Shown here one piece after another: positions 1 through 33,557 of a stretch of 33,557 bases of DNA. Every line of letters starts with the position of its first letter. Within the stretch, counting starts at the first letter, position 1. The DNA is from a virus (Duplodnaviria; Caudoviricetes). A program made the translations under genes and the position numbers. The notes beneath the pieces were generated by a model. It did not search any database and was not told the origin of the DNA. It saw nothing but the letters and a program-made list of their open reading frames with translations. The DNA is taken from the IMG/VR virus record IMGVR_UViG_3300032237_000089, positions 1-33,557 of that record; one strand, 5' to 3'.

Positions 1-123
1 GATGGGATCAACATTGGACAACAAGCTAGACAGTAACGGGGAGTTTCACGGTACTTATGCTCAATGGCGAGCCGCACGCAAGGCCGGAAAAATCCGCTGA
101 TTCCATTCTCATTTTTAAGGACA
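1..123. repeat. Terminal direct repeat, copy 1 (circular-assembly overlap)
   Basis: Bases 1-123 (gatgggatca...ttaaggaca) are identical to 33435-33557; joining the ends places the scaffold gene directly before the capsid gene. Confidence 0.95.
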
Positions 124-127
124 CATC

Positions 128-1375
128 ATGTCGAATAATTTATTGACTATTTCAAAAATTACCAATGAAGCTCTCATGGTTTTGGAAAACGAACTCACCT
201 TCACCGGTGAAGTCGACCGCAACTATGACGATCAATTCGCCGTTGTTGGCGCGAAGATTGGTAACACCGTGAACGTTCGCCGTCCGGGGCGCTTCATTGG
301 TACGACCGGCCCTGCTCTGAACGTTGAAGATTTCAACGAAACCAGCGTACCTGTCACCCTGTCTACCCAGTTCCACGTCGACACCCAATTCACCACGCAA
401 GACTTGGCGCTGTCGCTGGATATGTTCTCGGATCGTGTGCTGAAGCCCGCGATTGCTGCGATTGCCAACAAGATCGACCGCGATGGTCTGTTGATGGCGA
501 AAAACAACACCGCCAACATCGTCGGTACTGCCGGAACTCCTCCGACTGGACTGATTACTTACCTGACCGGCGCTGCGTACCTCGACAGCGAAGGCGCACC
601 GCGTGACGGTCGCCGTTCGTGCATCGTTGAGCCGTTTACCTCCGCGACCATCGTGGACAGTCTGAAAGGTCTGTTCATGCCGTCGGCTAAAATCTCGTCG
701 CAATACGAGAAAGGCTTGATGGGTACGGACTCTGCCGGCATGAAGTGGAAAATGGATCAGAACGTTGTCAATCAGACGTTCGGTTCTTACTCTACCGCTA
801 CCCTCGCTTGCGCTACCACGACCGCTACGGGCTTTCTGACGACTGGCTGGGCTTCGACCTCGACCATCGCCCTGACCGCCACTACCGCGACCGCTGGACT
901 CAAGCAAGGCGACGTGATTCAGATCGCTAACGTCTACGCTGTGAACCCGCAGAACCGTCAAGCCTACGGCTCGAACAAACTGCGTAACTTCGTGGTGACT
1001 GCCGATGTGACCGTCGCTACCAGCGGCACGACCAACGTGACTGTTTCCCCGGCTGTTATTACTGCTGGTCAGTTCCAAAACGTCAGCATCTCGGCTACCT
1101 CGGCTTCGGCTGTTGTTACTCCGTTCAACAACACCGGCGTTGTCTCGCCGCAGAACATCATCATGCACCGCAATGCCTTCACGGTTGCGATGGCTGATCT
1201 TGAACTGCCCGAGGGCGTGCATTTCGCTGGTCGTGCAAGCGACAAAGAACTGGGCATGAGCATCCGCGTTGTCCGTCAATACACTATCAACAACGACTCG
1301 ATTCCGACTCGTCTTGATGTGCTGTATGGATGGGCTCCTCTGTACCCGGAACTCGCTTGCCGCGTTGCAGCTTAA
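128..1375 (+). CDS. Major capsid protein, P22 coat (gp5)-like
   Basis: 415 aa; MSNNLLT..ITNEALMVLENEL, KIGNTVNVRRP, C-terminal RLDVLYGW..YPELACR; follows scaffold; AAGGA RBS. Confidence 0.93.
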   Translation: MSNNLLTISKITNEALMVLENELTFTGEVDRNYDDQFAVVGAKIGNTVNVRRPGRFIGTTGPALNVEDFNETSVPVTLSTQFHVDTQFTTQDLALSLDMFSDRVLKPAIAAIANKIDRDGLLMAKNNTANIVGTAGTPPTGLITYLTGAAYLDSEGAPRDGRRSCIVEPFTSATIVDSLKGLFMPSAKISSQYEKGLMGTDSAGMKWKMDQNVVNQTFGSYSTATLACATTTATGFLTTGWASTSTIALTATTATAGLKQGDVIQIANVYAVNPQNRQAYGSNKLRNFVVTADVTVATSGTTNVTVSPAVITAGQFQNVSISATSASAVVTPFNNTGVVSPQNIIMHRNAFTVAMADLELPEGVHFAGRASDKELGMSIRVVRQYTINNDSIPTRLDVLYGWAPLYPELACRVAA

Positions 1376-1399
1376 TAACTCTTTTTAAAGGAAACGATC

Positions 1400-1831
1400 A
1401 TGGCAAATCCCGGCCCAGCTTCAGTAACTACTATTCACCCGTCAAATTTGGCGACCAATCAGGCGATCCGTCTGCTTGCCTCTGCGAGCGCTGTACCTCT
1501 CTCGTTCACTGGCGATGCAACTGTCACCCTGCAAATCAACAATACGACTTCCTACGCGGTCACCAACGTAGCCATTACCAACGCAAACAAAGACGTTAGC
1601 GCTGGTTACTTGGCAATTTGGACTGGCCCTGCGGGAACGGGTACTGAGATTGTGACCAACGCTGCTCTGACTAGCAACACCAGTTCCGCGTATGTGACCA
1701 ACTCGACGGTAGTGTCTGCTACTAAAAACGCCAACCTTTCGGCGCAAACTCTGTATGTCAAAGTAGGTACTGCCGTCGCCGGTGGTACTGTAGACGTCTT
1801 CGTCTACGGCTACGACTTCAGCGAGTTTTAA
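1400..1831 (+). CDS. Putative capsid decoration/cement protein
   Basis: 143 aa, Ala/Thr-rich, beta-type, ends VDVFVYGYD; lies between capsid gene and terminator; AAGGA RBS. Confidence 0.6.
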   Translation: MANPGPASVTTIHPSNLATNQAIRLLASASAVPLSFTGDATVTLQINNTTSYAVTNVAITNANKDVSAGYLAIWTGPAGTGTEIVTNAALTSNTSSAYVTNSTVVSATKNANLSAQTLYVKVGTAVAGGTVDVFVYGYDFSEF

Positions 1832-1844
1832 TTAGCAATGTAGA

Positions 1845-1885
1845 AAAGGGAAAGCCGCTTCCAAAAGGGGCGGCTTTCTTTCTTT
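1845..1885 (+). terminator. Rho-independent terminator after capsid and decoration genes
   Basis: GAAAGCCGC (1850-58) pairs with GCGGCTTTC (1870-78), followed by TTTCTTT. Confidence 0.85.
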
Positions 1886-1899
1886 AGAAAGGGCGAAAA

Positions 1900-2241
1900 A
1901 TGGTTAACACCTCAGTGATTAGAGTTAGTGGCAAGACGTTTGCGCTTGACCTCACTACCTCGGCTAGTACCGCATTGCTAGTTAGCGCGATCACGAACGA
2001 TCAGACAAACTATGTGCAGTTGCTCAATACCGGAACTGGTATCGCGGCTGTTGAACTGTCGAACAGCAGCACCGTAGCGACTCCTGCAATTCCGACTACC
2101 GGCAACGGCAGCACCAGCTACATTCTGCCCGCTGCTATGAATTACCCGCTGTTGATTGCAGCACCGAAAGCACCGTTCTATCTCAAGGCTATTAGTTCCG
2201 GCACAAATACGCTCTACATTGCCGCCGCCCAAGCCGACTAA
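1900..2241 (+). CDS. Virion structural protein (hypothetical)
   Basis: 113 aa, Thr/Ala-rich, within structural operon. Confidence 0.6.
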   Translation: MVNTSVIRVSGKTFALDLTTSASTALLVSAITNDQTNYVQLLNTGTGIAAVELSNSSTVATPAIPTTGNGSTSYILPAAMNYPLLIAAPKAPFYLKAISSGTNTLYIAAAQAD

Positions 2242-2250
2242 GGGGCTGTT

Positions 2251-4461
2251 ATGTCTCAGACACCAAGCAACGATACTGCTAAGACGCAGACAATAAACAT
2301 TCTGCCGGTGCAGGCTTTGTTTGAGCCTGAGCCGACTCATGCCCTGATTACGTTTATCGGGCCTGCTGGAACGCCGTTTAATGCACCGATTGACCCGAAT
2401 CCATCCGGGTTGAACATTACCAACAGTACGATTAACAGCACCACTATCGGCGCTACTACTCCATCAACGGGCGTATTTACCAACGTTTCGACAACTACCG
2501 GAACGGTTACAACAACGCCCGCTAACGGTACAGACATGGTAAACAAAGCCTATGTTGATGCCGTAGCACAGGGTTTGTCGTTTAAGCCTCCTGCGCTTGT
2601 TGGTACGACTGCAAACATTACGTTGTCGGGACTGCAAACGATTGATGGTGTAACTGTTGCTGCTGGCGACAGGGTTCTAGTCAAGAATCAAACAACGCAA
2701 GCGAATAACGGTATCTATGTTGCTGCATCAGGTACATGGGCGCGGGCTGAAGATGCAAACACCTATGCGGAATTAGTATCGGCATATTTGTTCATCACTT
2801 CGGGATCGACGCAAGCAGGACAGTCTTATGTTTGCACCAGTCAACCCGGCGGCACGCTTGGAACGACTGCAATAACTTGGACTACGTTTACCAATAACGC
2901 AACCTACAATGCGGGCACAGGCCTTACGCTTGCAGGCACAACGTTTTCAATCACTCCTGTCGGCACAGCAAGCACTTACGGATCGGCATCGCAAGTGCCG
3001 GTTATTACGACAAATGCTTCGGGTCAAGTTTCAGGCGTAACAAATACTGCCATCGCTATTTCCAACACCGCAGTTTCGGGTCTTGGCACAATGTCCACGC
3101 AAGCAGCGTCTGCTGTTGCGATTACCGGTGGCACGATTACTGGCACTTCGATTGATAGTTCGGCTGTTGGAGCAACAACTGCTTCAACGGTGCGCGGCAC
3201 TACAATCACCGCAACTACCCAATTTACAGGCGCAGGAACTGGTCTAACGGGTACAGCAAGCGGTCTAAGCATTGGCGGCAGCGCAGCTAGTGCAACGACG
3301 GCAACGACTGCGACAAACGTCACCGGCGGCGCGGCTGGCTCATTGGTCTATCAGACTGCGGCTAGTACGACTTCCACGCTAGGTCTTGGCACTTCGGGCT
3401 ATGTCCTGAGTGCTGGCGCATCTGCTCCGCAATATGTGGCGCAATCAACGCTTGCAGCGGGAACGGCTACGACCGCGACCAACCTTGCAAGTGGTGCAGC
3501 AGGCTCTGTTCCCTATCAAACGGGATCAGGTGCTACCTCAATGCTTGGTCTTGGTACTTCGGGCTATGTATTGACTGCTGGAGCAAGCGCACCGACTTAT
3601 GTTGCACAATCCACGATTGCCGCAGGATCGGCTACGACTGCCACTACAGCGACAAACGTTGCAGGTGGTGCTGCTGGATCATTGGTTTATCAGACAGGAT
3701 CAGGCGCAACCTCGACTCTTGGTTTGGGCACGACTAACTATGTCCTGACAGCGGGTGCATCTGCGCCGCAATACGCCGCACAAAGCACCTTGTCTGTAGG
3801 GTCTGCAACGACCGCAACAAACCTAGCAGGTGGCGCGGCTAGTCAAGTGCCGTATCAAACTGGATCGGGCGCTACGACCTTCCTTGCAAACGGCACATCG
3901 GGTCAGTTTCTTAAGTCAAACGGTGCGAGTGCGCCTTCGTGGGGTGCATCCACGATGGCTATTACGGATGACACAACAACCAACGCAACCCGATATCTGC
4001 TGCTAACTGATTCAACGACTGGCGCAATTTCAACGCAATACACCAGTTCGACAAAGATCAGTTTCAATCCTTCAACCGGCTATTTGACGGTTACAGGGTT
4101 GACTAGTCCAATCATCAACAACCCGACGGTTACAAACTATGTAGAAAGTGTCGTAGCGATTGGTACGGTTACAACGACTAACACGTTGTCGCTAACTAAC
4201 GGCACAGTTCAGACTGCAACCCTAACGGCTTCGACTGCTTGCACGTTTACAATGCCGACTGCGACCGCAGGTAAGTCTTTTATTTTATTGTTGAAACAAG
4301 CAGCTTCGACTGGCAACGGCACTGCAACGTTTACTAGCGTTAAGTGGGGTTCGTCAGGAGCGCCAACTATCACTGCTACTGCTGGCAAGATGGACATTCT
4401 GACGTTTGTGGCTGATGGCACTAACTGGTACGGTTCAATCGCTCAAGGGTACACACCGTAA
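2251..4461 (+). CDS. Tail/head fibre protein with internal repeats
   Basis: 736 aa, T/G/A/S-rich; NKAYVD, LSGLQTIDGV..GDRVLVKNQT..NGIY fibre motifs; C-terminal KMDILTFVADGTNWYG. Confidence 0.82.
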   Translation: MSQTPSNDTAKTQTINILPVQALFEPEPTHALITFIGPAGTPFNAPIDPNPSGLNITNSTINSTTIGATTPSTGVFTNVSTTTGTVTTTPANGTDMVNKAYVDAVAQGLSFKPPALVGTTANITLSGLQTIDGVTVAAGDRVLVKNQTTQANNGIYVAASGTWARAEDANTYAELVSAYLFITSGSTQAGQSYVCTSQPGGTLGTTAITWTTFTNNATYNAGTGLTLAGTTFSITPVGTASTYGSASQVPVITTNASGQVSGVTNTAIAISNTAVSGLGTMSTQAASAVAITGGTITGTSIDSSAVGATTASTVRGTTITATTQFTGAGTGLTGTASGLSIGGSAASATTATTATNVTGGAAGSLVYQTAASTTSTLGLGTSGYVLSAGASAPQYVAQSTLAAGTATTATNLASGAAGSVPYQTGSGATSMLGLGTSGYVLTAGASAPTYVAQSTIAAGSATTATTATNVAGGAAGSLVYQTGSGATSTLGLGTTNYVLTAGASAPQYAAQSTLSVGSATTATNLAGGAASQVPYQTGSGATTFLANGTSGQFLKSNGASAPSWGASTMAITDDTTTNATRYLLLTDSTTGAISTQYTSSTKISFNPSTGYLTVTGLTSPIINNPTVTNYVESVVAIGTVTTTNTLSLTNGTVQTATLTASTACTFTMPTATAGKSFILLLKQAASTGNGTATFTSVKWGSSGAPTITATAGKMDILTFVADGTNWYGSIAQGYTP
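3295..3945 (+). repeat. Four tandem ~55-58 aa repeats in fibre gene
   Basis: ATTATNxxxGAAxxxxYQT...GASAP units start near 3301, 3466, 3640 and 3805. Confidence 0.9.
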
Positions 4462-6008
4462 TGTTTGCAGCTAAAAACTTTTTCATTACAGGTGGTGCGG
4501 GCACTTACACCATCATTGAGCAATTCCTAGCTACAGGACAATGGAAATGCCCTACTGGTGTTACTAGCGTCGATTATCTTGTTGTTGCTGGTGGTGGAGG
4601 TGGAGCTAGTGGCGGCGGTGGCGCAGGTGGATTTAGAACGGGCACAGGTTTTTCTGTAACGCCGGGAACAACTTACACTGTTACTGTTGGCTTGGGCGGT
4701 ACAGGAGGAACAGGGAACACTTCCGGTGCAGCGGCAACTGTGGGAGGAAATTCTGTATTTTCTACCATTACTTCAACGGGCGGCGGTGTTGGCTCAAGAA
4801 CGAGTAACACTGGAGATACGGGCGGAGGAAATGGTGGATCAGGTGGTGGCGGCGGTGGAAGTGCTACTCAATTAATGACTGGGGGAACTGGTAATACCCC
4901 ATCCACAAGCCCATCACAAGGAAATAACGGCGGTACTAATGGCAGTTTTCTAGCTTCGCCTTATCCGGCTGGCGGAGGTGGAGGCTCAAATCCAACCACA
5001 GGAACGGGAGCAAACGCGGTATCTGCTTCCGTATCAGGAGCAGGGGGCGCAGGTACGGCGTCTAGTCTAAGCGGAAGTTCGGTTACTTATGCAGGCGGTG
5101 GCGGTGGCGGGAGTTTTGGTGGCGGCACAGCCGGTGCAGGCGGTTCTGGCGGTGGTGGAGCAGGAAGTGGAACAACAAATGGAACGGCAGGAACTACAAA
5201 TTTAGGTGGCGGCGGTGGCGGTGCAGTTAACACTGGAACAGGCGGCGGTGGCGGTTCAGGCATAGTTATACTGTCTTACACAGTATCTAAAGGTACAGTT
5301 ATAGAGTTTTTGTCTACTGCTACTTGGACTGCACCAACTGGCATTACAACCGTTGATTATTTGGTTGTAGCAGGCGGCGGTGGCGGTGGAACTGGAGTGG
5401 GTGGAACTGCTAACGGAGGCGGAGGTGGGGCTGGAGGATTTTTAACTGGCACTAGCTTTTCTGTTACTGCTGGAACTGTTTACACGATTACCGTTGGCCC
5501 GGGTGGAGCAGCAAACGCCAATGGATCAAACTCAGTATTTTCTAGTATTACTTCTACTGGCGGAGGCGCTGGCGGAACAGGCTCAGGAAATGGTCAAACA
5601 GGCGGATCAGGTGGCGCAGCTAGTAGTTTTGCAACTTCAACTGCTGGATCAGGCACAAGCGGTCAAGGTAATGCAGGTGGAACACAACAAATAAATAACG
5701 CTACAGGCGGTGGCGGTGGTGCTAGTGCGATTGGTGGAAATGGTGCTAGTGCTGTAGGTGGCAATGGTGGCGCGGGTACAGCATCATCTCTTTCCGGCTC
5801 AAGCGTTACCTATGGCGGGGGAGGAGGAGGCTCTGTTAATACTGGAGGAACTGCCGGATCAGGCGGCGCTGGCGGCGGCGGTGCTGGCGGTGTAAGTGCC
5901 GCTGGAACTGCGGGAACTGCAAATCTAGGTGGTGGTGGTGGTGGTGGAGCAGCTTCAGCGGCTGGTGGCGCTGGCGGTTCGGGTATCGTAATTCTTAAAC
6001 TTAATTAA
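4461..6008 (+). CDS. Glycine-rich virion protein with two tandem domains
   Basis: 515 aa; two copies of W..PTG.T.VDYLVVAGGGGG...VTYxGGGGG...GSGIVIL. Confidence 0.82.
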   Translation: MFAAKNFFITGGAGTYTIIEQFLATGQWKCPTGVTSVDYLVVAGGGGGASGGGGAGGFRTGTGFSVTPGTTYTVTVGLGGTGGTGNTSGAAATVGGNSVFSTITSTGGGVGSRTSNTGDTGGGNGGSGGGGGGSATQLMTGGTGNTPSTSPSQGNNGGTNGSFLASPYPAGGGGGSNPTTGTGANAVSASVSGAGGAGTASSLSGSSVTYAGGGGGGSFGGGTAGAGGSGGGGAGSGTTNGTAGTTNLGGGGGGAVNTGTGGGGGSGIVILSYTVSKGTVIEFLSTATWTAPTGITTVDYLVVAGGGGGGTGVGGTANGGGGGAGGFLTGTSFSVTAGTVYTITVGPGGAANANGSNSVFSSITSTGGGAGGTGSGNGQTGGSGGAASSFATSTAGSGTSGQGNAGGTQQINNATGGGGGASAIGGNGASAVGGNGGAGTASSLSGSSVTYGGGGGGSVNTGGTAGSGGAGGGGAGGVSAAGTAGTANLGGGGGGGAASAAGGAGGSGIVILKLN

Positions 6009-6009
6009 C

Positions 6010-6237
6010 ATGACCAAAATCTATCAACTCTATGGCATAGACACGGCAATGCAGTTATTGCGTCCGGGTGCAAAATGGGAAATTACCAATCGCAGCATTA
6101 CGCGGTGGGAGGATGATCGTCCGTGTCCAACTTGGGCTGAGATTGATGCAACGATGGAAAAAATCAAAGCCTTTGAAGATTCTATTCTTACGATTTGGAC
6201 TACTGAGCAAATAGAAAAACTAAGCGGGAGGAACTGA
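6010..6237 (+). CDS. Putative fibre assembly chaperone (XkdW/YorD-like)
   Basis: 75 aa; LRPGAKW...W.D.RPCPTWAEI motif, directly after fibre genes. Confidence 0.55.
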   Translation: MTKIYQLYGIDTAMQLLRPGAKWEITNRSITRWEDDRPCPTWAEIDATMEKIKAFEDSILTIWTTEQIEKLSGRN

Positions 6238-6590
6238 TGGCGCATTTTGTGGAACTAGATGCAAATAATGTAGTGTTGCGTGGGATTGTCGTAGCAAATT
6301 CAGACACAGCTAGTGCTGATGGCACAGAGAAGGAATACATCGGTCAGGCATTTTGTGAGCGTTTGTTAGGCGGTACTTGGAAGCAGACTAGCTACAACGG
6401 CAATTTCCGCAAGAATTATGCTGGCATTGGCTACACCTACGATGCCCAGCGGGATGCGTTTATTCCACCAAAACCCTATCCGTCTTGGGTGCTGGACGAA
6501 GCTACTTGCCAATGGAATGCACCTACCCCAATGCCGACCGATGGCAGATATGAATGGGACGAAACAAATCTTTCATGGATGCAGGTATGA
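6237..6590 (+). CDS. Conserved phage hypothetical protein accompanying Gly-rich protein
   Basis: 117 aa; MAHF.ELD.NN.V, WKQTSYN..FRKNYAGIGYTYD..DAFIPPKPYPSW. Confidence 0.75.
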   Translation: MAHFVELDANNVVLRGIVVANSDTASADGTEKEYIGQAFCERLLGGTWKQTSYNGNFRKNYAGIGYTYDAQRDAFIPPKPYPSWVLDEATCQWNAPTPMPTDGRYEWDETNLSWMQV

Positions 6591-6895
6591 ACCTGCAATG
6601 GGAAATTCTCGGAATTGATGCCGACGAAAACGGGTTAATTACGAGTGCAAATTATCGGGTTACGGCTAGAGGTTATGAGCAGGTTGCCCAAAGCGAAGGA
6701 CATTGGTATTTTACTAATCCGATGTCGAATATCCCCTATGAAAGCATCCGACAACAAGATATCATTGTGTGGATCGAAAAGGCCGACGAATCCGGCAGCA
6801 TTGCGGCAAATCTTGAACGGCAATTGTTGGCGCTGAACAAGGAATCGACCGCGCTTCCGTGGATGAAAAACGCCTTTCAGCCGTTCAAGGAATAG
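6587..6895 (+). CDS. Hypothetical tail-associated protein
   Basis: ATG at 6587 overlaps the upstream stop (ATGA); MNLQWEI...LPW; preferred over the track start at 6554. Confidence 0.65.
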
Positions 6896-6897
6896 CT

Positions 6898-7869
6898 ATG
6901 GCACAACCGATTGACATTATTAGCCGCGCCTTGAAGGACATAGGTGCGCTAGAAGCTGGCGAAACGCCCTCTGCGGATGCCGCGCAAGACGCATTCGATA
7001 TGCTCAACGACCTAGTAGATCAATGGTCAAACGAGCAGATGATGGTTTTCTACAAAACCGAGATCATCTTCCCTGTAGTGCAAAATCAAATTCAATACAC
7101 AATCGGGCCGGGTGGTCAGGTTGGCGCGACATTCATTGGCTCGATCTCAGGGACTACTCTGACGATTACATCTATATCTGCCGGTGCGATAGCTATCGGA
7201 CAGACTCTGAGTGGCACAGGTATCACCGCAGGAACGACCATCACGGGCTTTAATTCGGGCGCAGGCGGCAACATCAACGAGGCGGGAACGTACACCGTCA
7301 ACGTGCCTCAAACTGTCGCCAGCACCACGATATCGGCTTACTACCAACGCCCTCTAGCAATCAATTCGGCGTTTGTTCGAGTAATGACAACTAGCAATGG
7401 CACGCCTATTTATAACGGTGGATTGGATTACCCTGTCGGCGTTTTGAACGTTGAGGAATACGAGCAGATCGGCCTTAAGAGTTTGAACGGGCCTTGGCCT
7501 AAAGCGCTCTACTATATGCCGGGCGAACAACTAGGCACAATTTACGTGTGGCCTAATCCTGCACAGGGCGAGATGCACTTGTTTGCAGATACCGTATTCG
7601 CTCGATATCAAACGATGTACGACAACATCGCTCTGCCGCAAGGCTACAGCATGGCGCTGCGGTGGAATCTTGCCGAGCGTTTGATGCCGATGTATGGCAA
7701 AGCCTCACCGACTCAAATCACGATGATTAACGCTTATGCCGCGCAAGGCAAAGCCACGATTAAGCGTACCAATATGCGACCGACCCAAGCTGCGAGATAT
7801 CCGGATTCCCTTCTTGTTGGCAAGATGAAGGACGCGGGCTGGATATTGTCCGGCGGGTTCATGAGGTAA
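6898..7869 (+). CDS. Head-to-tail adaptor, P22 gp4-like, with inserted beta module
   Basis: [48 protein letters not shown]; AAGGA RBS before ATG 6898; precedes gp10-like gene. Confidence 0.75.
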
Positions 7870-7872
7870 TAA

Positions 7873-9972
7873 ATGTCGGATTTCGGATTTGTAGGGGCTA
7901 GTTACGAAGCACCTAGTATCTATCAGGATGCACAGGAGTGCATTAACTGGTATCCCGAGGTAGACCCGACTAAACAGCCGGGTGAGCGTGGCGTGGTGGC
8001 TTTATATCCTACGCCGGGACTAGTCTCGCAGATCGTTCTGCGAAATCAGCAAGAAGTTAGGGGGATGCGTACCCTGTCGGGCGGGTCATTGTTGTTGGCG
8101 GTCTGCGGGCCGTATGTCTACACAATGGACTCGACCTTTGTTCCGACAATGATTGGGCAGCTTAACTCGTCATCGGGGCGCGTCGGCATTACTGACAACG
8201 GTCTGAATGCTTACATTGTGGACGGGTCTTATCGTTACACGTGGCGCATCGCAACCCCGGCAGGTGCTCAGTTTATCGGATCGATCTCAGGCACGACTCT
8301 GACCGTTACCCTGATGAACAGCGGCACGATCACGACTGGTCAGCAGCTATTCGGCGTTGGCATCACGGCAGAAACAATCATTACAGCGACTGGTACAGGA
8401 TCGGGTGGGGTTGGTACGTACACCATCAACATCTCGCAGACTGTGGCATCCGAGACAATGAATTCGGTCGTGGTGGCTTCGGTAATGACTGCCTCGATCT
8501 CTAGCGGTGTATCGGCATTTACAATTACCAATGGTGGCACGAGCTACAGCAACCCGATTATTACCTTTAACACGCCTAGCGGCGGGGTAGCGGCGACTGC
8601 AACGGTGACACAAACTGCGGGTGTCATTACGGCAGTTACAATCACCAACCCCGGCAGCGGCTACAGCACGACCGCCACTTTTACGATTGCAGACACGCTA
8701 GGCGGGACTGGTTCATCCGGCGCTGGTACGGTAACCATGTCGAACCTTGGCTTGAACGTCACGGCGACTTCGGGAACTTTGTATCCCGGTCAGACAATCC
8801 AAGGCGCAGGCATTACAGCAAACACCATCATAACGGCGCTAGGTACAGGCACAGGTGGAATTGGTGTTTACTCTGTCAGTCCTGCACAAGCTATTAGCAG
8901 CGAAACGATGTATGCGTTGAACTTCACGGTTTTGCCAGCGTCGGATGGTGCATTCTCAGGCGCATCTTCGGTTGATATTGTTGATAACTACATCGTTTAC
9001 AACCGACCGAACACGCAGCAGTTTGGCGCTACCTCAGCGCTGTCGCCATTTTCTCCGGCGCTATCCTTTGCAAGCAAGGACGGGTCGCCTGATAACTTGG
9101 TGGCAATCATGGTCGATCATCGAGAGGTGTATCTGTTAGGTGAAGTTTCTAGCGAGACGTGGATTGATAACGGAACGTTTCCTTTTCCGTTGCAGCGGAT
9201 ACCGGGCACATCGACGCAACACGGCATAGCGGCAAAGTTTTCTATTGCTAGGCTAGGCAATTCCTTTGCATACATCAGCAAAAACAACCGAGGCGATGCC
9301 ACGATTGTGCAAATGAATGGTTACATTCCGCAGCGTATAAGCACGCACGCGGTAGAGAACACGCTAGAAGGTCAAGTCATTAGCGACGCGATTGCGTGGT
9401 CGTATCAGCTAGAGGGTCACGAAGTCTATGTGATTTCGTTTCCGACTTTGCAACTGACATGGGCTTACGATTCAACGACTGGACTGTGGTTCAAATGGCT
9501 GTATTGCACGAATGCAAACCAATTTCAAAGACATAGAGGAAATTGCTCTGCATTCTTTCAAGGCTCTACCCTTGTCGGAGACTATGAAAACGGCAAGATT
9601 TACGCATTGAAAAATGACATTTTTACGGATGACGGTCAGCAGGTGCGTCGTGTAAGACGATGCCCGCATCTAGTCTCTGATTTTCAGCGGCAATACTTTG
9701 ATGAGTTGCAAATTCAATTCCAACCCGGCGTTGGTGCATCTACTGGTCAAGGCAGCGATCCGCAAGCGATGCTGAGATGGTCAAATGACGGTGGCTCTAC
9801 GTGGTCAAACGAGCATTGGACGACCATCGGTCAGATTGGCAAGTATAAGAATCGTGCGATATGGCGGCGGCTAGGTACTGCGCGAGATCGTATTTTTGAA
9901 GTGGTAATGACTGATCCTATCAAGTGCGTCATTGTCTCTGCCAACCTTAAAGCTACGTCAGGGGAAAGCTAA
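7873..9972 (+). CDS. Packaged DNA stabilization/tail hub protein, P22 gp10-like
   Basis: 699 aa; [57 protein letters not shown]. Confidence 0.85.
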
Positions 9973-10196
9973 TGCTACCTACCTCACAGACACAGCCTTA
10001 TCCGCAGTCTGAATTCCTTGATAAGACAACCAATCGCCCGACAAGGACTTGGCAGCAATTCTTTATCAACTTGCTGAACTTTTCGAGTTCGACAAGCGCA
10101 ACGGCAGGTAACTACGTATTGCCTAGCAAGCCTGCGGGCTTTATGAATGTCACGGTTAACGGTCAACAATTCAAAGTGCCGTACTACAACCAATGA
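9972..10196 (+). CDS. Small tail protein (hypothetical)
   Basis: 74 aa, coupled to gp10-like gene (TAATG); ends KVPYY. Confidence 0.6.
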   Translation: MLPTSQTQPYPQSEFLDKTTNRPTRTWQQFFINLLNFSSSTSATAGNYVLPSKPAGFMNVTVNGQQFKVPYYNQ

Positions 10197-10627
10197 ACCT
10201 AATCATTAGCGAAACGCCTAGCCGCGAGCAGATAGACCACTTGCAAGCAGAGATGGTCAAAATGCCGCAGGTTGAACTGCAAACGGATCATTACTTTGCG
10301 GGCGGGATGTATTGCCGTCGCGTGGCTCGACCGGCTGGAACGACGATTGTCGGCAAGGTGCATAAGAAGGCGCATATCTTTCTGTGTGCTGCTGGAGAGA
10401 TCATTGCTTGGTCAGAAAAAGGCATGGTCACATTGAAGGCTGGTGATGTAATTGAATCGCAACCCGGCACTAAGCGCGTGACGTATGCAGTCAAGGATTC
10501 TATCGGCATCACCATCCATCAGACCGACAAGACCGATTTAGATAAGATTGAAGCCGAGATTATTGAACCGGATGTAATGGCGTTGTATGACGCACGAAAT
10601 CAGATCACACAAGGATTACTATCATGA
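10193..10627 (+). CDS. Cupin-fold hypothetical protein
   Basis: HYFAGGMYCR..PAGT.IVGKVHK..H, SQPGTKR; ATGA overlaps at both ends. Confidence 0.7.
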   Translation: MNLIISETPSREQIDHLQAEMVKMPQVELQTDHYFAGGMYCRRVARPAGTTIVGKVHKKAHIFLCAAGEIIAWSEKGMVTLKAGDVIESQPGTKRVTYAVKDSIGITIHQTDKTDLDKIEAEIIEPDVMALYDARNQITQGLLS

Positions 10628-11358
10628 CATGGGTCGCCGCAGCGGTTGGTGGAAGCGCCGTTCTAAATTACATCACGGGATCAAATCAAGCTGATGCTGC
10701 AAAACAAGCGGCGCAGCGTCAAGCTGATGCTGCTAACAGCGCTATTGCACTTCAGCGCGAACAGTTCAATACAATCAATGAGCAGCAACGCCCGCAACGA
10801 GAGCTAGGCTACAAAGGCGTAAGTCAGATTTCGGACATGATGCCGTATCTGACGAAGCAGTTTGGCGCGCAAGATTTGCAAGCAGGTCTTGTACCTAACT
10901 ATGACTTTATGCTTAGTCAAGGGCAAGGGATAAACGCAGCAAGAGCAAATCAAGCTGGTGGAATGATTGGTGGCAATGCTTTGCAAGGTCTTAACCAGTT
11001 CACGCAAGATTATGCAGGTAATGCATATCAAAATGCGTTTACTAATTTTACAAATCAGCAATCTAACATTTATAACCGTCTTGCTGGTATTGCAGGCATA
11101 GGACAGGCTGCACAAAATCAAGTCAACACCGCAGCAGGCAACATGGCAAATAATGTGTCTAGTCTTGGAGTAGGTGGCGCAGCAGCTACAGGCGCAGGAT
11201 TGGTAGGCGCTGCCAATGCTTACGGCGGTGCGGCAAGCAACATCGGTAACAATGCAATGTTAGCTGCGCTTATGTATAAGCCAACGCCCGCGCCAGCAGG
11301 AGGCGTTAACATGACACCAACATCAGCAGGCGGTGGATTTGAATTTCCGATAGCTTAA
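10624..11358 (+). CDS. DNA ejection/pilot protein, P22 gp7-like
   Basis: 244 aa, A/G/Q/N-rich; hydrophobic N-terminus; first of three ejection-type genes. Confidence 0.7.
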   Translation: MTWVAAAVGGSAVLNYITGSNQADAAKQAAQRQADAANSAIALQREQFNTINEQQRPQRELGYKGVSQISDMMPYLTKQFGAQDLQAGLVPNYDFMLSQGQGINAARANQAGGMIGGNALQGLNQFTQDYAGNAYQNAFTNFTNQQSNIYNRLAGIAGIGQAAQNQVNTAAGNMANNVSSLGVGGAAATGAGLVGAANAYGGAASNIGNNAMLAALMYKPTPAPAGGVNMTPTSAGGGFEFPIA

Positions 11359-11367
11359 GGATGAATC

Positions 11368-12984
11368 ATGGCAGATTTTGGATTTAATACAAACATTCCT
11401 CAAGGCATTCAGCCTGCAAGGACAAATCTTGCTGACATGGTTAACACCGCAGCGGGATTGCAAAGCTATCAGCAAGCGCGAGAAATCAATCCTTTGGTGT
11501 TGCAACAACAGCAACAAGCAACGCGCACAGGTGAAATTGCTTTAGGTCTACGCGAGCAAGAAAATCGCGAGCGCAACAATGTCATGCAGTTTATGTCCAA
11601 TCCTGACAACTATCAGACGAATGGACGAATTGACCTCGACAAAATGAACAAAGCGCTTCCTGCGATTGCGCCGTTGACTCATGGCGATGTGATAAGCAAA
11701 TTCACTACGTTGGGACAAGCACAAACACAAGCTATTGATGCAAAGCAAAAACTGACGCAAGAACAACGCAGTATGGTTGCCAGTAGGTTTTCAATCTTGG
11801 GCAGAAGTGGGGTGCAGGACAAAAACGCATATTTGCGAGAAATGGAACTGCTGAAACAAGAAAATCCCGAAAACCCTGATCTGCATCGACTTATTGACGC
11901 ATATAAAACAACGTGGGCAGATATTCAATCAGGGCCGAATTTGCCGGGGATGGCGATTGCTGGCGCACAAACGTTGCTTAAACCGTCTGAGCAGCAAGCA
12001 CTTGCTCCGACTGCTGGGACACTCAACACAGGCGCACAGATATTGCCGACGGTATCAACGCCGTCTGTTGGTGGTATGCCGCCTAGCATTCAAGTTGGCA
12101 GACAAGCGATTGCACCAGTAGAGTTGCCGCCCGGTTCTCGCATGGTTGATACAGGTCGCGTTGACGTTAACAACAATCCAGTCTTTAACGTGTTTGATGC
12201 AAGTGGTAGGGCAACTGGACAAGTAACAGTTCCGATAAATGCGCCGGAATCGTCATTGCCGGGTGCTGCACCTACTGCACCGCGTCCTGTCGTGCCTCAA
12301 GCTGCTGCATCTGCGCCGTCAATGGGCGTGGCTAGGATGCCGCCGGGTGAGAATGCCGAAACAATGGCGCTGGCAAAATCAATTCAACTTAAAGCAAATG
12401 AAGCCGCAGCGCGAGTGCCACAAAGCCAGTTTAATGCAAACCAAATCATTCAACTAGCAGACAAAGCCGCTACAGGTAAAGGCGCAGAGTTGTTGCAAGG
12501 ATTGACAGGTGGTTATGCAGGACTTGGGCTTGCAGGCACAACCGATATGGCTGATGCGTTTAACAAGCTAGGTCATTACATGGCGCTTGAAACTGCAAAC
12601 CTTGCCGCAGCGTCAGGACTTGGAACAGATGCAGCGCGAGGAATTGCTGAAAAAATGACAGGAACAACGTCTTGGACTGCTGACGCAATTAAGAGCACCG
12701 CACGTATCAATCGTGCCATGTCAACAGGCGTGGACTTGTTCAATCAAGGCGTAAACAATGCCGTAGCGCAAGCAAACAATAGCCCATTCGCTGCACGACA
12801 GTTTCAAAACAAGTGGTCGCAAGTTGCAGATGTAAACGCTTTCCGATTGATGGATGCAATAAAAAATAACGACACAGTTGCTGGACAAGAATTGATAAAA
12901 GAACTTGGTGGTGTTAATTCTCCAAAACTAAAACAGCTTAAGTTGAAGGTTAGCACCATTAACAACATGATCGGCGGTCAATAA
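11368..12984 (+). CDS. Putative DNA ejection protein (gp20 position)
   Basis: 538 aa, Q/A-rich helical; synteny with P22 gp7-gp20-gp16. Confidence 0.55.
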   Translation: MADFGFNTNIPQGIQPARTNLADMVNTAAGLQSYQQAREINPLVLQQQQQATRTGEIALGLREQENRERNNVMQFMSNPDNYQTNGRIDLDKMNKALPAIAPLTHGDVISKFTTLGQAQTQAIDAKQKLTQEQRSMVASRFSILGRSGVQDKNAYLREMELLKQENPENPDLHRLIDAYKTTWADIQSGPNLPGMAIAGAQTLLKPSEQQALAPTAGTLNTGAQILPTVSTPSVGGMPPSIQVGRQAIAPVELPPGSRMVDTGRVDVNNNPVFNVFDASGRATGQVTVPINAPESSLPGAAPTAPRPVVPQAAASAPSMGVARMPPGENAETMALAKSIQLKANEAAARVPQSQFNANQIIQLADKAATGKGAELLQGLTGGYAGLGLAGTTDMADAFNKLGHYMALETANLAAASGLGTDAARGIAEKMTGTTSWTADAIKSTARINRAMSTGVDLFNQGVNNAVAQANNSPFAARQFQNKWSQVADVNAFRLMDAIKNNDTVAGQELIKELGGVNSPKLKQLKLKVSTINNMIGGQ

Positions 12985-15215
12985 TGGGCGCTAGAGATGA
13001 GTATTCGTCTGCCGCGATTGATGATTTTGTCAATCAAGCAGTAGGTAAAGCCCCGGCAAGGCAAGCGCCTGCAAGACAAACGCCAGTCAGACCGGATATG
13101 GTTGTGTCGCCATCGCAGCAACAAGACCGCGACCGTGTGCGTCTGCGTATTTTGCAAGACGAGCAAAAACTAAATCCTGACGATGCAACCCTACGCACGC
13201 AAATCCAAGGAATGCGAGCAAAGCTAGGCGAAACTGGTGGCGAAGTGCCTAGCGATTATTCGTCCGAATCCATCGATAAGTTTGTTACTGAAAGCACCGG
13301 AGAAACACCGAAAACTGTCCGATCCTTAACTAGCAGACTGCAACAAGTTAGGGAAAAGACTGCCGAAGGTTACAGCGCAGAGAATTTGCGTCGTGTTGGT
13401 AGAGAAGCTGTTGAGGGCGTAACCGGCGCTGGTGAGGTTGTCCGCACGATGGTGCAAAACCCTGTTGCAACAGCGGTTAGCGGTCTTGCAGGCATAGCTG
13501 GAACGATCCTACCCGGTTCTGCGGGTCAGGGTGCTAATTGGGTTGAACGTGTCAACAAAGCCTTAAGCTACGAGCCGCAAACCAAAACGGGCAGACAGGC
13601 GACAGAGGTTTTGGGTGTGCCGGGTCAACTAGCCGAGGAATACGTTGCAGAACCGATAGGATCGGCTGTGGCGCAAGTTTCTCCCGCTGCGGGTGCTATC
13701 ACTAAGGGCGCGTTAACTGCTGCGCCATTGGCGCTAGGATTGCGTGGAAGGCGACCTGCCGTTGAGGTTTCCTCTGCCCGCGTAGTGCCTCCGGGTGAGG
13801 GCGTAATTAACCTTGATGTGCCGACGCAACTGCGTCAGCAACTAGAGGCTAGGCAAGCTGCACAGGTTCAAGCTGCTGCGCCTACTGCCGCACCTGTTGC
13901 CGCACCTGCTGCCGGTACTGCTGCGCCTGCTGCTCCTGTTGGCGTGCAAAGCGTTGGCGCTGCGGCTGTCTCGCCCGAAAAATTGCGGATTGAAAACGCA
14001 AGGTCGTTGCCTGTTCCGATTGAACTGTCAAGGGATCAAGCAACGCGCAACCCTGCGGATGTAAGGTTTGCCCGCGAGACAGCGAAAGACCCGGTGTTAG
14101 GTCAAGCGTTGCAAGAAAAATACGCCCGCGACAATGATTTGATTCAGAAAAATATGCAGTCATTGATTGAGCGCACCGGCGCAGAGATGACTGGTGTTGC
14201 ACCTGCACAGTTAGGCGAAGCATTGGTTAACGTTGTTGAACCTTACCGGCAAGCGCGAAAAGGCGAAGTCAGGACAGCATACGAAGCGGCAGATGCTGCT
14301 GGCGAAATGTCTCAGCCTGTGTCTTATGCGCCGCTAGTCAATTACTTGAACAAAGTCACAAAAGACCGCCCTACGCTAAAGGCAAATAATCCAATCCTCG
14401 GCATTATTGAAGATGAAATTAAAGCCAATGATCCAAACAAAACGGGTCAGATCAGCCTGCGACAGCTTGAGGACATTCGACAAGTCATTGTTAACGAGAT
14501 TGATCCAACGCAACGCGGCAGTATGTATCACGGCAACAAACTGAAAAAAGCTATTGATGTAGCAACGCAAAACGCTGGAGGCGATCTTTACAAACAAGCG
14601 CGACAACTTAACGCCCGTTACATGAGCGAGTTTGAAGATACGCCAGTCATTAAGAATCTGACGGCTATCAAGAAAGGCACGACTGATAGAGCCGTGGCTA
14701 TTGAAAGCCTTGTTGATAAATCTATCTTGCGTGGCCCTGCATCGGATGTGCAAAAGTTGTTTGCTACGCTTGAAAAGTCAGGGCCGGATGGCGTGCGTAT
14801 GGCTAATGAATTGCGCGGCTATGTTGCTGAACACATTAAGAACGAAGCTACAAAAGGCGTTGACAAAGACATTAACAACAAGCCTTATGTGTCTACCGCA
14901 AAGTTAGATAACACAATTCGACAGTTAGACAAAAGTGGCAAATTGGAATTGTTGTTCGGCAAAGAAGGCGCAGCGCATTATCGCACCCTAAACGATGTAA
15001 CGAAGGATTTGCAAACAGTTCCAAAAGGCACAACAAACCCATCAGGGACTGCTGCACAGATTGGCGCAATGCTTGCAGAAACAGGCGCACAGTTTGCACT
15101 TAGTGGAATACCAGCGCCGATTGCAACGCTAGGGAAAATGGCTTACGACAAACGTCAAACCACCAAAAAGCTAAACAAGATCAACGAGTTTATTGAGTAC
15201 GGCAAAAATAAATAA
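12984..15215 (+). CDS. Putative large DNA ejection protein (gp16 position)
   Basis: 743 aa, helical, C-terminal NPSGTA motif; synteny. Confidence 0.55.
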   Translation: MGARDEYSSAAIDDFVNQAVGKAPARQAPARQTPVRPDMVVSPSQQQDRDRVRLRILQDEQKLNPDDATLRTQIQGMRAKLGETGGEVPSDYSSESIDKFVTESTGETPKTVRSLTSRLQQVREKTAEGYSAENLRRVGREAVEGVTGAGEVVRTMVQNPVATAVSGLAGIAGTILPGSAGQGANWVERVNKALSYEPQTKTGRQATEVLGVPGQLAEEYVAEPIGSAVAQVSPAAGAITKGALTAAPLALGLRGRRPAVEVSSARVVPPGEGVINLDVPTQLRQQLEARQAAQVQAAAPTAAPVAAPAAGTAAPAAPVGVQSVGAAAVSPEKLRIENARSLPVPIELSRDQATRNPADVRFARETAKDPVLGQALQEKYARDNDLIQKNMQSLIERTGAEMTGVAPAQLGEALVNVVEPYRQARKGEVRTAYEAADAAGEMSQPVSYAPLVNYLNKVTKDRPTLKANNPILGIIEDEIKANDPNKTGQISLRQLEDIRQVIVNEIDPTQRGSMYHGNKLKKAIDVATQNAGGDLYKQARQLNARYMSEFEDTPVIKNLTAIKKGTTDRAVAIESLVDKSILRGPASDVQKLFATLEKSGPDGVRMANELRGYVAEHIKNEATKGVDKDINNKPYVSTAKLDNTIRQLDKSGKLELLFGKEGAAHYRTLNDVTKDLQTVPKGTTNPSGTAAQIGAMLAETGAQFALSGIPAPIATLGKMAYDKRQTTKKLNKINEFIEYGKNK

Positions 15216-15224
15216 GGACTAATC

Positions 15225-15947
15225 ATGGCAGTCAACCTTTCACCTATCGGAAACGGGTTTCAATTCCTTACGACTTCGGGCACTCCGTTGTCCGGTGGAT
15301 TGATCTACACCTATCAGGCAGGGTCTAGCACACCACTAGCAACCTACACCGACAACGGTGGAACGATAGCCAATGCTAACCCTATCGTGCTTGGTTCAGA
15401 CGGTCGTCCCACATCCGAAATTTGGATGACGTATGGCTACAACTACAAATTTGTGCTGAAGGATTCAACCGGCGCAACGATTCAGACTTATGACAACCTG
15501 TACGGAATATTGCAAACAGCGCCAGCATCTGCGCCGACATTGCCTTCGGGCATGATCTTGCTGTGGTCAGGGGCTACTGGAGCTATTCCTACTGGATACT
15601 TGCTGTGCGATGGCTCTAATGGCACGCCTGACCTGCGAAATAGGTTTGTGGTGGGTGCTGGTTCAACATATGCAGTATCTGCCACGGGCGGCTCTACTGA
15701 TGCGGTTGTCGTAAGTCATACTCATACCGCGACTGTTACTGATCCGACGCATAGGCATGAACAAGGTGGCAATGGCCCATTAGTACCCGGCGGTGGCTCT
15801 CAGACACCATTAGGCAACAGTGCCTCCGGGACTTATACACAGTACGCATCGACCGGCATCACCGTTGCCAACAGCACGACTGGCGTTAGCGGTACAAATG
15901 CCAACCTGCCGCCGTACTACGCACTTGCGTACATTATGAAGTCGTAG
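15225..15947 (+). CDS. Short tail fibre/spike adaptor: head-binding-like N-terminus plus tail-collar domain
   Basis: PLSGGLIYTYQAGSSTPLATYTD..NPIVL..GR; collar motif GMILLWSG..IPTGYLLCDG.NGTPDLRNRFVVGAG; ends NLPPYYALAYIMK. Confidence 0.8.
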   Translation: MAVNLSPIGNGFQFLTTSGTPLSGGLIYTYQAGSSTPLATYTDNGGTIANANPIVLGSDGRPTSEIWMTYGYNYKFVLKDSTGATIQTYDNLYGILQTAPASAPTLPSGMILLWSGATGAIPTGYLLCDGSNGTPDLRNRFVVGAGSTYAVSATGGSTDAVVVSHTHTATVTDPTHRHEQGGNGPLVPGGGSQTPLGNSASGTYTQYASTGITVANSTTGVSGTNANLPPYYALAYIMKS

Positions 15948-15949
15948 TC

Positions 15950-16111
15950 ATGGAAGATACAGATAGCCGGTTGTCTGTTCATGAGGCGGTCTGTGCGGAG
16001 CGATGGAAAGAAACCATCCTCCGCATCAAGCGGATCGAATCTATTGGCATTGCCTGTGCTGGCTCAATTATTCTTTTGTTGCTGCATCTAGTGACAAAAA
16101 CAGGGGGTTAA
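15950..16111 (+). CDS. Small membrane protein (lysis cassette; not in ORF track)
   Basis: Hand-translated 53 aa MEDTDSRLSVHEAVCAERWKETILRIKRIESIGIACAGSIILLLLHLVTKTGG; one C-terminal TM segment. Confidence 0.75.
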   Translation: MEDTDSRLSVHEAVCAERWKETILRIKRIESIGIACAGSIILLLLHLVTKTGG

Positions 16112-16115
16112 ATGA

Positions 16116-16649
16116 ATGATAGACCCGATCACGATAGGTGCTGCCTTTGCGGTAGCGAAAGGGGCTGTAGCTGGTGTTAAACAAGCTATTGAGTTAGGCC
16201 ATGAGATTAAAGACTGCTACGAGGACTTGCAAAAGTTTTTTCACAGTCAGGGCGAAATTGAAAAAGCGGCGAAAGCCGTTGAAGTAGCAAAGGCGCAACC
16301 AAAGTCGGAAGATCCGAAAGAAGCGGCAGCGCAAGAATCAATACTATCGCAAGCCTTCCAAATCGTGATGGCTCGCAAGCAGGCTAAGGAGTTTGAAACT
16401 CAGCTCCGCGACCTCTTTGCGATGAAAGGCGAGCTGGGGCTATATCAAGAGCTTTGCCAAGAACGCGACAGGCTGTCCGGTGAACAAGACGAATCAAACA
16501 GAGAAGCAATCCGCAAGGCTAGGCTGGCTAAAGACCGCGCAGCAAGGAAGAAACAAGAACAGGAAGAACTGCTAATGACAGCAGGAATCTTCGTGGTTCT
16601 AGGCATTGGCGGCATCATCATTTTTGTAGCAATTTACTACAGAGGCTAA
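16116..16649 (+). CDS. Coiled-coil protein with C-terminal TM anchor
   Basis: 177 aa; MIDPITIGAAF start, charged helical middle, hydrophobic C-terminus. Confidence 0.7.
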   Translation: MIDPITIGAAFAVAKGAVAGVKQAIELGHEIKDCYEDLQKFFHSQGEIEKAAKAVEVAKAQPKSEDPKEAAAQESILSQAFQIVMARKQAKEFETQLRDLFAMKGELGLYQELCQERDRLSGEQDESNREAIRKARLAKDRAARKKQEQEELLMTAGIFVVLGIGGIIIFVAIYYRG

Positions 16650-16651
16650 CT

Positions 16652-17044
16652 ATGTTTCCACTAGGCGCAGTCTTAGACATTGGCAGCAAGATACTCGACA
16701 AGGTATTTCCTGATCCTGCGGCGGCTGAAGCTGCAAAGCTAAAGCTGCTAGAAATGCAGCAAAACGGCGAACTAGCAGCATTGAATGCTGACGTGTCAGA
16801 GCAGCACGAACTGACCGACCGGCTTAAAGCGGATATGTCCTCGGATTCATGGTTGTCAAAAAACATCCGACCGACCACGTTGATTTTCATCCTTGTCACC
16901 TATACCACGTTCGGACTTATGTCGGCATGGGATATCGAGGTCAATAAGGAATACGTGCAACTGCTGGGCCAATGGGGAATGCTAATCATGTCCTTTTATT
17001 TCGGCGGCAGGACGTTAGAGAAAATCATGGGTGTTAAGAAATGA
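16652..17044 (+). CDS. Holin (GTA 3TM holin-like)
   Basis: LDKVFPDP..AKLKL, D..SDSWLSKNIRP, TM segments, FYFGGRTLEK. Confidence 0.8.
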   Translation: MFPLGAVLDIGSKILDKVFPDPAAAEAAKLKLLEMQQNGELAALNADVSEQHELTDRLKADMSSDSWLSKNIRPTTLIFILVTYTTFGLMSAWDIEVNKEYVQLLGQWGMLIMSFYFGGRTLEKIMGVKK

Positions 17045-17265
17045 GAGAGAAAACCATCTGTTTCGTGACGATCCTTGTCAGTATCACGCTGTCGCTGGTC
17101 ATGATCTCAATGGTGGGTGTGTTTCTAGTTGGCTTATTCATGCCTAACAACATCATCAATAACGACGATGTATTCAAGATTATCGGCCCATCGTTTCAAA
17201 CCATTGTGGGCGGGTTTATAGGCATCCTAGCGGCAGTCAAGGTCACGGAGCATATTGATAAATGA
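17041..17265 (+). CDS. Two-TM membrane protein
   Basis: 74 aa, two hydrophobic helices, between holin and endolysin with overlaps at both ends. Confidence 0.65.
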   Translation: MREKTICFVTILVSITLSLVMISMVGVFLVGLFMPNNIINNDDVFKIIGPSFQTIVGGFIGILAAVKVTEHIDK

Positions 17266-17786
17266 AAGCTAACTGGGAAGCTGCATTCGCTCATGTCATT
17301 CAGTCCGAGGGCGGCTATGTCAACGATCCGCACGACAAAGGCGGCGAGACTAATCTAGGCGTGACACGCATAGCATGGGGCGAGTATTTAGGGCGAGCAG
17401 TCATGGATGGCGAGATGCACGCTCTGACGGTTGAGGCGGTAAAACCGTTTTATAAAAAGCAATACTGGGATCGCTGCCGGTGCGACGACTTGCCCGCAGG
17501 CGTGGACTACGCGGTGTTTGATTTCGCTGTGAATGCCGGAACAGGGATGGCTGCTAAGTTTCTACAGCGTGCGGTAGACACAAAGGACGATGGCGCTATC
17601 GGTGCGGGTACATTGGCTGCAACGTCTAATCATCAGCCTAGCCAAGTCTTAGAGCGATTCTCGGATCAGAAAGAGGCTTTCTATCAGGGCATAGTATCCC
17701 GGCATCCCGAACAATTTAAGTTTCTAAAGGGTTGGTTGAGCCGGGTTGAGGCAGTCGAAAAAGCTGCGAACACTATGCTGGCGTGA
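17262..17786 (+). CDS. Endolysin, glycoside hydrolase family 108 with peptidoglycan-binding domain
   Basis: EGGYVNDPHDKGGETNLGVT, FDFAVNAG, DGAIG..T, FLKGWLSR. Confidence 0.92.
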   Translation: MKANWEAAFAHVIQSEGGYVNDPHDKGGETNLGVTRIAWGEYLGRAVMDGEMHALTVEAVKPFYKKQYWDRCRCDDLPAGVDYAVFDFAVNAGTGMAAKFLQRAVDTKDDGAIGAGTLAATSNHQPSQVLERFSDQKEAFYQGIVSRHPEQFKFLKGWLSRVEAVEKAANTMLA

Positions 17787-17931
17787 CCTTTCTGCCGAAA
17801 GCAGCGGTTAGCTGTTGTTCGGTAGGTTCGCGTTGCTGAGTGTCAGGGCATGATCTGACCTTGCACCACAATACCTTGTCGCCTTTTCGGAAAGGTATGT
17901 CACAAACCTTGCATCGTTCATAGTTTTCCAT
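17773..17931 (-). CDS. Small Cys-rich (zinc-ribbon-like) protein
   Basis: Hand-translated 52 aa MENYERCKVCDIPFRKGDKVLWCKVRSCPD...; last gene of the - strand arm. Confidence 0.55.
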   Translation of the reverse strand: MENYERCKVCDIPFRKGDKVLWCKVRSCPDTQQREPTEQQLTAAFGRKVTPA

Positions 17932-18097
17932 CGTCGTCTTTCATTTGATAAATACAAAAAAGTTTCAGCGATGAGGCGGTCTTGACGATCTCATCCGCTA
18001 GATCGCACGCCTTTGCCCAATCCTTTGAAAGCAAAGCATAGTGAGCGCTTTGACGTAGTCTAGCAATTTCGATAAGACCTTCAGAGTAATCCATCAT
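17918..18097 (-). CDS. Small hypothetical protein
   Basis: Hand-translated 59 aa MMDYSEGLIEIARLRQSAHYALLSKDWAKACDLADEIV...; ATGA coupling. Confidence 0.6.
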   Translation of the reverse strand: MMDYSEGLIEIARLRQSAHYALLSKDWAKACDLADEIVKTASSLKLFCIYQMKDDDGKL

Positions 18098-18243
18098 AGT
18101 AATTTTCCAAGTAAAAGTCCGAGTAAGAATCCTGACAGCACGCCCATAAATAAACCTTGCTGAGTCGCGCTTTTACGGTGACGCTCGACAAGTTGCTCAA
18201 GCGCGTCAGGCTGTAGCGTCTTGATGTATTCACGGTCAAACAT
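18094..18243 (-). CDS. Small membrane protein
   Basis: 49 aa MFDREYIKTLQPDALEQLVERHRKSATQQGLFMGVLSGFLLGLLLGKLL. Confidence 0.6.
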   Translation of the reverse strand: MFDREYIKTLQPDALEQLVERHRKSATQQGLFMGVLSGFLLGLLLGKLL

Positions 18244-18412
18244 GATGCACCACCCAAAGAATAGCGCCGATTAAAGCAATGCAGATGCCCGCAAACAAGG
18301 TAAATGCACAGGCATCCTCTGCAAACGTCCTTTTCTTTGTCGTGGTATCGCAAACAAACATAAAGCCGCAAAAGCCAAGTGCTGCCATTATCAGTCCACT
18401 AAAGAAGATCAT
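18236..18412 (-). CDS. Small two-TM membrane protein
   Basis: 58 aa MIFFSGLIMAALGFCGFMFVC...FTLFAGICIALIGAILWVVHHV; AGGA upstream. Confidence 0.6.
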   Translation of the reverse strand: MIFFSGLIMAALGFCGFMFVCDTTTKKRTFAEDACAFTLFAGICIALIGAILWVVHHV

Positions 18413-18578
18413 GTTTTTTCCTATAAAGATTACGGCACAGGGTTCGGTGGCACTCTTTGCACCAAGACGAGAGCGTTTTGAATTTCGTCAAACTGAACTC
18501 TACTGGTGGTTTGATTGTCTGACATTTCGAACATAGAGCCGGATGCTCCTTTAGCCTCCATCGTCGCTGCTTCCTCAT
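18399..18578 (-). CDS. Zinc-finger protein overlapping the upstream gene
   Basis: 59 aa MRKQRRWRLKEHPALCSKCQTIKPPVEFSLTKFKTLSSWCKECHRT...; CxxC...WCKEC. Confidence 0.6.
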   Translation of the reverse strand: MRKQRRWRLKEHPALCSKCQTIKPPVEFSLTKFKTLSSWCKECHRTLCRNLYRKKHDLL

Positions 18579-18825
18579 TTTCTAGTTCCTTTATTTTTTT
18601 GTAGTTGATGCGCCACATCATGTGCTTAGTGCGGGTTTTGCCGTTGTATTGCAGGCGCAGCCCCATCCGCAACACTAGACCATCGCGCACCATGCCGGTC
18701 ATATAGCGAGTGATATTCCCGGCATCGTCGTTAAGGATTATGGCGATGTTGGTGGCGGTCAGTTCCATATTTAAGCGCAGAACTTCCTGCATCCCTTCAA
18801 TAATTTGACGGGCGCGGGGTTTCAT
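18430..18825 (-). CDS. Winged-HTH-like DNA-binding protein
   Basis: LTATNIAIILN...NITRYMTGMVRDGLVLR; the C-terminal ~50 aa overlap the zinc-finger ORF. Confidence 0.55.
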   Translation of the reverse strand: MKPRARQIIEGMQEVLRLNMELTATNIAIILNDDAGNITRYMTGMVRDGLVLRMGLRLQYNGKTRTKHMMWRINYKKIKELENEEAATMEAKGASGSMFEMSDNQTTSRVQFDEIQNALVLVQRVPPNPVP

Positions 18826-19064
18826 TTCAGATGTGATGTGAACTTAGGAATGCAAGTGACCTCCACGACTGACGGGATCATGTGACCGTTAACCTTGCGG
18901 TTTGTAGTGATGACCATCGCCCTAGTGCCCGATCCTTCGCATTCATTGATAGCTGCGATAACCTGCATCCGCGACATGGGAGACACTTCCTTATCGACAA
19001 GCAACATTGACGTACCATCCGCTGCACAGCCTGTAAGAAGCAAGACAAGACAAAGCATTTTCAT
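18822..19064 (-). CDS. Lipoprotein
   Basis: Signal peptide MKMLCLVLLLTGC with lipobox LTGC; two further Cys. Confidence 0.75.
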   Translation of the reverse strand: MKMLCLVLLLTGCAADGTSMLLVDKEVSPMSRMQVIAAINECEGSGTRAMVITTNRKVNGHMIPSVVEVTCIPKFTSHLK

Positions 19065-19330
19065 TTAGCCACCTGTATCAAAGTTTCGCCTTGCTGTTGA
19101 CGAGCGCGGTTGAAGATCACGGTAATGTCGGTGTGTGAGGCTTTGGTAGGCGTGAAATGCCCGTCGAGAATGTAAAGGTTACGTTCCCGCAGATACTTGA
19201 TGCACTCTTTTCTTTTCTCGTCATAACGTCGCGGGTCTTGTGGCCTCCAGTTGTCAACAGGGATCAAATCAGGTTGCAATGCGTCATAAGTCATCATCCA
19301 GTTAATTGCATCAGCTAATCTCATCGTCAT
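19061..19330 (-). CDS. Hypothetical protein
   Basis: 89 aa, overlapping neighbours; CIKYLRERNLYILD. Confidence 0.65.
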   Translation of the reverse strand: MTMRLADAINWMMTYDALQPDLIPVDNWRPQDPRRYDEKRKECIKYLRERNLYILDGHFTPTKASHTDITVIFNRARQQQGETLIQVAK

Positions 19331-19688
19331 CCTCCGGTAAAAACCTGCGTCGAGCAGGATTGTTTTGCCAAAAGTAAAGATTGAACCGAAAACTACGGCG
19401 CTGCTCTGCGGTAATGATATTGGTGAAGTAGTTTGGCAATTCGTCCCACATTGCTTTGATCAGTTGTTTCTTGAATCGCTCGCCTTCCATGCCGATCATT
19501 TCAACGTAGTGCTGTGCGCCTTCCATTAGAAACATCATTGCGTCGATGGCTTTGTCCTGCGATACATCGACTTTGTGCCTCTCCGGGCTTTTGCGTTTCA
19601 CAGGCTTTAGACACGCATCAAGCACCGCAAGACTTACAACATTCGCAAGCAACTGTGTGCAGGCTTTGGTTTGTGCTTGTTCATCCAT
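19311..19688 (-). CDS. Hypothetical protein
   Basis: 125 aa; AAGGGGA RBS. Confidence 0.7.
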   Translation of the reverse strand: MDEQAQTKACTQLLANVVSLAVLDACLKPVKRKSPERHKVDVSQDKAIDAMMFLMEGAQHYVEMIGMEGERFKKQLIKAMWDELPNYFTNIITAEQRRSFRFNLYFWQNNPARRRFLPEDDDEIS

Positions 19689-19702
19689 AATTTCCCCTTA
19701 AG

Positions 19703-19957
19703 CTAGAAAGGAATCGAATCTTCCATGTCGGACAAATCGCCGGGATCAGCCTTTTTCTTTTTGGGCTGGTCTTTGTTCTTGTGCTGCATAGAGCAAGACA
19801 TGAACTTGCCTTTAGCGCCCTCACGAATCCAAGCTGATACCCACACAGGTTCGCCGTTCATGTCCAAGCCATCGCCTCGATAATCGGGGTGATTGTCGGT
19901 TTCTTTCTTGGCGTTCTTGAACAGCGTGAACGAGCCGGGTTTCGGTATGTAAGCCAT
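19703..19957 (-). CDS. Small ssDNA-binding-like protein (DUF736-type)
   Basis: LFKN..KE..NHPDYRG..G..VWVSAW; acidic tail ending DSIPF; follows ERF. Confidence 0.75.
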   Translation of the reverse strand: MAYIPKPGSFTLFKNAKKETDNHPDYRGDGLDMNGEPVWVSAWIREGAKGKFMSCSMQHKNKDQPKKKKADPGDLSDMEDSIPF

Positions 19958-19959
19958 GA

Positions 19960-20580
19960 TTATCCTTTTTTCAATGCTGCGCGTTGTTTGGAATCAAACC
20001 TAGACCACAATGCCGTTTTTTCGTCAGCATCAAGATTTTGATCTTCTATGTATTTTTTTGCGCCTTCAATGTTGTTCAGATTGATTTGAGCAATGACTTC
20101 CTCCGCAATTTCAGACAAGAATTTTTGTTCATCAGCAGGCATGGTGTCCCATACCGAAACAGCTATCGACTTGGGTGCGGATTTGGTAGCTGCATTGCCA
20201 TCGTCGTCCTCATTTTCCGTTGTGACACCGCAAGCAGCGGAAAGGCTATACCTGCGGGCATAAGTCAAAGCACTACCGTAACCCTGGGCATCAGCCTTGC
20301 TGACCGGCAGGTTAAGCACGCCGCAGGATAGCCACTCACCGGATGCGTGGAGCAGGATTGTCTCGACGCGCACTTCGTCTTTATCGGATGGCTCGACCCG
20401 TTGAATGTAGCTTAGTCCGCATTGACCGAATGCAGGACGGATGGCCTCAACCACCGAGGATAGATCGGCATACTTGGATTTGAAAAAAGGATTGTTACTA
20501 TCTTTGATTGCGCCCTTAATGTTCATTTGCGCCATTGCTAGCGCGGTTGCAAGATTTGCAATGGATTCGGATTTGTTCAT
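19960..20580 (-). CDS. erf: ERF-family single-strand annealing protein
   Basis: KDSNNPFFKSKYADL, VETILLHASGEW, AQGYGSALTYARRYSL..EDDDGN; start taken at MNKSES. Confidence 0.92.
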   Translation of the reverse strand: MNKSESIANLATALAMAQMNIKGAIKDSNNPFFKSKYADLSSVVEAIRPAFGQCGLSYIQRVEPSDKDEVRVETILLHASGEWLSCGVLNLPVSKADAQGYGSALTYARRYSLSAACGVTTENEDDDGNAATKSAPKSIAVSVWDTMPADEQKFLSEIAEEVIAQINLNNIEGAKKYIEDQNLDADEKTALWSRFDSKQRAALKKG

Positions 20581-20581
20581 T

Positions 20582-20677
20582 TCAGCAACCTTTCGCAAAA
20601 CAAAAAATTTCAAGAAAAACATACAAAGACATTGATACAACACCAACTATTAGTAAGATTTTTTCAATGTTTTCCAT
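20582..20677 (-). CDS. Micro membrane peptide (31 aa)
   Basis: MENIEKILLIVGVVSMSLYVFLEIFCFAKGC; TGATG coupling upstream, stop just before erf ATG. Confidence 0.55.
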   Translation of the reverse strand: MENIEKILLIVGVVSMSLYVFLEIFCFAKGC

Positions 20678-20751
20678 CACGACAGCACTCCCGTAACGAT
20701 AAGTATAAAAATTAGTGTGAAGCCGATAGCTACTGCGCGGTCGCCGTTCAT
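20677..20751 (-). CDS. Micro membrane peptide (24 aa)
   Basis: MNGDRAVAIGFTLIFILIVTGVLS; ATGA overlap with upstream stop; GAGG/AAGG upstream. Confidence 0.55.
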   Translation of the reverse strand: MNGDRAVAIGFTLIFILIVTGVLS

Positions 20752-21035
20752 GTGCCTTGCCTCAGTTTGCGTGAGAAAACGTCGTAGTCGTAATCGCCGC
20801 GATCTACCCAACGATCCCATTCCCGCGTTTTGTCCCAATCGTCCATCGTGGCTTCCGGCAGCGCCCAATGGATGCCTTCGGGCTTGCACGTTCCCCAAGC
20901 AGCGCGTTCAAGGTTGCAGAAGGTCGGCAACACGCTCCCGCTGATGGGTGAGAATTGCGGCTTGCGTGTGCATTCAGATGCCTCGATGTTGTCGGCGTTT
21001 TTTTTGTAATGCTTGCAATGTTTGCATAGGTTCAT
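20748..21035 (-). CDS. Cys-rich early protein
   Basis: MNLCKHCKHY...C..P..SPISG...C..ER..C.PEG..W; AGGAG RBS before ATG 21035. Confidence 0.7.
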   Translation of the reverse strand: MNLCKHCKHYKKNADNIEASECTRKPQFSPISGSVLPTFCNLERAAWGTCKPEGIHWALPEATMDDWDKTREWDRWVDRGDYDYDVFSRKLRQGT

Positions 21036-21074
21036 GGTGTCTCCTGTTGTTGTCAATTGGTTACTGCAAAACGG

Positions 21075-21103
21075 ACTTTACTTACCTAATTGCACATTGT
21101 CAA
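21075..21103 (-). promoter_or_regulatory. Leftward sigma70 promoter
   Basis: TTGACA-N17-TAAAGT on the - strand, upstream of the early arm. Confidence 0.75.
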
Positions 21104-21124
21104 CAACTGTTGCAAAGGAAAATT

Positions 21125-21204
21125 GTAAAGTATTCTTAACTAAATCCACGCCGCTTGACAAGATAGCTTTGCACAGGATACGATACTTTGCAAGTTAACT
21201 TACA
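21125..21204. promoter_or_regulatory. Three operator-like AAG-N4-CTT sites
   Basis: Cores at 21128-37, 21160-69 and 21192-201. Confidence 0.55.
21155..21184 (+). promoter_or_regulatory. Rightward sigma70 promoter
   Basis: TTGACA-N18-TACGAT upstream of the AGGAGG RBS of the cro-like gene. Confidence 0.65.
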
Positions 21205-21213
21205 GGAGGCAGT

Positions 21214-21435
21214 ATGAAGATTCAGCAGGCAGAGCAGCATTTTGGCAACCGGCGCAAATTGGCAGAGGCGTTGGGCATTACGAGCCAGGCAGTAAGCCAA
21301 TGGGCGAAGCGTGGGCAGATTCCCGAGGGGATGGCATACAAGCTCCAAGTCATCACGAACGGGGCGCTGGTGGTCAATCCTGTTGACTACATCCCCGTCG
21401 AGCAGATGGTTGCCGAGATCGTTCCGCAGCAATGA
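21214..21435 (+). CDS. cro: Cro/YdaS-like HTH regulator
   Basis: HFG...LAEALGITSQAVSQW...IP...AYKLQVITNGAL. Confidence 0.85.
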   Translation: MKIQQAEQHFGNRRKLAEALGITSQAVSQWAKRGQIPEGMAYKLQVITNGALVVNPVDYIPVEQMVAEIVPQQ

Positions 21436-22697
21436 AGTTTCTTTCGGTCTGTAGCGGCATTGAGGCAGCATCCTGCGCGTGGGATTGGGAGGCTGTCGCA
21501 TTCTCTGAGATTGAGAAGTTCCCCAGTCAAGTTTTGTCACATCATTACCCCGAAACCCCGAATTGGGGCGACATGACCAAGTTTAAGGAGTGGCCTGATG
21601 CAAATGTCGATGTTCTCGTCGGAGGAACGCCCTGTCAGTCTTTTTCAATCGCAGGACTTAGAAAAGGACTGGATGACCCGCGTGGCAACCTCATGCTCAC
21701 GTATCTTGCCATTGCTTCAAAGTATCGGCCCAAGTGGGTGGTTTGGGAGAACGTCCCCGGCGTGCTATCCAGTAACGGAGGACTCGACTTTGCCAGCTTC
21801 CTTCGAGGGTTGGGGGAATGCGGGTATGGGTTCGCCTACCGAGTTCTTGACGCTCAGTATTTCGGAGTTCCACAGCGCCGCCGACGTGTGTTCGTTGTCG
21901 GATGTCTTGGAGACTGGAGAAGTGCCGCAGCGGTTCTTTTTGAGCAGCACAGCCTGCAAGGGCATCTTGCGCCGAGCAGAAAAAAGGGGGAAAGTTTTAC
22001 CGAAACAGCTCGAAAAAGCGCTGCGAGCAGTCGATGGCCCGCAGATATAAGCAGCACCCTTGACACGACTTTTGGGACAAAACAAGGATTGGAAGATCAG
22101 CACGTCAATGCCGGTTGCCCAATGTTTGTATCTGCGGAAATGACAACGGTGCAAACTCTCAGAACAAGAAGACCCGGCGAAGGTGGAATGTCGCATGACC
22201 ATGAACATCTTGTTCCGACACTTTCACCGGCATTGAACACTTGCAGCGGCGCAAATCATGCACCGGACACAAAGGCTTACATTGTGCAGCCGACCTATTC
22301 TTTGCAAGGCGCAGGTGTTACTTCTCAAAATTCGCAGGGATCGGGTTGGAATGAGGAAGTTAGCTTTACGCTCAATCGCATGGATGTTCATGGGGTAGCA
22401 GTAGGCACAGATGTTTACAACGGGGCAATAACGGGCGATGTAGCAGCCACAATGGGAACGCCGGGAAGCAGCGTTAACGCCAGCGGGCCGACAGTCATGC
22501 AATCAATGGCGGTGCGCCGTCTGACCCCGATGGAATGCGAGCGACTCCAAGGCTTTCCTGACGGCTACACGGACATCAAGCTAAACGGCAAGCCTACCCC
22601 TGATGGCCCTCGATACAAGGCGCTAGGGAACTCTATGGCAGTCCCTGTAATGCGGTGGATTGGGCAGCGGATTGAGGCAGTTGACAGGATCAAATAA
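21432..22697 (+). CDS. DNA (cytosine-5) methyltransferase
   Basis: Motif I SVCSGIEA, IV GGTPCQSFS, VI WENVPG, VIII QRRRRVF, IX RRLTPMECERLQGFP, X YKALGNS. Confidence 0.95.
   Translation: MKFLSVCSGIEAASCAWDWEAVAFSEIEKFPSQVLSHHYPETPNWGDMTKFKEWPDANVDVLVGGTPCQSFSIAGLRKGLDDPRGNLMLTYLAIASKYRPKWVVWENVPGVLSSNGGLDFASFLRGLGECGYGFAYRVLDAQYFGVPQRRRRVFVVGCLGDWRSAAAVLFEQHSLQGHLAPSRKKGESFTETARKSAASSRWPADISSTLDTTFGTKQGLEDQHVNAGCPMFVSAEMTTVQTLRTRRPGEGGMSHDHEHLVPTLSPALNTCSGANHAPDTKAYIVQPTYSLQGAGVTSQNSQGSGWNEEVSFTLNRMDVHGVAVGTDVYNGAITGDVAATMGTPGSSVNASGPTVMQSMAVRRLTPMECERLQGFPDGYTDIKLNGKPTPDGPRYKALGNSMAVPVMRWIGQRIEAVDRIK
21598..22050 (+). CDS. Nested +1-frame ORF inside the methyltransferase
   Basis: 150 codons without a stop; AAGGAG (21585-90) 7 nt before ATG; SLSDVLE.G.VPQRFFLS..AC.GILRRAEKRGK. 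Confidence 0.6.
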   Translation: MQMSMFSSEERPVSLFQSQDLEKDWMTRVATSCSRILPLLQSIGPSGWFGRTSPACYPVTEDSTLPASFEGWGNAGMGSPTEFLTLSISEFHSAADVCSLSDVLETGEVPQRFFLSSTACKGILRRAEKRGKVLPKQLEKALRAVDGPQI

Positions 22698-22709
22698 TCG
22701 TGCCATTCT
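22681..22709 (+). promoter_or_regulatory. Putative promoter for the structured RNA leader
   Basis: TTGACA-N17-CATTCT with TG extended -10. Confidence 0.55.
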
Positions 22710-22767
22710 ATCTTTGTCCGAGAGAAAGATCGGCCGCGTGTGGCAACGCGAAAAGAGTTACCAGCAT

Positions 22768-22866
22768 GAACCCATCTACGCATGGGCTTCGGTTGTCGAG
22801 AGTTGTTGCTGGTCTCTCTCTCTGCCACCGCAGCCGCAAGCCCAGCCGTAGGTGGGTTTTTCTTTT
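22768..22866 (+). ncRNA. C4/CI-like antisense RNA hairpin ending in a U-tract
   Basis: AACCCATCTACG pairs with CGTAGGTGGGTT; inner TGGGCTT/AAGCCCA and CGGTTG/CAGCCG; loop segments complementary to flanking sequences. Confidence 0.6.
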
Positions 22867-23087
22867 GGACTACACCATGCTGGGCAATGAGAGCAACAGC
22901 GGCATGAGTGGAAAGCGCTACTGGTGGCTAAGGTTTGAAACAGCGCATAAAGAGGTGGCGAAGATAGTGCCTCTAACCGAAAGACTGTCGCGTGTCGCGG
23001 CTCCGAAGAGCAGCTACTAAAGGGCGCATAGGCTAAGGCTACGTGCGCTCACCAAAGAGCAGATAGCAGTAACTACTAGAGGAAGTT

Positions 23088-23270
23088 ATGACTAATAAAG
23101 AAAAGACGAGCGAATACTGGGTGACTGACAAAGAAGTGATGATCGAATATCTATTCCTAAAAGTTCGACAAGAAGATTGGCACGGCGTAGCCGATGCAGC
23201 AATGGACATAAGAGAAATGGAGGCAAAAAAATGTTCGACGAGTTCTATTCCAAGTTCCCCAAAAAAGTAG
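23088..23270 (+). CDS. Small conserved phage protein
   Basis: GAGGA RBS; YL..KV..EDWHGVADAAMDIRE.EA. Confidence 0.7.
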   Translation: MTNKEKTSEYWVTDKEVMIEYLFLKVRQEDWHGVADAAMDIREMEAKKCSTSSIPSSPKK

Positions 23271-23575
23271 CCCGCAAGGATGCACAGAAAGCATGGTCGC
23301 GGCTGACTGCCGAGCAGCAACAGAAAGCACTACAGGCGATTGATGATCATGTGCGTATGTGGACAGCCGAGGGGCGAGATAAACAGTTCATTCCTCATCC
23401 TGCAAGCTGGCTCAACGGCGAACGGTTCGACGATGAAATCTCAATGCCGGAGAAAAAGGTAGTGGCATGGTGGACAAGCGATCAGCTAACAATGGAGCAC
23501 GGTCGCAAGATCGGAGTGCCAGCGCGTCCGGGCGAGGACATGACGCAGTATCGCCTGCGGTTACGGGCAGCGTAA
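23231..23575 (+). CDS. Replication initiator/replisome organizer, C-terminal domain only
   Basis: GGAGG RBS; MFDEFYSKFPKKVARKDAQKAW...FIPHPASWLNGERFDDE. Confidence 0.7.
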   Translation: MFDEFYSKFPKKVARKDAQKAWSRLTAEQQQKALQAIDDHVRMWTAEGRDKQFIPHPASWLNGERFDDEISMPEKKVVAWWTSDQLTMEHGRKIGVPARPGEDMTQYRLRLRAA

Positions 23576-23744
23576 CTTGGCGCGAAAGAGTTGCAACAGC
23601 GGTGCGCGTGCAGGAAATGACGCGAGAGGAACGGGCAGTAGCTATGCCTATGTCAGCAGCGATTGTGAGGGCGTTTGCGGCTGAGTTTGAAGTAGTAGAA
23701 GTGAGGGCACATGAAAACAACCTTTACTATGAATGGATAAAAAA

Positions 23745-24041
23745 ATGATGCTAGATAAATTCTTCCCAAACTTGCAATTTCCCCGTGTGCGTAACACCGA
23801 TCCCGATACCAGTCATGCAGCAGCGGATCAGGCAGCAGAACTAGCCACAAAGCATCACGGCATCATCCTAGCGGCGCTACACCTTCCCGGCACTATCTAC
23901 GACATAGCTGCCCGCACAGACTTAGATCACAACGCAGTCGCTAGGCGCATGAGCGAACTAGAACGATTGGACTTTGTTTACCCCGATGGCAAGAAAAAAG
24001 GCGCGTCAGGCCGTATGTGCCGCGTGTGGGTGAAGAAATGA
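23745..24041 (+). CDS. Winged-HTH protein (RxTDPxTSHxAA family)
   Basis: RNTDPDTSHAAA, TIYDIAART.LD..AVARRMSELER; ATGA coupling. Confidence 0.75.
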   Translation: MMLDKFFPNLQFPRVRNTDPDTSHAAADQAAELATKHHGIILAALHLPGTIYDIAARTDLDHNAVARRMSELERLDFVYPDGKKKGASGRMCRVWVKK

Positions 24042-24421
24042 ACGAACGCGACGCATTGAAATTGGGTTTGCAGCTAGTAGAAACGGCTGAATACCTTGCA
24101 ACTGATTCTGCAATTTGCGGCAATTATGTAAAGGAAGAAAGAGCATTGATTCAGCAAAGCAAAATTGCGTTTGAAGAAGCCTTGGCACAGTCAGATCAAG
24201 AATCTGATGACCTTACTATTGCTTACACCAGTGGTTTTTTTGCAGGTAAGAAAAATCGCGAATGGGTTGGGTTGACGGAGGAGGACATTCAACCGGCTAT
24301 TCGAAAAGCAATGATTTACTACGGGTACGATCCAAAACATTCGACGCTTACATCAGGAGCAGGGTTTTGCGAATTGATTCGCGCCATTGAAGCCAAGCTG
24401 CGGGAGAAGAATGAATGCTAG
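24038..24421 (+). CDS. Nin-region hypothetical protein
   Basis: REWVGLTEEDI...RAIEAKLREKN; ATGA coupling. Confidence 0.65.
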   Translation: MNERDALKLGLQLVETAEYLATDSAICGNYVKEERALIQQSKIAFEEALAQSDQESDDLTIAYTSGFFAGKKNREWVGLTEEDIQPAIRKAMIYYGYDPKHSTLTSGAGFCELIRAIEAKLREKNEC

Positions 24422-24831
24422 TCCAACTTCTTCAACCCGATCCGATCTTGCTTGATGACCCTGTGCGTCCTAATATCAGTCCGAGGCGGCGTATTGAAGG
24501 AAATAATCGTGGTGTTTATGCGTGGATAGAGAACAGACAAATTTGCGCGATTGTGTGCGTCACGCATGAAGCATTGATACCGACAACTGAGAAAGAATTG
24601 TTTCAATTAGATTGGGAATGGCCTAACAAAGCAGTGTTGTATTCGGCGTGGTCATACAAAAAAGGATCAGCAAGTAAGTTGGTGCAAGCGTTGGTCAAAA
24701 AAATAAAAAAAAGAACCGGATGGCGCATCGTAACTATGTCACCAAAAACTGACATGGCGCGAGACTTTCACATCCGCAACGGCGCAAAGGTGCTGCAAGT
24801 CAACAGGACAACAATTAACTATGAATATTGA
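24415..24831 (+). CDS. Hypothetical protein, possible GNAT-like fold
   Basis: DDPVRPNI, AVLYSAWSYKKG, VTMSPKTDMARDFHIRNGA. Confidence 0.6.
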   Translation: MLVQLLQPDPILLDDPVRPNISPRRRIEGNNRGVYAWIENRQICAIVCVTHEALIPTTEKELFQLDWEWPNKAVLYSAWSYKKGSASKLVQALVKKIKKRTGWRIVTMSPKTDMARDFHIRNGAKVLQVNRTTINYEY

Positions 24832-25123
24832 CCGCACCATCGACCAAAACGCCGCGCAATGGCCTGTCCTAGAAGCGTGGTCTAGGCAAAAGATGTGGAT
24901 CGTAAACGGCGCAAAAACGCGCATGAGCGCAGAAGAATGGAAGGACGTACTGACAGCCGCTTTTGAGGGCGAAACATCGCCACGGCTCGCTATGGGGCTA
25001 AATGGAGGTGTTGTTATGCTTGGCAGACGAACGAGCAAATACACCAAGGCTCGATTCTCGGAATGGCTGGATTGGTTGATGGCAGCAACTCACCATGCGG
25101 GAGTGACTCTTGACGAAAGCTGA
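24821..25123 (+). CDS. ninB: NinB/Orf-like recombination protein (short N-terminus)
   Basis: RTIDQNA..W..L, EEWKDVLTAA, GLNGGVVMLG.RTSK. Confidence 0.75.
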   Translation: MNIDRTIDQNAAQWPVLEAWSRQKMWIVNGAKTRMSAEEWKDVLTAAFEGETSPRLAMGLNGGVVMLGRRTSKYTKARFSEWLDWLMAATHHAGVTLDES

Positions 25124-25394
25124 ACAGGAATGGCACGCCAAGGTCAGAGACTTGGGGTGTATTGTTTGCCGGTTGTTCCACGGGGAACGTTCCGACGGCG
25201 ATATCCACCACGTTTTGTCGGGCAGCAAACGGGCGGGTGAAATGTTTGTGATATGCCTATGCCCGACCCATCACAGAAGTGGACGAAATAACCCCGAATA
25301 TGTCAGCAGGCATCCGTGGCGGCGTGAGTTTGAGAAGCGTTACGGGACAGAGGAACACTTGTTACAACAGACGAAAGATTTGTTAAATGCGTAG
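25110..25394 (+). CDS. Ref/DUF968-like HNH-type nuclease
   Basis: GCIVCR...IHH...ICLCPTHHR...FEKRYGTE..LL. Confidence 0.75.
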   Translation: MTKAEQEWHAKVRDLGCIVCRLFHGERSDGDIHHVLSGSKRAGEMFVICLCPTHHRSGRNNPEYVSRHPWRREFEKRYGTEEHLLQQTKDLLNA

Positions 25395-25710
25395 AGCAGC
25401 GAAGGTCGATAGTAACCATTCCCTGATTGTCGAGCATTTTCGGGCGCGAGGTTGTTCGGTGTTGTCCTTAGCCGCGATGGGACGGGGTGTGCCGGATTTG
25501 CTGGTGGCGAAACAAGGAATCACATGGCTGGTCGAAGTCAAGCAGCCCAAGGGGAAACAAAACTTACTACAGGAAGATTGGGCAGAGCGGTGGACTGGAT
25601 GTTGGGCTGTGGTAAGAGATGAAGCCGGGGTAGAAAATCTAGTCTTAGTCATGCAGAACCAAGCTGCTAGAATGGCAGAGACAGATATGAAGTTTTCTGC
25701 TAGTGTGTAG
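25387..25710 (+). CDS. VRR-NUC-like PD-(D/E)xK nuclease (candidate resolvase)
   Basis: RAAKVDSN, GVPDLLV, LVEVK..KG...Q..W. Confidence 0.75.
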   Translation: MRRAAKVDSNHSLIVEHFRARGCSVLSLAAMGRGVPDLLVAKQGITWLVEVKQPKGKQNLLQEDWAERWTGCWAVVRDEAGVENLVLVMQNQAARMAETDMKFSASV

Positions 25711-25743
25711 CCTGTACCGTCCTCCCCTCCTTCGGATGGTTTG

Positions 25744-25785
25744 TCGAGGTTGGTGTCACAGGCGCTATTCTGCCTCGATTTTTTT
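25744..25785 (+). terminator. Rho-independent terminator before the late operon
   Basis: TCGAGGT/GCCTCGA outer stem, TGGTGTC/GGCGCTA inner stem, then T7. Confidence 0.7.
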
Positions 25786-25794
25786 GGGTGAGTT

Positions 25795-26160
25795 ATGGAT
25801 AAAGATGTCGCTGATTTCGTCTTAGTCCTCCTGCATAGCGGGACGAATGCTCATCTTATGCACCTAGCCGCAGAAGGGCCGGGTAGCTATGCCAAGCACG
25901 TCGCACTTGGCGAATACTACAAAGAGATCATCGAAACCACCGACCAGTTTGCCGAGGCGTATCAGGGCAAGTATGGTCGCATCAAAGGCTACGGTGAGGA
26001 CTATCACGTAGCCACAGACGCGATGCAGTATTTGACTGCTATGAAAGACTTTGTGGGCGAAGCCCGAGAGTTGTTGCCGCAAGATTCTGAACTGCAAAAC
26101 ATCGTTGACGAAATAGCTGATCTCATCAATACCACGTTGTATAAACTCACTCTGTCATAG
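25795..26160 (+). CDS. Ferritin/Dps-like four-helix protein (DUF5856-like)
   Basis: H..H....SYAKH.ALGEYY....D.FAEAYQGKYG, ELQNIVDEI..LIN.TLYKL. Confidence 0.75.
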   Translation: MDKDVADFVLVLLHSGTNAHLMHLAAEGPGSYAKHVALGEYYKEIIETTDQFAEAYQGKYGRIKGYGEDYHVATDAMQYLTAMKDFVGEARELLPQDSELQNIVDEIADLINTTLYKLTLS

Positions 26161-26169
26161 GGGAATCAC

Positions 26170-26364
26170 ATGAAATACGGAACTTCCGCAAAAGCACCCG
26201 CAGGCGTTGCCAAAGCTGACGCAAGCGGCGAACAGAAAGAACCGATGCGTGGCGGCGTAGGAATGGGCAAGCAAGACATGACCGGCGCTGACAAGAAGTA
26301 CGACACGGGCCGTACTGCTGGCGTGTGCTATACGCACACCCGTACCGAATACAAGCAGAAGTAA
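26170..26364 (+). CDS. Small hypothetical protein
   Basis: 64 aa; AGGGGA RBS. Confidence 0.65.
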   Translation: MKYGTSAKAPAGVAKADASGEQKEPMRGGVGMGKQDMTGADKKYDTGRTAGVCYTHTRTEYKQK

Positions 26365-26424
26365 GCGAATCCCTGAGACTCTCGACAGTCTCAGAGATTC
26401 TAACCAAGCAATGAAGGAGCATTG

Positions 26425-26613
26425 ATGGCTGTATACAACTGTAGCACCTGCACGTACTTTTTGCCGGGCAATGAGGTGATGGGGCAATGCCGACGTTTTC
26501 CTCAAAGCTATAACAAGCACCGCGTAGAGTGGTGTGGCGAATGGTGGGGGCAGGAAGAAAAGCGCAAGCCGGGTCGCCCGCGTAAAGAGCCTACGTTAGA
26601 GGTGGTCGTATGA
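26425..26613 (+). CDS. Small Cys-rich protein with AT-hook-like tail
   Basis: CSTCTYF..GQCRRFP..WCGEW, RKPGRPRK; AAGGAG RBS. Confidence 0.65.
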   Translation: MAVYNCSTCTYFLPGNEVMGQCRRFPQSYNKHRVEWCGEWWGQEEKRKPGRPRKEPTLEVVV

Positions 26614-26915
26614 ACTTCCGACCGCTGCAAGACAAGATTCTAGTGTTACCCGAAGCGCGCATTAAGTCAGATGTGATTCAGGTAATGGATAACGAAGCCG
26701 ACAGCCGTGGAACTGTAGTGGCTGTGGGTAGTGGGCAAAAGTACGATAACGGCAAGCAAGACCCAATGCCGTTAAAGGTGGGCGACAAGGTGTTTTTTGG
26801 TACTTATGGAAAATCTAGTGCTGACGATTACCTGCGTTACTCAGAGTATTTTGAAGATGACGTGCGATACCTTTTGATGAGTTGGAAGGATGTCGCGTTT
26901 GTAGAAGAAACTTAA
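26610..26915 (+). CDS. groES: Co-chaperonin GroES
   Basis: FRPLQDKILV, GTVVAVGSG, PLKVGDKVFF. Confidence 0.9.
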   Translation: MNFRPLQDKILVLPEARIKSDVIQVMDNEADSRGTVVAVGSGQKYDNGKQDPMPLKVGDKVFFGTYGKSSADDYLRYSEYFEDDVRYLLMSWKDVAFVEET

Positions 26916-26929
26916 CGAAAGGAATTAAC

Positions 26930-27343
26930 ATGAGCAATTCCGTCGCAACTGGTGTGGCTTACCAAGACCCCGAATTTACGACCTGCTATGCCTCGGCAGA
27001 GATTGGCTATTCTGCTGCTGCACAGGGCGCGGTTACTCAGGCAACCGACAAATCGACTGGCGTTACGCTGAACAAGTCTGCCGGTCGCATCACCATGAAC
27101 AACGCTGCGCTGGCTGGTTCTACGGCTGTGTCGTTCATTCTGACCAATAGCATCATTTCCGCTAACGACACTATGATCGTTTGCGTTTCTAGTAACACAA
27201 CTGGTAGCGCTTTGGGTGCTTACACTACTTACGTTTCGTATCTAGCTGCTGGTTCGGCTCTGATTACGCTGCGTAACCTGAGTGGCACTTCGTACAGCGA
27301 AGCAGTCATCATCAACTTTGCAATCATTCACGGCGCAAGCTAA
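26930..27343 (+). CDS. Putative virion structural protein
   Basis: AAGGA RBS before ATG 26930; [29 protein letters not shown]...[11 protein letters not shown]. Confidence 0.65.
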
Positions 27344-27471
27344 TGCTGAAAAAGTCCACTAGCAAAGCTGCTTTGCAGAAAAACATCAAGACGGAGATTG
27401 CCGCTGGCAAGCCGCCCAAGCAGGCGGTAGCGATTGCTTACTCCGTTAAGAAGGCAGCAAAGAAAAAATGA
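27343..27471 (+). CDS. Small basic protein (not in ORF track)
   Basis: 42 aa [42 protein letters not shown]; TAATG and ATGA coupling. Confidence 0.75.
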
Positions 27472-27758
27472 CCGCTGCGTGGACTAAGAAAGCTGGCAAA
27501 AACCCTGCTGGCGGGCTGAATGCCAAAGGGCGGGCAAGTTACCACGCTGAGACCGGGGGGACGTTGAAACCTCCCGTTAAGGCTGGCGACAACCCGCGCA
27601 GAGCGTCATTCCTTGCAAGGATGGGCAATATGCCCGGCCCGATGGAAAAAGACGGCAAGCCGACTCGATTGGCGCTGTCTTTGAAGGCATGGGGTGCAAG
27701 CAGTAAGGAAGATGCCAAAGCTAAAGCCAAAGCCATCTCGAAACGTAATAAAACTTAA
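27468..27758 (+). CDS. Basic protein (DUF6321-like)
   Basis: [31 protein letters not shown]. Confidence 0.7.
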
Positions 27759-27760
27759 TC

Positions 27761-28858
27761 ATGCCAAGAATTGCTGATGCGTTAAGTCCGAGACAGTACG
27801 AAGGCACGCCGGTGTCGGAGATGGCAACGGCAGCGCCGCCGACTTATGCACAGCAGGCAGCAAGAATACCGGGGCGCGTCATGGATGCGCTTCGGGCGTT
27901 GGGAGCAGGGCAGACTTACGGCACTGCCGAGCCAACGAATTCAATTTCAGACTTAGCCCGCGCAAGGCTAGGGCGTGGGTCTGTCTTTGGCGTGCCCGAA
28001 GATGTGCAGCAAAGAAATGTTGCTAGAGCAACAGATATTGCAATGATGGCAGCGCCGATTGTCTATCACGGCTCGCCACATCGCTTTGCGCCGACTGCCA
28101 AGAATCCGCTAGGCGAGTTTGATCCCACCAAGATCGGCACAGGCGAGGGCGCACAGGCTTACGGGTATGGGCATTACACAGCCGAATCTCCAAAAGTAGC
28201 AACGGACTACCGAAATGCGCTTTCAGGAAATCATAACCTTGACCAATTTCAGTTTACGGTAAACGGCAATCCTACGGATTCGTCGGTCGCAAAAGCTATT
28301 GTTAGAGCAGGTAGTCCGGAAGCCTTTATCAAGGGAATGCAACCTAAATTAGACTCTCTCACCGAAAAGGCTGCAAAAGCAAACAAAGAAGAGTTGATTC
28401 CCGGCTTGTCCGACCATGATATTGCAATGCTAGAACTTAAAAGCCATAAAGCAATGATTGATGAGGCTAAAGGATACATAGGTAAAACTGTAAAAAGCGA
28501 ACCTCTTGGCACACTTTACAAAGTAGACCTACCCGACGAAGTAGTGCCGCGTATGTTGGATTTTGACAAACATTTGGCTGAACAATCTCCGCAAGTGCAA
28601 AAAATTCTTTCAGATTATCAAAAACAATTAGGAACAAGTTTTGGCAGAGGCGATCAAGTTTTGAAAGAAATTGCCTTTGATCGACGCATGAAAGGATTGG
28701 ATGATTCGCCCGCTGCGGTAGCAAAGCAACTTAAAGAACTAGGCATTCCCGGCATCCAATACTTAGACGCAGGATCACGTCGCGCAGGTACAGGGACACG
28801 CAATTACGTCGTGTTTCCCGGTAACGAATCTTTACTAAAGATACTTGGACGCGAATAG
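27761..28858 (+). CDS. ADP-ribosyltransferase-like (ART-PolyVal-type) domain protein
   Basis: YHGSPH...FD..KIGTGEGAQAYGYGHYTAE...LYKVDLP...GIPGIQYLD..SR...NYVVF. Confidence 0.55.
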   Translation: MPRIADALSPRQYEGTPVSEMATAAPPTYAQQAARIPGRVMDALRALGAGQTYGTAEPTNSISDLARARLGRGSVFGVPEDVQQRNVARATDIAMMAAPIVYHGSPHRFAPTAKNPLGEFDPTKIGTGEGAQAYGYGHYTAESPKVATDYRNALSGNHNLDQFQFTVNGNPTDSSVAKAIVRAGSPEAFIKGMQPKLDSLTEKAAKANKEELIPGLSDHDIAMLELKSHKAMIDEAKGYIGKTVKSEPLGTLYKVDLPDEVVPRMLDFDKHLAEQSPQVQKILSDYQKQLGTSFGRGDQVLKEIAFDRRMKGLDDSPAAVAKQLKELGIPGIQYLDAGSRRAGTGTRNYVVFPGNESLLKILGRE

Positions 28859-28903
28859 CCAAACGCAAAAAGATTGTCAACAAAACTTAATTAGATCAAT
28901 ACG

Positions 28904-29182
28904 ATGGAAATTGAAACAAAAGGACGTGGAGCGCCGATAGGCAATCAAAATGCTGCAAGGCAGAGATTGTTCTATGACAAGCTGCGCAAAATCCTTATCC
29001 AAGAGCCGCATAGGTTGCATTCCATCGCTGAGAAGTTGATTTCCGAGGCTGAAAACGGCGAATCTTGGGCGATTAAGGAGATCATTGACCGAGTGGACGG
29101 CAAGGCTCTGCAAGCGCTGGAGAATGCCGACGGCTCGCCTTTGTTGTCCGGCATCGTGGTTTCGTTCGTCAAGCCCGAATGA
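28904..29182 (+). CDS. terS: Terminase small subunit (putative)
   Basis: GAPIGNQNAA, AIKEIIDRVDGK; ATGA overlap with terL. Confidence 0.7.
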   Translation: MEIETKGRGAPIGNQNAARQRLFYDKLRKILIQEPHRLHSIAEKLISEAENGESWAIKEIIDRVDGKALQALENADGSPLLSGIVVSFVKPE

Positions 29183-30462
29183 CCGACGTAGCCGAGGCTA
29201 TTAGCAAGGCACAGTTCCCGGCAAAGCTGGAATGCCTGTTCAAGCCTGAGAAAAGCCGCTACCGCATCCTGTGGGGTGGGCGAGGTGGTGCTAAGTCTTG
29301 GGGGATAGCTAGGGCGCTGCTGATCCTTGGCGCAAGAAAGCCGCTGCGTATCCTATGTGCGCGGGAGTTTCAGACCAGCTTGAAGGATTCAGTCCATAAG
29401 CTGCTGTGCGATCAAATCGAGAGCCTCGGCCTCATGGGGTTCTACGAGATCACCCAAGCAACGATCCGGGCGCAGAACGGCACAGAATTCTTTTTCTCCG
29501 GCTTAAAGAACAATGTAACAAACATTAAGTCGTTTGAGGGTGTGGATATTTGCTGGGTTGAGGAAGCCGCCAACGTAAGCAAACTTTCTTGGAACGTCCT
29601 GATTCCGACCATCCGCAAGGAAGGTTCTGAGATATGGATCAGCTTTAACCCTGAGTTAGAGACAGACGAGACTTATCAGCGCTTTGTAGTCAAGCCGCCG
29701 AACGACTCGATAGTCACGAAGATCAACTGGTCGGACAATCCGTGGTTTCCTGAGACCCTAAACCTTGAGCGCGAATCCCTAAAGAACAGGGATATCGATG
29801 CCTACAACACGGTGTGGGAAGGCGTTTGCAGGCAGACCGTAGACGGGGCGATCTTTGCCCGCGAGATGCAAATGGCTGAACTTCAGCAGCGCATCACAAA
29901 TGTTGTCTACGATCCCGCCAAGCCTGTTCACGCGGTATTTGACCTTGGCTGGTCAGACAGCACCGCAATATGGTTCTTGCAATATGTGGGCATGGAAACC
30001 CGTCTGCTGCGGTATTTTGAGGATAGCCAGCAAACCATTAGCTACTACCTAGCCAAGATGCAGACCTTCGGCTATGTGTACGACACGCTGTGGCTACCGC
30101 ATGACGCTGAAAACAAAACTTTAGCCGCCAACGGTAAGAGCATTGAGGAGATCGTTCGAGGCGCAGGGTACAAGACACAAATCTTACCGCGTGTCCCGAT
30201 TGTGGACAGCATTAACGCCGCCCGGACGATCTTCCCTGCCTGTTGGTTTGACCGCGAAAACACGGCGCAAGGCATCGACTGCCTGCGGCACTACCGCTAC
30301 GAGGTTGATCCCAATACCGGGCAGTTTAGTAAACAACCGTTACATGACCACTATTCACACGGCGCTGATGCCTTTAGATACATCGCTTTGATGGTCAAAG
30401 AGCCACGCAGCCGTAAGGCACAATCCAATACGTATGTTGTGCCCGCTAATTGGATGGGATAA
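29179..30462 (+). CDS. terL: Terminase large subunit, PBSX/XtmB family
   Basis: Walker A GGRGGAKS, Walker B CWVEEA, SFNP, nuclease DLG..D, HGADAFRY. Confidence 0.95.
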   Translation: MTDVAEAISKAQFPAKLECLFKPEKSRYRILWGGRGGAKSWGIARALLILGARKPLRILCAREFQTSLKDSVHKLLCDQIESLGLMGFYEITQATIRAQNGTEFFFSGLKNNVTNIKSFEGVDICWVEEAANVSKLSWNVLIPTIRKEGSEIWISFNPELETDETYQRFVVKPPNDSIVTKINWSDNPWFPETLNLERESLKNRDIDAYNTVWEGVCRQTVDGAIFAREMQMAELQQRITNVVYDPAKPVHAVFDLGWSDSTAIWFLQYVGMETRLLRYFEDSQQTISYYLAKMQTFGYVYDTLWLPHDAENKTLAANGKSIEEIVRGAGYKTQILPRVPIVDSINAARTIFPACWFDRENTAQGIDCLRHYRYEVDPNTGQFSKQPLHDHYSHGADAFRYIALMVKEPRSRKAQSNTYVVPANWMG

Positions 30463-30470
30463 ACTGAGCC

Positions 30471-32576
30471 ATGCCTTATCAAGAAGATGACCCAAGAATA
30501 GATGCCGCAATGAAGTTTTTGCGGTTGGCTTCCGAAGCCGATAGCAACAATCGGATGGAAGCGCTTGAGGATTTGAAGTTTGCAGCAGGCGATCAATGGC
30601 CTGTTGAAATTCAGAACAGTCGCAACCTTGAAGCGCGACCCTGTTTGACGATCAACAAGGTCGACAGTTACGTGCGGCAGGTCACAAACCAGCAGCGGCA
30701 ACAACGCCCGCGCATCAAGGTGCATCCTGTTAACAATGAGGCTGACCTAAAGATAGCCAAGGTCTTAGAAGGCATCACGCGACACATTGAGGTCAACTCA
30801 AACGCTGATACTGCCTATGATAACGCCTTTGATTACGCGGTCAGGATGGGATGGGGCTACTGGCGAGTAGAGACTGATTACGTGCGGGAAGATTCGTTCG
30901 ATCAGGAAATCTATATCCGTCCGATCCATAACCCGTTTACCGTCTACTTCGATCCGAACTCTGTAGAGCCGGATGGTTCAGATGCCGAGCAATGCTTGGT
31001 GACTGAAGTCATTCCGAAAGCCACGTTCCGGGAAATGTATCCCGATGCGGATGATGGATCAGGATTTACGCTGCGTGCTACTGGTGACTCAAGTGCTGAA
31101 TGGGTAATGAAGGAAGATATCCGCATTGCGGAATACTTCCACACCGACCGCAAAGCCGCGACCTTAGTTTTGCTCTCTGATGGCACTAAGCTATACAAAG
31201 AGGACTTGCCCGATGCCGACATGATGTTGGCGGCTGGCGTGACTATTGTTAGTGAGCGCAAAACGTACCGCAAAATTATCAAGTGGTGCAAAGTCACCTC
31301 AATGCAGGTGCTGGAAGAAGGCGAGTGGATTGGTAATTACATTCCGATCATTCCGACCTACGGCGCTCAACTGACCGTCGAGGACAAGCGCAAGAAGTTT
31401 GGTCTAGTCCGTCATGCTAAAGACCCGCAGCGGATGTATAACTTTTGGCGCACCAGTCAGACTGAATCTATCGCCCTCGCACCGAAAGCGAAATGGCTGT
31501 TGGCTGAAGGTCAGGACGAAGGACACGAAAACGAATGGGCGCAAGCTAACATCAAGTCAGCGCCTGTCCTGCGGTACAAGCAAACGGACATTGAAGGGCG
31601 CGTAGCACCGCAACCGACCCGGCTGCAACCCGAAGCGCCGCCACAGGGCATCATGGAAGCAGCATCGTCGATCAACAATGATCTGCAAGCGGTGTTAGGC
31701 ATCTTCGATCCGAATCAGATGCCCACCGGCAACATTTCCGGCAAGGCGTTGAACGGTCAGCAGCAGCAGATTGACCTGTCGAACTATCATTTCTACGACA
31801 ACCTGACCCGTTCGATCAAGCACACCGGCAAGATCATTCTCGACCTGATCCCCAAGATTTACGATGCAGAGCGCGTCATGCGGATCATTGGCGACGATGG
31901 TCAGCCGGACATGGTGACGATCAACCAGCGCGACGCTGTGGGTGCAATCCTCAATGACGTGACCGTGGGCGAATACGATATCGTGATGGATACCGGCCCG
32001 GGCTATCAGTCCAAGCGCATCCAAGCAGTCGAGGCAATGATGCCTCTTATGGCAAAGGATGAACTGTTCAAGATTGCCGGTGACTTGGTGTTCCGTAACA
32101 TGGATTTCCCGGGCGCAGACATCATTGCCGACCGACTGGCAGCGTCTAACCCGCTGGCGCAAATCGACGAGAAAAGTCCGATCCCGCCGCAGGTGCAGAT
32201 GCAACTGGCGCAAAGCAAACAAGTTATTGAGCAGCAGCAACAACAGTTACAGGCTATGCAGCTTGAGATCAACAACCGTGGTCAGGTTGCTCAAATCCGT
32301 GAAGATGGGGCGACTAAGCGCAAGTTGATGGAAGTGACCAGCAAAGCCCACAACACCGAAACGATGGCAGAAGTGAAGGTCAACGACCAAAACACCCGCG
32401 CCATTACCTCGCAGAACAAGACCGAGATTGATGCGATTGTGCAACTGTTGTTACATCACATGGACACGAGCAGACTATTGCAGGAAATTGAGCGCCGCAA
32501 CATGGAGCAGAATGCTTACGCGACGATAGCCGCGCAGGACATTTCGCATCAAGGTAGTCCATTCTTGCAGCAATGA
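30471..32576 (+). CDS. Portal protein, P22 gp1-like
   Basis: 701 aa; DL.F..GDQW, RPCLTINK, GLVRHAKDPQRMYN, ISGKAL, YD.ERVMRIIG.D, GEYDIV..GP. Confidence 0.93.
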   Translation: MPYQEDDPRIDAAMKFLRLASEADSNNRMEALEDLKFAAGDQWPVEIQNSRNLEARPCLTINKVDSYVRQVTNQQRQQRPRIKVHPVNNEADLKIAKVLEGITRHIEVNSNADTAYDNAFDYAVRMGWGYWRVETDYVREDSFDQEIYIRPIHNPFTVYFDPNSVEPDGSDAEQCLVTEVIPKATFREMYPDADDGSGFTLRATGDSSAEWVMKEDIRIAEYFHTDRKAATLVLLSDGTKLYKEDLPDADMMLAAGVTIVSERKTYRKIIKWCKVTSMQVLEEGEWIGNYIPIIPTYGAQLTVEDKRKKFGLVRHAKDPQRMYNFWRTSQTESIALAPKAKWLLAEGQDEGHENEWAQANIKSAPVLRYKQTDIEGRVAPQPTRLQPEAPPQGIMEAASSINNDLQAVLGIFDPNQMPTGNISGKALNGQQQQIDLSNYHFYDNLTRSIKHTGKIILDLIPKIYDAERVMRIIGDDGQPDMVTINQRDAVGAILNDVTVGEYDIVMDTGPGYQSKRIQAVEAMMPLMAKDELFKIAGDLVFRNMDFPGADIIADRLAASNPLAQIDEKSPIPPQVQMQLAQSKQVIEQQQQQLQAMQLEINNRGQVAQIREDGATKRKLMEVTSKAHNTETMAEVKVNDQNTRAITSQNKTEIDAIVQLLLHHMDTSRLLQEIERRNMEQNAYATIAAQDISHQGSPFLQQ

Positions 32577-32593
32577 TTTTCTAGGAGTATATT
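32565..32593 (+). promoter_or_regulatory. Putative promoter for scaffold-capsid transcript
   Basis: TTGCAG-N17-TATATT. Confidence 0.55.
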
Positions 32594-32640
32594 TTTAATC
32601 TACCGTTGGATTTCAACGGGTCAAAATCTTGAGGAAACTC

Positions 32641-33534
32641 ATGTCTGAAGTGCAAGAGCCGAAGCAGGCTCAAAATGTTGTAACGAGTGAAAATTTAGCC
32701 GAATTTAACATCCAGCATCTGCGTCTAGCTCCCGAAGAACCTGTTGAGGCGACTGAAGAAGTCGAGCCGACCGAATCCGAGGATGAGAGTGGACAGGAAG
32801 CAGTTAACGAGGCAACTGAACCGGAAAAGAAACAGAATCCGAAACTCGAAAAACGTTTCTCGGAACTTACCAAGCAACGCGAACTAGCGCGGCAAGAAGC
32901 CGCAAAGGAACGTGAAGCAAGGGAAGCACTAGAAACGCGGTTAAGGGAACTTGAAGATAGGGTCGCTCCTAGAGCCGATCCGATCAACGAAGAACCAAAG
33001 CCGGAGCAATTTACCGATGCCTTTGAATATGCAAAGGCGCTGGCAGATTACTCAGCAGAAAACGCATTAGCGAAGCGAGATCAGCAGGAAGCAGAACGCC
33101 GCGCACAGGAAGAACGTCAAAAGGTCATTTCGACTTGGAACGAACGACTTGAAGCAGCCAAAGCTGAAATGCCTGATTTTGAGGACATGGTAGCAAGCAG
33201 CGAAGTCGCAGTCAGCGATCAGGTGCGAGATGCCATCCTTGAAAGTGACATAGGCCCAAAAATCCTATATCACCTTGCCGAGAACCCCGAAGTAGGGGAG
33301 AAGTTGGCGAAGCTGTCAACGATCAATGCGCTGCGCGAGATTGGGAGACTGGAGGCGAAGCTAGAAGCGCCTACCGGGACAGCTAAACCTGTGTCGGTGT
33401 CTAAAGCACCTGCACCGATTAAACCGATCAAGGCGATGGGATCAACATTGGACAACAAGCTAGACAGTAACGGGGAGTTTCACGGTACTTATGCTCAATG
33501 GCGAGCCGCACGCAAGGCCGGAAAAATCCGCTGA
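32641..33534 (+). CDS. Scaffolding protein
   Basis: GAGGA RBS; acidic N-terminus, coiled coil KRFSELTK, GP.ILYHLAENPE, REIGRLEAKL; lies between portal and capsid. Confidence 0.85.
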   Translation: MSEVQEPKQAQNVVTSENLAEFNIQHLRLAPEEPVEATEEVEPTESEDESGQEAVNEATEPEKKQNPKLEKRFSELTKQRELARQEAAKEREAREALETRLRELEDRVAPRADPINEEPKPEQFTDAFEYAKALADYSAENALAKRDQQEAERRAQEERQKVISTWNERLEAAKAEMPDFEDMVASSEVAVSDQVRDAILESDIGPKILYHLAENPEVGEKLAKLSTINALREIGRLEAKLEAPTGTAKPVSVSKAPAPIKPIKAMGSTLDNKLDSNGEFHGTYAQWRAARKAGKIR

Positions 33535-33557
33535 TTCCATTCTCATTTTTAAGGACA
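33435..33557. repeat. Terminal direct repeat, copy 2
   Basis: Identical to 1-123. Confidence 0.95.

Follow-up and report, generated by a model that had tools for sequence, protein, structure and literature searches.

In phage P4, a leader in the order seqA–CI RNA–seqC controls the replication genes through premature termination, the CI RNA being processed and timm being Rho-dependent, as outlined in sections of three sources (PMC4825925, PMC3632133, PMC10111431). The C4 RNA of phages P1 and P7 (RF01695) comprises three stem-loops, is excised by RNase P and blocks translation of an antirepressor at the ribosome site (portions of PMC5320573 and PMC12197685). In the attenuation systems of pT181 and pIP501 and in the RNA I/RNA II pair of ColE1, fully complementary antisense RNAs from the opposite strand count copies, through termination or a primer block, and define incompatibility (PMC5415839, in part). 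For Gifsy-1 IsrK, the short, terminated isoform works in trans on the read-through form of the same RNA and activates translation (from a passage of PMC4825925). Here we describe a leader RNA, predicted at about 150 bases, in front of the replication genes of a tailed phage. Comparison of its sequence across phages leads us to regard it as a real co-varying leader switch with two fast-changing recognition boxes, one that likely lets each lineage recognize its own RNA and shut off its replication genes without a repressor protein. It works like the P4 CI/seqA system, yet is no member of that family.

The window analysed here is a whole virus record of 33,557 bases with direct terminal repeats at its ends. 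It encodes terminase, portal, scaffold, capsid, holin and endolysin, a leftward operon with the recombination genes ERF and SSB, and a rightward operon that runs from a Cro-like gene through a DNA methylase, the leader element, a short initiator-like protein and NinB to a RecA-dependent nuclease. Searches of five near-complete genomes (the window and four relatives) returned neither a tyrosine integrase nor a CI-type (S24) peptidase in any of them, and the Cro-like gene is the sole HTH_3 match in the window, bearing out an earlier sequence-only reading of this DNA as a phage without a recognizable CI; the genomes of three relatives each carry one extra weak, sub-cut-off HTH_3 match elsewhere. 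A collection of 50,697 phage records held no DNA match for three queries, and in the closest record by protein, MW202674, the short initiator has no leader in front of it. GC skew marked no origin. Within the DNA methylase gene, a 150-codon open reading frame (ORF) in another frame (21598-22050, + strand) matches phrog_16143; we take it to be like the second subunit, encoded in overlap, of certain C5 methylases. Ahead of the packaging genes lie a gene for the co-chaperonin GroES (26610-26915) and one of phrog_858/DUF5856 (25795-26160). The features that the analysis draws on are as follows.

21214..21435, + strand: Cro-like gene (P22_Cro, E 4.5e-18), 5′ of the element and without a divergent CI gene
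22681..22709, + strand: predicted sigma70-type promoter; −35 TTGACA, 17-nt spacer, TG-extended weak −10
22718..22733, + strand: P1 hairpin, its loop rich in purines; hardly varies in the window's clade and is missing from a second clade
22735..22750, + strand: P2 hairpin, the loop of which (22740-22745) is target box a; from co-variation
22751..22768, + strand: linker with the hypervariable target box b (22760-22766); from co-variation and a shuffle test
22769..22858, + strand: long terminator-type hairpin of about 32 bp with apical loop b′ and bulge a′; from folding
22857..22866, + strand: U-tract directly after the long hairpin; from sequence
22873..22993, + strand: Betaproteobacteria-1 RNA (RF02932), 81.7 bits against a cut-off of 49.4, model positions 1-120 of 120
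22877..23020, + strand: 47-codon ORF, rejected as a conserved gene; no Pfam match
23231..23575, + strand: 114-amino-acid protein, the first replication gene past the gate; phrog_270 positions 179-256 of 383, E 3.7e-16

Every motif quoted in the sequence-only reading is present where it was placed. The putative promoter would start transcription near 22716; its −10 box matches the consensus at three of six positions, and a consensus promoter scan left it off its list, but it has a TG extension, and its TTGACA keeps a constant distance in 24 of 25 close variants while the spacer and upstream gene vary. The interval 22700-22870 folds at −69.5 kcal/mol (z −3.83; equalled by 0 of 200 shuffles). Its long hairpin had been described as branched; the predicted fold is instead an unbranched rod of about 32 bp with one 3′ bulge, a′ (TGCCAC, 22823-22828), and an apical loop, b′ (TGCTGGT, 22807-22813). 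The two arms can also fold on themselves (22771-22786 at −5.6 and 22838-22859 at −8.4 kcal/mol), and a terminator scan sees in the hairpin and U-tract the likeness of an ordinary terminator. Stem changes in P1 (loci L120, L162, L174 and L208), read from the alignment, preserve pairing. Four leader variants (L192, L221, L175 and L161) have a branched top on the long hairpin, and in the first two the P2 loop and its complement still vary jointly. A 106-codon frame from 22700 was rejected as a gene, its start lying within the −10 box and the variants differing in length by non-multiples of three, and an 18-mer of P1 gave 22 matches in bacterial genomes, all without the hairpin and judged to be chance.

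Pairing of boxes a and b with a′ and b′ in the window is worth −31.7 kcal/mol, against −14.6 ± 3.1 for shuffled leaders, none of 1,000 of which equalled it. The proposal that the apical region is complementary to the upstream GTGGCA loop and to ACCAGCA is thereby upheld, and this complementarity co-varies in relatives; the further suggestion that a CT run pairs with the P1 loop fails, as in the alignment that loop is constant while the CT run varies. The 114-amino-acid protein as query retrieved 37 loci at 89–99% identity, 34 of them with the leader and the remaining three ending too early on the upstream side. These loci, together with a pattern scan, gave 25 distinct complete close variants (L177 was omitted from alignment A1), among which box a occurs in 7 types and box b in 20. 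The longest Watson–Crick run averages 6.4 with the own partner against 4.4 with others for box a, and 7.6 against 4.3 for box b; box b forms at least 6 bp with its own b′ in 24 of the 25, compared with 17% of non-own combinations. In five variants with a backbone 97% identical, b is 58% and b′ 53% identical, a divergence on a near-constant backbone that, at the level of sequence, is as expected of specificity determinants. The anticipated co-variation of loop–target pairs thus holds for the upstream pairs a:a′ and b:b′; the downstream targets are invariant.

More distant elements were found by examining the DNA 5′ of Betaproteobacteria-1 in other phages. A long hairpin is present there in 64 of 97 loci and absent in 33; eight of the 64 were dropped by eye for want of the layout, which left 56 distinct elements with the same layout in other letters. 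When each hairpin was compared with all 56 leaders, its own ranked first for 30 and within the top three for 44, with six hairpins placing theirs only 13th to 41st. An alignment of 17 sequences of a second, AT-rich clade has 97.7% of its cells paired and compensatory changes in 21 of 44 pairs, and in its a:a′ helix, between the P2 loop and the bulge, pairing is 99% and 5 of the 6 pairs show compensatory changes; in slid controls, pairing falls to 30–57%. A pattern for this clade, with constant stem letters, a′ left open and the leader ignored, matched 120 loci of about 250 stored stretches; removal of one short match and 24 duplicates left 95, of which 89 have P2 and 90 a U-tract after the hairpin, the five exceptions to the latter also being without P2. 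Five matches without P2 or U-tract were left out of later counts, and the 22 loci of a first, mis-spaced pattern, none with a model match, were excluded. Among the 89 variants, a:a′ reaches at least 6 bp in 88, compared with 6% of non-cognate combinations, and b:b′ in 81, compared with 36%, a modest specificity; 21 a/a′ letter pairs and 59 a+b combinations occur. A covariance model of the second clade found no match in the window, so the clades are linked by layout and position rather than by demonstrated homology. Across more than 100 variants from uncultivated phages, patches and boxes change in step.

With co-varying loop–target pairing and no CI or integrase match, the idea of an RNA-only switch before the replication and nin genes gains support, and the assignment to the C4/CI family does not. 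The Rfam search proposed for that assignment gave no C4 match in the window at the gathering score or at E up to 10, nor in two sets of 20 related loci (for c4-a1b1 the table consulted gives no Rfam accession, and that model was perhaps outside the search), and the isrK model likewise gave no match in the window at either threshold. As in C4/CI RNAs, two exposed segments are complementary to a target lying 5′ of them within one transcript; the three-stem fold (P1, P2, P3) of C4 is replaced by a single rod with a bulge and apical loop, and neither a downstream target copy (seqC) nor a conserved small ORF over it was found. Judged against the parts of the P4 literature cited above, the resemblance lies in a target and antisense module carried in one leader, on the same strand and target first, with no need of a protein repressor. 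Here, unlike in P4, no kil/eta ORF is nested in the region, a hairpin of the intrinsic-terminator type is at once the antisense module, and the element sits in a full 33.6-kb tailed phage rather than a satellite. With P1/P7 C4, as far as those sources describe it, the leader shares two short exposed segments that read two boxes, changes in which make for phage-specific recognition; it differs in its single rod, one target set and the lack of any antirepressor seen here. Its proposed role, copy counting by RNA, recalls the cited accounts of pT181, pIP501 and ColE1, except that the counter here would be the terminated leader itself, acting through two 6–11-nt patches; near the leader, a scan that also missed the sense promoter listed no minus-strand promoter, and there is a weak minus-strand terminator-like site at 22747-22733. 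The proposed trans action of a terminated isoform on its own read-through transcript is that reported for IsrK in the passage cited, with no isrK match here.

Two catalogued RNAs come close to this locus. DNAVirus_4653, described in part of PMC10690425 (Fremin et al.) as a palindromic 124-nt RNA with 43 sequences, mostly from freshwater phages, and scored as a non-terminator, lies directly upstream of YdaU/DUF1376 genes, as does the leader in loci L049, L050 and L063; that paper reports three candidates upstream of such genes. Compared by description only, DNAVirus_4653 may be this RNA. The other, Betaproteobacteria-1, has 22873-22993 as a member, but this is the downstream neighbour of the switch; the main text of PMC5737381, as far as consulted, does not name it. 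The literature searched contains no description of the leader or its mechanism; the supplement of PMC5737381 and the sequence files of PMC10690425 lay outside the comparison and may bear on novelty.

We propose, from sequence and modelling, that the leader is a self-sensing antisense attenuator in which the terminated leader RNA binds nascent copies in trans and forces them to terminate, a reading to which we assign a probability of roughly 0.55. One short RNA would then be target, antisense regulator and terminator together. In the nascent transcript, folding predicts that a and b pair first with a′ and b′ in cis, trapping the 5′ terminator arm in a small hairpin and permitting read-through. 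Terminated transcripts would fold into the long rod, exposing a′ and b′ while their own boxes are not both reachable, and, as they accumulate, would bind a and b of new transcripts in trans; this would block the cis trap and cause termination, producing more of the same RNA. The replication operon would thereby come under negative feedback, a loop that counts genomes sharing an a/b type, with copy-number control and the exclusion of kin as consequences and with escape for phages bearing other a/b letters.

Geometry and folding speak to several of these steps. In 15 chosen variants, box b lies 1–7 nt from the stem base, and stems measure 26–37 bp; because b is near the base and b′ at the tip, b:b′ pairing and the full rod should be mutually exclusive in cis, and a finished rod should be unable to pair its own b with b′, which places that pairing in another conformer or between molecules. 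Folding of the growing transcript predicts a conformer in which the leader is paired to a′/b′ and the 5′ terminator arm is in its own small hairpin, and alternative terminator and read-through folds are predicted for the leader of the initiator gene. Barriers and cis pairing were computed for 24 hand-picked variants. Early cis pairing reaches at least 10 bp in 18 of these and falls short of it in six, all from the AT-rich group. The mean refolding barrier to the rod is 21.2 kcal/mol with the target free against 7.3 with it blocked, and is higher when free in 21 of 24; for the window, blocking leaves a barrier of 22.1, still high, against 29.4 free. At equilibrium, 23 of 24 fold as the rod, so read-through would depend on a kinetic trap, as estimated without pseudoknots. 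Two-site trans binding, with accessibility taken into account, was best with the own leader type in 14 of the 15 variants chosen for it. Sequencing runs, RNA libraries among them, compared through contigs only, contained at most 15% of the query words, which speaks neither for nor against expression or habitat.

That the complementarity is incidental to a plain terminator or small RNA is very improbable: the hairpin and U-tract have an ordinary terminator look, but two separate pairings co-vary in two clades, which largely refutes it, and no shuffle of 1,000 equals the pairing of the window. Of greater weight is a purely cis kinetic attenuator, possible though in our view doubtful, in which a/b fixes the read-through fraction, or a protein or polymerase pausing tips it with P1 as the binding site, and no trans RNA takes part. 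Cis folding would suffice for both the co-variation and the two conformers, and the near-invariance of P1 in the window's clade fits a protein site. The existence of a second clade without P1 goes against such a site, and b and b′ diverge in blocks while the backbone stays 97% identical, which, together with the 59 a+b combinations, is hard to explain without selection for new specificities.

The sign of the switch and the form of its regulator bear on two further readings. It is rather unlikely that the rod is cut out by a host RNase as a stable CI-like RNA that maintains a truly immune, plasmid-like prophage state in the manner of P4, even though the genome has no integrase or CI match and the order resembles that of P4, seqA then CI before replication genes (from the portion of PMC4825925 cited); there is no seqC-like downstream target, no C4 or isrK match and no three-stem fold, and a search of 401 bacterial genomes from a single order, a weak constraint, found the second-clade pattern in none. 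We consider it more unlikely still that the sign is reversed, as in IsrK, such that transcription by default ends at the U-tract in either conformer, or the read-through RNA is inactive, and trans pairing activates, giving a positive feedback and a lysis-favouring sensor of multiplicity. When a and b are paired in cis, the 3′ arm can retain a hairpin before the U-tract (−8.4 kcal/mol in the window, with means of −6.8 for 25 close and −3.9 for 90 second-clade variants), so both forms might terminate, and short IsrK trans-activates its own read-through mRNA (PMC4825925, in part). Against this, the barrier to the strong rod is lower with a/b blocked than with it free in 21 of 24 variants, and the switched region contains no ribosome site or conserved ORF.

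Should negative feedback by the terminated leader prove correct, this would be the most compact RNA-based phage self-recognition described, with target, antisense and terminator in one RNA of about 120–150 nt and no processing step, counter-promoter or protein required. It is also common, with about 250 stored stretches for the pattern of the second clade, in phages whose gene content looks lytic, and one may then ask why such phages bear fast-diversifying recognition codes. The variants constitute a natural library of orthogonal RNA switches that is directly testable with reporters.

The region behind the U-tract had been read as holding further targets, AGCAACA and GGTGGC, beneath a small ORF comparable to icd and kil. 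Both motifs are present in 19 of 19 variants regardless of the loop letters, downstream pairing in the window is at the level of chance (−22.6 against a shuffled mean of −23.6; equalled by 182 of 300 shuffles) and just 3 of 54 hairpins put their own downstream region in first place. The ORF does exist in the window, but its ATG is found in only 10 of 21 variants, its frame changes in four and its length ranges from 47 to 60 codons. The proposed targets are invariant parts of Betaproteobacteria-1, the sole match in an Rfam search of the window and one that the sequence-only reading missed; we conclude that this RNA is a separate, exchangeable module, the first after the gate, rather than a target. 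An initial pattern for it found nothing. A second a+b target was found in none of five near-complete relatives, and two extra a+b matches in the window were discarded, as they lie in late genes without a counterpart in relatives and the non-cognate rate is 0.23 per genome.

The U-tract is followed by either a DUF1376 initiator gene or a non-coding cassette. In L049, L050 and L063, the DUF1376 gene comes directly after it, without Betaproteobacteria-1. Elsewhere the slot, examined over 22873-23087 in the window and over 260 nt in L255-L374, is filled by one of at least five unrelated non-coding cassettes, of which Betaproteobacteria-1 alone is in Rfam (20 loci covering the other types gave no match); cassettes in 87 AT-rich loci fall into groups of 31, 19 (Betaproteobacteria-1), 19, 12, 5 (G-rich) and 1. 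In the largest group (22 sequences), 20 of 36 predicted pairs co-vary, and it looks like an uncatalogued structured RNA; another co-varies in 4 of 18 pairs (12 sequences). The leader is retained while the upstream gene and downstream replication module vary, and many Betaproteobacteria-1 members lack the leader as many leaders lack Betaproteobacteria-1. These observations give the orphan Rfam motif a context and indicate several uncatalogued structured cassettes. In L001-L037, variable cargo genes, often methylase-like, are inserted on both sides, in the interval from cro to the promoter and in that from the cassette to the initiator, and promoter, leader and cassette are kept together.

The 114-amino-acid protein matches only the C-terminal part of phage replication initiators. 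Its homologues of 122–127 residues match from their first residues and occur in the fetched flank of 20 of 90 loci, with two more cut off by the locus end; a single-sequence search of low sensitivity, covering the DNA behind the cassettes and six whole genomes, returned no DUF1376 domain. Cassette-bearing phages were seen to have the C-terminal initiator domain only (114–127 amino acids), and the cassette-less L049, L050 and L063 full DUF1376 initiators with short repeats. The cassette and the N-terminal domain may therefore be alternatives, and we hypothesize that the cassette substitutes for the origin-binding part of the initiator. More speculatively, and with only a modest chance of being right, widespread tailed phages that lack integrase and CI could run a ColE1-like, RNA-only replication control, in which the terminated leader is a kin-specific genome counter of dozens of orthogonal types that also gates a non-coding cassette, structured and exchangeable (Betaproteobacteria-1 or one of at least four unrelated types), itself an RNA-activated or RNA-primed origin that replaces the missing N-terminal origin-binding domain. 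On this view they might be maintained in the manner of plasmids, as replicons whose incompatibility groups are defined by RNA.

Three minor observations concern the cassettes themselves. Those of L286, L291, L298, L299 and L356, and of L017 and L027, contain a long G-run with T-rich flanks, which we take to resemble R-loop-forming primer sites. In L119, L143, L180 and L194, Betaproteobacteria-1 occurs without the leader, by eye right after a putative primase-domain ORF. Finally, conservation across 32 loci extends about 70 nt beyond the end of the Rfam model (22994-23062), and the Betaproteobacteria-1 RNA may, on these alignments, be longer than RF02932.
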